A stretch of DNA of 64,000 nucleotides from an uncultured Gemmatimonadaceae bacterium (GTDB lineage Bacteria; Gemmatimonadota; Gemmatimonadetes; Gemmatimonadales; Gemmatimonadaceae). Positions within the stretch are counted from its first letter, which is position 1. The number at the start of each line of letters is the position of its first letter. The position numbers and the translations under genes were made by a program. Shown piece after piece: positions 1-64,000 of the stretch. Location: assembly GCA_963716745.1 (NCBI GenBank), contig OY970320.1, positions 2,880,001 through 2,944,000 of the forward strand, read 5' to 3'. The notes beneath the pieces were generated by a model that was not told the origin of the DNA, did no database searches, and saw only the letters and a program-made list of their open reading frames with translations.

Positions 1-1
1 C

Positions 2-445
<444 letters not shown>

Positions 446-460
446 CCAGAGAGCGACAAC

Positions 461-766
461 ATGGCACGCATCCGAATCCGTCTCAAAGCCTTCGACCACG
501 CGGTCATCGACCAGGCGAGCGCCGACATCGTGCGCACCGCCGAGAAGTCGGGCGCGCAGGTGAGTGGCCCGATCCCGCTGCCCACGAAGACGCAGCGCTG
601 GACCGTGCTCCGGTCGCCGCACGTTGACAAGAAGTCGCGGGAACAGTTCCAGCTCAAGACGCACAAGCGCGTGATCGACATCCTCGATTCCCGCGCGCAG
701 ACGATGGATGCGCTCACCAAGCTGGATCTTCCGGCCGGCGTGGACGTCGAGATCAAGGTCGAATAG
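461..766 (+). CDS. rpsJ: 30S ribosomal protein uS10
   Basis: [11 protein letters not shown]...GPIPLPT...[13 protein letters not shown]. Confidence 0.99.
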
Positions 767-862
767 CTCGGGAAACATCCGCGGCGCACAGGGCGCCCCG
801 GTGATCCCCATGGTCCAACAGCGCGCTGGAATATTCCCGGCGCCTGCGACTCAGCGAGGCAC

Positions 863-1549
863 GTGATGATCGGTATCATTGGAAAGAAATTGGGCATGAC
901 CCAGATCTTCAACGAAGCGGGGCAGCAGATCCCGTGCACGGTCATCGAGGCCGAGCCGAACCCCGTGGTGCAGGTGCTCGACAAGGCGAAGATGGGTTAC
1001 GCCGCGGTCCAGCTCGGACTCGGCAAGCAGGTCATGAAGCGCGAGTCGAAGGCGAAGGAGAGGACGCCCAAGGGGCGCCGCGCGCACGAGGCGCAGATCG
1101 GCCACGCCAAGAAGGCGGGGCTCGATGTGCCGCCCGCGATCCTGCGCAGCTTCCGTCTGGATGATGCGCCGGGCAAGAACCCGGAGATCCCGGCGTACAA
1201 CGTGGGCGATGTGATCAGAGTCGACATCTTCAAGGTCGGCGAGCGGGTGAAGGTGACGGGCACGTCGAAGGGCCGCGGATTCCAGGGCGTCGTGAAGCGC
1301 TGGAACTTCGGCGGCGGTCCGAACACGCACGGCAACACGAAGCACCGCCGTCCCGGCTCGATCGGACCCGGCACGGACCCGTCGCGTGTCATCAAAGGCA
1401 AGAAGATGCCCGGCCACTTCGGCGCCGAGCGTTGTACGCAGACCGATCTCCGCGTCGAGAAGATCGATATGGAGCGCAACCTGATCTATGTCCGCGGCGC
1501 GGTGGCCGGTCCCAAGACCGGGATCCTCCTCGTCCGCAAGCAGGGTTAA
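863..1549 (+). CDS. rplC: 50S ribosomal protein uL3
   Basis: GKKLGMTQIF, GTSKGRGFQGVVKR, KGKKMPGHFG; start at 863 or 866. Confidence 0.98.
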   Translation: MMIGIIGKKLGMTQIFNEAGQQIPCTVIEAEPNPVVQVLDKAKMGYAAVQLGLGKQVMKRESKAKERTPKGRRAHEAQIGHAKKAGLDVPPAILRSFRLDDAPGKNPEIPAYNVGDVIRVDIFKVGERVKVTGTSKGRGFQGVVKRWNFGGGPNTHGNTKHRRPGSIGPGTDPSRVIKGKKMPGHFGAERCTQTDLRVEKIDMERNLIYVRGAVAGPKTGILLVRKQG

Positions 1550-1554
1550 CGACC

Positions 1555-2397
1555 ATGGCTGACACGAATACGATCCACGCTTCGGCGTTCACGTCCAACG
1601 GCACCGCGCGCGAACAAGTCGCGCTGCCGGCGGAAATGTTCGACGGCACCGTGAACATGCCGGTGATGCACCAGGCGGTGAAGGCGTTCCTCGCCAACAA
1701 GCGCCAGGGCAACGCGAAGACCAAGACGCGCGGTCTCGTCGAGGGCGGCAACCAGAAGCCGTGGAAGCAGAAGGGCACGGGACGCGCCCGTCAGGGTTCG
1801 ATCCGCGCGCCGAACTGGGTGGGCGGCGGAACCGTGTTCGGTCCGATCCCGCGCAGCTACGCGCAGTACGTGCCGCGCCAGGTGCGCGCGCTGGCCCGCA
1901 AGAGCGCGTTCAACGCGCGCGCGCGGGAAGGCGCCGTGATCGTCGTCGACCGCTTCTCGTACGAGCGGCCGCAGACGTCGCGCATGGCGCAGATGCTCGC
2001 GCGCCTCGAGATGAGCGACCGCAAGGTGCTCGTGCTCACGAACGGCGTGAATGAGAACGTGTACCTCTCGGGCCGCAATCTGCCCAAGGTGCTCGTGCTG
2101 CCGTACTCCGATGTCTCGGCGTACCACGTGCTGTGGAGCGACGTGGTGCTGATCGAGGCGCCGGCGATCGGGCAGACGCTCGCGCCGGTGGCGGACACGG
2201 AAGCGCCGGCGAAGAAGAGTTCGGCCGCGAAGAAGGCGCCCAAGGCTCCGAAGGCGCCGAAGGCGGAGAAGAAGGCGGCGCCGGCGAAGAAGGCGGCGAG
2301 AGCCGCGGCTCCGAAGGCGAAGAAGGCGTCAAAGAAGCCGGCGGCGAAGAAGGCCGCCAAGGCGCAGGCCAAGCCCAAGAAGAAGAAGGGGAAATAG
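1555..2397 (+). CDS. rplD: 50S ribosomal protein uL4 with Lys/Ala/Pro-rich C-terminal tail
   Basis: KPWKQKGTGRARQGSIRAP; ATG at 1555. Confidence 0.97.
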   Translation: MADTNTIHASAFTSNGTAREQVALPAEMFDGTVNMPVMHQAVKAFLANKRQGNAKTKTRGLVEGGNQKPWKQKGTGRARQGSIRAPNWVGGGTVFGPIPRSYAQYVPRQVRALARKSAFNARAREGAVIVVDRFSYERPQTSRMAQMLARLEMSDRKVLVLTNGVNENVYLSGRNLPKVLVLPYSDVSAYHVLWSDVVLIEAPAIGQTLAPVADTEAPAKKSSAAKKAPKAPKAPKAEKKAAPAKKAARAAAPKAKKASKKPAAKKAAKAQAKPKKKKGK

Positions 2398-2685
2398 ATG
2401 CCGACACTGCATGAGATCATCGTGAAGCCGGTCGTCACGGAGAAGACCTCCGAGGCGTACCAGGCGCGCGGCGAATACACGTTCCGCACGCATCCCGAGG
2501 CGAACAAGGGCGACATCCGGCGCGCGATCGAGCAGCTGTTCGGCGTGCACGTCACGGGCGTGTGGACATCGAACCAGCGGGGCAAGGCCAAGCGCATGGG
2601 CAAGTCGGCCGGCCGCCGCACTCATTGGAAGAAGGCGATCGTGAAGCTCCGCGCGGGCGAATCGATCGCGGTATTCGAGGGTTAA
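2398..2685 (+). CDS. rplW: 50S ribosomal protein uL23
   Basis: [14 protein letters not shown]; operon position. Confidence 0.97.
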
Positions 2686-2690
2686 CGACC

Positions 2691-3521
2691 ATGGGCATCC
2701 GTCAATTCAAGCCCGTCACCAAGGGCACCCGCTTCCGCACCGTCTCGGATTTCGCCGAGATCACGCGGACGCAGCCGGAGAAGTCGCTCGTCGAGCCGCT
2801 CAAGAAGAGCGGCGGGCGCGACAATCACGGGCACATCTCGATGCGCCGCCTCGGCGGCGGTCACAAGCGGATGTACCGCGTGATCGACTTCAAGCGGAAC
2901 AAGCCGGGCGTCGTGGCGACCGTGCGTGAGATCGAGTACGACCCGAACCGCTCGGCGCGCATCGCGCTGGTGGAGTACGCGGACGGCGAGAAGCGCTACG
3001 TGCTGCATCCGGCGGGGCTGAACGTGGGCGACACGATCGTGTCGGGGCCCGGCTCGGACATCCGGCTCGGCAACGCGATCCCGCTCAAGGAAGTGCCGCT
3101 CGGCACCGCGGTGCACAATATCGAGCTCAAGATCGGCAAGGGCGGCCAGATGGCGCGCTCGGCCGGCCAGAGCGCGCAGGTGGTCGCGAAGGAAGGCGAT
3201 TACGTGACGCTGCGTCTGGGCTCGAGCGAGATGCGCCTGGTGCACGGCTTATGCATGGCGACGATCGGCACCGTGGGGAACGCGGAGCACGAGCTGCTGT
3301 CGTGGGGCAAGGCGGGCAAGACGCGTTGGCTGGGCCGCCGTCCCAAGGTGCGCGGTGAAGTGATGAACCCGGTGGACCACCCGCATGGCGGCCGCACACG
3401 CGGCGGCCGGAACGTGGTGAGCCCGTGGGGCAAGAAGGAAGGCGTGAAGACGCGGAACAAGAAGAAGGGCTCGCAGAAGCTGATCGTGCGCGGCAGGAAG
3501 CGCGGCAAGGCCACTCAGTAA
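2691..3521 (+). CDS. rplB: 50S ribosomal protein uL2
   Basis: [26 protein letters not shown] at 2691. Confidence 0.98.
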
Positions 3522-3525
3522 GACG

Positions 3526-3594
3526 CGGGACTCGGCACTCGGGACTCGACTGCTGTCGAATCCCGCGGCGAGTCCCGAGTCCCGAATCCCGAGT
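3526..3594. repeat. Heptamer palindrome (GGGACTC-type left arm, GAGTCCC-type right arm)
   Basis: cgggactcggcactcgggactcg ... cgagtcccgagtcccgaatcccgag between rplB and rpsS. Confidence 0.9.
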
Positions 3595-3623
3595 TCTAAG
3601 AACACTCAGAGGAAGTCGAGCAT

Positions 3624-3998
3624 ATGGCACGCAGCATCAAGAAAGGCCCCTTCGTCCAGCCGGTGTTGTTGAAGCGCGTGCGCGCGCTCAACAAGGCCAA
3701 CGAGAAGAAGGTCATGAAGACCTGGAGCCGCGCGAGCACCGTGACCCCGGAGTTCGTGGGGCACACGTTCGCGGTGCACAACGGGAACAAGTTCATCCCG
3801 GTGTACGTCACGGAGAACATGGTCGGGCACAAGCTCGGCGAGTTCTCTCCGACGCGGCTCTTCCGCGGGCACACGGGCATGAAGGCGGTGGACAAGAAGG
3901 CGGGACCGCCGGGTGGCACCGGGGCTCCGGGCGGCGGCGGACCGGGTGCGGCTCCGGCCGCGGCGCCGTCGGCACCGCCGTCCAAGGGAGGTAAGTGA
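3624..3998 (+). CDS. rpsS: 30S ribosomal protein uS19 with Gly/Pro/Ala C-terminal tail
   Basis: [29 protein letters not shown]. Confidence 0.98.
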
Positions 3999-4000
3999 TC

Positions 4001-4360
4001 ATGGCTGACGTGCGCGCGATCCAGCGCACCACTCGCCAGTCGCCGTACAAGATGCGGCTGGTGATCGATCAGATCCGCGGCATGAACGTGAACGAAGCGC
4101 TCGCGCTCCTCACGTTCTCGAAGAAGCACGCCGCGAAGCAGATCGGGAAGGTGCTCAAGAGCGCCGTGGCGAACGCGGAGCAGCACGCCCGCGCCGCGAG
4201 CGAGTCGCTGGATACGGACAAGCTATTCGTGAAGCATGCGATCGTGAACGAAGGACCGAAGCTCAAGCGCTTCATGCCGGCGGCCATGGGCCGGGGCACA
4301 CCTATCGCCAAGCGGACGAGCCACGTAGAGATCGTGGTCGCCGAGAGGAAAGGTCGCTAA
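4001..4360 (+). CDS. rplV: 50S ribosomal protein uL22
   Basis: [33 protein letters not shown]. Confidence 0.97.
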
Positions 4361-5019
4361 TGGGACAGAAAGTCAATCCGATCGGCTTCCGCCTCGGGAT
4401 CACGCGCGACCACCGTTCCAAGTGGTACGCGAACCGCGATTTCCCCGCGCTGCTGAAGGAAGATGAGTTGCTGCGCCGCTACCTGAAGGCGCGCCTCGGT
4501 CATGCCGCGATCAGCGACATCACGATCGAGCGCAAGCCGGGCAAGGTCGTGGCGACGATCCACACGGGCCGGCCGGGCGTCGTGATCGGCAAGAAGGGCG
4601 CCGAGGTCGACAAGCTGCGGGACGAACTCGCGCAGCTCACGGGCAAGGAAGTGGGGATCAACGTCGAAGAGGTGAAGCGTCCGGAACTCGATGCGCAGCT
4701 CGTGGGCGATCAGATCGCGCACCAGCTGGCGCAGCGCATCTCGTTCCGCCGGGCGATGAAGCGCGCCGTGCAGAGCGCGATGCGCATGGGCGCGCAGGGG
4801 ATCAAGATCAAGTGCGGCGGGCGGCTGGGCGGCGCCGAGATCGCGCGCGTCGAGGGCTATCACGAAGGCCGTGTGCCCCTCCATACGCTGCGCGCGAAGA
4901 TCGACTACGCGACGTCCACGGCGAAGACCACCTTCGGCACCATCGGTGTGAAGGTCTGGATCTTCCACGGCGAGGACACAGTGGGCCGCCGCGGTTCAAC
5001 GTACTCGACGGGCGCGTGA
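4360..5019 (+). CDS. rpsC: 30S ribosomal protein uS3
   Basis: [33 protein letters not shown]. Confidence 0.99.
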
Positions 5020-5026
5020 GGTCACC

Positions 5027-5455
5027 ATGCTGAGTCCGAAGCGCGTGAAGTTCCGCAAGATGTTCAAGGGCCGCACCCGTGGCATCGCCACGCGCGGCCA
5101 CACGGTGGCGTTCGGCCACTATGGGCTGCAGGCGATGGAGCCGGGCTGGGTGAGCGCGCGCCAGATCGAAGCGGCGCGTGTCGCGCTCACGCGGCACATC
5201 AAGCGCGGCGGCAAAGTGTGGATCCGGATCTTCCCGGACAAGCCGATCACGAAGAAGCCGGCCGAGACCCGCATGGGCAAGGGCAAGGGGTCGCCGGAAG
5301 CGTGGGTGGCGGTCGTGAAGCCGGGTCGCGTGATGTTCGAGCTCGAGGGCATCGACCGTCCGCTCGCCGAGAAGGCGATGGCGTTGGCGGCGGCGAAGCT
5401 CTCCGTACGCACCAAGTTCGTGGCACGAGAGGAGGCGCATACCAATGCAAGCTGA
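5027..5455 (+). CDS. rplP: 50S ribosomal protein uL16
   Basis: [27 protein letters not shown]. Confidence 0.99.
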
Positions 5456-5660
5456 GGACATTCGCGAGCTGAAAGACGATGAGATCCGCGCACGCCTGGC
5501 GGAGCTCCGGGAGGAGCGCTTCCGGCTCAAGTTCCGTGCGGCGACAGAAGCGCTGGATGATCCACTGCGTTTCCGCGCGCTCCGCAAGGACATCGCGCGG
5601 CTCAATACGGTATTGCGGCAGCGCGCGCTGGGCGCGTCCGATTCGCGCACCGCACGTTAG
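5445..5660 (+). CDS. rpmC: 50S ribosomal protein uL29
   Basis: [10 protein letters not shown]...[12 protein letters not shown]; position. Confidence 0.96.
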
Positions 5661-5678
5661 CCAGGATAATAGGACACC

Positions 5679-5963
5679 ATGGAAGAGACGATGAAGCAGA
5701 CCGGGACCGAGCATCGCGGGGCGCGCAAGACGCGCATCGGGCTCGTCGTGAGCGACAAGATGGACAAGACGGTAGTGGTCGCGATCGAGCGCCGCTTTCC
5801 GCACCCGCTGTACGGCAAGATGATCACGCGGAGTAAGCGCCTGAAGGCGCACTGCGCGGACAACGGGGCGAAGACGGGCGATCGCGTTCGCATCATGGAG
5901 ACCCGGCCGCTGTCGAAGGACAAGCGGTGGCGTGTGGTCGAGATCCTCGAGCGCGCGCGCTAA
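5679..5963 (+). CDS. rpsQ: 30S ribosomal protein uS17
   Basis: [31 protein letters not shown]. Confidence 0.98.
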
Positions 5964-5975
5964 GGAGACGGGACC

Positions 5976-6344
5976 ATGATCCAACAAGAATCCATCGTGA
6001 AGGTCGCGGACAACTCGGGCGCGAAGCGCGCGCTCGTGATCCGCGTCCTGGGCGGCACGCGCCGCCGCTATGCCGGACTGGGCGACACCGTGATCGTCGC
6101 GGTGAAGGATGCGCTGCCGAACGGCACCGTGAAGAAGTCCGACGTCGCGCGCGCCGTGGTGGTGCGCACGGTGAAGGAGACGCGGCGCAAGGACGGGAGC
6201 TACATCCGCTTCGACGAGAATGCGGTGGTCATCATCAACGAACAAGGCGAGCCGCGGGCGACCCGCATCTTCGGGCCGGTGGCCCGCGAGCTGCGCGACA
6301 AGAAGTTCATGAAGATCGTCTCGCTCGCGCCTGAGGTGCTCTAA
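5976..6344 (+). CDS. rplN: 50S ribosomal protein uL14
   Basis: [35 protein letters not shown]. Confidence 0.99.
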
Positions 6345-6345
6345 C

Positions 6346-6753
6346 ATGCGGATCCTGAAATACCGGAAGACGCAGCGCCGCAGCGTGAAGAACGCGGCGC
6401 GTCACTCCGGCAACGCCGAGCGTGTGACGATGCCGGTGTCGCGCGGCGACACCGTGCGCGTGATGCGCGGCGACGACAAGGGCAAGGAAGGGAAGATCAC
6501 GCGCGTGTACCCGAAGACCGGGCGCATCGTGATCGACGGCGTGAACATCGTGAAGCGGCACCGCAAGGCGCGGAGCGCCGACGAGCAGGGCGGGATCATC
6601 GATTTCCCGGCGCCGATCCACCACTCGAACGTGATGCTGCTCGACCCCAAGTCGGGTGAGCCGACGCGGACGCGGGTGCGCATCGACGACGACCAGACGA
6701 AGGAGCGCATCAGCGCGAAGAGCGGCGACACCATCCCGCGCGCGAAGCGCTGA
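6346..6753 (+). CDS. rplX: 50S ribosomal protein uL24 (probable basic N-terminal extension)
   Basis: GDTVRVMRGDDKGKEG KOW motif, APIHHSNV; alternative start at 6430. Confidence 0.96.
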   Translation: MRILKYRKTQRRSVKNAARHSGNAERVTMPVSRGDTVRVMRGDDKGKEGKITRVYPKTGRIVIDGVNIVKRHRKARSADEQGGIIDFPAPIHHSNVMLLDPKSGEPTRTRVRIDDDQTKERISAKSGDTIPRAKR

Positions 6754-6767
6754 GCGAGGACATAGCC

Positions 6768-7484
6768 ATGGCGACCACCGAGAAGAAAGAAAAGACGGAC
6801 AAGCCGGCCAAAACGGCGAATCCGGAGCAGGCCGAGAAGCGCGAGAAGAAGGCGAAGAAGGGCGCCGCGGCCGCGGCGCCGCGCGGGCCGCACACCGGCG
6901 TCGACAAGCCGGTCGTGCCCGCGCGCCTGCACGTGTACTACACGAAGACCGTGCGGCCCAAGCTGCAGCAGCAGTTCGGGCTCACGAACGTGCACCAGAT
7001 CCCGAACCTCTCGAAGATCGTGATCAACGTGGGCTTCGGTGAAGCGGTGAAGCAGCCCAAGATGCTCGACGGCATCGTCACCGAGCTGGAGATCATCTCC
7101 GGCCAGCGCCCGGTGCGCACGAAGGCCAAGAAGTCGGTGTCGAACTTCGCGCTCCGTCAGGGGCAGGAGATCGGCGCGAGCGTCACACTGCGCGGCGCGC
7201 GGATGTGGGAGTTCCTCGACCGCTTCATCGCGGTCGCGATCCCGCGCATCCGCGACTTCCGCGGCATGAACACGCGGTCGTTCGACGGCCGCGGCAATTA
7301 CTCGGTGGGTCTCAAGGAGCAGGTGATCTTCCCTGAGATCAATTTCGATCAAGTGGAACAGGTGCACGGCATGGACATCACGTTCGTCACGAGCACGACG
7401 AAAGATGACCAGTCGTTCGCACTGCTCCGTGAGCTCGGCATGCCGTTCCGTGGGGACGACAAGCCGATCGTCGTGAAGATGTGA
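6768..7484 (+). CDS. rplE: 50S ribosomal protein uL5 with charged N-terminal extension
   Basis: KIVINVGFGEA, IPRIRDFRG, FDGRGNY, IFPEI. Confidence 0.98.
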   Translation: MATTEKKEKTDKPAKTANPEQAEKREKKAKKGAAAAAPRGPHTGVDKPVVPARLHVYYTKTVRPKLQQQFGLTNVHQIPNLSKIVINVGFGEAVKQPKMLDGIVTELEIISGQRPVRTKAKKSVSNFALRQGQEIGASVTLRGARMWEFLDRFIAVAIPRIRDFRGMNTRSFDGRGNYSVGLKEQVIFPEINFDQVEQVHGMDITFVTSTTKDDQSFALLRELGMPFRGDDKPIVVKM

Positions 7485-7490
7485 ACAGCA

Positions 7491-7547
7491 GGCTGTCGGC
7501 TGTCGGCTGTCGCTGACACGCCTGCAACAGCCAACAGCCGACAGTCC
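7491..7547. repeat. Heptamer palindrome (GGCTGTC x3 / ACAGCCR x3)
   Basis: ggctgtcggctgtcggctgtcg ... acagccaacagccgacagtcc between rplE and the uS14 gene. Confidence 0.85.
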
Positions 7548-7578
7548 GTAGTTCCGAACTTTTTTCGAGAGAGTCCCA

Positions 7579-7764
7579 ATGGCACGTAAGGCCATGGTCG
7601 AGAAGTCCAAGCGGAAGCCGAAGTTCAGAGTGCGCCAGCACAACCGCTGCCAGCGTTGTGGCCGGTCGCGCGCGTACCTCCGCAAGTTCGGCATCTGCCG
7701 TCTCTGTTTCCGGGAATTGGCGCTGAATGGCCTCATCCCCGGCGTGACGAAGAGCAGCTGGTAA
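7579..7764 (+). CDS. rpsZ: 30S ribosomal protein uS14, short zinc-binding type
   Basis: 61 aa, CQRC and [12 protein letters not shown]. Confidence 0.97.
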
Positions 7765-7768
7765 GTAC

Positions 7769-7814
7769 GCGGGAAGCGGGAAGCGGGAAGCGAGTCCCGA
7801 GTCCCGAATCCCGA
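7769..7814. repeat. Chimeric heptamer palindrome (GCGGGAA x3 / GAGTCCC x3)
   Basis: gcgggaagcgggaagcgggaag cgagtcccgagtcccgaatcccga. Confidence 0.85.
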
Positions 7815-7878
7815 AAGTTCGCACACACTTCATTCCTACACGTCCCCTCGGGATACGGTAGGAGCAAGGAATCGATTA

Positions 7879-8281
7879 ATGAGCATGACCGACCCGATCG
7901 CCGACATGTTGACGCGGATCCGCAATGCCTGCGGATCGAAGCATCGCCGCGTGGACATCCCGGCGTCGAAGCTGAAAGCCGAGATCGCCCGCATCCTCCT
8001 TGAGAACAACTACATCAAGGACGTGAAGACGGTCGCGGCCGAGGACGGACGCCCGGTGCTCCGCCTCTATCTCAAGTACGCGCAGGGAGAACAGCCCGTG
8101 ATCCGCGAGATCCGGCGCATCTCCACTCCGGGGCTCCGCCGCTACGTCGGCGCCACCGAGATCCCGCGCGTCCGCAACGGACTGGGCATGGCGATCCTGA
8201 GCACCTCCAAGGGGCTCATGACCGACCGCCAGGCCCGGCAGGCACGCACCGGCGGCGAGCTTGCTCGCCCTCGTCTGGTAA
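7879..8281 (+). CDS. rpsH: 30S ribosomal protein uS8 (single extra base near 8261, likely sequencing error)
   Basis: TDPIADMLTRIRNA, STPGLRRY, STSKGLMTD; removing one base restores GGELLALVW-stop. Confidence 0.96.
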
Positions 8282-8291
8282 GGGGGACGAC

Positions 8292-8831
8292 ATGTCGCGA
8301 ATCGGGAAGAAGCCGGTACCGCTGCCGAAGGGAGTCACGGCGGCCGTGTCCGGACACAACATCACGGTGAAAGGGCCGAAGGGTGAGCTCGCGCGCTCGC
8401 TCCCGTCGGCGATGACGGTGGTCGTCGAGGGAGAGACGGTGGTCGTGACGCGTCCGAGCGACGAGAACGAGCACAAGGCGCTGCACGGTCTCACGCGCAC
8501 GCTCGTGGCCAACATGGTGGAGGGCGTGACGAAGGGATTCTCCAAGCAGCTCGAGATCGTGGGCGTCGGCTACAAGGCGGAGCAGAAGCCGTACGGCCTG
8601 CAGCTCGCGCTCGGCTTCTCGCACGCGATCGAGTACAAGGCGCCCAAGGGGATCAAGCTCACGGCGCCGCAGCCCACGTCGATCACGATCGAGGGCGCGA
8701 ACAAGGAGATGGTCGGGCAGGTGGCGGCGGAACTGCGCAGCCTGCGCCCGCCGGAGCCATACAAGGGCAAGGGGATCAAGTACGTTGGCGAGCAGATCCG
8801 GCGGAAGGCCGGCAAGGCGGGAGGCAAGTAA
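8292..8831 (+). CDS. rplF: 50S ribosomal protein uL6
   Basis: MSRIGKKP, LGFSH, RPPEPYKGKGIKY. Confidence 0.99.
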   Translation: MSRIGKKPVPLPKGVTAAVSGHNITVKGPKGELARSLPSAMTVVVEGETVVVTRPSDENEHKALHGLTRTLVANMVEGVTKGFSKQLEIVGVGYKAEQKPYGLQLALGFSHAIEYKAPKGIKLTAPQPTSITIEGANKEMVGQVAAELRSLRPPEPYKGKGIKYVGEQIRRKAGKAGGK

Positions 8832-8834
8832 CCG

Positions 8835-9194
8835 ATGAAGTCCGTTCACAAGCCCAAGACGCGTGCTGAGCGCCGTTCGCGCCGGCACCTGCGTGTGCGC
8901 AAGAAGGTGGAAGGCACGGCGGAGCGTCCGCGCCTCGTGGTGAAGCGTTCGCTGAAGCACATCTACGCGCAGATCGTGGATGACATGGCGCAGCGCACGC
9001 TCATGACGGTGTCGGACCTGACCGTTGGCGAAGGGAAGAAGGCGGAGCGGTCGACGGCGGTGGGCAAGGCGCTCGCGGCGGCGGCCAAGAAGGCGGGGAT
9101 CACGCGGGTGGTCTTCGACCGCGCAGGATACAAGTATCACGGCCGCGTGAAAGCGGTGGCCGATGGCGCCCGCGAGGGCGGTCTGGAGTTTTAA
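8835..9194 (+). CDS. rplR: 50S ribosomal protein uL18
   Basis: [36 protein letters not shown]. Confidence 0.98.
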
Positions 9195-10004
9195 ATGGCT
9201 GAGAATCCGAGTCTGGAAACGGTGAGCGCCGGCGGCACGGGCGCTCCGAGCGGCGCTCCGGCGCCACGCACGGGCGGCAGCGCGCGGAGCGGCGGCGGCA
9301 GTGCGCGCTCCGGCGGCGGTCCTGGCGGCCGCGGTCGCGGCGGTCCGGGTGGCGGGCGTGGACGCGGTGGCCCGGGTGGCGGCGGCGGTGGCCGCGGCGG
9401 ACCGGGCGGCGGCCCCGGCGGCGGCCCGAATCGCGGTCGTGGCGGCGGTGGCGGTGGCGGCGGCCGTGATGGCGGCCGCGGCGGCGAGCGCGAAGGCAGC
9501 GATCTCGTCGAGAACGTCATTGCGATCAATCGCGTGGCCAAGGTCGTGAAGGGTGGTCGTCGCTTCAGCTTCAACGCGCTCGTCGCCGTGGGCGACGGGC
9601 AGGGGAAGGTGGGCGTCGCCACCGGCAAGGCGAACGAAGTGAGTGAAGCGGTGCGCAAGGCGGTGGACGCCGCGCGCCGCAACATGATCCACATCCCGCG
9701 CACGGGCAGCACGATCCCGCACGAGATCGTCGGCAAGCACGGCGCCGGTCGCGTGCTCATGAAGCCCGCGGCGCCGGGCGCCGGCGTGATCGCCGGCGGT
9801 GCCGTGCGCTCGCTCCTCGAGTGCTGCGGCGTGACGGACATCCTCACGAAGAGCTTGGGCTCCACCAATCCGCACAACATGGTGCGCGCGGCGCTGCACG
9901 GCCTCACGCACCTCACGACCGTCGAGCAGATCGCGCGCGAGCGCGACATCGAGGTGTCGAGCATCCAGTACAAGTCGCGCGCGAAGTCGAAGGAGGCCGT
10001 GTAA
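9195..10004 (+). CDS. rpsE: 30S ribosomal protein uS5 with ~100-aa Gly/Arg-rich N-terminal extension
   Basis: [45 protein letters not shown]. Confidence 0.98.
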
Positions 10005-10256
10005 ATGCCGCGCACATTCGTTTGGCATCCGGGACGTGGACCCAAGGTCACGCCGAGCAATAAGGTCACGAAGGGCAAGGTGCGCATCGAGCAGGTGCGC
10101 AGCGGCATCGGCCACTCGTGGGTAATGAAGCAGACGCTCGAGGCGATCGGCCTCAAGCATCATCAGGATGTCGTGGTGAAGACGGACTCGCCGTCGCTCC
10201 GCGGGCAGATCAAGCGCGTGCGTCACCTGGTGAAGGTGACGCCGGTGAAGGGATGA
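10005..10256 (+). CDS. rpmD: 50S ribosomal protein uL30 with N-terminal extension
   Basis: IEQVRSGIG...TLEAIGL...[13 protein letters not shown]. Confidence 0.95.
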
Positions 10257-10258
10257 CC

Positions 10259-10747
10259 ATGGCCAAGACCAAAGAGAAAGAGACCGCCGTCGAGAAGCTC
10301 ACGCTGCACAACCTGCACGCCGCGCCGTTCTCGCATCGCGAGCGCAAGCGGCTGGGACGCGGCCCGGGCTCCGGCACCGGCAAGACGTCGGGCAAGGGAC
10401 ACAAGGGCATCAAGGCGCGCTCGGGCCACCACGGCCACGGCGGCGGCAAGCCGCGCTTCGAAGGCGGTCAGATGCCGCTCACGCGCCGTCTGCCCAAGCG
10501 CGGCTTCACCAACCCGTTCCGCGTGGAGTCGCAGATCGTGCGGCTCGGCGATCTGAACGGGCTGCCCGCGGGCACGGAGGTGACGCGCGAATCGCTGGCG
10601 AAGGCGGGCTTGATCCGCGACGCCAAGGGTCCGGCGAAGCTGCTCGCGAACGGCAAGGTCACGAAAGCCTATACCGTGAAGGGCGTGAAGATGAGCGCGT
10701 CGGTACGTGAGGCGATCGCCGCGGCCGGAGGCCGCGTCGAGGAGTAG
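10259..10747 (+). CDS. rplO: 50S ribosomal protein uL15
   Basis: [37 protein letters not shown]. Confidence 0.98.
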
Positions 10748-10748
10748 C

Positions 10749-12787
<2,039 letters not shown>

Positions 12788-12791
<4 letters not shown>

Positions 12792-13540
12792 TCCAGCTCA
12801 AGAGCGCGCGCGAGATCGATCTGATGGCGGAGGGCGGACGCATCCTGGCCGGCGCGATCGACGCGGTGAAGGCCCGCGTGACGCCTGGCGCGTCCACGCT
12901 GGAGCTCGACGAAGTGGCCGACGCGTACATCCGCCGCTTCGACGGCGCGCTGCCGGCATTCAAAGGCCTCTACGGATTCCCACGCAGCATCTGCCTCTCG
13001 ATCAACAACGAAGTGGTGCACGGCATCCCGAGCAAGAAGCGCGTGCTCGAAGCGGGCGATCTCCTCTCGATCGACATCGGCGTGCAGTACAAGGGCTTCT
13101 TCACCGATGCGGCGATCACCGTGCCGGTGGGTCCGGTGGACGAGACGTCGCGCCAGTTGCTCGCGATCACTGCGCAGGCGCTCGACGCCGGGATCGCGGC
13201 GGCCACGGTGGAGAATCATATTGGCGACATCGGTGCCGCGGTGCAGGCGGTGGTGGAGCGCGCGGGATTCAGCGTGGTGCGCGAACTCGTGGGGCACGGC
13301 GTGGGCGCCGCGCCGCACGAGGAGCCGCAGGTGCCCAACTACGGCAAGCCGAAGCGCGGACACAAGCTCGCGCCCGGCCTCACGATCGCCATCGAGCCGA
13401 TGGTGAACGTCGGCGCCGCGGGCACGCGCACGATGCCCGACGGCTGGACGATCGTGACGAGCGACGGATCGCGCTCGGCGCACTTCGAGCATACGGTGGC
13501 GATCACGGATGCGGGACCGCGGGTCCTGACGCGCGTTTGA
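12788..13540 (+). CDS. map: Methionine aminopeptidase type I
   Basis: SINNEVVHGIP, GHGVG..PHEEP, AIEPMVN, SAHFEHTV. Confidence 0.98.
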
Positions 13541-13550
13541 CTGCGGGCAT

Positions 13551-13604
13551 CGTTCATCGTGCATCGTGCCTCGACGATGCACGAGGCACGATGCACGATG
13601 AACG
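13551..13604. repeat. Perfect 23-bp inverted repeat built of CATCGTG-type heptamers
   Basis: cgttcatcgtgcatcgtgcctcg-N8-cgaggcacgatgcacgatgaacg. Confidence 0.92.
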
Positions 13605-13620
13605 CTCTCGAGGATCACCC

Positions 13621-14820
13621 ATGCGCTCTCTGCTCGTCGTCGCATTGCTCTCATGCAGCCTCTGCGCATCCGCGCAACAGAAGCCGCGCGCGCGTGAACT
13701 GGGCATTCCCATAGGGGGAACGGCGGGGGCGCTCGATGCGATTACCGATGTCGCGGGCATCGAAGTCGGATACACCACGATCATCGAGGGGAGCGGCAAG
13801 ACCGTCGTCGGCAAGGGGCCGGTGCGCACCGGCGTCACGGTGATCTTCCCGCGCGGCAGCAAGAACGCCGAGGATCCGGTATTCGCGGGCTGGTTCACGC
13901 TGAACGGCAATGGCGAGATGACCGGCACCACCTGGGTGCAGGAGAGCGGATTCCTCGAAGGGCCGGTGGCCATCACGAATACGCACAGCGTAGGCGTGGT
14001 GCGCGACGCGATCATCGCGTGGCAGATCGCCCACGACAAACTCCCGCCCGGCGGCGCGCTGCCGGTGGTGGCCGAGACGTACGACGGCGGGCTGAACGAC
14101 ATCGACGGCCAGCACGTGAAGCCGGCGCACGTGTTCGCGGCGTTGGATGGTGCGCACAGCGGCGCGGTGCAGGAGGGCAACGTCGGCGGCGGCACCGGCA
14201 TGACGTGCCACGGCTTCAAGGGCGGACTCGGCACCGCGTCGCGCAAAGTGGGCACGTACACCGTGGGCGTGCTGGTGCAGTGCAACTGCTGCACGCGGCA
14301 CGATCTGAGCATCGCCGGCGTCCCTGTGGGGCTCGAACTCACGGGCATGATGCCTTGCTTCTCGGATCCGGCGTCGCATCCCAACGGCCGGCACTGCGAT
14401 GCCAAGGACACGATCCCGGAAGGGAAGGAGAGAGACGAAGGCGCGGGCTCGATCATCATCATAGTAGCGACCGACGCGCCGATGCTGCCCGATCAGCTCA
14501 AGCGCATGGCGGTGCGCGCCGCGCTTGGCGTGGGCCGCATGGGCGGACACGGCGAGAACGGTTCGGGCGATATCTTCCTTGCGTTCTCGGCGGCCAATGC
14601 GAAGGCCGCGTACGGCACGGGCGTGCACAGCGTGCAGATGCTCGCGAACGACGATCTCAATCCATTCTTCGTCGCCACGGTGCAAGCGACGGAGGAATCG
14701 ATGGTCAACGCGATGCTCGCTGCGACGACGATGACGGGCGGCGACGATCGCCGGGTGTACGCGCTGCCGCTCGCACAGCTGCGGGTGGTGATGGCCAAAT
14801 ATGGGAGACCGATCAAGTGA
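13621..14820 (+). CDS. Secreted DmpA/P1 (S58) family aminopeptidase
   Basis: Signal peptide; AITDVAG, NGNGEMTG, EGNVGGGTG, G-S autocleavage site GSIIIIVATDAP, NGSGDIFLAFS. Confidence 0.93.
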   Translation: MRSLLVVALLSCSLCASAQQKPRARELGIPIGGTAGALDAITDVAGIEVGYTTIIEGSGKTVVGKGPVRTGVTVIFPRGSKNAEDPVFAGWFTLNGNGEMTGTTWVQESGFLEGPVAITNTHSVGVVRDAIIAWQIAHDKLPPGGALPVVAETYDGGLNDIDGQHVKPAHVFAALDGAHSGAVQEGNVGGGTGMTCHGFKGGLGTASRKVGTYTVGVLVQCNCCTRHDLSIAGVPVGLELTGMMPCFSDPASHPNGRHCDAKDTIPEGKERDEGAGSIIIIVATDAPMLPDQLKRMAVRAALGVGRMGGHGENGSGDIFLAFSAANAKAAYGTGVHSVQMLANDDLNPFFVATVQATEESMVNAMLAATTMTGGDDRRVYALPLAQLRVVMAKYGRPIK

Positions 14821-15476
14821 CGCATCGCAGACAATTCCTCAGCTGGCTCGGCGTGACCTCACTGCTCGGCGCGACGAGCGGGCGGCTTCACGCTGAAGAG
14901 CCAACGTGGCCGGTGGATGATTCGTGGGACATGTCGTGGGTCGACCGGCTGGCGAAGGCGAAGGCCCGCGCGGTATTCGACTCGCCCGAGATCTCCGACG
15001 GCGAGGCCGTGTGGAAGGCGATGATGTGGGCCGACCAGTATGCGCAGGTCTACGGCACGCCGCGATCGCAGATCGTACCGGTGCTGGTGTTCCGGCACAT
15101 GGGCATCGCCCTCGCGATGAGTGACAGTTACTGGAAGCGTTTCAACGTGGGCAAGGAGAAGAAGGTGCTGAATGCGCAGGGGAAGGAATGGGCCGAGTCG
15201 AACCCGGCGCTCCTCCCGCCTACCGCCGGTAGCACCGATCCGGACTACTCGCTGCCCAAGTTCTTCGAGGCCGGCGGCATCGTGCTCGCGTGCAACCTTG
15301 CGTTCACCTTCGCCGCGGCGCCCTACAAAAAGGAACTGAAGACCGATTCCGCCGGCGCGCGGGCGGCGGCGCTGAAGGATCTGATCCCCGGAGTGATCCT
15401 GCAGCCGTCGGGGATCTTCGCCGTGATGAGGGCGCAGGAAGCGGGGGCGGGCTATATGCTCTCGTCGGCCCCCTAG
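14817..15476 (+). CDS. Tat-exported hypothetical protein, possibly DsrE-like
   Basis: GTGA overlap start; twin-arginine HRRQFL; LACNLA and PSGIFAVMRAQEAGAGY resemble DsrE-like C-termini. Confidence 0.65.
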   Translation: MTHRRQFLSWLGVTSLLGATSGRLHAEEPTWPVDDSWDMSWVDRLAKAKARAVFDSPEISDGEAVWKAMMWADQYAQVYGTPRSQIVPVLVFRHMGIALAMSDSYWKRFNVGKEKKVLNAQGKEWAESNPALLPPTAGSTDPDYSLPKFFEAGGIVLACNLAFTFAAAPYKKELKTDSAGARAAALKDLIPGVILQPSGIFAVMRAQEAGAGYMLSSAP

Positions 15477-15480
15477 CGCC

Positions 15481-17005
15481 TTAGGCGCTCAACGCCTTCT
15501 CCACCGCGGCGATCGCTCTCTTAGCGTGGGCGCTCGTTTCCTTCACGAACTCGGTCGCCGCCTCGCTCAGCGCTCTCCCCGCGTTCTTGTCGCTGAGTGA
15601 ATTCACATTGATGCGCACGTTGTACGCCGCGCCGCGACAGGCGGCCTCGGCGAGCAGCGCGGCGACGCCCGCGTCGCTCACGGCGTTCGTGTTCCCGCCC
15701 TCCGCGGCTTCCGCGGCGAGCTTCGCCACCTCTGCACAAGCGCGCGCCGTCTCGAGCGGAACTTCGCTCGCTCCAATCAGCGCGGCGGTGATCGCCGCGT
15801 CGCGCTTGGCGGTCTGATCGGGCGTCTCCTTCGGCAGCTTGTACGCATTCGATACGGCGGAGTAACTCTTCGCGTCCAGTTCCACCAGCGCCGAGAGCCG
15901 AGCGCCTAGCGCCGAGGCCTGCAGTTGGATCTCCTTGAATCGAGATTCAACGGCAGCGTACTTCTTCCGCCCGACAGTCAGCCCCGCCACCATCTGCGCG
16001 AGCGCAGCCGCGAGCGCGCCGGCGTGCGCGGCAACGCTCCCGCCGCCCGGCACCGGCTCGCTGCTCGCGACAGCCGCGACGAATCCGCTCAGGCTCTGTC
16101 CGCCGCTCAGTGCCGATCGCACTTTGCGCTCGAGTACCTGATCGATCGAGAAGCTCGAGAGCTGCAAATAGCGCGCGGCCGCGTCGAACAGCGCGCGCTC
16201 CGGCACGAGGCCCACGATCTCGCTCCACGTGGTGCCCACACCGCGCGCGGCGGCTTCCATCTTCACGACATCGAACGCGCGGTGCATCGGTGTCTTGTCG
16301 ATCTCCACGAGATTCATGGACACCTGCGCCTGGCCGTCCACTTCGAGGCCGAGCCCCTTCACGTAGCGCAGTCCGCCGCTCGAGCCGCGCACCGCCTTCG
16401 CGACGTCCTTCGCGACGGGCACGTTCTTCGCATCGCCCATGTACACGTTGAACGCCACGAGGAAGGGGCGCGCGCCGATCGCGGTCGCGCCCGCGGTCGC
16501 GTGCACGTGACGCGGGCCGAAATCGGGCACGCGGTCGGGGTTCGTGGGCATCTCATCGCGGATCCCCTCGAATTCGCCGCGGCGCACGTCGGCGAGGTTC
16601 TCGCGCTTGGGCGTGGTGGCCGCTTTCTCATAGAGGAAAACAGGGATGTCCAGCTCGCGCGCCGGCGCGTTCGCCGAGCGTGCGCGCGAGGGCCACGCAG
16701 TCTTCCATCGTCGCGCCCTCGAGCGGAATGAATGGCACGACATCGGTGGCGCCCATGCGCGGATGCTCGCCCTGGTGCTTGGTGAGATCGATGCGCGCGG
16801 CGGCCTCCTTCATCCCCGCGAACGCGGCGTCCACCGCGCGCTCGGCGGGCACGACGAGAGTGACCACCGTACGGTTGTGCGACGCATCGCTCGAGACATC
16901 GAGCATGACGACGCCCTCAACCGCCTTGATCGCATCGACGATCGCCTGCACGACCTCGGGGCGGCGCCCCTCGGAGAAATTGGGAACGCATTCGACGAGC
17001 TTCAT
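15481..17005 (-). CDS. ftcD: Bifunctional glutamate formimidoyltransferase/formiminotetrahydrofolate cyclodeaminase (frameshift near 16670-16690)
   Basis: MKLVECVPNFSEGR, HNRTVVT, GEHPRMGATDVVPF, VPGGGSVAA, AAYNVRIN. Confidence 0.93.
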
Positions 17006-17847
17006 GAGGCGCGCATTTCCAGTTTGGAGTGATGTTCCGAGCGGGCGGCGGCGACCGTGTCGCCGAGCCAGCGGTGCATGGCCGGGTTGCCGGCGAGGAC
17101 CGAGGATTTGTGCAGCGAGATCGCGCCGCCCTCGACATCGGACACGATGCCGCCGGCCTCGCGCACGAGCAGTGCGCCCGCCGCGAAATCCCAGGGGGAG
17201 AGCAGCGGCTCCCAGAAGGCGTCGAAGCGTCCGCAGGCCACGTCGCACAGATCGAGCGAGGCGGCGCCGGCGCGGCGAATGCCGGCGGTCGCGCGCGCGA
17301 CGGCGTAGAACTCGCTCAAGTATTCGTTGAGCACGGCGACAGCGCGGAAGGGGAACCCCGTGCCGATCAGCGCGCGGGTCGGGTCGGTGGTATTCGAGAC
17401 GGAGATTCTCTTGCCATCACGGAACGCGCCCGCGCCGCGGCGCGCCGTGAACACTTCGCCGATCGCGGCGTTGTGCACCACCGCCGCCGCGAGTTCTCCG
17501 TTCACCGCCGCACAGATCGACACCGCGTACTCGGGATAGCCGTGCAGGAAGTTCGTGGTCCCGTCCAGCGGATCCACCGCGAACACGAGACCGGCGCTGG
17601 GCGCCGCGCCGGGGGAGAGTTCCTCGCCCATGATGTGCGCCGCGGGGAAGGCCGCCGAGAGTCGCGCGTGGATGAGCGTCTCCGTCTCGACGTCCACATC
17701 GGAAACGAAGTCGCTCGCATTCTTCGTGCGCACTTCGAGCGTGGCGAGCTCGCCCGCGCGCGCGGCGATCCCGCGCGCCGCTTCGGCGGCGGCGCCCACG
17801 ATCGCGCTCAGGATGCGCTCGTCATTCGCGAGTTCTGCTTGCTTCAC
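17002..17847 (-). CDS. Inositol monophosphatase family protein (start approximate)
   Basis: GEE, VDPLDGTTNFLHG, RRAGAASLDLCDVACGRFD, WDFAAG. Confidence 0.93.
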   Translation of the reverse strand: MKQAELANDERILSAIVGAAAEAARGIAARAGELATLEVRTKNASDFVSDVDVETETLIHARLSAAFPAAHIMGEELSPGAAPSAGLVFAVDPLDGTTNFLHGYPEYAVSICAAVNGELAAAVVHNAAIGEVFTARRGAGAFRDGKRISVSNTTDPTRALIGTGFPFRAVAVLNEYLSEFYAVARATAGIRRAGAASLDLCDVACGRFDAFWEPLLSPWDFAAGALLVREAGGIVSDVEGGAISLHKSSVLAGNPAMHRWLGDTVAAARSEHHSKLEMRAS

Positions 17848-17874
17848 GTTTTCCGCGCTCGTAGGTTTGCTGTA

Positions 17875-18849
17875 ATGTCGAGAGTCTTCAGTGGCATCCA
17901 GCCGTCGGGCGAACTGCACATCGGGAATTACCTTGGCGCCGTCAAGAACTGGGTGGAACTCCAGTCGCGCCTCGAGTGCATCTATTGCATCGTCGACTAT
18001 CACGCGATCACCGGCACGTACGAACCGGCCGACCTCAGGAAGCGCACGCGCGATATGGCCATTTCGCTGCTCGCGGCCGGCGTCGACCCGGAGAAATGTA
18101 CCTTGTTCGTGCAGTCAATGGTGCCTGAGCACACCGAACTCGCGTGGATCTTCAATACCGTGACGCCGCTGGGCGAGCTCGAGCGGCAAACGCAGTACAA
18201 GGACAAGGCCAGCCGCCAGGAGAGCGTGCCGGCGGGGATCCTGAACTATCCCGTGCTGCAGGCGGCGGACATCCTGCTGTATCGCGCCGATCAGGTGCCC
18301 GTGGGTGAGGACCAGGTGCAGCATCTGGAACTCTCGCGCGAGATCGCGCGGCGCTGGAACCAGAAGTTCGGCGTGGATTTCTTTCCCGAGCCGAAGCCGC
18401 TGCTCACCGCTACGCGCCGCATCATGGGGCTCGACGGGCAGGCGAAGATGTCGAAATCGCTCGGCAACGCGATCGGGATACTCGAGAGCAAGGACGAGAT
18501 CTGGGCAAAGCTGCGGCCGGCGGTCACCGATCCGGCGCGCGTGCGGAAGACCGATCCGGGAACGCCGGAGGTGTGCGGCATCTATCACCTACACAAAGCG
18601 TTCAGCGACGCGCCGACCGTGGCGAACGTCGTGAAGCAATGCACGACTGCGGGCTGGGGCTGCATCGACTGCAAGCAGGTGCTCGCCGCCTCAATGGAGC
18701 GCGAGTTCGCGCCGGTGCGTGAGCGCGCGAGAGCGTTCGAGGCGAATCCGAAACGCGTGACGGACATCCTGGGCGACGGCGCGGCGCGCGCGGGGAAGAT
18801 CGCGCGTGAGACACTGCGCCAGGTGAAAGAGATCATGGGGCTCGCCTGA
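17875..18849 (+). CDS. trpS: Tryptophan--tRNA ligase
   Basis: SGIQPSGELHIGNYLGA, YPVLQAADIL, VPVGEDQ, KMSKS. Confidence 0.98.
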   Translation: MSRVFSGIQPSGELHIGNYLGAVKNWVELQSRLECIYCIVDYHAITGTYEPADLRKRTRDMAISLLAAGVDPEKCTLFVQSMVPEHTELAWIFNTVTPLGELERQTQYKDKASRQESVPAGILNYPVLQAADILLYRADQVPVGEDQVQHLELSREIARRWNQKFGVDFFPEPKPLLTATRRIMGLDGQAKMSKSLGNAIGILESKDEIWAKLRPAVTDPARVRKTDPGTPEVCGIYHLHKAFSDAPTVANVVKQCTTAGWGCIDCKQVLAASMEREFAPVRERARAFEANPKRVTDILGDGAARAGKIARETLRQVKEIMGLA

Positions 18850-18850
18850 C

Positions 18851-19516
18851 GTGGAAAGCTTCCTGAACGTGCATCTCAACCTGCTGCTTCCCCTCCTCGT
18901 GGCCGTCATCCTCGGTGGCGCGGTGGGACTCGAGCGTGAACTCTCGGGGAAGCCCGCGGGACTGCGCACCAACATCCTGATCTGTATGGGCTCGGCGATG
19001 CTGACCGACCTGTCGATGCACATCAGCTTCGGCGCGAACGGCGCCGCCAACGGCGACGGCGGGCGCATCGCGGCGCAGATCGTCACCGGCATCGGCTTCC
19101 TGGGCGCGGGGAGCATCTTGCAAGCGCGCGGCGCGGTGGTGGGTCTCACGACGGCGGCTACGATCTGGGTGGTCGCGGCGATCGGCATGCTCGTGGGCGC
19201 CGGCTGGTACGTGGAGGCGACGGGCGGCACCGTTCTCGTGTTGCTCGTGCTCGAGGGATTGCGGCACGTGGAGCGGCGGATCCTCGCGCGCAGCCGCACC
19301 GTGGGTGCCACGATCCGAGCGAAGCGTGGTACGGATCAAGACAAGATCGTGAACGAGCTCCGCGCCACCGGGCTCCAGGTAGTGGCGTGCAAACCGTATG
19401 AGCACGAGAGCGACACCACGTTCGAACTCAGAGTGTCCGGTCCCGCGAAGCAGTTCAATGTCGCCACCGCGCGGCTGCTCGAGCGCGCCGACGTGCTCAG
19501 CGTCCAGTTCGACTAG
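18851..19516 (+). CDS. MgtC/SapB family membrane protein with C-terminal ACT-like domain
   Basis: GLERE..KPAGLRT, RIAAQIVTGIGFLGAG, GLTTAATIW. Confidence 0.93.
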   Translation: MESFLNVHLNLLLPLLVAVILGGAVGLERELSGKPAGLRTNILICMGSAMLTDLSMHISFGANGAANGDGGRIAAQIVTGIGFLGAGSILQARGAVVGLTTAATIWVVAAIGMLVGAGWYVEATGGTVLVLLVLEGLRHVERRILARSRTVGATIRAKRGTDQDKIVNELRATGLQVVACKPYEHESDTTFELRVSGPAKQFNVATARLLERADVLSVQFD

Positions 19517-19517
19517 C

Positions 19518-20549
19518 ATGGCGCGGCTCATGGTGGCGGACGTGCGCGCACAACACGGACAGTGGGCGATCACCCCGGAGGCCGAGTCGCGATTGAGCGC
19601 GTCGGTGCCGGCCGGTTGGACGCTGCGCATGGTGAAGGCGCCCACGGTGAGCGATGGCGACGGCGGCACGCCGCCGAGCGCGGAATCGCTGGCGGCGATC
19701 GCGGAGGCGGAGGCGTATTTCGGATTCGGGATATCGAAGCCGCTGTTCGAGGCCGCGAAGAAATTGAAATGGGTGCATAGCGCGGCGGCGGGGGTGGGGA
19801 GCATGCTGTTCCCTGAGATGAAGGCGAGCAATGTGATCCTGACGAATTCCGCTGGGATCCACGCGATCCCGATCGCGGAGCATGCGGTGGCGGGTGTGCT
19901 GGCGCTCGTGCGCGGACTCGACATCGCGATGGAGCTGCAGCGGAGTCGCGAGTGGAAGCGCGATGCGTTCTTGAGCGGGACGAGCGTGGTGCGGGAGGCG
20001 GGAGGACTGCGGGCGCTCATCATCGGGGCGGGAGGATTGGGGCGGGCGCTAGGCGTTAGGCTCTCGGCGCTAGGAGTGCGATGCGCGGGCGTACGACGGA
20101 GGGTGGGGCTTGGTGTGCCCGAAGGATTCGAGCGCATCGTGGGGCCGGACGAGTGGAAGGCGTTGCTGCCCGAGACGGACATCCTCGCGATCTGCGCGCC
20201 GGCGACGGCGGAGACGCGAGCAATGGTGGGCGCGGCAGAGTTGGATCGTCTTCCGAAGAACGCGATCGTGGTGAACGTCGCGCGGGGAGCGCTGCTGGAT
20301 GAAGCGGCGCTCGTGGTGCGCGTGAAGAGTGGCGCGCTGCGCGGCGCCGTGCTCGATGTGTTCGAGCAGGAGCCGTTGCCGGCGGAGAGTCCGCTGTGGG
20401 ACCTGCGCAGCGTGATCCTCACGCCGCATGTGTCGGGAGTCACGAACCGGTTCTGGGACCGTGAGGCGGAGTTGGTCGTCGGGAATTGGCGGGCGTATGA
20501 CAAGGGAGAAGCAATGCGGAATGTGGTCGATAAGCAGGCGGGGTACTGA
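19518..20549 (+). CDS. D-2-hydroxyacid dehydrogenase family protein
   Basis: IIGAGGLG, VNVARG, LDVFEQEPL, TPHVSG. Confidence 0.93.
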   Translation: MARLMVADVRAQHGQWAITPEAESRLSASVPAGWTLRMVKAPTVSDGDGGTPPSAESLAAIAEAEAYFGFGISKPLFEAAKKLKWVHSAAAGVGSMLFPEMKASNVILTNSAGIHAIPIAEHAVAGVLALVRGLDIAMELQRSREWKRDAFLSGTSVVREAGGLRALIIGAGGLGRALGVRLSALGVRCAGVRRRVGLGVPEGFERIVGPDEWKALLPETDILAICAPATAETRAMVGAAELDRLPKNAIVVNVARGALLDEAALVVRVKSGALRGAVLDVFEQEPLPAESPLWDLRSVILTPHVSGVTNRFWDREAELVVGNWRAYDKGEAMRNVVDKQAGY

Positions 20550-21449
20550 GTGAGCGCGGCCATCGTGCCTCGGCCATCGGCCATCGGGGGAGTGCTTGTG
20601 CCCGAAGTGACTCCGTTCCTCGAGAACGGGGATCTCGATGAGGCGGGGTTCACCGCAAATGTGAAAGCACATCTCGCGAGTGGCGTGAGCGGCGTCGTCA
20701 CAGCGGGATCCACCGGCGAGGCGGCGCTCCTCGACGAGGATGAGCGGACGCGCATCGTGGAACTCGCGCGCGCCGTGGTGCCAGCTGAGAAGTGGGTGAT
20801 CGCGGGCGTGGGCGGCGAATCGACGCGCATGACCATCCGGCGCGCACGCGAGGCGGCGGCGCGCGGGGCGGACGCGGTGATCGTGGTCGCGCCGCACTAC
20901 TACGCGACGTCGATGACCGACGCGGCGCTCGAGGCGCATTATCGCCGCGTGGCCGACGGGAGTTTCGTGCCGGTGATCCTGTACAACATTCCGAAGTACG
21001 CGCATCTCGCGCTGTCGCCGGCGATGGTCGAGCGGCTGTCGACGCACGGCAACATTTCGGGGATCAAGGACAGCTCGGGCGAGCTCGATTCCATTCGCGC
21101 GTACATCGCGAGCAGAAGCCATCGTTCACCGTGGTCACGGGGAGCGCGCAGCAGTTCCTCGCGGGACTCGATCTCGGCGCGAAGGGAGGGATCCTCGGCG
21201 TCGCATGCTTCGCCGCCGCGCGGGCCGTGGAATTGTTCGACGCCCACGCGCGCGGCGATCTCGCCGCGAGCATCGGCGCGCAGGCGCGGTTGCTTGCCCT
21301 TGGGCCGCGACATCGTGGGCGCATTCGGCCCCGCGGGCGTGAAGGCCGCGATGAACGCGATCGGATTACACGGGGGATCCGTGCGGAGTCCGCTGCGCGA
21401 TGTGGACGGGAACGCGCGTGCCGCGATCGTGAAGCTCATCACGAAGTGA
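20550..21449 (+). CDS. Dihydrodipicolinate synthase (DapA) family protein (two compensating frameshifts ~21113 and ~21295)
   Basis: VTPF, GSTGE, LYNIP, GIKDSSG; segment FTVVTGSAQQFLAGLDLGAKGGILG lies in another frame. Confidence 0.9.
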   Translation: MSAAIVPRPSAIGGVLVPEVTPFLENGDLDEAGFTANVKAHLASGVSGVVTAGSTGEAALLDEDERTRIVELARAVVPAEKWVIAGVGGESTRMTIRRAREAAARGADAVIVVAPHYYATSMTDAALEAHYRRVADGSFVPVILYNIPKYAHLALSPAMVERLSTHGNISGIKDSSGELDSIRAYIASRSHRSPWSRGARSSSSRDSISARREGSSASHASPPRGPWNCSTPTRAAISPRASARRRGCLPLGRDIVGAFGPAGVKAAMNAIGLHGGSVRSPLRDVDGNARAAIVKLITK

Positions 21450-22400
21450 CCGCGCCGACGCGGCGGGCGCCGGCATTGCTGCGCTCGATCGGGGAGCATT
21501 TCACGAAGCTGTCGCAGCGGCTGCATGTGGATCCGAGTCGTACCGAAGAAGACGCATCCTCGTACGCTGAAGAAGACGCTGGTTGCCTCGGGATTCACGA
21601 TCTCGGAAGAACCATTTACCCGATTCGCGCACCGCAAGAATGATCCGCTTCGCATCACGGGGGCTTGGGTCGTCGGTGCGGCGATTGTATATGCGGTGAG
21701 CCGGCTCGTCGGCCTGGAGTACGAATGGCCGCTCTACGCGGTCGCTGGATTCACCTATCTCTTCGACCAATGGTTGAAGCAAAGGCGCGTCCCGGTCGCA
21801 TCGTCGAATATCATTGCGACGAGGGGCAAGCCCCGTGTATGGCTGGTAGCGAACTTGGATGCGGAAGCCGAGCAGGTACGAATCCCTGAGGTCGAGTACA
21901 CGCTCGTCATTAGCGCTCTCGGTCGTGGCAATTCTATATCACCCCTCCGGCCCAAGTCTTCAAAGCGATCGGCTATGCGATCGCGGCGACATGGTTCACT
22001 GGTTTGATTCTCCGTCCGCTGTTCAGGATCGCCCGTCCCGGCTGTCGCCCCATTGACCGGCGTGGCAGCTGTGCTCGGCGCGCTAGAGGCCGCCGATAGG
22101 GATCAAGCGTTGGGCGTCCTACTCACGCGCGGACAAGACGCGGAACGAAGCGGATTGGCAGCGGGACTCGCGGCTCACACCAAGGCGCCGACACTCTTCA
22201 TCGCAGCAGTTGGCGGACCCGAACACCTTGAAATGATAGAGACTGAAGCAAGCTCCTCCGCGCTTGCACTACCTCTGAAGGCGCGCGGCCGAGGCGGAGC
22301 ACGTGCCATTGAAGATCGAGAAGGCAGCCCAGCCTCGTAGAATTTGGTCGAGTCGTTCCCGCGAACGTTGGTCGGAGTAGACGTCGAGTTGAGGCGCCCA
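21446..22400 (+). pseudogene. Fragmented, diverged membrane protein, possibly M28-peptidase-like remnant
   Basis: Successive short ORFs (21525-22007, 22053-22340) with GFTISEEPF, TM segments, NIIATRGKPRVWLVANLD, GVAAVLGALE; atypical codon usage. Confidence 0.45.
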
Positions 22401-22550
22401 ACCTTTCCGGGCAACCTCAACGCACATTGGTATTTTCCTGTTCCATTGCGAGCGGTATGGAGCCACGTTTTGACCCAATCGGGCAGATCGCGACCGTAGC
22501 CAGGGTGCTAGTTCGAATGCTCGAGGAGAAACCTGAGGCGCAACGCTGAT

Positions 22551-23054
22551 ATGGCGCTGTTCCTCCTGATCCTCGCCTTCGCCGTCGGCCTGGTCTTCCT
22601 GCCCTTCGGCCTGCCCGGCCTCTGGCTCATGGTCGCCGCGACGGGCGCCTACTTCTGGCTCGGCCCGCAGGGCGCGATCGGCCCCTACACGCTCGGCGGC
22701 GTGATCGCGATCGCGGTGATCGCCGAGCTCGCCGAGTTCATCGTGACCGCGCGCGCGACCAAGCGCGCCGGCGGCTCCTCCCGCGGCGCCTGGTGGGCCC
22801 TCGGCGGCTCACTCGTCGGCGCCCTCGCCGGCGTGCCAGTCCCGATCGCCGGCAGCCTGATCGGCGCCTTCCTCGGAGCCTTCCTCGGCGCCTGGCTCGC
22901 GGAGTTGAGTCTGGGCCGCGCCGTAGAGCACGCCACCCGCGCCGCGAAGGGCGCCGTGATGGGCCGCATCACCGCCGTCGCCCTCAAGATCGCCGCCGCC
23001 GTCGCCATCGCCGCCTGGGTGATCGGCGCCATAGTGTACCACTCGAGCTTCTAA
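22551..23054 (+). CDS. DUF456-like membrane protein
   Basis: GLPGLWL, IAELAEF, AGGSSRGAWWALGG, GAFLGAFLGA. Confidence 0.8.
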   Translation: MALFLLILAFAVGLVFLPFGLPGLWLMVAATGAYFWLGPQGAIGPYTLGGVIAIAVIAELAEFIVTARATKRAGGSSRGAWWALGGSLVGALAGVPVPIAGSLIGAFLGAFLGAWLAELSLGRAVEHATRAAKGAVMGRITAVALKIAAAVAIAAWVIGAIVYHSSF

Positions 23055-23117
23055 GACCCGGCAGCGAGCTAAGCTCGGCTCGGCGAGAAGGAAGCCCAAC
23101 CCAGATCCAGATCGGGA

Positions 23118-23225
23118 GCGAGCGAGGCATCGGCAGAGCCGCCCCCGCGCGTCGCGAGAGCCTCGCGGCCGTATCGCGAGGCTCAAGGCGACACGTGAGG
23201 GCGGCGGAGCCAATGCCTCGCTCGC
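23118..23225 (+). repeat. Structured repeat family, copy A
   Basis: Nested stems gcgagcgaggcatcggc/gccaatgcctcgctcgc, gccgccc/gggcggc, core gagcctcgcg/cgcgaggctc. Confidence 0.8.
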
Positions 23226-23248
23226 GACCACGCCACGATGATGCGTAG

Positions 23249-23316
23249 TTGACTCAACCACTCGCCAAGACGAACTTTAGCGAGGCACCCACGCACACCA
23301 GCGTGGGCCCTTTTTT
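23249..23316 (+). promoter_or_regulatory. Putative purA promoter (TTGACT-N17-GAACTT) followed by terminator-like hairpin in the leader
   Basis: TTGACT 23249-54, GAACTT 23272-77; stem cccacgc/gcgtggg 23288-23307 followed by ccc-T6. Confidence 0.5.
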
Positions 23317-23335
23317 CGCGCCAGCCGGGACTCCG

Positions 23336-24619
23336 ATGTTCGACAAGAAAACTCGCACCGTCGTCGTGGTCGGCGCGCAGTGGGGCGACGAAGGGAAGGG
23401 CAAACTCGTCGACGTGATCGCCGAGCGCGCGGACTGGGTCGTGCGCTACCAGGGCGGCGCGAACGCCGGGCACACCGTCAAGATCGGTGACCGCCAGTTC
23501 GTCCTCCATCAGATCCCGAGCGGCATCCTGCATCCCGGCGTGCGCTGCGCGATCGGGAACGGCGTCGTGCTCGATCCCGAAACGCTGTTCACCGAGATCG
23601 ACGAGCTCGTCGCCGACGGCGTGGATGTCGAGGGCCGACTCTATGTGAGCGACCGCGCGCATCTCGTGCTGCCGTACCACAAACTGGTGGACGGCGAGAG
23701 CGCCGCGAGCAAGGCGATCGGCACCACCGGGCGCGGCATCGGCCCCGCCTACGAGGACAAGATCGCGCGCCGCGGCGTGCGCGTGCTCGATCTGCGCCAT
23801 CCCGAGCAGCTGCACAAGCTGGTCGAAGGCGGCATCGCGCACGCGAACGCGCAACTCGCGGCGTTCGGCAGCGCGATGCGCGCGAGCATCGACGAGACCG
23901 TGGAGATGCTCGAGCGTCTCGCGCCGCGGCTGCTGCCGCTCGCCGACGACATCGGGCTCGCGGTGAGCCGCGCGCAGAAGTCGGGTGCCGCCGTGCTGCT
24001 CGAGGGCGCGCAGGGTTCGCTGCTCGATGTCGATCACGGCACGTATCCGTTCGTCACGTCGAGCAGCACCACGAGCGGCGGTGCGGCGATCGGCGTGGGC
24101 ATCGCGCCGCGCTCGCTCGACGCGGTGCTCGGCGTCGTGAAGGCGTACACCACGCGCGTGGGCAACGGCCCGCTCCCGACGGAGCTTGACGAGCCGCTCG
24201 CGAGCCAGGTGCGCAAGCTCGGCAACGAGTTCGGCGCGACCACCGGCCGGCCGCGGCGCTGCGGCTGGTTCGACGCGGTAGTGGTGCGCTACGCCGCGCG
24301 CGTGAACGGACTCACCGGTCTCGCGGTCACCAAGCTCGACGTGCTCGACACTCTCGACAAACTCGGCATCTGCACTGCGTACGAAGTGAAAGGCGAGCGA
24401 CACGAGGAATTCCCCGGCGATCTCATGATGCTGGAGGGCGCAAAGCCCGTGTACGAATGGTTCGACGGCTGGAAGAAATCCACCGCCGGCGCCCGCAAGA
24501 TGGCCGACCTGCCGCCGGCGGCGCGCAAGTACCTCGACCGGATGCGCGAACTCGCCGCGACCCCCATCACATACGTGAGCGTGGGCACCAACCGCGATCA
24601 GATCATCGGCGTCGATTGA
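23336..24619 (+). CDS. purA: Adenylosuccinate synthetase
   Basis: GAQWGDEGKGK, GGANAGHT, IGTTGRGIGPAY, EFGATTGRPRRCGW. Confidence 0.99.
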   Translation: MFDKKTRTVVVVGAQWGDEGKGKLVDVIAERADWVVRYQGGANAGHTVKIGDRQFVLHQIPSGILHPGVRCAIGNGVVLDPETLFTEIDELVADGVDVEGRLYVSDRAHLVLPYHKLVDGESAASKAIGTTGRGIGPAYEDKIARRGVRVLDLRHPEQLHKLVEGGIAHANAQLAAFGSAMRASIDETVEMLERLAPRLLPLADDIGLAVSRAQKSGAAVLLEGAQGSLLDVDHGTYPFVTSSSTTSGGAAIGVGIAPRSLDAVLGVVKAYTTRVGNGPLPTELDEPLASQVRKLGNEFGATTGRPRRCGWFDAVVVRYAARVNGLTGLAVTKLDVLDTLDKLGICTAYEVKGERHEEFPGDLMMLEGAKPVYEWFDGWKKSTAGARKMADLPPAARKYLDRMRELAATPITYVSVGTNRDQIIGVD

Positions 24620-25596
24620 TGATCGATGTCGCGATCGTAGGCGCCGGGCCATGCGGCCTCGCGGCGGCGATCGCGGCCGAGCGCGCGGGACTGCACGCGG
24701 TGACGTTCGACAGTTCGTGCATCGTGAGCGGGATCTACGGATATCCCACCGATCTGATCTTCTTCTCGACGCCGGAGAAGCTGGAGATCGGTGGCGTGCC
24801 ATTCGTGAGTGCCGGTGAACGGCCCACGCGACAGGAAGGACTCGCATACTATCGCAGCGTCGCGTCGCAATTCGCTCTCGAGCTGCGCCAGTACGAGACC
24901 GTCGAGCGCATCGAGCGGGACGGAGACGGATTCACGCTGCATACCCGTACGCTCGGCGGCGCGACGCACGTCGAACGCGCGGCGGCGGTGGTGATCGCGA
25001 CCGGATACTTCGGCCGCCCCGTACGGCTCGGCGTGCCCGGCGAGGATCGCGCGCACGTGCTGCATTTCTATCGCGAAGGTCACGCGGCGTTCGACCAGGA
25101 TGTCATAGTCGTGGGCGGCGCGAACTCAGCGGTGGAGGCGGCGCTCCTGCTCCAGCGCGGCGGCGCGCGCGTCACCATCGTGCACTATCACGGGGCGCTC
25201 GGCACGAACGTGAAGCCGTGGGTGCTGCCCGACATCACGGCGCGAATTGCGGATGGCTCCGTTCAGACGCGATTCGACTCGCGCGTTGCGAGCATCGAAG
25301 CGGAACACGTCGTGATCGCGGGGCCGCATGGCCCGGAGCGGTTGCCCGCGCGGCACGTATACCTCATGATCGGCTTCGAACCGAACACGGCACTGCTGGA
25401 GCAGCTCGGGGTGCCGATCGATGCGGAGACCGGCATTCCGCAGCACGATCCGGCCACAATGGAAACGAGCGTGCCCGGCGTGTTCATCGCCGGCGTGCTC
25501 ACGTCGGGCATCAAGGCCAACAGCACGTTCATCGAGAACGGCCGGCATCACGGCGACCTCATCGCGGCGCGACTCGCGCACGCGCACTCTCATTAA
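24619..25596 (+). CDS. YpdA-like FAD/NAD(P)-dependent oxidoreductase (putative bacillithiol disulfide reductase family)
   Basis: [45 protein letters not shown]. Confidence 0.85.
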
Positions 25597-25606
25597 CGAA
25601 CCATCA

Positions 25607-26962
25607 ATGGCCGACACCAAGTATCCCGACGTCATGGAGAAGCTCGTGTCGCTGTGCAAGCGGCGCGGTTTCATCTTCCAAAGTTCCGAGATCTACGGTG
25701 GCACGGGAAGCGTGTGGGACTACGGTCCGCTCGGCGTCGAACTGAAGAAGAACATCAAGGACCGCTGGTGGAACGCGATGGTGCGTGCGCGCGACGACAT
25801 CGAAGGGCTCGACGCGGCGATCCTGATGAATCCCAAGGTGTGGGAGGCGAGCGGCCACGTGAGCGGGTTCGTCGATCCGCTCGTGGAATGCCGACAGTGC
25901 AAGAAGCGCTTCCGCGCCGACGATCCGAAGATCAAGGGCACGCCTGGCGAACCGGATGCGCAGTGTCCGAGCTGCGGCACCAAGGGTTCGCTCGGCGCGC
26001 CGCGGCTGTTCAACCTGATGTTCAAGACGTTCATGGGCCCGGTGGAGGACACCGCGGCCGTGGTGTACCTGCGCCCCGAGACGGCGCAGGGGATCTATGT
26101 GAACTTCCTGAACGTGCAGCAGGCCACGCGACAGAAGGTGCCGTTCGGCATCGCGCAGATCGGCAAGGCGTTCCGCAACGAGATCACGCCCGGGAATTTC
26201 ATCTTCCGCACGCGCGAGTTCGAGCAGATGGAGATGCAGTTCTTCGTCGAGCCCGGCACCGACATGACGTGGTTCGAGTTCTGGAAGGCGGAGCGCATGA
26301 AGTGGCACCAGGAGCTTGGGCTCGCGCCGGAGCGGCTGAAGTTCCACCAGCACGAGAAGCACGAGCTGGCGCACTATGCGCGCGCGGCGTTCGACGTGCA
26401 ATTCGATTTCGGCGGCACGCTCGGCTTCCAGGAGATCGAGGGCGTGCACAATCGCGGCGACTTCGATCTCACCGCGCACCAGAATCTCTCGGGGAAGAAG
26501 CTGGAGTACTTCGACCAGCCGAACAACCGGCGATTCACGCCGTACGTGGTGGAGACGAGCGTGGGCGCCGACCGCACGACGCTCGCGGTGCTCGTGAACG
26601 CGTACCGCGAGGAGAAGGTGGAGGGCGAGGAGGAGGGCCGCACCGTGCTCGGCATCCATCCGTCGCTCGCGCCGATCAAGGCGGGCATCTTCCCGCTCGT
26701 GAAGAAGGACGGCATGCCGGAGATGGCGGAGAAGCTGGCGAAGGAGCTGCGTCCGCATTTCCCGGTGTTCTACGACGAGAGCGGCGCGATCGGGCGGCGG
26801 TACCGGCGTCAGGACGAGGTGGGCACGCCCTGGTGCATCACCGTGGACGGCGATTCCACGAAGGATGGCACGGTCACCATTCGCGACCGCGATTCGCTGC
26901 AGCAGGAACGTGTGCCGGCGGACAAGCTGCGCACGATCATCCTGGATCGGCTCACGAAGTGA
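25607..26962 (+). CDS. glyQS: Glycine--tRNA ligase, homodimeric type
   Basis: [48 protein letters not shown]. Confidence 0.97.
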
Positions 26963-28482
26963 GCTCCGCGGAATTGGACCGCCTGCGCCGAAACGGCGAG
27001 GCGATGAGCGTGGCGCTGTCTCGCGAGTTCTACGAGAGCGGGGCAGGGCTCAAAGGCACGGCGGAGCTGCAGCCGATTTACGCGAAGTATCCGAGAGTGC
27101 TCGGCGACGACGCGCTCGCGCAGGTGCGCGAGGCGTTCGCCGGCGCCGCCGAGGGCAGTGAAGAGAAGCGCGGTGCGCGCCTGCTGCTCGATTGGCAGGT
27201 GGAGGGGATGGTGTCGCGCGAACTCGCGGCGCTCGACGAGCGCGAGATCGCTTGGGAATCGAGCGCCAGCGTGACGCTGAGCGACGGGCGCATCGTTCCG
27301 TATCAACAGCTCTCGATCGACATCGCGAACACGATGGACCGTCGTGATCGCCTCGTGCTCGATCGCGCGCGATCGGCGATCGTGGCGAAGGAGCTCGCGC
27401 CAATGCGGCTCGAGCATTTCCAGCGCGAGACGGAACTCACGGCCAAGCTCGGCATCGGATCGAACTATGTGAGCACGTTCGTGGCGCTCTCGGGCGTCGA
27501 TCTCGCGGAATTGGCCGCGCAGTGCGCCAAGTTCCTGCGCGACACGCAGTCGATGTGGGACGACACCGTACGCGAGCGCGTGCGCGACAAGCTCGGCATC
27601 AAGATCAGCGAGGCTGTGCGCGCGGATGCGCTGGCGCTCATGCGCGTGCCGGAGTTCGACGCGTTCTTCCCGGGCGCGGGTCTCGAGAGCGTCGCGCGGC
27701 GCAACATGCAGGAGATGGGCGTCGATGCCGTGGCCGGCGGCCGAGTGGTGTTCGACACGGGCGACCGGGAAGGGAAGCGCTCGCGCGCCTTCTGCGCGCC
27801 GGTGCGGATCCCCGAGGAGGTCTATCTCGTCATGCGGCCGCACGGCGGGCAAACGGACTATGCGACCTTCATGCACGAGCTGGGGCACGCGCTGCACTTC
27901 GGCTACATGCGCGCCGACTATCCGTTCGAGTATCGGTGGCTCGGCGACAATTCCGTGACCGAGAGCTATGCGATGCTCTTCGACCATCTGATGCAGAACG
28001 CCGGCTGGCTACTGCGCTACACGTCGCTCACCAAAAAAGAACTGCCCGCATTCGAGCGTGCGGCGGGTTTCGAGGAACTGCAGTTCCTGCGGCGCTACTG
28101 CGGGAAGCTGTTGTACGAGATGGAATTGCACGGCGGTGAGCATTCATGGAATGCGCTGCCCGATCTCTACGTGCAGATCCTCACCGGCGCGACCTCGTTC
28201 CGCTACGACCCCGCCAATGCGTTCGTGGATGTGGACCCGCGATTCTATGCCGCGCGATATCTGCGCGCATGGCAGCTGCAGTCGGTGATCGGCGAATCGC
28301 TCGTCGAGCAGTTCAACGAAGATTGGTACCGGAATCCGAAGGCGGGGCCATGGATCGTGGGCAACTTGTACGCCGAAGGTCAGCGCGAGCTGGCGCACGA
28401 GCTGGCGTCGCGCGTGTCGGGGAAGGGGTTGTCGTTCGATCCGCTCGCGCGGAAGGTGGAGTCCCTGCTGTCGGCGGTCTGA
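26959..28482 (+). CDS. M3-like gluzincin metallopeptidase
   Basis: GTGA overlap with gly[10 protein letters not shown] plus downstream [15 protein letters not shown]. Confidence 0.75.
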
Positions 28483-28486
28483 CCGG

Positions 28487-28825
28487 CTAGGGATTCATTT
28501 TGGTCGTATCGGGCTTCGGCGCCGTGCCGACGACGCTGTCGAGTGCGGTCTTGTCGCCCTTCTCGTACAACTCGATGAGTTTCTCGCACTGCGGATCGCT
28601 CTCGGCCCAGCCGACATCGAAATGATACGCCTGCGAGCACCAGGTAAGCGGCGGAAGGCCCTTGGATTCGCGATCCGCGTTCGTCTGCTGGAGCTGCGCC
28701 ATGAACTGCTGGCGCTCCGCGTTGGTCTTGTGGACGTTGTAGGAGATGATGCTCCCGACGGCCACCGCGCGGCACGAGAGTGCTGGGGCGAGTGCGAGCA
28801 GGATGATCGCAATTCTGATGCGCAT
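28487..28825 (-). CDS. Small hypothetical lipoprotein
   Basis: MRIRIAIILLALAPALSC lipobox-like signal; two further Cys. Confidence 0.6.
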   Translation of the reverse strand: MRIRIAIILLALAPALSCRAVAVGSIISYNVHKTNAERQQFMAQLQQTNADRESKGLPPLTWCSQAYHFDVGWAESDPQCEKLIELYEKGDKTALDSVVGTAPKPDTTKMNP

Positions 28826-28904
28826 GCGAGGTTTCCTCTGCAGATTGGAGTCTGACTCGGAGTAACGACGCACCGCGGGCCCCTCGTTGTCAAGGAAGAA
28901 TGTC

Positions 28905-30569
28905 ATGCGGAAGCTGATTCTCGCGATGCTCGTGGTGTGCAACGGGACCCTCGCCGCCCAGGCGCCCGCGCCCCAAACGATCAAGGGACTCGGCACGATC
29001 ACCTTCCCGACGTCCACGAAGAATGCCGCCGCGCAAACGGCGTTCATTCGCGGCGTGCTGCTGCTGCACATCTTCGAGTACCCCGATGCCGCCGCGAGTT
29101 TTCGCGAGGCGCAGACGCTCGACCCCGGATTCGCGATGGCCTATTGGGGCGAGGCCATGACGTACACGCACCCCGTGTGGAACGAACAGAACCTCGCCGG
29201 CGCACGCGCGGTGCTGCTCCGGCTCGGGCCGGATGCGGCGGCGCGGCGACCCAAGGCCGGCACGAAGCGCGAGATCATGTATCTCACGGCGGTCGAGACC
29301 CTGTATGGCGACGGACCGAAGGCGAAACGCGACACGCTTTACTCTGGCGCGATGCACCAACTGCTCCTCGCGTATCCGGCCGACGATGAGGCGCGTGCGT
29401 TCTATGCTCTCTCGCTGTTAGGCTTGAGCCAGGGCGTGCGCAATGTGCCCACATATCTTGCCGCCGGCGCGATGGCGGAGAGTGTCTTCGCCCGCAATCC
29501 GAAACATCCCGGCGCGGCGCACTACTGGATCCACGCGATGGATGACCCGGAGCACGCGCCCGGCGCGCTCACCGCCGCGCGTGCTCTCTCCGTGACCGCG
29601 CCGGACGCGGGGCACTCGCAGCACATGACCACGCACATCTTTCTCGCGATGGGAATGTGGAATGAGGTGGTGAGTCAGAACGAGATCGCGATCCGCGTGG
29701 TCGATTCGCTGCGGAAGACTCGGGGCCGGCCACCCGTGTCGTGCGGCCACTATTCGAGCTGGCTCGCATATGGCTACGGCATGCAGGGACGCCTCGATGC
29801 ATCGCAGAAGATGGTGCTAGCCTGCCGCACCGACGCGATGGGTGCGGCAGAGGCACCGCGCGCGACGCCGGATCCTGACAACTCATTGCGTGCATCGTTC
29901 ATCGCGATGTGGTCGCGCTATGTGCTCGACGCGACGCAATGGAACAGCGACGTCGTGCGGTGGTCTTTCGATCCGGGCAAGGATCCGGCGACGATCATGG
30001 AGTACCAATTCACCCGCGGCTACGCAGCGGCACAGCGCGGAGACATTGTCGTGGCCACCGCGGCGCTCGCTGCGTACGACAGCGCCGCAGACCTCTTCGA
30101 CGCCGCGCTCTCGCTCGAGAACGGCTCTGATCCCGAGACGCTCGAATTCGAGAAGGATGTGCGCGCGATGCGCCTCCAGCTTCAGGGACTCATCGCTGTG
30201 AAGAGCGGCGCCCTGGATTCCGGGATCGCGCTCATCCGCCGAGCCGTCGCGGTGGAGGACAGTACGGCCGCGGCGTTCGGACCGCCTTCGATCGATGAGC
30301 CATCCTGGGAATTGCTCGGCGAGCAGTGGCTTGCCGCCGGAAAGCCAATGAAGGCGAAGGATGCCTACCGCTTCGCGCTCTTGCGCGCGCCGCGCCGTAC
30401 GCCGGCGCTGCTCGGACTCGCGCGTTCGGCCAAGGCCGCGGGCGACAACGCGACCGCCGTGGCGACGTACAAGACGCTCGTGGCGATCTGGCACCAAGCC
30501 GATCCGGATCTCCCCGGGCTCGCCGAAGCGCGCGCCGGCGCGGTTGCCGCGGCTAGTACGCACCAATAA
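28905..30569 (+). CDS. Secreted TPR-containing protein
   Basis: Signal peptide; DPGFAMAYWGEAM, HPGAAHYWIHA, GHSQHMTTHIF; helical TPR-like repeats. Confidence 0.8.
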   Translation: MRKLILAMLVVCNGTLAAQAPAPQTIKGLGTITFPTSTKNAAAQTAFIRGVLLLHIFEYPDAAASFREAQTLDPGFAMAYWGEAMTYTHPVWNEQNLAGARAVLLRLGPDAAARRPKAGTKREIMYLTAVETLYGDGPKAKRDTLYSGAMHQLLLAYPADDEARAFYALSLLGLSQGVRNVPTYLAAGAMAESVFARNPKHPGAAHYWIHAMDDPEHAPGALTAARALSVTAPDAGHSQHMTTHIFLAMGMWNEVVSQNEIAIRVVDSLRKTRGRPPVSCGHYSSWLAYGYGMQGRLDASQKMVLACRTDAMGAAEAPRATPDPDNSLRASFIAMWSRYVLDATQWNSDVVRWSFDPGKDPATIMEYQFTRGYAAAQRGDIVVATAALAAYDSAADLFDAALSLENGSDPETLEFEKDVRAMRLQLQGLIAVKSGALDSGIALIRRAVAVEDSTAAAFGPPSIDEPSWELLGEQWLAAGKPMKAKDAYRFALLRAPRRTPALLGLARSAKAAGDNATAVATYKTLVAIWHQADPDLPGLAEARAGAVAAASTHQ

Positions 30570-30598
30570 CTTCGGTCGCACGACTCACTAGAGGCCGC

Positions 30599-32008
30599 AT
30601 GCGCACTGCAGGACCACTCTCGCTCGCGCTGTGTCTGAGCGCACTCGCCACCACCGTGAACGCACAGACCCCTGACTGGAACGCCGCCCGCGACGAGACC
30701 CTGCGGCATCTCCAGACGATGATCCGCATGAACACGTCGAATCCACCGGGCAACGAAATGCCGGTGGGGAAATACCTCGACAGCGTGCTCAAGGCCGAGG
30801 GGATCGAGACGCATCTCTTCGAGCCGGCGCCCGGCCGTGCGGCGTTCGTCGCGCGGCTCAAGGGGAACGGCTCCAAGCAGGCCGTGATCCTCATGGGACA
30901 CATGGACGTCGTGGGCATCGAGCGCGCGCATTGGACGGTCGATCCATTCGCCGCCGACATCAAGGACGGTTTCCTCTATGGCCGCGGCGCGATCGACGAC
31001 AAGGGAATGCTCGCCGCCAATCTCGAGACAATGCTGCTCCTCAAGCGCACGATAATCGACAAGGGTGGCACATTGTCGCGCGACGTGATCTTCATCGCGA
31101 ACTCCGACGAAGAAGCCGGCGGCGAGTTCGGCATGGGCTGGCTCATCGCGAATCATCCGGAGCTCGTGAAAGCGGAATTCGCGCTCAACGAAGGCGGCCG
31201 CACGCGCAACGTTGGCGGCAAGCCGCTCTATGTGGCGGTGCAGAACACCGAGAAGGTGCCCTACGGCGTCACGGTCACCGCGCATGGCCCCGGTGGCCAC
31301 GCGGCGATCCCGCTCGAGGGGAACGCGATCGCGCGACTCGGCCGCGCGCTCGCGGCGATCGGCGCGCACCAGGAACCGGTGGTGATGAAGCCCACCACGA
31401 AAGTTTTCTTCGGCGACCTCGGCGCGGTGTGGCCCGACAAGAAAGTCGGCAAGGCGATGCTCAATGTTTCGAGCGGGGACGCGAAGCGCGTCGCCGCCGG
31501 CGCCAAAGTGCTCTCGACGATCCCGGTGTTCAACGCGGTGATCCGGAACGGCATCTCGCCCACGCTGGTCACGGGCGGCATTCGCAGCAATGTGATCCCC
31601 ACCGAGGCGACCGCCACGCTCAACATTCGTAATCTGCCCGGCGAACCGATCGCGCCGGTGGTCGCGCGGCTCAGGGCGGCGGTGAACGACACCATGGTGG
31701 ATTTCGCCGTCGTCGATAGCGGCGTGGACACGCCCGCATCCAGCTTCACGACGCCAATGTTCACCGCGATCGCCGACGCGGTGAAGGAGCTCGACCCTAC
31801 AATGGTGACGGTGCCGTATCTCAGCACCGGCGCCACCGATAGCGCGCGTCTCCGCGCGCTCGGCATGCAGGCGTATGGCATCCTCCCGTTCCCGCTCGAT
31901 CAGAGCGACGAGGACCGCATGCACGGCAACGACGAACGGATCCCGCTCACGTCGCTCGCCTTCGGCACGAAACTGATCTACGGCGCCATGGTGCGCGTCA
32001 CGAAATGA
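30599..32008 (+). CDS. Secreted M20/M25/M40 family metallo-hydrolase
   Basis: GHMDVV, LYGRGAIDDKG, DEEAGG, GATD, RMHGNDERI. Confidence 0.93.
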   Translation: MRTAGPLSLALCLSALATTVNAQTPDWNAARDETLRHLQTMIRMNTSNPPGNEMPVGKYLDSVLKAEGIETHLFEPAPGRAAFVARLKGNGSKQAVILMGHMDVVGIERAHWTVDPFAADIKDGFLYGRGAIDDKGMLAANLETMLLLKRTIIDKGGTLSRDVIFIANSDEEAGGEFGMGWLIANHPELVKAEFALNEGGRTRNVGGKPLYVAVQNTEKVPYGVTVTAHGPGGHAAIPLEGNAIARLGRALAAIGAHQEPVVMKPTTKVFFGDLGAVWPDKKVGKAMLNVSSGDAKRVAAGAKVLSTIPVFNAVIRNGISPTLVTGGIRSNVIPTEATATLNIRNLPGEPIAPVVARLRAAVNDTMVDFAVVDSGVDTPASSFTTPMFTAIADAVKELDPTMVTVPYLSTGATDSARLRALGMQAYGILPFPLDQSDEDRMHGNDERIPLTSLAFGTKLIYGAMVRVTK

Positions 32009-32694
32009 CCGCGCGTCCGATCGCGGTGGTCACGGGCGCATCGCGCGGGATCGGCCGCGCGGTGGCGCTGCGGCTCGCCGAGCGCTGGGACATCGTGGCG
32101 CTCGCGCGCACGAAGAGCGCGCTGGATTCGCTCGCGCAGGAGATCGCGAAAGCCGGAGGGAAGTGCCGCGCCGTTGAGGCCGACCTGGCCGATGATGCGT
32201 CGGTGAACAAATCGCTCGCGGGCATCGACGCCGAGGTGCTCGTGAACAATGCCGGCGTCGGCACGCTCAAGCCGCTGCTCGATCTCACGCGTGCCGAATG
32301 GCGCGAGATGATCGACGTGAACTTGAACTCGCTCTACACGACCACGCACGCGCTGCTCCCTGGCATGATCGCCCGGAAACGCGGCTTCATCGTGATGATC
32401 GGCTCCCTCGCCGGCCGCAATCCATTCGCCGGCGGCACGGCCTACACTGCGACGAAACACGGCGTGATCGGATTCGCCGAGAGTCTGATGTTGGAAGTGC
32501 GCGAACACAATGTTCGTGTCGCGACGATCATGCCCGGGTCGGTCGACACGCGCCTCAACACCAGCACCGGCGACAACAGCTGGAAGCTCACCGCCGCCCA
32601 GGTCGCGGACGCCGTCTGGTTCGCCGTGACGCAACCAGAGAACGCGCTCATCTCCCGCATCGAAATGCGCCCCGCGATCGCGCCAAGAAAGTAG
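32005..32694 (+). CDS. SDR family oxidoreductase
   Basis: TGASRGIG, VNNAG, YTATK. Confidence 0.93.
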   Translation: MTARPIAVVTGASRGIGRAVALRLAERWDIVALARTKSALDSLAQEIAKAGGKCRAVEADLADDASVNKSLAGIDAEVLVNNAGVGTLKPLLDLTRAEWREMIDVNLNSLYTTTHALLPGMIARKRGFIVMIGSLAGRNPFAGGTAYTATKHGVIGFAESLMLEVREHNVRVATIMPGSVDTRLNTSTGDNSWKLTAAQVADAVWFAVTQPENALISRIEMRPAIAPRK

Positions 32695-32742
32695 TTCGTG
32701 CGCTCTGGGCTCGCGCGGACTGCTTCCCATGCGCGCAAGCTC

Positions 32743-32856
32743 GCGAGGCCACCCCGCTGCGCGGCCGCCCACGCGCTTACACGCTTCGAGCCTCGCGCAT
32801 AACGACGCGCGAGTCTCTCGCTACGCGCGATGGCGGCTGCTCGGGGATGGCCTCGC
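32743..32856 (-). repeat. Structured repeat family, copy B (inverted relative to copy C)
   Basis: Core 32773-32828 is a near reverse complement of 32970-33023; own outer stems gcgaggcca/tggcctcgc, ccccg/cgggg. Confidence 0.88.
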
Positions 32857-32937
32857 TCGCATTGCTCCGTGAACGGCATGCGCCGGTCGGGCGCGCGCGA
32901 ACTCACTCTCCTCGCGCTGTCGTTTGAGATCGATGGA

Positions 32938-33054
32938 GAGGCGAGTGGGGCGCTCCCGGAGGCGCCCCGGCGCGTAGCGAGAGACTCGCGCGCGGTTGCG
33001 CGAGGCTCGAAGCGTGTAAGCGCCAGGGCGCTGGAGGAGCGTCCCGCTCGCCTC
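32938..33054 (+). repeat. Structured repeat family, copy C
   Basis: Outer stem gaggcgagtggggcgctcc/ggagcgtcccgctcgcctc; core gcgagagactcgcgc-gcggtt-gcgcgaggctcgaagcg. Confidence 0.88.
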
Positions 33055-33115
33055 GCCCACCCGCGATGATCTAAAAGCTCCCGGAGCGTGCTAGTGGAGA
33101 TATCCTCGCGCTGGA

Positions 33116-33857
33116 TTAGCGTCCCGAGTGCCGACGGGATGATGTGCCATGCGACGTAGAACACCACGCGCAGGAGAACAGCGGCGCCGAAGCCCGCGCG
33201 GCGGAAGGTCCAGACTTGAGCGAGGTTGAGCGCGTAGTCCTGCGTGAAGATCACCGCGGTCATGAGCCCGTGTCCCGGCATGCTCAGGTCCTGCGTGACC
33301 GGTTCGATCAGGGCGCACAGCGCGCCGATCACCCAGAAGCTCTCCGTCTGCCAGCGGCCGCGCGTCGCGTACGACACGAGGAACATCAGCAGCGGGATGG
33401 GCACCAAGTAGTAGATGATATCCACGATCGCGGCGCCGCCGGGATATATGATCGCCGACGCGGGGAAGGCGATGTTGATCGTCTTGAGCCCGAGCGCCGC
33501 CGCTTCCATCGCGCTCCATCCCGTCGCGTTATCGATGAGCAATGCGACGATGCCGAGCGCCGCGCCGATCGCGGCGGGGATTACGATGCGATCCCGCAGC
33601 GACACGCGCGGGTCCCAGGTCTCGGGGAACCCCGTGCGCGCGGCGCACCACACGCCGAGCGCGCCCAGTACCGCGAGCGCGCCGATGAACCACCATTGGA
33701 ACACTTTCGTCTGCGATGCCGACACGAACATCGCCGGCCACACATTCGACACGAGCACTTTGATCAGGGCGAGTCCCGCGATGATGACGAGGAACGCGGC
33801 CGCCGAGCGCGGCACATTCGGCCGCGCCGATGGCAGCGCGGGTGCCGTGTTCACCAT
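33116..33857 (-). CDS. Polytopic membrane protein, possibly CPBP/Abi-like (true 3' end inferred)
   Basis: Multiple TM segments, YPGGAAIVDIIYYLVPIP, LRVVFYVAWH; a one-base shift near 33125 gives GR-stop, otherwise the ORF reads into the repeats. Confidence 0.65.
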
Positions 33858-33961
33858 GGCGGGATCGAGCGTCCGTTCGGAATGCACCACGCGACAACAC
33901 CGGGATCGAGGTATCCCAACTTACGACTCCGCACCGGACGTGGTTTCGCATAACTTCCAGC

Positions 33962-34372
33962 ATGACCTCTCCCGCCCCGATCCCCGGCGCCCGCCCTGTG
34001 CTCTGCGTGATGAGCGATCTCATGTTCCGCTCGCGCATCGACGACGTGACGACGCGATTAGGCCTCCCGCTGCGCGCCGCGAAGAGCATGGAGCAGCTCG
34101 AGCGCCACTTGGCGAACGGATCACCGGCGATCGCGATCGTGGACCTCGAAAATGACTCCCTCGATCCCTCCGCCGCCATCCAGCGCCTCCGCGCGCTGCC
34201 AGATGGCGCCGCGTTGCCGATCGTAGGCTACTCCGGCCACACGAATACAGAGGCACTCGCCGCCGGCCGCGCCGCGGGCGCCGGCGTGGTGCTGGCGCGC
34301 TCCGCGTTCACCGCGCAGCTCGCCAAGCTGCTCGAGCGCATCGCCGAGTCCGAGCGCGCGCGCTCCGCGTAG
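33962..34372 (+). CDS. Stand-alone atypical receiver-domain protein
   Basis: SDLMF, AIVDL, PIVGYSGH, AAGAGVVLARS (conserved Lys replaced). Confidence 0.7.
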   Translation: MTSPAPIPGARPVLCVMSDLMFRSRIDDVTTRLGLPLRAAKSMEQLERHLANGSPAIAIVDLENDSLDPSAAIQRLRALPDGAALPIVGYSGHTNTEALAAGRAAGAGVVLARSAFTAQLAKLLERIAESERARSA

Positions 34373-34424
34373 GCCGACGCGCCGCCCTCAGAGCCGGCGC
34401 AGTTGCCGTTCACGATCCAAAGGA

Positions 34425-34535
34425 GCGGAGTCGCCCCCGGCGCAGCCGCGATAGCGAAAAGCGAGAGACTCGCGCGCGGTTGCGCGAGGCTCGAAGCGGT
34501 TTGAGCGAAAGCGGCCTAGCCGGGGGCGGCTCCGC
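34425..34535 (+). repeat. Structured repeat family, copy D
   Basis: Outer stem gcggagtcgcccccggc/gccgggggcggctccgc; core 34461-34498 identical to copy C. Confidence 0.88.
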
Positions 34536-34607
34536 GACGTTCCGCGCGAGAAACCAGAGTCCCCCCACTCTGGCTTGCAACGCGTCGAACGACGTAGATT
34601 TCCCCTC

Positions 34608-35955
34608 GTGACCCCGGAGAAAGCGAAGCCCACCCCCGACGCGTCAGTCCGCGAGTTGATGGTCGTGCGCGAGATCGCGCACGCGTTCCTCACCGCCGAC
34701 CGGCCCGAAGAGGTCTTCCAGTTCGCGCTCGAACGCGTGAGCCCGCTCGTCGGCGCCACCTTCGCGTCCATCTACCTCATCGAGCCCGGCGACGAGCAGA
34801 TGCGCCTCGCCGCCGCCTATAACTGGCCCGAGAAATTCCGCCCATTCCTCGGCGAGATGCGCGTGAAGGTCGGGCTCGGCCCCAGCGGCGAAGCGGTGAG
34901 CGAGCGTCACGCCATCACGATCCCCAATGTCTTCGCCGACGAGACGCTCAGCGACTGGCAGGAAGTCGCGAAGGAACTCGGCTTCCGCGCGCTCGTGGCG
35001 CTGCCGCTCTCGATCGCGGGGCACTGTGCTAGGCGCGGTCACGTTCTATTTCGCCGAGACCGGCGGACTCACGCCGGAGCGGAGCGGACTGCTGCAGATC
35101 GTCGCCGACCAGATGGCGGCCACCACTGAGAAAGCCGCGCTCATCCAGCAGCTGCGCCGCACGAACGCCGCGCTTACCGAGTCGAATGCCGAACTCGAGA
35201 AGCAGTACCTCGCTGCGCTCGAGGCACGACGCATGAAAGATGAGTTCCTCGCAAACATCAGCCACGAACTCCGCACGCCGCTCACCGCGGTGCTCGGCTA
35301 CGCCGACCTCATGCAAGAGGGACTCTCGGGTCCGCTCACCGGCGAGCAGAGTTCCACGATCGAGCAGATGACCGGCGCGAGCCAGCGCTTGCTCGAGTTG
35401 ATCGACGATCTGCTGGAGCTCACCACGCTCAAGGGCGGGGAAGCGCGCCTCACGGTGGAGAGCTTCGACGCACGCGAGGCGATGAAGGATGCCCTCGCCG
35501 CCGCGCGCGAGCCGGCGCCGGGCGTGGTCGTGAAGCTCAAGATGTCGGAGAGCGACGCCATCTGGATCCGCAGCGACCGGCGGAAGGTGGCCAAGATCCT
35601 CACCAGTCTGCTGAACAACGCCTTCAAATTCACCACGGAGGGCGACGTGCTGGCCGCGCTCGAAAGTCGCAACAATTCGGTGCGCTTCTCCGTACGGGAT
35701 ACGGGTATCGGGATCGACCCGGCCGCGCATGAAGTGGTGTTCGAAGAGTTCCGTCAGGCCGACGGATCCGCGACACGACGCTTCGGAGGTTCAGGGCTCG
35801 GTCTCGCGCTCTCGCGCCAGCTGGCGCGACTGCTCGGCGGCGACATCACGCTGGAATCGGCGCCGAGTTCCGGATCGCAATTCACGCTGTCACTCCCTGT
35901 GGAATACGCGCCCGCGCCATCGAACGCGAACCGTCAACCAGTCGAGCTGAGATGA
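34608..35955 (+). CDS. GAF-domain sensor histidine kinase (frameshift near 35020)
   Basis: GAF-like N-terminus; FLANISHELRTPL H-box, NNAFKFT, DTGIG, GGSGLGL. Confidence 0.92.
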
Positions 35956-36233
35956 TCCAGGAGATCCGGACAGCCATGTCGCCCGCGGAGGTGCTTGCCG
36001 CCGCGAAGGAATTCTTCCCGTCGCGCAGCGCGATCTACGCCGCATTCCTCGAGAAGGAAGGGCCGGGCTACGCGACGTTCCGCGGCTCGTGCGGCGAGGA
36101 GATCGTGATCGGTGCCGCGACGGTGGACGGCGTGACCGTCGCGCGTGGCTCCACGTATCTCTACGACCAGCAGGTCGGGCGCTTCTTCACCGCGCTCCGG
36201 CCCATGCCGCTCGCCGAGTCGGACGTCGGATGA
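35952..36233 (+). CDS. Small hypothetical protein (93 aa)
   Basis: ATGA overlaps at both ends; typical codon usage. Confidence 0.7.
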   Translation: MIQEIRTAMSPAEVLAAAKEFFPSRSAIYAAFLEKEGPGYATFRGSCGEEIVIGAATVDGVTVARGSTYLYDQQVGRFFTALRPMPLAESDVG

Positions 36234-36550
36234 CGGCGCCCTTCGTCACCACGCTGCGCGCGCGTCCCGGTACGATCGTGCTCGGCGCCGCGCCCGGCGC
36301 GCTCGTGCTTCGCGTGGAGATGCCCGAGACCTGGGATGTGGTGCGCCTCACCGCACAGCCGTCGGACACGGTGCTTGCCGTGAAGATCGGCGCGCTCGCC
36401 GCGATGATGCCCGGTGCCGACCATCGCCGCTGGGTGATGAAGCTGCGCGGCGCCGAGATCGGCGCCGAGAGCCAGACGCTGCAGGAGATCAACGCACGCA
36501 GCGGTTCGACTTTCCTGCTCACACACCGGCGCCGCCGGGCGGTTCGTTGA
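36230..36550 (+). CDS. Small protein with ubiquitin-like (beta-grasp, YukD/EsaB-like) pattern
   Basis: VRLTAQPSDTVLAVK..., MKLRGAEI..ESQTLQEINARSGSTFLL mirrors the ubiquitin PSDTI..VK / AGKQL..GRTLSDYNIQKESTLHL pattern. Confidence 0.65.
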   Translation: MTAPFVTTLRARPGTIVLGAAPGALVLRVEMPETWDVVRLTAQPSDTVLAVKIGALAAMMPGADHRRWVMKLRGAEIGAESQTLQEINARSGSTFLLTHRRRRAVR

Positions 36551-37557
36551 CCGCCGTTCCCGCACTCAAGCGCGAGGCGTTGGGCGAGGCCGCGGTGCGG
36601 TTGCGCCGCGAAGTCGCGCGCCGGATCGTCGGGCAGGATCAGGTGGTGGAAGAGATCCTCATGGCGATGCTCGCCGGCGGACACGCGCTGCTCGTGGGCG
36701 TGCCGGGGCTCGCGAAAACGCTATTGATCCGCTCGATCGCCGAAGCGATGCAGCTCGATTTCCGCCGCATCCAGTTCACGCCCGATCTGGTGCCGAGCGA
36801 CATCACCGGCACCGAGATCATGGAGGAGGACACCGCGAGCGGCGCGCGCGAGTTCCGTTTCGTGCGCGGCCCCGTGTTCGCGAACATCGTGCTGGCCGAC
36901 GAGATCAACCGTACGCCGCCGCGCACGCAGGCCGCGATGCTCGAGGCGATGCAGGAACATTCGGTGACCGTCGCGGGCGAGACGATGAAACTGCCCGAAC
37001 CCTTCTTCGTGCTCGCGACGCAGAATCCCATTGAGCAGGAAGGCACGTATCCGCTGCCGGAAGCGCAGCTCGACCGCTTCCTGTTCGACGTGCGCATCGG
37101 CTATCCGAGCGCGGATGAGGAAGTGGCGATCCTGCGCGCCACTACCGGCGCGAACAAGGTGGATCTCGCGCCCGTGCTCGACGCCGAGCAAACACTCGGC
37201 CTGCAACGGCTCACGCGCGAGATGGCGGCCGCCGAGCCGGCGCTGCGCTACGCGGCGGCGCTCGCGCGCGCGACGCGCCCCGACGGCATCGACACGCCCG
37301 ATCTCGTGAAGCGCTACGTGCGCTGGGGCGCCGGCCCGCGCGCCGGCCAGGCGTTGATCCTCGGCGCCAAGGCGCACGCGATGCTCGCCGGCCGCTTCGC
37401 GATCGCGCCCGAGGACATCCGCCGCGTCGCGCATCCGGTGCTGCGGCACCGCGTGCTCCCGAACTTCGCCGCGGAGGCGGAAGGGGTGACGGCCGAGCGG
37501 CTCATCGACGACATTCTCGAGCGAGTCCCGCCGCCGCGGAGCGACATCAAGCTCTAG
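36547..37557 (+). CDS. MoxR family AAA+ ATPase
   Basis: GVPGLAKT, RIQFTPDLVPSD, LADEINR, ATQNPIEQEGTYPLPEAQLDRF; TTG start in TTGA overlap. Confidence 0.96.
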   Translation: MTAVPALKREALGEAAVRLRREVARRIVGQDQVVEEILMAMLAGGHALLVGVPGLAKTLLIRSIAEAMQLDFRRIQFTPDLVPSDITGTEIMEEDTASGAREFRFVRGPVFANIVLADEINRTPPRTQAAMLEAMQEHSVTVAGETMKLPEPFFVLATQNPIEQEGTYPLPEAQLDRFLFDVRIGYPSADEEVAILRATTGANKVDLAPVLDAEQTLGLQRLTREMAAAEPALRYAAALARATRPDGIDTPDLVKRYVRWGAGPRAGQALILGAKAHAMLAGRFAIAPEDIRRVAHPVLRHRVLPNFAAEAEGVTAERLIDDILERVPPPRSDIKL

Positions 37558-37559
37558 CC

Positions 37560-38426
37560 GTGCCACTCGCGACGAGTTACGGCGCCATGCTCGACGCGCT
37601 GCGCGGCGTGAGCTGGCCGGCGCGCCGCGTCGCGCGCGGAACGACCACCGGATCGCATCGTTCGCGGCTGCGCGGGGCGTCGCCCGAGTTCACGGAGTAT
37701 CGCCCATACCGTCAGGGCGACGACCCAAAGCTCATCGACTGGAAGCTGCTCGCGCGAACCGATCGCGTGTATCTGCGCATCACGACCGACCGCTCGACGC
37801 TGGGCACCATCGTGCTGCTGGATGCGTCGGCGAGCATGGCGTATCGCAGCGGACCGAACGCGAAGTGGGAGCAGGCGTGCCGGCTGGCGGTTGGACTCGT
37901 CGCGGTGGCGCACGCGTCGGGCGATCCCGTGGGGATCCTCGTGCCGTCGGCGGACGGACTGCGATTCCTCGCGCCTCGCACACGCCGCGGGGTGGTGGCA
38001 GAAGCGGCGCGTCTGCTCGCGGGGATAGCGCCCGCGGGGAATGAACCGTTGGCGCCGGCGTTCGCGCACGTGCGACCGGGATTCCGCATTGCTATCGTCT
38101 CCGATTTCCTTGGCGATGCCGACGCGCTGCTGCGCGCGTCGCACGAACGGATCATCGCGGGCGGAGAAGTGGACGCAGTGCACGTGGTGGCGCGTGAGGA
38201 ACTCGATCCGCCGGCCGCGCCGGCGATGGCCACCGATCCTGAATTGCCGGACATCAAGCGCGCGCTCGTAGAGACCACGCGTGAGGGCTACATGACCGCA
38301 TTCGCGGCGTGGCGCCTGGAGCTGGCGCGCGGCTGGCGCGACGCCGGCGCTGGCTTCACCGAGGTCGTGACCGACGAAGGGGCGGAGAACGCGGTGTTGC
38401 GCGTGGTGCGCGACGTGACGTCATGA
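37560..38426 (+). CDS. DUF58 / vWA-like protein
   Basis: EFTEYRPYRQGDD..IDWK, LDASASM, VSDF. Confidence 0.92.
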   Translation: MPLATSYGAMLDALRGVSWPARRVARGTTTGSHRSRLRGASPEFTEYRPYRQGDDPKLIDWKLLARTDRVYLRITTDRSTLGTIVLLDASASMAYRSGPNAKWEQACRLAVGLVAVAHASGDPVGILVPSADGLRFLAPRTRRGVVAEAARLLAGIAPAGNEPLAPAFAHVRPGFRIAIVSDFLGDADALLRASHERIIAGGEVDAVHVVAREELDPPAAPAMATDPELPDIKRALVETTREGYMTAFAAWRLELARGWRDAGAGFTEVVTDEGAENAVLRVVRDVTS

Positions 38427-39673
38427 ACTTTGCGGCGCCGGCGTTCCTTGCGGCGGGCATCGCCGCGGCGCTCGTGGTCGCGGCACTCCACTTCCTCGCG
38501 CGGCAACGCCCACGAAAGGCGGTGTTCCCAACGGCGCGGTTCATTCCGGATCGCTCGGCGCGCGCGCCGTCGCGCGCGCTCAAGCCGAGTGATCTGCTCT
38601 TGTTGTTGTTGCGCGCGGCCGCATTGATGCTGTTGGGCGCGGCGTTCGCTCGGCCAGCGTGGAGCACGGCGCATTCGGGAACGGCGCGAGTGGTGCTGGT
38701 GGATCGCTCGCGGGCCGTGGCCAACGCGACGGAGGCGCGCGACTCGGCGACGGCCGCCCTGCGCGACGGCGATGCGTTGGTGTTGTTCGATTCCGGCGTG
38801 GTCGTTGTCCCGAAGGATTCGCTGAGCGCGATGCGCACGACCGCCGCTCGCGGTTCGATCTCGGCGGCGCTAGTGACCGCGCACCAAGCGGCGGCGAACC
38901 TCGCGGAGCGTTTCGATTCCGTGGAGCTGGTGATCGTGTCGCCGATCGTGCGCGAGGAGGTCGATGCGGCGTCCCTGGATATTCGGGGCACATGGCCGGG
39001 GCGGGCGAGGGTCGTGCGGCTGAAGGCGGCGGCATTTGACTCCACGAGACGCGGTGCGACGGTGCGCGGCGACGCAGCCGATGCTCTGGTGAGCTCGGGA
39101 CTCGGGACTCGGGACTCGGGCGGAGGGGCGCGTGTGGTGCGTGGAACGGCGTCGCGCAGCGACAGCATTTGGGCGAGCGACTCAGCTGGCGTGCTCGTTC
39201 TCTGGCCCGCGGCACTCGGCGTGCCGCACGACACCATCGGTGCCGTCGCCATGGGCGACGACGTCGTAGTCTCGGCATTCGCGCGCAGCGCGAATGTCGC
39301 CGTCGAGTCCCGAGTCCCGAATCCCGAACCGATCGCGTTCTTTGCCGATGGGGTCCCCGCTGCACTCGAGGCTCGCACGAAATCCGGTTGTATTCGAAAC
39401 GTCACCATCCCGATTCCCGCCGCCGGCGACCTCGTCCTTCGCGAGAGCTTCCGCCGTCTGTTCAACGGCCTCACCGGCCCCTGCGGCGGCGCGCGCGATC
39501 TGCGGCCGGCACCGGATTCGGTCGCCTCGCAGCTCGCCGCATTCGGCGCACTCGCGAGCGCCCGCACTTGGAATCGCGATGACAGTCGCACGCCCCCGCT
39601 CGCGCGCTGGTTCCTCGTCGCGGCGGCGGTGCTGCTGGTCGCCGAACCGTTCCTGCGCCGGAGGGCCGCCTGA
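38423..39673 (+). CDS. BatA N-terminal double-TM domain protein
   Basis: MNFAAPAFL...ALHFLAR...VFPTARFI...LLLLLR...AFARP; VDRSRAV degenerate MIDAS; C-terminal TM. Confidence 0.85.
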   Translation: MNFAAPAFLAAGIAAALVVAALHFLARQRPRKAVFPTARFIPDRSARAPSRALKPSDLLLLLLRAAALMLLGAAFARPAWSTAHSGTARVVLVDRSRAVANATEARDSATAALRDGDALVLFDSGVVVVPKDSLSAMRTTAARGSISAALVTAHQAAANLAERFDSVELVIVSPIVREEVDAASLDIRGTWPGRARVVRLKAAAFDSTRRGATVRGDAADALVSSGLGTRDSGGGARVVRGTASRSDSIWASDSAGVLVLWPAALGVPHDTIGAVAMGDDVVVSAFARSANVAVESRVPNPEPIAFFADGVPAALEARTKSGCIRNVTIPIPAAGDLVLRESFRRLFNGLTGPCGGARDLRPAPDSVASQLAAFGALASARTWNRDDSRTPPLARWFLVAAAVLLVAEPFLRRRAA

Positions 39674-41725
39674 GCGCGCGGGCGCGGGTCGCGAGCGCGC
39701 GATGGCTGCTCGGCTCCGCCGCGCTCGCGAGCAGCGGGCTCTGGGCGCTCGTCGTGTACGCGCTGACGCGATCGACGATGCGGCTCGTCTCCATCTGCAG
39801 CGATCAAGGACCGCACCGGGATTCTCTGCGCCTGCTCGCGATGGCGCTCATGATCGGCACGTTGGTCTTCGCGCTCTGGCGATCGCACCGTGCCTGGTCG
39901 CGCGATGCGGTCGCGCTCTGGCTGGAGGAGCGCGCGCCGTCCATGCGCTACGCGCTCGTCACGGTGGTGGAACAGCCGGCCGTGACCAGCGCGGCGGAGC
40001 TGGAGCGCGCAGTCGAGACAGGTGCGGTTCGCGCCGCTGATCGCGAGAGAATTCCTCCGGAGCATCGGGCATCCCGCTGCTCATGCTGGCTGGCGCGATG
40101 ACCCTCTGGTTCTCGATCCCGCGTCCGCGCTGCGTCGACACCGGCCGGCCCCTCGGCGTGGGCGCGGGCCAATCTCCGGCCGGCTCCGCGCTGAATCGCC
40201 TAGTGCCGCTCCGTGCCACGGTCACGCCGCCGGCGTACGCGGGACTGACGGAGCGCACCTTCGAAGAGCCCAGCTCGATCCCAGGCCTCGTTGCGAGCCG
40301 CGTCTCCATCTCGGGAAAGGGCGCTGCCGCCGGGATCTCGGTGCGTCTCGATACGCACATCGATCCCGGTCACGGGCGACGATGGCCGTTGGCGCGCAGA
40401 ATTCCGCATGCCCGCGAAGGCCACCGCGCTCTCGCTCGCGGACCGCACCTTCCACCGTCTCGTGATCCTCGAGCCGCGCCCCGATTCCGCGCCCGTGGTC
40501 ACGTTGCTCGCGCCGATGCACGACACGGTGTTCCGCACGCCCTCGGGTTCGCTCGCACTCAGCGCCGAAGCGCGCGATGACTTCGGGCTCGCCGACGCGT
40601 GGCTCGAGTACATCATCAGCTCGGGCGAAGGGGAGAGCTTCACCTTCCGCAGCGGCGTCATCGGCCGCGTGGATTCGAAGAATTCGCGCACGGCTTCGGT
40701 GCAGGGAACGCTACGCCTCGACGATCTCAAGTTGAGGCCCGGCGACATCGTGCACATCCGCGCGGTCGCGCGCGATCTGAACAATGCCACGGGCCCCGAC
40801 ACCGGCGCCTCCGAAACACGCACGCTGCGCGTCGCGCGCAAAGACGAGTACGACTCCGTGGCTGTAGAAGGCGCGCCACCGCCGGACGCCGACAAATCGG
40901 TGCTCAGCGAGCGCATGCTCATCATGATGACCGAGGACCTCGAGCGCCGCCGCCCGAAGCTCGCGCGCGACGCCGTCGTCGCCGAGTCGCGCAGTATCGG
41001 GCGCGATCAGACGCGGCTTCGCAAGGAAGTCTCCCGCATCATCTTCGCGCGACTCGGCGCGGGGAGCGAGAGCGAGGAGTCCAACGCGAGCGACGACGAC
41101 ACGCAGGGCAAGATGACGCCCGACCAACTGCTCGCCGCCGCTGACTCCGCCACGAACCAGAGCGCCGGCACGCTCGAAGGCGAGGGCGACGAGACGCCCA
41201 TTGTCGCGCTCAATCGCCCGCTGCTCGAAGCGTACAACGCGATGTGGGATGCGAGCACGCGGCTCGAACACCGGCGAGCCCGGCGAAGCGCTTCCCTACA
41301 TGCGCGCGGCGCTCGCCGCGATCCAGCGCGCGCGCGCGGCGGAGCGGTTGTATCTGCGCGGCCGCACGCCGCCGGCGGTGGTGGACCTCCAGAAGGTGCG
41401 GCTCGCCGGCAAGCGCGACAATGCGACGGCCGCGATGCGTGCGCCGCGCAACGCGCTCGACACGACCGCCGCGCGCCGCGTGCGCCGTCTGAACGCGGCG
41501 CTCTCGCTGCTCGGCGAGCACGCGCAGGCCGCGATCGATTCGCTGCAACTCCTGCGCGTGGATGCCATCGCGCACGATCCGGCGCTCGCCGCAGCGCTCG
41601 GCCCGGTGATCGACTCGGCGCGCACGGGCGGGAATTCGGCCGCGGCCATCGCACGCGCGCGGCGCGTCGCCGCCGGCGCGCCTGCCGTCGAGCGGAACGG
41701 CGTGAACTGGGAAGGCGCACCGTGA
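39670..41725 (+). CDS. Large membrane-anchored DUF4175-like protein (several frameshifts; possible CTG start)
   Basis: TM start, TVTPPAYAG, DSAPVV, ARDDFGL, LRPGDIVHIRAVARD, AYNAMWDA, ALPYMRAALAAIQ across consecutive frames. Confidence 0.7.
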
Positions 41726-42334
41726 CCGCATTCACCTTCGTCACCGTGCGCTATGAGTCGGGCGATTGGGACGCCGCGCCGCTCGTACCCGAGAACATCA
41801 TCGACACCATCGCGCGCTACACGTCCATCAAGGTGGAACCCGCGGGCGTCGTCGTGCCGCTCTCGTCGCCGGAATTGATGCGCTATCCGTTCGCGTTCCT
41901 CACCGGGCATCTCCCGGTGCGCTTCAGCACCGCGGAGCGCGACCAGCTGCGCGGCGTGGCTCGCGCGCGGCGGATTCCTGTTCGTGGACGATCACAACCA
42001 CGACATCGATGGCGCGTTCCATAAGAGCGTTACCGAGGAGATCGCGCGCACCGTGGGGCCATTGGTGGACGTGCCGAACGACAGCCCGCTGTATCGCGCG
42101 TTCTTCACGTTCCCCGACGGTCCGCCCGCCACGAGTCACGAACTCAACGGCTGGGGCGACAATCTCGTGCACAAGCATCTGCGTGCGGTGATGCGCGAGG
42201 GCCGGATCAGCGTGCTGTACAGCAACAAGGATTACAGCTCCGAGTGGGGATATCACGCCGACAACAAGCGTTTCCTCTCGGTGGACAACACGCGCTTCGC
42301 GGTGAACGTGGTGGTGTATGCCCTCACCAGCTGA
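41722..42334 (+). CDS. DUF4159 domain protein (frameshift near 41960)
   Basis: VRYESGDWD, YPFAFLTGH, GGFLFVDD, YSNKDYSSEW, RFAVNVVVYALT. Confidence 0.85.
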
Positions 42335-43617
42335 GACGCGGCGCTGGATCGAGCGCGGCTGGCGCGCGCTGGCGCTCGCGCTGCTCGCGTGGGCACTGGT
42401 GATCGCGTTCCGCGCGCCGGCGCGCACGGCCGTGCGCGATCCCGGGCGATGCGCTTCCGGCGGAGTTGCCGCGGCTCTCGCGCTCGGCAGAACCTGCGTG
42501 GGTCGAAGTGTCATTCCTCGCTGCGCCGACGCCGGATTCGCGCGAGTGGCTTCGCGCCCTCGCACGTTCTGGCAGCCGCGTGACGTGGCGGGCGGCCGCG
42601 CCGCTCGCACCGCTCGCGATCGAACTATCGCCACGCGCCGATCCTGCCGGCGGCATGCGCGCATTCATTGCCGCACGGCGTGGCGACACGATGACGGTGT
42701 CGGACCGCGCGGGCCTCCTCGATTCGATCACCGGTGCGTCGCCCGCGACGACGCTCACTCTCCCGGCGCTGGTGCCGCTGTTCTCCGCGCGTGAAAGCGC
42801 GCAGGAAGCGCGCGCCGCGCTCCGCGATTCGCTCGCGCCCCGCCGCGTGCTCGTGCTGGGCGAGGCCGGATGGGAAGGGAAGTTCGTCCTCGCCGCGCTC
42901 GAGGAACGTGGCTGGCACGCGAGCGCGCGCTTCGCCGTCGCGCCCAACATCGCCGCCGCGCAAGGCGCCGTGAGTCCGCTCGACACCGCGCACTTCGCGG
43001 TGATCGTCGCCCTCGATTCCGCCTCGGCAGCGGCGAATTCGCGAACGATCACCGACTTCGTGCGCCAAGGCGGCGGCCTCATCCTCGCCGGCGACGCCGG
43101 CCGCGCGCCCGCAATGCTCGCGCTCGCGCCAGGAACCGTCGGCCCGCACCAACACGCCGCATCGCTGTCCTTCGCCGACAGCGCCCCGCGCCGCGCACTC
43201 GGCTTCTACGCCATCACGAATCTCAGGCCGGACGCGATCTCGCTCGAGAGCCGCGACAACAAACACGCCGTTGCCGCCCGCCGCGCCGGCCGCGGCCGCG
43301 TGCTCCAACTCGGCTACGACGATACGTGGCGCTGGCGCTTCGCCGGCGGCCGCACCGCCCCCGAAGCCGAGCGCACGTGGTGGAGCGCCATGGTTTCGAG
43401 CGTCTCCTACCGCGCCGCACTCCCACTCGCGGGGAGTGCGCAGTTGAACGCGAACTCCGCGCCGCTCACGTCGCTGTATTCGTCGTTGGGTTCACCGACA
43501 GCCGACAGCCGACAGCCCGTCTCTGTAGTTTTCGGTCTTCCCTGGTGGCTATTGAGCCTCATCGTGCTCTCCCTCCTCGCCGAGATCGCCTCCCGCCGTC
43601 TCAGAGGCGCCCCATGA
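42318..43617 (+). CDS. Membrane protein with glutamine-amidotransferase-like C-terminal domain (frameshift near 42450)
   Basis: N-terminal TM; GWEGKFV, FVRQGGGLILAG, GRGRVLQLGYDDTWRWR; C-terminal TM. Confidence 0.7.
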
Positions 43618-44546
43618 CCGTCGCGTTCATCTCGCATTCCGATTGCGGCCGCCACGACACCGGCTGGGGCGCGCCCGAGCACGTCGGCCGCCTGCGCGCG
43701 ATCACGAGCGCGATGAAGTTCGATCTCGCGCTCTTCGAGAACCTGCGCCACGTCGAAGGCCGTCACGCCACCCGCGAAGAACTCGCGCTCGCGCACGAGC
43801 CCGCGTACATCGATCTCGTTGAGGAAACGGCGCGCAACGGCGGCGGCCGCCTCGATGCCGACACCGTCGAGAGCGAAGGTTCGTGGGATGCGGCGACTGC
43901 CGGCGCCGGCTGCGTGCTCGACGGCGTGGATTTCGCCTTCGCCGATGTGCCCGAGCGCAGCTTCAGCGCCGTGCGGCCGCCCGGGCCATCATGCGCTCGC
44001 CGACACCGCGATGGGATTCTGTCTCTTCGGCAACGTCGCGATCGCCGCGCACTACGCGCGCAAGAAACATCATGCCGATCGCGTGCTCATCGTCGACTTC
44101 GACGTGCATCACGGCAACGGCACGCAGGCGCTCGTCGAGCAGCGAGCCCGGGATCCATTTCGTGTCAATGCACCAATGGCCCTGGTATCCCGGCAGCGGC
44201 GCCGCCACGGAGCGCGGCGATGGGAACCTGTGGAACGTGCCGATGCCGCCCGGCCTCGCTGCCGCAGCAGTACGTGGACGCGCTCGAGCGTGCGATCGAC
44301 GCGGCCACGGCCGGCTTCGCGCCCGATCTCATCCTCATCTCCGCCGGGTTCGACTCGCTCCGCGGCGATCCGCTCGGCGGCTTCACGCTCGAGCCCGAAC
44401 ACCTCGCCGGGGTCACACGCCGTCTCGTGGAGCGCGCCAAGGTCTCCGCGCGCGGCCGCGTGGTGAGCGCGCTCGAGGGCGGCTATTCGCTGCCACTGCT
44501 CGGACAAGGGGTGCTCGCGCACCTCCACGCGCTCGGCGAGTCTTGA
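43614..44546 (+). CDS. Histone deacetylase family protein (three frameshifts ~43983, ~44143, ~44258)
   Basis: [53 protein letters not shown]. Confidence 0.93.
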
Positions 44547-44578
44547 ATCCTCCTCGCAACACACGGTAAGTTCCCTCT

Positions 44579-45390
44579 ATGCCAACGGGGCGGATCCCGC
44601 CGGTGCCGGCTGTGCTGCGGCTGGTGCAGCGCGCGGTGCTGCACCGCTGGCAGGCCACAGCCGAGGACCTGTATCGCGAGGTCGCCGCGCTCGTCGAGGC
44701 GGTGCCGCGCATGGAGATCGTCGTCTCCGGGTGCGGCGAAGGGGAAACGTCGCAATGGCTCGCGGAGCACACGGGTGCGGCGGTGACCGGAGTGGACCCG
44801 GACGCCGGCCGGATCGCGGTGGCGGAAGCGCGGTCGCGCGAGCCGGAAGCGAAGGCGCGGGTGCACTACGAGCACGCGCCGCTGGACGATCTGCCGCACG
44901 AGACGGGCGTGTTCGACGTCGCGATCGGCGACGCGGCGCTCTCGGCGAGCGCCGATCCGGAGCGGGCGGTGGCGGAGCTGGTGCGGGTCGTGAAGCCAAT
45001 GGGGATCGTGGTGCTGCTGCAACCGACTTGGACGAGTGAGATCGCTCGCGAGACGCGCGAGGCGATCGTCGACCGTCTGGGATTGCGGCCGCACCTCCTC
45101 GTGGAGTGGAAGCAGATGATGCGCGATGCCGGCCTGGTGGAACTGCAGGTGCAGGATTGGACCGACGGCGCACCCGGCGGCCGCGCGAGCGCGCCCGGTG
45201 CACCGCATCCGCATCTCACCGTGCGCCAGAAGATGCACATCGTCGGCCGCGCCTGGCGGCGCTGGGGCTGGCGCGAGGCGCGCGGCGCCGTGGAGCGCGA
45301 GACATCGCTCATCCGCGAGCTATCGCGCCAGCGGGCGCTCGGCTTCCAGCTCATGCGCGGCGTGAAGTGGCCGCACGAGAGGGCCGGCTG

Positions 45391-45391
<1 letters not shown>
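44579..45391 (+). CDS. Class I SAM-dependent methyltransferase
   Basis: VSGCGEG, VTGVD, LPHETGVFDV, ELVRVVKPMG. Confidence 0.85.
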
Positions 45392-46394
<1,003 letters not shown>

Positions 46395-46398
<4 letters not shown>

Positions 46399-47414
46399 AG
46401 ATCAGCCACGAACTCGTCACTCTGCGCACGAAGCACGAATTCACGATCGCGCGCGGCGGCTCGAGCGAATTCCGCGTGGTGCTCGTCACCGTGACGGACA
46501 AGGACGGCGCCTTCGGCGTGGGTGAGGCGGATCCGAGCCGCTTCTACGGCGAATACGCCGACACCGTGCCGGTGGCGCTCGCGCAGTTCGCGCCGATCCT
46601 CGAGAGAGCCGATGGCTGGTCGCTCGAGGGGATCGAGGCGGACATGAATGCCAAGATGCGCGGGAACGGCGCGGCGAAGAGCGCGGTGATGGCGGCGCTC
46701 TACGATCTCATGGGCAAACGTCTCGGGCAGCCGCTGTACAAGCTCTTCGGCCTCGATCCCGCGAAGGCGCCCGGCTCGAGCTTCACGATCGGCTTCGCGC
46801 CCGAAGAGGAGATGCGTCTCAAGCTGCGCGAGGCGAAGGATTATCCCATCCTGAAAGTGAAGCTCGGCACCGATCACGATGAGGACGTCATCCGCATCAT
46901 CCGCGAAGAAGCGCCCGACAAGACGCTCTACGTGGACGCGAATTGCGCGTGGACGCCCAAGCAGGCGCTGAACAGCATCGAGATGCTCGTGGGCTACGAC
47001 GTGGAGATCGTCGAGCAGCCGCTGCCGCCCACCGATCCCGAAGGGCTGCGCTTCGTGCGCGACCGTTCACCGCTGCCGATCATCGCCGATGAATCGTGCC
47101 TCGTGGCGAGCGACATCCCGAAGCTCGCGGGCGTCGTGGACGGCATCAACATCAAGCTCGCGAAGTGCGGCGGACCACGTGAAGCGATCAAGATGGCCGC
47201 GACCGCGCGCGCGCACGGCATGCTCGTGATGATGGGCTGCATGATCGAGACGAGCGTCGGCATTACGACGGCCGCGCATCTCGCGCCGCTGCTCGATTAC
47301 GCCGACCTCGACGGTGCCGCGCTCGTGGCCAACGATCCGTACCGAGGCGCGACGATCGACCGCGGCGTGATCACGATCCCCACCGCACCGGGGCTCGGCG
47401 TCACGAGAGCATGA
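46395..47414 (+). CDS. Dipeptide epimerase (L-Ala-D/L-Glu epimerase-like, enolase superfamily)
   Basis: FTIARG, LKVKLG, VDANCAW, EQP, ADES, NIKLAKCGG, ADLDG. Confidence 0.92.
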
Positions 47415-49681
47415 GCGGCAAGCGGTACCTCGAGGTCGCGCTCCCGCTCCCGCTGTTCCAGACCTTCACGTATTCGGTCCCCGACGGCGCGGCGCTCCCC
47501 GCGCCCGGGATGCGCGTGCTCGTGCCCGTGCGCGGGCGGCGCGCGATCGGCATCGTGCTCGGACCGGCGACGGGCGAGGGGATCAAGAACGTAAAGGACA
47601 TCCTCGACGCGCCTGACGCCGAGGCGAGCGTTCCCGCGGAGTTGCTCGCGCTCGCGCGCTGGATCGCGGACTACTTCGTGGCGCCGGTGGGGCTCGTACT
47701 GCGCGCGATGCTGCCGTCGGCGCTCACCGGCTCGCGGGTGCCGCGGCCGGCGCCGCGCACGCAGCGCATCGCGCGCCTCAGCGTGGAACTTCCATCGCTC
47801 GAGGAGCGCGACCGCGTCTTCGCGCGCGCGGCGCGGCAGCGTGCGCTCTATGAAGCGCTCGAATCGCTCGGCGGCGCGAGCGACACCGTGCATCTCACCA
47901 CGCAACTCGGCTTCGCGCCGGCGGTGATCCGCGCGCTCGCGGAGCGCGGGCTGATCGCGCTCTCGGAGAGCGAGGTGGTGCGCGACCCGTTCCTCGCGCG
48001 CGCGATTCCTCCGGCGGCGGCGCACGTACCGACGCCCGCACAGCGCGATGCGCTCGCGGCACTCGTCGCGGCCAAGCCGGGCGCCCCGTTCCTTCTGCGC
48101 GGCATCACCGGCAGCGGCAAGACGCTCGTTTACATCGAGTTCCTGCGGGAGATCGTCGAGCGGCGCGGCAAGAGCGCGATCGTGCTCGTGCCGGAGATCG
48201 CCCTCACGCCGCAGGCGGTGGACCGCTTTCGCGCGGCTTTCGGCGAACGCATCGCGGTGCTGCACTCCGGGCTCTCCGATGGCGAGCGCTACGACGCCTG
48301 GCGCGCGCTGCGCAACGGCACGAAGACGATCGCCGTCGGCGCGCGCTCGGCGATCTTCGCGCCGCTCGCGAACCTCGGCGCGATCATCGTGGACGAAGAA
48401 CACGAGGGCAGTTACAAGAACGGCGAGACGCCGCGCTATCACGCGCGCGAGGTCGCGCTCGTGCGCGCACGCGACGAGGGCGCGGTGGTGGTGCTCGGCT
48501 CGGCCACGCCGAGTCTGGAGAGCTGGCAGAATGCGCAGGCGGGGAAGTACACACTGCTCACGCTCCCCGATCGCGTGGCGGATGCGAAGCTGCCGGCGGT
48601 GGAAGTAGTGGACATGCGTGCGCCGGCGCGCCCGGCCGCGCAGGGTCCGCGCGCGGCGGTGATCGATCCCTTCCGCCGCGTGTTCAGCGAGCCACTCGAA
48701 GCGGCGCTCGGCGAGCGGCTGCAACGCGGCGAGCAGAGCATCCTGCTGCTGAATCGGCGCGGCTTCGCCGCGTTCGTGCAGTGCGATGCCTGCGGCGATG
48801 TCGTCGTCTGTCCCAATTGTTCGATCACGCTCACGTACCACAAGAATCCCGAGCGACTCGTGTGCCATTACTGCCGCCACGAGCAGGCGCTGAGCGAGAA
48901 GTGCGCGCGCTGCGGCGGCACCACGGTTCGCCAGCGCGGACTCGGTACGCAGCAGGCGGAGAAGCTGCTCGCCGAGCGGTATCCGTACGCGCGCATCGCG
49001 CGCATGGACGTGGACACGACGAGCGGCAAATGGGCGCACGCCGAGATCCTCGACCGCGTGGGGCGCGGCGAGGTGGACGTGTTGCTGGGCACGCAGATGA
49101 TCGCGAAGGGGCTCGATTTCCCGAACGTGACGTTGGTCGGTGTGATCGATGCCGATGTCGGGATCAACCTGCCCGATTTCCGCGCGAGCGAACGCAGCTT
49201 CCAGTTGTTGAGCCAGGTGGCGGGCCGCGCCGGCCGCGGCGCGAAGGGCGGGGAAGTGATCATCCAGACGCGCGTGCCTTCGCATCACGCCGTGCGCGCC
49301 GCGGTGACGCACGATTACCTCACGTTCGTTCGCGAAGAACTCTCGGGGCGGAAGGATCCCGTGTATCCGCCCTACACGCGCCTCGCGAACGTGATCGTGA
49401 GCGGCGAGGAGGAGGAACCGGTCGCGCGACTCACGATCGCGGCGGCCGCGTGGCTGCGGCGGCTGATCGCCGAGCAGAAAGTGGAAGGCGTGACGGTGGT
49501 CGGACCCGCGCCGTGCCCGGTGGAGCGAGTGAAGCGGCGGTGGCGGTGGCATTTGCTGCTCAAAGCCGAGAACCCGGCTTCACTGACGAAGGTCGCTCGC
49601 TATTTCCTTGAGAGGTTCGACGTTCCGGCGCGAGGGGAAATGAGAGTGAGCGTGGATCGGGATCCGGTGGCACTGCTCTAA
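47411..49681 (+). CDS. priA: Primosomal protein N'
   Basis: GITGSGKT, LVPEIALTPQ, DEEHE, LNRRGF, four CxxC pairs, GTQMIAKGLDFPNV, QVAGRAGR. Confidence 0.98.
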   Translation: MSGKRYLEVALPLPLFQTFTYSVPDGAALPAPGMRVLVPVRGRRAIGIVLGPATGEGIKNVKDILDAPDAEASVPAELLALARWIADYFVAPVGLVLRAMLPSALTGSRVPRPAPRTQRIARLSVELPSLEERDRVFARAARQRALYEALESLGGASDTVHLTTQLGFAPAVIRALAERGLIALSESEVVRDPFLARAIPPAAAHVPTPAQRDALAALVAAKPGAPFLLRGITGSGKTLVYIEFLREIVERRGKSAIVLVPEIALTPQAVDRFRAAFGERIAVLHSGLSDGERYDAWRALRNGTKTIAVGARSAIFAPLANLGAIIVDEEHEGSYKNGETPRYHAREVALVRARDEGAVVVLGSATPSLESWQNAQAGKYTLLTLPDRVADAKLPAVEVVDMRAPARPAAQGPRAAVIDPFRRVFSEPLEAALGERLQRGEQSILLLNRRGFAAFVQCDACGDVVVCPNCSITLTYHKNPERLVCHYCRHEQALSEKCARCGGTTVRQRGLGTQQAEKLLAERYPYARIARMDVDTTSGKWAHAEILDRVGRGEVDVLLGTQMIAKGLDFPNVTLVGVIDADVGINLPDFRASERSFQLLSQVAGRAGRGAKGGEVIIQTRVPSHHAVRAAVTHDYLTFVREELSGRKDPVYPPYTRLANVIVSGEEEEPVARLTIAAAAWLRRLIAEQKVEGVTVVGPAPCPVERVKRRWRWHLLLKAENPASLTKVARYFLERFDVPARGEMRVSVDRDPVALL

Positions 49682-49794
49682 CGACGCGGGACTCGGGACT
49701 CGGGACTCGCCGCGGGATGCGAGAGGTGCGCGAGGCACCATCGCGCCGTTCACGAATCCCGCGGCGAGTCCCGAGCCCCGAGTCCCGCGTCGTT
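49680..49794. repeat. 39-bp-arm heptamer palindrome filling the priA/GMC convergent gap
   Basis: aacgacgcgggactcgggactcgggactcgccgcgggat ... atcccgcggcgagtcccgagccccgagtcccgcgtcgtt (1 mismatch). Confidence 0.93.
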
Positions 49795-51476
49795 CAGATC
49801 TCCGATCTCTTCGCGAACCCCGCGATCTTGGAAGCCGCCCGGAACGCCAACGCCTGGATCGTCATGGTCGGTTGTCCCCGTCCCGACGTCACGAAGCTCG
49901 AGCCGTCGACGATGAACAGGTTGGGCACATCGTGCGTGCGATGATTCGCATCGATCACGGATGTTCCCGGATCGTTCCCCATGCGGCACGTGCCGAGGAG
50001 ATGCGGGCCGCCGTATCCGGCTTCGAAGGGGGCGGGCTGGATCTCACTGCCGCCCGAGGCGACGAGCAGTTCCTTGGCGCGCTCCAGGAACCACGCGTTC
50101 ACCGCCACGTCGTTCGGGTGCAGCGTGAACGTGAGGCGCGGCGCCGGCAGTCCCCACGCGTCCTTCACGTCGGGATCGAGATCGATCCGGTTCGTCGCGA
50201 CCGGGAGTTGCGTCGAGTGGCCGTAGGCGAAGATCCGGCGCGACAGCGTCTCGCGCACGCGTTGCTTCCAGCCCGCGCCCCATCCCGGCGTCAGGATCCC
50301 CGCGAACATCGGCGTCATCATGCCGCGCATGTCGAAGCCGCCGCCGCCGTACAATCCCGTGCTCGCGGGGAGCACCACCTGGTCCCACGCGACGCGCGAC
50401 ACCACCACGCCCTTCCACGAATTGATGTCGTGCTCGAATGCCGCGTTCGCGAGCCCGCCGCCGTTGAACGTGATGTTCCGCCCGACCATTCCGCTGGAAT
50501 TCGCGAGGCCCTCGGCGTGCGCGCCCGTCGCGGACATGAAGAGCAGCTTTGGCGTCTCGACGCCGTTCGCCGAGAGCACCACCGCTTTCGCCTTCTGGAA
50601 GACCTCGTTCTTCTTCGCGTCGAAATACGTGACGCCGGTGACGCGGCCGTTCGCGCCCATCTCGATCTTGCGCACGTAGCTCAGCGGCCGGATCTCGCAG
50701 CGGCCCGTCGCGAGCGCGCCGGGGATCATCGACACGAGCGAACTCGACTTCGCGTTCACTTCGCAGCCGGCGCCGATGCACATGCCGCACGCGATGCAGC
50801 CGGGGCGTCCGCGGTACGGCTTCGAGAGGATCGCCATGGGCGCGGGCCACGGGTGCCAGCCGAGCTTCTTCGCGCCGCGCTCCATGATCACGCCTTCCGA
50901 TTTGATCGGCAGCGGCGGCAACGGGTAGCCTTTCTGGCGCGGCGGCTCGAACGGATTCCCGGCGAGTCCGGAAACGCCCACCTCCCACTCGACCTTCGTG
51001 TAGTACGGCTCGAGGTCGGCATACGAGATCGGCCAGTCGGCGATGCTCGATCCGTCGGGCACGCCGAGTTTGCTCGCCTGGTTGAACTCGATCTCGGGGA
51101 AGCGCCAGTAGTTCGCGGTGAAGTGCACCGAGCCGCCGCCCACGACGCGTCCGTACTGGATCAGGCCGCCCGCCTTCTTGGCGGTCTCGCTTTCGTTCGC
51201 GCGCGACGTGACCGGCTGCACCGCGGGGTTGTTCGTCAGCCCGAACTGATTCTGCAGCCAGATATCATCGTGCTTGAAATCGGCGGCCGTGAGCCACGGT
51301 CCCTGCTCGAGCACGACGACGGAGAACCCGGCGCGCGAGAGTTCGCGCGCCATCACGCCGCCCGCCGCGCCCGATCCGACGATGACGAAATCGACTTCGG
51401 TGCCCGGCGCGTAGTGCTTCATCTTCGGGAGCGGCGCGTGCGCGGCGCCCTGGTGGCCGTGCATGTGATCAGCCAC
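49794..51476 (-). CDS. GMC family oxidoreductase (gluconate 2-dehydrogenase flavoprotein-like)
   Basis: GSGAAGG, VGGGSVHF, WPISYADLEPYY, CxxCxxCxxGC, HLLGTCRMG, PTMTIQALA. Confidence 0.93.
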   Translation of the reverse strand: MADHMHGHQGAAHAPLPKMKHYAPGTEVDFVIVGSGAAGGVMARELSRAGFSVVVLEQGPWLTAADFKHDDIWLQNQFGLTNNPAVQPVTSRANESETAKKAGGLIQYGRVVGGGSVHFTANYWRFPEIEFNQASKLGVPDGSSIADWPISYADLEPYYTKVEWEVGVSGLAGNPFEPPRQKGYPLPPLPIKSEGVIMERGAKKLGWHPWPAPMAILSKPYRGRPGCIACGMCIGAGCEVNAKSSSLVSMIPGALATGRCEIRPLSYVRKIEMGANGRVTGVTYFDAKKNEVFQKAKAVVLSANGVETPKLLFMSATGAHAEGLANSSGMVGRNITFNGGGLANAAFEHDINSWKGVVVSRVAWDQVVLPASTGLYGGGGFDMRGMMTPMFAGILTPGWGAGWKQRVRETLSRRIFAYGHSTQLPVATNRIDLDPDVKDAWGLPAPRLTFTLHPNDVAVNAWFLERAKELLVASGGSEIQPAPFEAGYGGPHLLGTCRMGNDPGTSVIDANHRTHDVPNLFIVDGSSFVTSGRGQPTMTIQALAFRAASKIAGFAKRSEI

Positions 51477-52026
51477 GGTCGTAGTACCCGAATGGTGGCG
51501 TCCAGATGAAGCGGTCCTCGAAGCCGATCATCTTCCAGCCCGACTTGTCGTGATTCCCGCCGTAGGACGGGTTCGAGAACAGCCCCGAGATCGTGGTGAA
51601 GCGGATCCAATTGAAATGCTGCGGATCGGACTGCTCGAACTGCTGGAGCACCGCGATCCGGTCGAGTTCATCCAGCGCCGCGAACGACGCGGCATCCGGC
51701 GCGTAGTCCTTCGTCTCATCGGCGATCGCTATCATCACCTCATCGAAATGCTTGCGATCGTCCTTCATGAACGTCGCGAGCGAGCGGTCGATGAATCGCA
51801 CGACGTGCGCCTCACGCGCGCCCGGCAATTCGTCGGTCGGCACGAGCGTCGCGGTGACAGCGTCCAGCACGGCGACTTCCTGCGGCGTCAGCACGAGCCA
51901 CGGATCGGAAGGCGCGGACGTGCCCGCGAACGCACTCGCGGCCTGCAGCTCGGTGGCGTGCGCCGCCAGCCAGGCGCTCGCCGTGCCGGCCGCTACTGCT
52001 GCGAGGAAACCTCGTCGGGATGTCAT
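51469..52026 (-). CDS. Tat-signal gluconate 2-dehydrogenase subunit 3 family protein
   Basis: SRRGFL, PGAREA.VVRFIDR, GLFSNPSYGGN...GWKMIGF. Confidence 0.9.
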   Translation of the reverse strand: MTSRRGFLAAVAAGTASAWLAAHATELQAASAFAGTSAPSDPWLVLTPQEVAVLDAVTATLVPTDELPGAREAHVVRFIDRSLATFMKDDRKHFDEVMIAIADETKDYAPDAASFAALDELDRIAVLQQFEQSDPQHFNWIRFTTISGLFSNPSYGGNHDKSGWKMIGFEDRFIWTPPFGYYDRG

Positions 52027-52073
52027 GGGGCAATATGCTACCGCTCGCCATGAGAGGCGGGAAGGGCGGACTA

Positions 52074-52177
52074 CGCGGGAAGCGGGAAGCGGGAATCGCC
52101 GCGGGATGCGTGAACTGCGCGAGAGCCCAACGCGCCTTTCTCACCTCCCGCGGCGCTTCCCGCTTCCGCTTCCCGCG
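52074..52177. repeat. Heptamer palindrome (GCGGGAA x3 / TTCCCGC x3)
   Basis: cgcgggaagcgggaagcgggaatcgccgcgggatgcg ... tcccgcggcgcttcccgcttccgcttcccgcg; shares inner tcgccgcgggatgcg with the 49680 copy. Confidence 0.88.
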
Positions 52178-52214
52178 CCGTTCCGGAGCCATCACCGCGC
52201 GAGTAGCTTTAAGG

Positions 52215-53309
52215 ATGTCCTTCGCTCACCCCGACTTCACCACCAAGCAGTTCAGCACCAGCCCCGACGCCAAGTTCGTACCCGCTCCCTCCGACGGCGT
52301 CCTGCCCGATCGATTCTTCTCCACCACCAATCTCCCCACGTACGTTCGCGTGAAAGGCAAATGGCGCATGCCACGCGAGCCGCGCATGGACGCGTCGCTC
52401 GTGCTCGCGCCCGATGGCGAGATCTGGGTGCGCGAGATGCGCCGCGTGAAGAAGGGCGATCAGGTGGCGGTCGGCGCCGCCGAAGATGGCTCCGAGGGGA
52501 TCTTCGTGCACTCGAGCGCGTTCCTCGGCGAGGCCGCCGGCGGCGAGTTCAAGTTCATGACGAGCGAGGTGTCGCGCGAGAAGCCCATCGACTACTCGCA
52601 AATGGCGCGCCTCCTCATCGATGAACGCGCACGCGGCGGATATCCCATCTGGGTGTGCGGCCCGGCGCTCGTGCATTCGCGCGCGCGCGCGGACATGACC
52701 TGGTTCATCGCCAACGGATTCGTCGGTGCACTGCTGGCGGGCAACGCGGTGGGCGTGCACGACATCGAAGCGTCCATCTTCTCGACGACCCTCGGCATGA
52801 CCTCGGGCGGCGAGGCCACCAGCGGCGGGCACGGACTCCACATGCGCGCGATCAACCAAGTGCGCGCCGCCGGTTCCATCGAGGAAGCGGTGAAGCGCGG
52901 CATCGTGAAGGATGGGATCATGCACGCGTGCGTGACGCATCATGTTCCGTACGTGCTCGCCGGCTCGATCCGCGACGATGGGCCGCTCCCGGGTGTATAC
53001 GCCGACATGAACGCCGCGCAGGACGCGATGAAAGCGCACACGGTGAGAGCCACAATGGCGATCCTCGTCGCCACCGCGCTCCATGCGATCGCCACCGGCA
53101 ACATGCTGCCCGCGTTCGTCACCGAGTCCGATGGCTCGCTGCGCGAACTCACCACGATCTGCGTGGATTCCTCCGAGTTCGTCGTGAGCAAGCTCAAGGA
53201 CCGCGGCACGCACCAGGCGTTCGGCGTCGTCACCAATGCGCAGGACTTCATGCACATCCTGCGTCTGTACGTCGAGCGCGAACTCGGCGCCGCGGGTGCG
53301 CCCAAGTGA
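52215..53309 (+). CDS. LOR/SDH conserved-domain (TIGR00300-like) protein
   Basis: APSDGVLPDRFFSTTNLPT, FKFMTSEVSREKP, GPALVHS, AGNAVGVHDIE, LAGSIRDDGPLP, LHAIATGNM, KLKDRG. Confidence 0.88.
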   Translation: MSFAHPDFTTKQFSTSPDAKFVPAPSDGVLPDRFFSTTNLPTYVRVKGKWRMPREPRMDASLVLAPDGEIWVREMRRVKKGDQVAVGAAEDGSEGIFVHSSAFLGEAAGGEFKFMTSEVSREKPIDYSQMARLLIDERARGGYPIWVCGPALVHSRARADMTWFIANGFVGALLAGNAVGVHDIEASIFSTTLGMTSGGEATSGGHGLHMRAINQVRAAGSIEEAVKRGIVKDGIMHACVTHHVPYVLAGSIRDDGPLPGVYADMNAAQDAMKAHTVRATMAILVATALHAIATGNMLPAFVTESDGSLRELTTICVDSSEFVVSKLKDRGTHQAFGVVTNAQDFMHILRLYVERELGAAGAPK

Positions 53310-53695
53310 GCGCCGAGGGACGCGACCGTTTCCTGCGCGCCATTGCCGAACACCTGCCGGGCTCGCGCATCGACGAGATCCGTCTCTTCGCGCCGCTCAA
53401 GCAGGGCGGCGTCGAGAGCGGCGTCGCGGTGATCACGGTCGCGCTCGAGGGCGAGGCGGGCGCCAAGCCGCGCTACACCATTTACCGCGCGCAGTATCGC
53501 CTCACGCTCAAGGGTGCCGAGCGCGGCAAATGGGACATGTCGCTCACCGAGGATGCCGACGCCCCCGGCGGCACCGTGGACGACGTCGTGCGCGGCGTGC
53601 TGCGCCGCAGCGCCGACGAGTCGGAACCCGAGCGCCTCTCGGGCGAAGCGCTCCACGCCGCACTCCTGGACGACGCGTGGACCCGCGCGACCTGA
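53306..53695 (+). CDS. Hypothetical protein (~129 aa)
   Basis: GTGA overlap start; typical codon usage; LFAPLKQGGVESGVAV. Confidence 0.7.
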   Translation: MSAEGRDRFLRAIAEHLPGSRIDEIRLFAPLKQGGVESGVAVITVALEGEAGAKPRYTIYRAQYRLTLKGAERGKWDMSLTEDADAPGGTVDDVVRGVLRRSADESEPERLSGEALHAALLDDAWTRAT

Positions 53696-54130
53696 TCGAC
53701 GAGTTCACCCGCTACCTGCGCGCGCACAATCTGCCGGTCACGCCGCAGCGCCTGGCGGTCGCCGAGATACTCTTGATGCGCGACCGCCACTTCAGCGCGG
53801 ACGAAGTCGCGCAGGAGCTCGCGCGGAACGGCTCGAAGATCGGCACGGCGACCATTTATCGAACCCTCGAGGTGCTCGTGAAGAGCGGGCTCGTGGTGGA
53901 GCGCGATTTCGGCGAGGGGTTCCGCCGCTTCGAGAGCGCGCGCGACATGCCGCAGCACGAGCACCTGCTTGTGCACGGTGTGCGGACGGGTCGTGGAATT
54001 CCAGGATGAGCGCCTCGAGCGCATGACCACCCTCATCGCCGAGTCCAAGCGATTCGCGCGCCAGCGCCACCGCCTCGTGATCTACGGCGTGTGCGAGAGC
54101 TGCCGCTCGGGACGCACGGTGCGCGCGTGA
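53677..54130 (+). CDS. fur: Fur family transcriptional regulator (extra base near 53970)
   Basis: TPQRLAV, HFSADEV, ATIYRTL, HEHL-CTVC, YGVCESC after frame correction. Confidence 0.9.
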
Positions 54131-54852
54131 ACGGTCCGTCCATCGGAGCGCTCGTCGCGTTCGGCGCGGGCGTCGTGAGCTTCCTCTCGCCCTGCGTGCT
54201 GCCACTCATCCCGAGTTACATCACGTTCATCACCGGCATGAGTCTCGACGAGGTGCAGCAGCATCGTCGCGCCGCCGTCGTGCATTCGCTGCTCTTCATC
54301 ACCGGCTTCACGATCATCTTCCTCCTGCTTGGCGCGTCGGCGAGCGCGCTCGGTCAGATCGCCTTCCGCGCGCGCGATTGGGTCGCGCGCCTGGGCGGCG
54401 TGCTGATCATCGTGTTCGGGCTGTATCTGCTCGGCGCATTCGACATCGCGCTCTTCAGCCGCGAGCGGCGCGTGCATCTCGCGAACAAACCGGCGGGCTA
54501 CCTCGGCACGCTGCTGGTGGGTCTCGCGTTCGGCGCGGGATGGACGCCGTGCATCGGCCCCATCCTCGGCGCGATCCTCACGTACACCGCGAGCACGGCC
54601 AGCCTGTCCAAAGGACTCTGGCTGCTGTTCGCGTACTCGATGGGATTGGCGGTGCCGTTCATCATCGCCGCCGCGATGGTCGACAAGTTCATCGACTGGT
54701 TCGCGCGCAACAAAGGCGTGATGCTCTGGATGAATCGCGTCGGCGGCGTGATCCTCGTGATCATCGGCGCGCTGCTCGTGACGAACGAATTCACCCTTCT
54801 CGCGAGCTACCTACAAGCCATGACGCCCGAATGGATTCGAAGCAGGATATAG
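54127..54852 (+). CDS. ccdA: Cytochrome c biogenesis protein CcdA
   Basis: AGVVSFLSPCVLPLIPSY, AGWTPCIGPILG, YSMGLAVPF. Confidence 0.93.
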   Translation: MNGPSIGALVAFGAGVVSFLSPCVLPLIPSYITFITGMSLDEVQQHRRAAVVHSLLFITGFTIIFLLLGASASALGQIAFRARDWVARLGGVLIIVFGLYLLGAFDIALFSRERRVHLANKPAGYLGTLLVGLAFGAGWTPCIGPILGAILTYTASTASLSKGLWLLFAYSMGLAVPFIIAAAMVDKFIDWFARNKGVMLWMNRVGGVILVIIGALLVTNEFTLLASYLQAMTPEWIRSRI

Positions 54853-54869
54853 TCGGAAGGCAGTGTTTG

Positions 54870-54904
54870 GTCGTACGCGTTTAGCAGTTCTAAACGCGTA
54901 CGAC
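54870..54904. terminator. Perfect 15-bp hairpin between convergent ccdA and ggt
   Basis: gtcgtacgcgtttag-cagtt-ctaaacgcgtacgac; no clear U-tract. Confidence 0.55.
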
Positions 54905-54917
54905 GAACGACCGTAGT

Positions 54918-56664
54918 TCAATATCCTGCCGCCCCGCCGCCCGTCCTGCGATCCACCACGCCTACCCATCCGTTCTTCGTGCGCTCGATCGCGAATGCAT
55001 CCGCAATGAAGCCCCGCGAGCCGAAGGTGGACACCAGCACAATGTGGCCCATCGCGGTGAGCGAGTCAATCACCGGCTGCTCCAGCGCGCCGGCTTCGTA
55101 GTGGATCGTGTCCGGGCGCGCCTGCTCGTGGATGCGCGGCGCGTTCATGGCCTCCAGCAGCGGCATGCGGTAGTCGATCACGCCGATCAGCACCTGCAGC
55201 ACCGCGGTGATGATGCGCGGTCCGCCGCGCGCGCCGAGCACCAGCGTCACGCGATTCGCGGAATCGAGCACGATCGTCGGCGCCATCGCGCTCAGCATGC
55301 GCTTCCCCGGCGCCACGGCGTTCCGCTCGCCCTGCACGAGGCCGTAGAGGTTCGGCTCGCCCGGCCGCACGGCGAAATCGTCCATCTCGTTGTTCAAGAA
55401 GAAGCCCGCGGCCGCGACGTACACGCCTGACCCGTACGATTCGTTGAGCGTGGTCGTGGTGGCCACCGCGTTCCCCTTGGCGTCCACGACGGAATAGTGC
55501 GTCGTGTGGACGCCCTCCGGGCTGCGGCTCTCTGCGCCGCCCGCTTGGTGTTGCTCGACGTTCGCTGTCGGCGTCGCGGAATCGCGGGAAATGCCGGCGG
55601 CGAGTGACCGCGCATACGCCTTGCTCACCAGCTGCGCGATCGGCACCGGAGAGAAATCCGGATCCGCCAGCTGCGAGTTCCGGTCCACGAACGCGCGGCG
55701 CAGCGCCTCCGCGAGCAGATGCGTCTCCATCGTGCCGCGCACCGGCGGCAGCGGGCCGAACGTCTCGAGGATGTTCAGCGTTTCGATCGTCGTCACGCCG
55801 CCCGACGACGACGGCGGCATCGAGATGATCGTGTAGCCGCGATAGGTGCCGATGAGCGGATCGCGCCACGCGGGGTGATAGCCCTTCAGGTCGGCCAGCG
55901 TGATGAGCCCGCCGTCTCGCTTCTGCGCATCGGCGATCGCTTGTGCGACCTCTCCCTGGTAGAATCCGCGCGCGCCATGCGCGGCGATCGCTTTGAGCGT
56001 CCGCGCGAGCGCGGGCTGCACGAGCTTCTGGCCGGCGGCGAGCGGTTTGCCGTTCGGCATAAGCAGCTTGGCGCCGGAGAATCGCCCGATCAGTCTCTGA
56101 CCGCTCGCGATCGAGTGCGCGAGCGCAGTGTCCACCACGAAGCCTTTCTCGGCGAGCCGGATCGCCGGCGCGATGACGCGCGCGAGCGGCAGATGTCCGA
56201 ACTCCGCGTGCGCCGTCGTGAGTCCCGCGACCGCGCCAGGAACCCCCGACGCGCGCGGCCCCACGATGCTCGCCTCGTTCGCGATGCTCGCGCTGTCCAT
56301 GTACATCTCGCGCGTCGCGGCCGCCGGCGCCATCTCGCGGTAGTCGAGCGCCGCCGTGCGGCCGTCGGCCATGCGGATCACCATGAAGCCGCCGCCGCCA
56401 ATGTTGCCCGCCTCCGGATACGTGACCGCGAGCGCGAAGCCCACCGCGACCGCGGCATCCACCGCGTTGCCGCCCTCCTTCAGGATCTCGACGCCCGCCG
56501 CGGTCGCGAGCTCGCTGTTCAATGCGATCATCGCGTGTGCGGCGTTCACCGCTTCGCCCGCGTTCGCGCGGGGAGTCGCCGCCGGCGCCTGCGCGCGCGC
56601 GGCGGTCACGATCGCGGCGGAAGCGAGGATCGGAACCGATGAACGTTCGTGTGATGGAATGCAT
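54918..56664 (-). CDS. ggt: Gamma-glutamyltransferase (signal-peptide region probably frameshifted near 56635)
   Basis: GGNAVDAAVA, GNIGGGGF, PPSSSGG, TTHYSVVD, LNNEMDDF, PGKRMLSAM. Confidence 0.95.
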
Positions 56665-56771
56665 GTGAACTCTCCCGGTTCTCTTGCGACGACTGCGCGG
56701 CGACGGGTAAGTTAGCCCGCGTGCCGTGGCGTTGCCACGCGCCGCGCGCTCCCCCTCTGCGATGAGCCGAT

Positions 56772-57689
56772 TTGTCCCCGTCGCCTGAAGATCCTCGACT
56801 CACCGAGCGCCGCAATCCGCGCACGACGCGCATCGATCTCGCGACCGCCGCGGAGATCGTACACCTCATGCTCGCGGAGGATCGTACGGTCGCGGACGCG
56901 GTCGCATCGCAGCGCGCCGAGATCGCACGCGCGATCGAGCTCGCGGAATCGGCGTTCCGCGACGGCGGCCGGCTCATCTACGCGGGCGCCGGCACCTCCG
57001 GCCGCCTCGGCGTGCTCGACGCGAGCGAGTGCCCGCCCACGTTTGGCACGGATCCCACAATGGTGGTCGGTGTCATCGCCGGCGGACTCGACGCGCTCAC
57101 GCGCTCGATGGAGGGCGCCGAGGATGTCGCCGCCGACGGCGCCGCCGCCATGACGAGGCTCGCGGTCGGCGCGCACGATTTTGTGGTCGGCATCGCCGCA
57201 TCGGGCACCACGCCCTACGTGCGCGGCGCGCTCGAGCGCGCGATGGAACTCGGCGCGCGCACCGCGATCCTCTCGTGCTCCACGCCGCCCGACGATCTCG
57301 TGAAGCGCGTGACCGTCGCGATCGTGCCGCTCACCGGACCCGAGGCGATCACCGGTTCCACGCGCCTCAAGGCCGGCACCGCCACGAAGCTGGTGCTCAA
57401 CATGATCTCCACCGGCGCCATGGTGCGCATCGGGAAGACGTACGAGAACCTGATGGTGGACCTGCGGCCAATGAGCGCCAAGCTCGTGGATCGTGGCGAG
57501 CGCATCGTGATGGAACTGTGCGGCGTCGAGCGCGCCGAGGCGAAACGGCTGATCGCGGCCGCCGGCGGGAGCGTGAAGACGGCGATCGTGATGCAGAAGC
57601 TCGGTGCGACGCGCGAGGTAGCGGAAGCGAAGCTGCGCGAGGCCGGCGGCGTGATCCGCGCCGCGCTCCCCGGCGCGAAGCGTGACTGA
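56772..57689 (+). CDS. murQ: N-acetylmuramic acid 6-phosphate etherase
   Basis: LTERRNP, GAGTSGRLGVLDASECPPTFG, GSTRLKAGTATK, YENLMVD. Confidence 0.97.
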   Translation: MSPSPEDPRLTERRNPRTTRIDLATAAEIVHLMLAEDRTVADAVASQRAEIARAIELAESAFRDGGRLIYAGAGTSGRLGVLDASECPPTFGTDPTMVVGVIAGGLDALTRSMEGAEDVAADGAAAMTRLAVGAHDFVVGIAASGTTPYVRGALERAMELGARTAILSCSTPPDDLVKRVTVAIVPLTGPEAITGSTRLKAGTATKLVLNMISTGAMVRIGKTYENLMVDLRPMSAKLVDRGERIVMELCGVERAEAKRLIAAAGGSVKTAIVMQKLGATREVAEAKLREAGGVIRAALPGAKRD

Positions 57690-58821
57690 CGCACCCACGG
57701 TCATCATCGGGTTGATGTCCGGCACGTCGGCGGACGGGATCACCGCCGCCGCCGTTCGGTTCATCGAGAACGGAAGTCCCGCACCCGACCTACAGCTGCT
57801 TGCGACCATCACGCGCGAGTACACGAACGCGCAGCGCGAGCGTCTGCTGCGTGCCGGCCTCGAGCAGCCGGCCGATGCGCTCACGCGGCTCGACTTCGAA
57901 CTCGGCGATTGGCTCGCCGACGCGGCGCGTGCGGTGATGACCGCGGCGCGGCTGCGCGGCACCGACGTGCGCGCGATCGCGTCGCACGGTCACACCGTGT
58001 GGCACGCCGGCGCGCGCGGAACGTGGCAGATCGGACAGGCCGCGGTGATCGCGGAGCGCACGGGGCTCGACGTCGTGAGCGATTTCCGCGTGCGCGATGC
58101 CGCGGCGGGCGGCCAGGGCGCGCCGCTCGTCGCGATCGCCGACACGCTCCTCTTCGCGGCGCCTGATCACGCACGCGCGCTCCAGAACATCGGCGGCATC
58201 GCGAATGTGAGCGTCGTGCCGGCGCGCGGCGGCGCGGATCTCGTGCTCGCCTTCGACACCGGTCCCGGCTGCGGCGTGATCGACGCGACGGTGCGACGGC
58301 TCGTTCCGTCGCTCGGTTACGATGTGGATGGAGCGATGGCGCTGCGCGGCACCGTGATCCCCGGCCCGGTGGATGCCGCGCTCGCGGACCCGTATTTCGC
58401 CGCGAAACCGCCCAAGAGCACGGGCCGCGAGAAGTTCAGCGCCGCCTACGCGAACGCGTTCGTCGAACGCTGCCTCGCCGCCGACCGAGCGGCGCGCCCC
58501 GAGGATATCGTCGCCACCGCGGTGTCACTCACGGCCCGGAGCATCGGTATCGCCTACCAGCGCTTCGTGCCGCCCGCCGTCGAGGACGTGCTGCTCTCCG
58601 GCGGCGGCGCGAACAATCCCGCGCTCGTGCGCGCCGTGCGCGATGCGCTCGCGCCGCGCACCGTGCGGCTCTTCAGCGAGGAATTCTTCGACGACGGCGC
58701 GAAGGAAGCGGTGGCGTTCGCGTTCCTCGGATGGCTCCACTTGGAGCGGCGCCCTGGGAATGTGCCGAGCGCCACGGGGGCGGCGGGGCCGAGAGTGTTG
58801 GGGAAGTTCACGCCGCGGTAG
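57682..58821 (+). CDS. anmK: Anhydro-N-acetylmuramic acid kinase
   Basis: IGLMSGTSADG, SHGHTVWH, DAAAGGQGAPL, NIGGIAN, FDTGPG, PPKSTGRE. Confidence 0.96.
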   Translation: MTDAPTVIIGLMSGTSADGITAAAVRFIENGSPAPDLQLLATITREYTNAQRERLLRAGLEQPADALTRLDFELGDWLADAARAVMTAARLRGTDVRAIASHGHTVWHAGARGTWQIGQAAVIAERTGLDVVSDFRVRDAAAGGQGAPLVAIADTLLFAAPDHARALQNIGGIANVSVVPARGGADLVLAFDTGPGCGVIDATVRRLVPSLGYDVDGAMALRGTVIPGPVDAALADPYFAAKPPKSTGREKFSAAYANAFVERCLAADRAARPEDIVATAVSLTARSIGIAYQRFVPPAVEDVLLSGGGANNPALVRAVRDALAPRTVRLFSEEFFDDGAKEAVAFAFLGWLHLERRPGNVPSATGAAGPRVLGKFTPR

Positions 58822-58827
58822 ACGCTG

Positions 58828-58955
58828 AACGACCGGGAACCGGTTGCCGGGAACCGGTGATGAATAACAACGCATGGTGTCACGACGTCGCGAGATGTCG
58901 TCACCCCATGCGTTGTCATGCCACACCGGTTCCCGGCAACCGGTTCCCGGTCGTT
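58828..58955. repeat. 128-nt hairpin with perfect 32-bp arms of alternating CCGGGAA/CCGGTTG heptamers
   Basis: aacgaccgggaaccggttgccgggaaccggtg / caccggttcccggcaaccggttcccggtcgtt; inner acaacgcatgg/ccatgcgttgt stem. Confidence 0.93.
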
Positions 58956-58961
58956 AGCAGT

Positions 58962-60395
58962 TCACCGCGGCGCGATCAGCGCCGCCAGTCTATCCGCCGG
59001 TACCGCGTACACGATGCGCCCCGCCGCTTCGCGCGCGCCGCCATATACGACGCCGATCACGCGGCCGTCCGTCGCGAACACTGGGCTCCCGCTCGATCCC
59101 TCGCCGGCGTACGCGTCCACCTGGAGCACATCGTCGAGATGCTTGCTCACGGTGCCCGCCACGAGCGTCGAGCGCGCGATGATCTTCGTGCCACTCCCCT
59201 CCATCGGCGTCTCGGTACCGAGCGGGTAGCCGATGATCGCCACCTGCGCGCCCACCGGAATGTCCGCGGTGTTGTGCGCGATACCGCCCACGACGGGATA
59301 TGTGCCCAATGCGTCGATCTGCAGCAGCGACAGGTCCGCATCGGTGCTCGAACGCACGACGTGCGCCGGCAGCCAATTCTTGGTATCGCTGAAGATGACG
59401 AGCACTTGCCGCGGTGTGTGTCCGTTGCTGTCGGTCACGAGATGCCGGTTGGTGACAATGAATCCCGCCGCGTTCACGCCGAACCCGCTGCCGCTGAAGC
59501 TGTGCCCATCGGGCCACTGCACCGCCACGAGCGCCACCGCGGGCCCGCTGCGCTGCACGATCGCGGGCCAGCCGATCGCCGCTGAGAGGATCTCGTGCCG
59601 CTTGGTCTCGCTCTTCGAGAGCTGGTTCGCGATCGCCTTCGCGTCTGACCCGCGCCCAGCGACCTTGAGTTGCGACTGCAGACTCTCGATCTCGAGCCGC
59701 GACGCGCTCAGCGCGGAATCGATCCCCGCCATCTGGCTGCTCATCGTGAGCACACGATCGGCGAGCACGTTCTGCAGACTGTCATTCTCCTGCCGCTTCG
59801 CGGCGAGCTCTGCGTACAACCGGTCGGAGTCGCGGCGCCCGATCCAGTACACCGTGATCAGCGCTGCCACGACGAGCAGTGCCGCAGCCACCGCCCAGCG
59901 CTTCAACTGCTGCGTATGCGCACGCACTGCTACCGCGATCCGCTCGGTCGTCGAGCCAGCGGCGCTCCGGGACGCACCTGCCCCCACGGGGCCCGTCTTC
60001 TCGAGTCGCATTCCGCGCAGCGCTGGGCTCGTCGAGCTCGGCGACTGCCTGGGGAATTCCGTCGTGTCGCGCACCATGTACGGCGGCGCGAGCAGCCGCA
60101 CGGCCACCTGCGGCCCGTGCGCGCCGAAAGTGAGCACGTCGCCGTCGCGCAGCACCCAATTTCCCGGGATCCGCGCGCCGTTCACGAACGTGCCGTTGGT
60201 GCTTTGCGTATCGCGCAGCACGTATTCCGCGTTCACGACCTCGATCTCGGCGTGGCGCGCGGAGACATCGAGATCGAGTTGTGCGTCGAAGCGGAAATCG
60301 CAGAGCGGATTCCGGCCGAGCGAGATGAGCGACTTCGCGAACTGCTCGCGCTGGCCGGCGCGCGCGCCGCGCAGCACCCGCAGCTCGAGCGTCAC
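58962..60395 (-). CDS. FHA - TM - coiled coil - trypsin-like serine protease
   Basis: FHA GR..VSARHA..STNGTFVNG; TM WAVAAALLVVAALITVYWIG; triad TNRHL, DLSLL, GSSGSP. Confidence 0.9.
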   Translation of the reverse strand: MTLELRVLRGARAGQREQFAKSLISLGRNPLCDFRFDAQLDLDVSARHAEIEVVNAEYVLRDTQSTNGTFVNGARIPGNWVLRDGDVLTFGAHGPQVAVRLLAPPYMVRDTTEFPRQSPSSTSPALRGMRLEKTGPVGAGASRSAAGSTTERIAVAVRAHTQQLKRWAVAAALLVVAALITVYWIGRRDSDRLYAELAAKRQENDSLQNVLADRVLTMSSQMAGIDSALSASRLEIESLQSQLKVAGRGSDAKAIANQLSKSETKRHEILSAAIGWPAIVQRSGPAVALVAVQWPDGHSFSGSGFGVNAAGFIVTNRHLVTDSNGHTPRQVLVIFSDTKNWLPAHVVRSSTDADLSLLQIDALGTYPVVGGIAHNTADIPVGAQVAIIGYPLGTETPMEGSGTKIIARSTLVAGTVSKHLDDVLQVDAYAGEGSSGSPVFATDGRVIGVVYGGAREAAGRIVYAVPADRLAALIAPR

Positions 60396-61609
60396 GGCTT
60401 CTTCGTGCGCGCCGCGGTGTCGGTGGTATCGCTGGTCGTGGGCGCCATGGTCGCGTGCGGTCCGGTGCCGCGCAGCTGGCGCGCGAGCAGGAACAGTCCG
60501 AGGAGCACCAGCGTCGCGGCGAGCGCCGTGATCACGGCGCGCCGCGTGTCCATCGCGCCCAGCGGCGACTGGAACGGACGCTCAGGCGTGTCGCTCGGCG
60601 TCGCGGCAGCGCCGGAACTCGGCACCGATACCGGCAATGTGTGCCGATACGTCGGCGTCGTCGGTTCCTCCGGGCGCACAATGCCGCCCTGCGGCGTCGA
60701 CCCGGGCAGCGGATACACCGCGTGTCCCAAGCGATCCCCCGGGCCCGCCGGTTGCAGCCCCGATCCATCGATCTTCGCGACGATCGCGGTGATGTTGTCC
60801 GGCCCACCATTTTCGTTCGCGCGGTCTATCAACTGACGGCACGCGTCCACGAGATCGTCAGTGCCGGTCACGACCTCCGCGATCTCCTCCTTCTTCACGA
60901 GGCCGGAGAGACCGTCGGTGCAGAGGACGAGGATGTCGCCTTGCCGCATCTGCTGGTGCGTGAGGTCGATGCGCACGGTGGGCTCGGGTCCGAGCGCCTG
61001 CAGAATGATGTTGCGGCGCTCGCTCCGCTCCGCCTCTTCCTGCGTGAGCTCCCCCGCCTCCACCAGCCGCTGCATGAGCGACTGGTCCTTCGTGATCTGC
61101 ATCGCTTCCCCGTTCCGGATCACGTACGCGCGGCTGTCGCCCACCTGCGCCAGGTAGAGCGTGTCGCCCAAGAGTCCCGCGACGGTGGCGGTCGTACCCA
61201 GTCCGCGATGTTCGGGGTGTTCCAGCGCGTAGGCGAAGATCTTGGCGTTGGCGGCGTCGGTGGCGGCCTTCAGCGCGCTCGCGAAACCCTGCGGATCCAT
61301 GCGCTGGCTGTGCATCCAGCGTTCGCGCATCTCCTCGTACACCGTGTTGATCGCGAGATCGCTCGCGATCTCGCCCGCCGCGGCGCCGCCCAGCCCATCG
61401 GCCACCATGAACAGTGTGCCGCGGCCGCCCACGTGGTGCGTGCGCACTTCCGGCTGCAACGACGCGTTCTCCGACGAGAGATCCGCGACGAGGAACGAGT
61501 CCTCATTGTGGTCGCGCACGCGTCCGACATCGGTGCGGCCGAAGACGTGCACGATCACGTCCATCGGTGCCCCATCGGGGGCGTGGCCAGGATTGGAGGG
61601 CTCGCTCAC
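60392..61609 (-). CDS. PP2C (Stp1/PrpC-type) Ser/Thr phosphatase with C-terminal TM
   Basis: TDVGRVRDHNEDS, VADGLGG, VGDSRAY, LCTDGL, GGPDNIT. Confidence 0.95.
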   Translation of the reverse strand: MSEPSNPGHAPDGAPMDVIVHVFGRTDVGRVRDHNEDSFLVADLSSENASLQPEVRTHHVGGRGTLFMVADGLGGAAAGEIASDLAINTVYEEMRERWMHSQRMDPQGFASALKAATDAANAKIFAYALEHPEHRGLGTTATVAGLLGDTLYLAQVGDSRAYVIRNGEAMQITKDQSLMQRLVEAGELTQEEAERSERRNIILQALGPEPTVRIDLTHQQMRQGDILVLCTDGLSGLVKKEEIAEVVTGTDDLVDACRQLIDRANENGGPDNITAIVAKIDGSGLQPAGPGDRLGHAVYPLPGSTPQGGIVRPEEPTTPTYRHTLPVSVPSSGAAATPSDTPERPFQSPLGAMDTRRAVITALAATLVLLGLFLLARQLRGTGPHATMAPTTSDTTDTAARTKKP

Positions 61610-61634
61610 AGCACCAACCTACGCAAAAGACGGC

Positions 61635-63380
61635 TCACTTGCACGTCAGATCGTAAAGTGAGGCGATCCCGCTGGCGTCGGGGTGCCGCTTGTCCCGCCG
61701 GATCCGCTCGAGGATATCGCATGCGCGCGTCTTCGCCGTGCTGTCCCCGTCCTTCTCGGCGCGCTGCAGCAGCGCCTCGCTCAAGTGGTACCATGCAGTC
61801 ACGCTGTCCTTCTGATTGGCGAGGTCGGGCATCGCCTTCCGGATCAGCGCGATCGCCATGTCGGGATGATCGTTCACGATCATCTGCGCGGCGCGGCGCA
61901 CTTCGTTGCGCGCGCGTTCGGGCGGCGTCTTGGCTGCGGCGTCGAGCGCGGGATCGGCGTCCGACGGCGCAGCTGGCGGGGCGGCCGGTGGTGACGCGGG
62001 CGGCGCGGCCGGCGGCGCCGCCGGAGGCTTCGCGTGCACGGGCGGCGGCGTCGGACGCACCGCCACGCGCACGGTCTCCACTTTCGGCGCCGGGATCGCC
62101 GCCTTCGTGTCGGCTACGGGCGCGGTCGTGTCCTGGTGCGCGGTGGTATCCAGCGGCCGCTGGAAATTCTGCGTCGGCGTGCCGATCGCCGACACCGCGT
62201 TCCTCCGCCCGGCCCGCACCATCACCGCTCCCACCACGAGCGCCGCGGCTACCACACCGCCGCCGATGATCATCCCGCGCGAGCGGCGGCGCGCCGGGGC
62301 CACGGCCGTGGACGGACGCGTGCTCGGCGCCGTCGTCGGCATCGCGCCCTTCGACGGCCGCCCCACGCGCGTCGCGGGCACCGCGCCGATCACTCGCGTC
62401 GCACCGTCGGCCTCGCTCTCGATCGCCGGCATCCCCTCCACCGCGGCGGCGAACGCCGAGGCGAACTCGCCCGCCGTCGCCGGACGCGATGCCGCTTCGC
62501 GCGACAGTCCGCGCTCCATCACCGCCTCCAGCGCCGGCGGCCAGGGGACGTCCGGCCGCGTCTCCGCGAGCGTGAACGGCCGGTCGGTGAGGCGCCGGAT
62601 CATCGTCTCCTGCGCCGACCCCTCGGCGTACGGAAGCGTCCCCGTGAGCATATGGAACGCGACGAGCGCGAGCGCGAACGTGTCGCTGCGCGAATCCACG
62701 GCGTCGCCCGCGAGTTGTTCCGGCGACATGTATTCCGGAGTTCCCACCACGAGTCCGGTCTTCGTCACTTTCTGCCCCGTGCCGTGCGCCGACTTCGCGA
62801 TGCCGAAGTCCACCACTTTCACGAGATCGCTGCCGTCGCGATTGCGGGCGATCATGATGTTGTCGGGCTTGAGATCGCGGTGGATGATCCCGCGCTCGTG
62901 CGCCGCATCCAGCGCGCTGGCCGTCTGCTTGATGATCGACGCCACGCGCGCGGGCGGCAGCGTGCCCGCGATCTCGACGATCGACGTGAGCGGCGCGCCC
63001 TCGACGTATTCCATCGCGAGGTAGATCAGCCCATCGCTCGTCTCGCCGAAATCATAGATCGCCGCGACGTTCGGATGCGTGATGCGGCTCGCGTTCGCCG
63101 CCTCGCGATTGAACCGGCTGATCGCATCGGCGTCCTGCATCATGCCGGGCGTCATCACTTTGATCGCGCTGGGCCGCCCCATCTTCACGTGCTCGGCCAG
63201 GAACACCTGGCCCATGCCGCCTTCGCCGAGCTTCTTGAGGATGTGATAACGGTCGGCGATCACTGCGCCGATGAGCGCGGCACCCGGCGGCACCCGCAGC
63301 GTGGTGCCGTCCTTCGGGCAGAACTTGATCTCGGCGTCGTATTCTGAGCCGCACTGCGGACAGATCCGCACTGCGCTCAA
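61635..63380 (-). CDS. Transmembrane Ser/Thr protein kinase with N-terminal zinc-ribbon-like motif
   Basis: CPQC..CPKD; GEGGMG, HRDLKPDN, DFG, GTPEYMSPEQ; TM; Pro-rich linker; helical C-terminus. Confidence 0.95.
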   Translation of the reverse strand: MSAVRICPQCGSEYDAEIKFCPKDGTTLRVPPGAALIGAVIADRYHILKKLGEGGMGQVFLAEHVKMGRPSAIKVMTPGMMQDADAISRFNREAANASRITHPNVAAIYDFGETSDGLIYLAMEYVEGAPLTSIVEIAGTLPPARVASIIKQTASALDAAHERGIIHRDLKPDNIMIARNRDGSDLVKVVDFGIAKSAHGTGQKVTKTGLVVGTPEYMSPEQLAGDAVDSRSDTFALALVAFHMLTGTLPYAEGSAQETMIRRLTDRPFTLAETRPDVPWPPALEAVMERGLSREAASRPATAGEFASAFAAAVEGMPAIESEADGATRVIGAVPATRVGRPSKGAMPTTAPSTRPSTAVAPARRRSRGMIIGGGVVAAALVVGAVMVRAGRRNAVSAIGTPTQNFQRPLDTTAHQDTTAPVADTKAAIPAPKVETVRVAVRPTPPPVHAKPPAAPPAAPPASPPAAPPAAPSDADPALDAAAKTPPERARNEVRRAAQMIVNDHPDMAIALIRKAMPDLANQKDSVTAWYHLSEALLQRAEKDGDSTAKTRACDILERIRRDKRHPDASGIASLYDLTCK

Positions 63381-64000
63381 ACGCGCTCCACGCGCATCAC
63401 CTGGTCACCGGTGAGGAGGCGCGTTCCCGCCGCGAGCAGGCGCTCGCCGCGCGCGGCGACCGCGACACCGTTGCGGCTGCCGAGGTCTGCGATGGTGAAC
63501 TCCCCGTCCTGCGAGCGGATCTCCGCGTGCCGCGCGCTCATCGTCTGGTCGTGCGCGAAGGTCCAGTCGCCGGTGTCGCGTCCGAGCGTGACCATGCCGC
63601 GGTCGGTCAGGTGGAACACGTCGCGCACCGTGCCATCGGAGCGCAGCTGTACGAGCTGGCCCGCCTCGCCCGCCGGCACCAGCGAACCGATGCGGCGCGT
63701 GCCATGCTCATCCGGCGGCGCCTCGCCGTGCGTGGGCGCTTGGCGGAACTGGATGAGCTGCGAACCGATGAGCAGCACGTCCTCATGCTGCAGCCGGTAC
63801 GGCTCGTCGATGAAGAGCCAGGTGCGATTCGCCGAGTCGAGATCGCGCACGTACAGCGCCCCATCGCGCAGGATGAACTCGGCGTGGCGCGGCGAGAGAT
63901 ATTCGTCGCCGGGGAAGGCGATGTCGCATTCGCCGCGGCCCACCGTCATCGTCGCGCGGTCGAGTTCCACGACCTGCTTCGGCTCGCCCGCTTCGTCGAG
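63377..64000 (-). CDS. Tandem-FHA domain protein (5' end outside window)
   Basis: VGR..LSPRHA..DLDSANRT and LGR..MSARHA..DLGSRNG. Confidence 0.9.
   Translation of the reverse strand, partial: LDEAGEPKQVVELDRATMTVGRGECDIAFPGDEYLSPRHAEFILRDGALYVRDLDSANRTWLFIDEPYRLQHEDVLLIGSQLIQFRQAPTHGEAPPDEHGTRRIGSLVPAGEAGQLVQLRSDGTVRDVFHLTDRGMVTLGRDTGDWTFAHDQTMSARHAEIRSQDGEFTIADLGSRNGVAVAARGERLLAAGTRLLTGDQVMRVERV

Follow-up and report, generated by a model that had tools for sequence, protein, structure and literature searches.

A predicted ubiquitin-fold protein and its small acidic partner form a conserved gene pair in Gemmatimonadota, followed in some loci by a MoxR block

Background

Ubiquitin and the eukaryotic-type ubiquitin-like domains of the PF00240 clan share the beta-grasp fold, with a flexible tail after the last strand that in ubiquitin ends in LRGG. 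YukD/EsaB (PF08817) of Gram-positive type VII secretion is a small stand-alone bacterial ubiquitin-like protein (Ubl) without a Gly-Gly end. MoaD-MoaE and ThiS-ThiG are two-gene units in which a beta-grasp protein whose tail is conserved is encoded next to a small alpha/beta protein, the partner that receives the C-terminal tail of the Ubl. MoxR-vWA operons (MoxR-DUF58-BatA or Bat aerotolerance type; RavA-ViaA) are defined by an AAA_3 MoxR ATPase together with DUF58, BatA and DUF4159 proteins.

The window, that is, the whole stretch of 64,000 nucleotides analysed here from an uncultured Gemmatimonadaceae bacterium, carries a gene for a 106-aa Ubl preceded by a gene for a small acidic protein, p93. 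The Ubl is predicted to have the same fold as ubiquitin, but its tail, HRRRR(A/P)VR, ends in Arg, it possesses an extra N-terminal strand, and it has neither an above-threshold Pfam ubiquitin match nor nearby E1, E2, E3 or deubiquitinase (DUB) genes. It resembles YukD in lacking the Gly-Gly end, whereas the p93 partner, the conserved basic tail and the failure to find a WXG100 or type VII context set it apart. The arrangement in pairs is that of MoaD-MoaE and ThiS-ThiG, although Gly-Gly, a ThiS/MoaE Pfam match and cofactor-synthesis genes at the locus are lacking. Downstream, a block (nt 36547–43617) possesses all the defining members of a MoxR-vWA operon, a type of operon to which Ubl and p93 do not belong. 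As in UBX-p97 and the Ubl-proteasome shuttles, a ubiquitin fold thus stands beside an AAA+ ATPase in the window, but this linkage is not conserved and, to our knowledge, the UBX-binding N-domain is absent from MoxR. The predicted fold of p93 aligns with KA1 domains (Chk1, MARK, SAD, CIPK, AMPK alpha CTD) at scores only slightly above background, but p93 is a stand-alone protein without sequence similarity to them.

Gene organization of the locus

The genes for a histidine kinase (HK), p93, Ubl, MoxR, DUF58 and BatA were found to be consecutive on the + strand, and the gene chain of the original prediction was confirmed at the coordinates that it gives. For both small ORFs (93 and 106 aa), the translations that it had quoted were also correct, among them QPSDTVLAVK, LRGAEI...GSTFLL and the end RRRRAVR. 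Four start/stop overlaps of 4 bases were observed, ATGA at HK/p93, p93/Ubl and DUF58/BatA and TTGA at Ubl/MoxR, TTG being the putative start codon of MoxR. The features are as follows.

34575..35955, +, GAF-HisKA-HATPase_c histidine kinase (Pfam); frame-broken; stop overlaps the p93 start (ATGA)
35952..36233, +, p93, small acidic protein (homologues, AF2 model); predicted beta-alpha-beta4-alpha (KA1-like) fold
36230..36550, +, Ubl, 106 aa, predicted ubiquitin fold (beta-grasp; AF2, Foldseek); tail HRRRRAVR
36547..37557, +, MoxR-type AAA+ ATPase (AAA_3 + AAA_lid_2; Pfam AAA_3, 1.4e-63); opens the inserted block
37560..38426, +, DUF58 (vWA-like) protein (PF01882, 1.1e-26)
38423..39673, +, BatA N-terminal double-transmembrane protein (Pfam 2.1e-10; TIGR02226); ATG overlaps the DUF58 stop
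40173..41629, +, homologue of a 718-aa protein; aligned stretch only, the true start lying upstream near 39.7 kb
41719..42334, +, DUF4159 protein (Pfam, two pieces); frameshift near 41948
42466..43617, +, homologue of a 432-aa protein; weak DUF7408 match only; closes the inserted block
43629..44546, +, HDAC-family (PF00850) deacetylase (Pfam 2.4e-33); three +1 frame switches

The two small ORFs are real conserved genes, since 81 and 428 homologues were found at E<=1e-3; third-position GC was 0.85-0.87 in their own frames. No Pfam or NCBIfam model was matched at threshold by p93 or Ubl. The label "DUF4175-like" previously given to the gene after BatA is not supported, the intact 718-aa homologue having no Pfam match at E<=0.01.

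The frameshifts in HK, the 718-aa gene, DUF4159 and HDAC look like assembly errors. HK starts near nt 34575, upstream of the HisKA/HATPase_c ORF (34927–35955), with GAF in the frame of 34575–35129 and HisKA/HATPase in that of 34927–35955; in a relative, locus L065, the kinase is intact at 475 aa (Pfam). The 718-aa homologue appears frameshifted, being spread across three frames. In HDAC, +1 frame switches were located at about nt 43976–43986, 44142–44144 and 44255–44265, at each of which the contigs of relatives are one base shorter, and the catalytic motifs are intact once the shifted frames are followed.

Ubl: predicted fold and family

The AF2 model of Ubl (pLDDT 86, pTM 0.77) showed a beta-beta-alpha-beta-beta topology besides the extra strand, and a Foldseek search against PDB returned 438 matches at E<=1e-3. 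The best were ubiquitin and ubiquitin variants (target-normalised TM of 0.8-0.89 and 23-25% identity, with an rmsd of 1.5-2 A across some 80 residues), onto which the model superposes. By its model, the 106-aa protein is a genuine ubiquitin-type beta-grasp, in agreement with its original designation as ubiquitin-like. A PDB profile search gave marginal matches only, mostly ubiquitin-like (best E 0.0047).

The window Ubl had no Pfam match at E<=0.1 and no curated Ubl family model in Pfam or NCBIfam above cut-off; its relatives showed sub-threshold matches only. Among 53 Ubl members, these sub-threshold Pfam matches were to ubiquitin-like families throughout, including YukD (42/53), UBL_UBAC1 (23/53) and DUF2604 (20/53). 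YukD being the commonest (best E 2.1e-6), with a homologue in the distant family f5 matching at E 1.2e-4, Ubl might be a non-conjugated secretion accessory of YukD/EsaB type that takes part in the assembly of machinery for secretion or in the envelope; the missing Gly-Gly end would also speak for this. However, even the f5 homologue, at 23.2 bits, stayed under the cut-off of 27, and matches fell below the curated cut-off wherever one was shown. Moreover, WXG100 (PF06013) was not found in the genome of the window, which is 89.8% complete, while control genomes gave matches, and genes for an FtsK-type ATPase or any other secretion component were absent from the neighbourhoods examined. A YukD-like role is thus hardly to be expected.

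C-terminal tail and conjugation

In the window's own family (f1), the C-terminal residue of Ubl was Arg in 48 of 53 members and Gly in none, which agrees with the earlier remark that the protein has no di-Gly end. HRRRR(A/P)VR was present in 39/53, and the median net charge of the last 10 residues was +5. In the Ubls read from the sister families f2 (three sequences) and f3 (two), the last residue is Arg or His. Not all members of the Ubl family have the Arg tail, since orthologues of the more distant families f5 and f6 have tails of the type PF(R/K)G, or else RFTG, with a C-terminal Gly.

These glycines, the true ubiquitin fold predicted for Ubl, a single ThiF/E1-like gene in the genome, about 1 Mb from Ubl, and a p93 paralogue beside a ThiS/MoaD-MoaE-MoaA cluster in one f6 genome are in line with a cryptic conjugatable or sulfur-carrier modifier (ubiquitin, SAMP, ThiS or MoaD type) whose C-terminus an E1-like enzyme from another locus would activate. 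We consider this very unlikely in view of the tails of f1 to f3 and of the gene content: genes for E1, E2, JAB, MoaE or ThiG adjoined the pair in none of 46 loci, Pfam detected no E1, E2, DUB or JAB gene around the pair in the window or at the other loci to which it was applied, and the ThiS model PF02597 did not match Ubl.

p93

The p93 family is unnamed and restricted to Gemmatimonadota. The protein has a pI of 4.8 in the window (family median 4.9), and its AF2 model (pLDDT 88) is of beta-alpha-beta4-alpha type. Foldseek gave no match to the model at E<=1e-3. The closest structures were KA1 and kinase-associated domains (Z 8.3-9.1, rmsd 2.1-2.5 A over 80-82 residues, 4-12% identity), with Z 9.1 for the Chk1 KA1 domain (VIA) and 9.0 for the CIPK14 regulatory domain, against a usual best Z of 7-8 for the tool; SRPBCC/Aha1 half-folds scored almost as high. 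The similarity to the C-terminal domain of a Thermus MoaD-related protein (Z 7.0) was within the background range of the tool.

Conservation and distribution of the p93-Ubl pair

Gene order was compared in 46 loci from five families of one class (30 f1, 10 f2, 2 f3 and 4 f5/f6), which share ancestry, so that the counts are not independent observations. p93 lay directly upstream of Ubl in all of them (30/30, 10/10, 2/2 and 4/4, respectively), its stop codon often overlapping the start of Ubl. In 301 sampled genomes of the phylum, the Ubl profile detected 215 (f1 67/69, f2 123/125, f3 3/3, f5 1/1, f6 20/23, f7 0/47) and the p93 profile 250 (f1 69/69, f2 125/125, f3 3/3, f5 1/1, f6 23/23), and two further families of the class gave weaker p93/Ubl matches. 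The module is nearly universal in the order of the window organism, and Ubl is nearly always single-copy.

The gene order in the wider order was p93, Ubl, HDAC, a methyltransferase or Ser-Thr kinase, an MR_MLE enzyme and PriA. Upstream of the pair, HK occurred in f1, Zincin_1 or a beta-propeller in f2/f3, and an M24 peptidase in f5. The link to the kinase proposed originally is partly supported, as an HK homologue was upstream in 25/30 f1 loci, but in none of the sister families (0/10 f2, 0/2 f3). Across the five families, the pair itself was the sole invariant.

The MoxR block

The 7-kb block comprises MoxR, DUF58, BatA, the 718-aa homologue, DUF4159 and the 432-aa homologue, and lies between Ubl and HDAC. 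As judged by Pfam and by the intact relative L065, AAA_3 MoxR is followed by DUF58/vWA, the BatA N-terminal domain and DUF4159, the composition of a Bat-like operon. Its MoxR is one of four paralogues in the genome. According to the original prediction, Ubl and p93 would be adaptors or substrates of this MoxR AAA+/vWA machine, Ubl recruiting MoxR or being threaded by it, as in UBX-p97, with the GAF kinase providing a signal. In line with this, the Ubl stop overlaps the putative MoxR start in the window, and MoxR followed Ubl on the same strand within about 20-100 bases in 15/30 f1 loci. Furthermore, the whole block kept its position after Ubl in 8/8 extended loci, and metagenomic contig P0355 had the p93-Ubl-MoxR order of the window. 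Where present, the block is probably co-transcribed with the pair. HDAC followed the block in the window and in 7/7 extended loci reaching far enough.

However, linkage to moxR, which the prediction itself had put forward as decisive, was not maintained. The pair occurred without the block in 31/46 loci, i.e., in 15/30 of f1, 12/12 of the sister families and 4/4 of the distant families; thus MoxR followed Ubl in 0/16 loci outside f1 (f2, f3, f5 and f6), and none lay within about 6 kb of the pair in these 10 f2, 2 f3 and 4 f5/f6 loci. On a maximum-likelihood tree of the pair, the MoxR state was scattered, with 9 changes, at least 2 of them forced by well-supported branches. Genomes lacking the block have no orthologue of the window MoxR: their best matches, located elsewhere, were 61-68% identical, a level comparable to that of the second paralogue of the window's own genome (61%). 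BatA double-transmembrane proteins and DUF4159 are typical of Bat-like operons, which are widespread without any Ubl, a further point against an adaptor role. Since HDAC directly follows Ubl in the MoxR-less loci of f1 to f3, the block is an insertion between these two genes, scattered over the tree. These findings indicate that the p93-Ubl module is older than and independent of the MoxR link, and that the block is not required for the pair. The adaptor or substrate role therefore fails this comparison; the pair is probably not a MoxR adaptor, and we regard that role as improbable.

The HDAC-family deacetylase

The window HDAC, besides its PF00850 match, possesses the family motifs His-His, D-x-D-x-H-H-G-N-G, G-D-P-L-G and E-G-G-Y; the Pfam E value improved from 2.4e-33 for the frame-broken gene to 8e-89 for the intact L065 orthologue. 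The closest solved chains were HDAC6 domains and bacterial lysine deacylases of 300 aa. The gene after Ubl was a co-directional HDAC, some 15-390 bases away, in 24/24 long MoxR-less loci (12 f1, 10 f2, 2 f3) and in 15/30 short f1 loci. HDAC orthologues of 41-47% identity occur elsewhere in f5, f6 and f7 genomes; the pair does not adjoin HDAC in the f5/f6 loci, and in one HDAC-bearing f7 genome Ubl was not detected. Because these orthologues are unlinked from the pair, the Ubl-HDAC adjacency is confined to one order. A tight coupling of the two is not required, since a 7-kb block is tolerated between them. Like the neighbouring MR_MLE-PriA order, the adjacency could reflect inherited synteny; the pair may have a functional tie to the deacetylase, but the support for it is weak.

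The invariance of the pair alone across five families, the differing upstream genes and the HDAC orthologues of f5-f7 without Ubl linkage could also mean that p93-Ubl stands by itself as a small module and that the gene for its target is not in the neighbourhood, with HDAC, the MoxR block, the kinase and PriA as incidental synteny. To this we assign a real but minor likelihood; against it stands a Ubl-HDAC adjacency unbroken in all 24 MoxR-less long loci of three families, between which p93 is about 45% and PriA about 50% identical.

Possible function of the p93-Ubl module

For the reading that we prefer, p93-Ubl as a module with the deacetylase as its candidate target, we put the chances of being right at about even. 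Lacking a C-terminal Gly and a nearby E1, E2 or JAB gene, Ubl would act unconjugated, probably as a small binding or adaptor subunit, and the acidic, KA1-like p93 would be its obligate partner. The exposed, strongly basic tail HRRRR(A/P)VR may serve as a docking element for a third component, the best candidate for which is the co-directional HDAC-type lysine deacylase. This mechanism is one that we infer, with gene order as its basis. In this reading, p93 and Ubl would constitute an undescribed, non-conjugated two-protein module of these bacteria.

Gene chain and sequence quality

The genome carrying the window (G000, with the window at C1:2880001-2944000) was a single contig of 3.29 Mb with about 70% GC and was scored as 89.8% complete. 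A third-position GC plot and Pfam searches confirmed the co-directional chain of + strand genes running from a histidine kinase to an HDAC-family gene, in agreement with the original prediction; the peptide motifs and the ending RRRRAVR quoted there for the 106-aa protein were found exactly in the translation. This protein and the 93-aa protein encoded before it are designated here as Ubl and p93, respectively. Overlaps of 4 bases (ATGA, ATGA, TTGA, and ATGA) were observed at four junctions of the chain. The genes of the chain and those located 3′ of it were as follows.

Genes of the chain and its 3′ flank
ends at 35955, +, histidine kinase (third-position GC plot, Pfam)
35952-36233, +, p93, 93-aa ORF
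36230-36550, +, Ubl, 106-aa ORF
36547-37557, +, MoxR (AAA_3, 1.4e-63; TTG start inferred)
37560-38426, +, DUF58 protein
38423-39673, +, BatA N-terminal protein
between the BatA N-terminal protein and HDAC, +, further genes including DUF4159
ends at 44546, +, HDAC-family gene
44579-45391, class I SAM methyltransferase, 3′ of HDAC
about 45520-46398 (catalytic domain), Ser/Thr protein kinase, 3′ of HDAC
46395-47414, MR_MLE/enolase-superfamily enzyme, 3′ of HDAC
47423-49678, PriA, 3′ of HDAC

The order HDAC-MR_MLE-PriA was common to the window and the sister families, with the methyltransferase and the Ser/Thr kinase as variable inserts.

A stretch of about 10 kb contained at least seven apparent frameshifts: one in the GAF/histidine kinase gene, two in the gene for a 718-aa protein, one in the DUF4159 gene, and three in the HDAC gene.

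Frameshifted genes in the window
34575-35955, GAF/histidine kinase
40173-41629, 718-aa protein
41719-42334, DUF4159 protein
43629-44546, HDAC

The GAF and catalytic parts of the kinase lay in different frames, the 718-aa gene extended over three frames and the DUF4159 gene over two, and HDAC showed three +1 frame switches, at about 43976–43986, 44142–44144, and 44255–44265; when these switches were followed, both the His-His and the D-x-D-V-H-H-G-N-G motif were preserved. All four genes were intact in L065, a locus of a relative, and in the soil-metagenome runs X1 to X4, contigs from related strains were one base short at 43976–43983 (all four runs), 44142 (one run), 44260/44261 (two runs), and also 44207–44209 (two runs). 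These findings suggest that the frame breaks are most likely assembly indel errors and not real pseudogenes.

Predicted folds of Ubl and p93

Neither protein had a match in Pfam or NCBIfam. The predicted model of Ubl (pLDDT 86, pTM 0.77) consisted of strands 25–31 and 36–42, a helix at 48–59, and strands 68–72 and 94–99, preceded by an extra N-terminal strand at 10–17. Foldseek returned 438 PDB matches at E ≤ 1e-3, the best being ubiquitin and ubiquitin variants, with a target-normalised TM of 0.8 to 0.89 and an rmsd of 1.5 to 2 Å over about 80 residues at 23% to 25% identity. Sub-threshold matches to YukD, UBL_UBAC1, and DUF2604 were obtained for 42, 23, and 20 of 53 family members, respectively, none of them for Ubl of the window itself, and the family profile gave only marginal matches against the PDB, most of them ubiquitin-like. 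The beta-grasp prediction is thus confirmed, and the initial ubiquitin-like assignment was correct.

The model of p93 (pLDDT 88) had a beta-alpha-beta4-alpha topology and no Foldseek match in the PDB at E ≤ 1e-3. A wide VIA search retrieved the Chk1 KA1 domain (Z 9.1) and the CIPK14 regulatory domain (Z 9.0), only slightly above the stated background of the tool, as well as SRPBCC/Aha1 half-folds at Z 6 to 8.

Reality and distribution of the two genes

At E ≤ 1e-3, 81 homologues of Ubl and 428 of p93 were found in a set of 5.8 billion proteins; all named ones were from Gemmatimonadota, and most were of query length and aligned end to end. Judged by the names given to these homologues, the window belongs to Gemmatimonadaceae/Gemmatimonadota. 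Because each protein aligned over its full length with numerous homologues of equal size, the possibilities that the two represent one frame-broken gene or are chance ORFs in GC-rich DNA were rejected. Two apparent fusions were likewise discarded: P0355, a 534-aa "MoxR-like ATPase" that might be taken for a fusion of p93, Ubl, and MoxR, comes from a 2.5-kb metagenome contig with several frameshifts read through, and the possible p93-Ubl fusion at L059:6198-7280 diverges from related sequences at the very point expected for a frameshift.

The Ubl profile matched 215 of 301 sampled genomes of the phylum, that is, 67/69 in the family of the window (f1), 123/125 and 3/3 in its sister families f2 and f3, and 1/1 and 20/23 in the more distant families f5 and f6; there was no match in the 47 genomes of f7 and none in f4 or f8 to f12 of this sample. 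A single match per genome was the rule, G108 with two being the sole exception. The p93 profile matched 250 of the 301 genomes, including all of those in f1 (69), f2 (125), f3 (3), f5 (1), f6 (23), and f8 (4), together with 23/47 in f7, where matches were weak, and 1/6 in f4. Both tallies take in the unpublished genomes G157, G057, and G182, and that of p93 also G097. A broader Ubl profile retrieved nothing from five f7 and f8 genomes that do carry p93-like genes. The two genes constitute an uncharacterised module, a ubiquitin-fold protein and its putative partner, conserved across five families of the class Gemmatimonadetes.

Against 1.84 billion representatives, the p93 profile gave just 296 matches at E ≤ 1e-3, nearly all of them small proteins without added domains, and in the ESM Atlas p93 retrieved nothing beyond unnamed clusters of Gemmatimonadota, which represent its own family. 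Seven large proteins of 444 to 2141 aa (P0248, P0259, P0262, P0263, P0319, P0333, and P0349) had between 6 and 15 matches each to profile positions 47–85. Large proteins may also contain tandem repeats of the beta-hairpin half of p93. Many genomes of the sample had a second, weaker p93 paralogue, only one match being found in G000. In f1 and f2 this paralogue adjoined genes for 2-oxoacid dehydrogenase E1/E2, myo-inositol-phosphate synthase, or PhoU/PHO4, heterogeneous contexts that gave no clear pointer to its function. In one f6 locus (L078, G058:C1:2246000-2255000; about 3455–4794, − strand), a p93 paralogue was located directly upstream of genes for an 83-aa ubiquitin-like protein of the ThiS/MoaD family, MoaE, and MoaA, a second pairing of a p93-like with a beta-grasp protein; this MoaD-MoaE-MoaA context was seen once.

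Gene neighbourhoods and the MoxR block

p93 was directly upstream of Ubl in 46 of 46 loci (30 from f1 including that of the window, 10 from f2, two from f3, and four from f5 and f6). The gene following Ubl was MoxR in half of the f1 loci (15 of 30, the window counted) and HDAC in the other 15, among them L014 of the unpublished genome G157. All 24 long loci without MoxR (12 from f1, 10 from f2, and two from f3) had the order p93, Ubl, HDAC, then the variable methyltransferase/Ser-Thr kinase position, MR_MLE, and PriA, with gaps of about 15 to 390 bases between Ubl and HDAC. The conserved neighbour of the pair within the order is an HDAC-type deacylase.

In L065 the intact MoxR block encoded MoxR, DUF58, a BatA N-terminal protein (466 aa), a 718-aa protein without a Pfam match, a DUF4159 protein (204 aa), and a 432-aa protein. 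Past this block of about 7 kb, the same HDAC to PriA series resumed in the window and in all seven extended MoxR-type loci that reached far enough; the block therefore sits exactly between Ubl and HDAC. In a maximum-likelihood tree of concatenated p93 and Ubl (37 rows, 190 columns), those from f2 grouped in one clade and the MoxR label needed nine changes, at least two of them forced by well-supported branches, the exact number being uncertain with so short an alignment.

G000 possessed four MoxR paralogues, the Ubl-linked query (100%) and three others sharing 61%, 49%, and 49% identity with it, one of these three having an in-frame TGA inside the matched stretch.

Further MoxR paralogues of G000
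G000:C1:1416731-1417687, 61% identity
G000:C1:167975-168898, 49% identity
G000:C1:1470945-1471892, 49% identity

In four f1 genomes with HDAC directly after Ubl, the best MoxR matches shared just 61% to 68% identity, were located elsewhere in the genome, and corresponded to the second paralogue of G000, not to the Ubl-linked copy, which indicates that the pair persists where the Ubl-linked MoxR operon is absent. The block is patchy, dispensable for the pair, and a lineage-specific insertion. The proposal that p93 and Ubl act as adaptors or substrates of MoxR, for which linkage in other genomes had been named as the test, was therefore not supported, with linkage in only 15 of 30 f1 loci and in none of the 16 from the other families.

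Upstream of the pair, a GAF-HisKA-HATPase kinase was present in 25 of 30 f1 loci. In f2 and f3 (L031 to L040, L055, and L056) this place was taken by a gene for a 235-aa Zincin_1 (PF06262) metallopeptidase-like protein, in some cases with a beta-propeller gene after it, and in five of the 10 f2 loci a Cys/Met-metabolism PLP enzyme lay ahead of the Zincin_1 gene; no homologue of the Zincin_1 gene was found within the 64-kb window. Next to the f5 and f6 pairs were genes for an M24 peptidase, a DbpA helicase, and a Na/Ala symporter in opposite orientation; HDAC and MoxR were both absent from these surroundings.

C-terminal tail of Ubl

Among 53 Ubl proteins, the C-terminal residue was Arg in 48 and Gly in none, 39 had the tail HRRRR(A/P)VR, and the median net charge of the last ten residues was +5; the median pI of p93 was 4.9, making this protein acidic and the two complementary in charge. 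The Arg-rich tail was kept in f2 and f3 (e.g., RRRRPVR and ARRRAVR), and no C-terminal Gly occurred within the order. The f5 and f6 orthologues ended instead in ...P-F-(R/K)-G or ...R-F-T-G. This type of C-terminus may be ancestral or an alternative form, and it could possibly be activated.

Gly-ending Ubl orthologues of f5 and f6
L057:6831-7112
L058:6719-7018
L060:7276-7551, − strand
L059:6939-7280

Tail type thus split with gene order, an Arg-rich end with HDAC adjacency versus a Gly end without it. Since this coincidence is a single evolutionary event, it adds little weight to a link between Ubl and HDAC.

Possible role of the module

The stand-alone bacterial ubiquitin-fold proteins known so far act as sulfur carriers or secretion accessories, and more recently true conjugation systems have been added to these. 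The Ubl family fits none of these kinds; it combines a close ubiquitin-type fold with a conserved Arg-rich tail, not Gly-Gly, and an obligate small partner without a Pfam or NCBIfam match. By Pfam, no E1, E2, or JAB gene neighboured the pair in the window, the sole ThiF-like gene of G000 was about 1 Mb from Ubl, and no WXG100 gene was found in this 89.8% complete genome. Ubl would be a non-covalent binding subunit with p93 as its partner, and its exposed basic tail would dock on a third component, for which the deacylase encoded alongside is the most plausible candidate; the MoxR block, where present, would be co-transcribed with the pair and not required.

Ubl and HDAC were consistently adjacent in three families whose p93 proteins shared about 45% identity and PriA proteins about 50%. 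This adjacency was confined to one order, and HDAC orthologues sharing 41% to 47% identity were far from the pair in f5 and f6 or, in an f7 genome, present with no detectable Ubl. For these reasons, a functional tie between Ubl and HDAC, suggested by gene order, is put forward as a hypothesis that may hold but is more probably wrong. Considerably less probable is the full scheme, in which p93, Ubl, and HDAC would together constitute a hitherto undescribed system that regulates a bacterial lysine deacylase through a ubiquitin fold and independently of conjugation. Ubl, held by the acidic, KA1-like p93, would dock at, gate, or target HDAC by its near-invariant Arg-rich tail, a basic peptide resembling a histone tail, and a MoxR/vWA machine would have been recruited to the same transcription unit in some lineages.

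No description of the Ubl-p93 family was found in the literature reached by full-text searches for ubiquitin-like/MoxR/beta-grasp and Gemmatimonadetes/ubiquitin-like, and the main text of PMC1949818, searched by term, contained no mention of deacetylase, MoxR, or AAA+. As the MoxR coupling is a lineage-specific insertion, the locus should not serve as evidence for ubiquitin-like adaptors of MoxR ATPases. What it does offer is a ubiquitin-fold protein that is near-universal and almost always single-copy in one soil-dominant bacterial order. If its link to the deacylase is true, this would provide a testable entry into the regulation of bacterial protein deacetylases and a novel role of the ubiquitin fold that involves no covalent attachment, and the p93-Ubl-HDAC system would parallel, in prokaryotes, the connection between ubiquitin and HDAC6.
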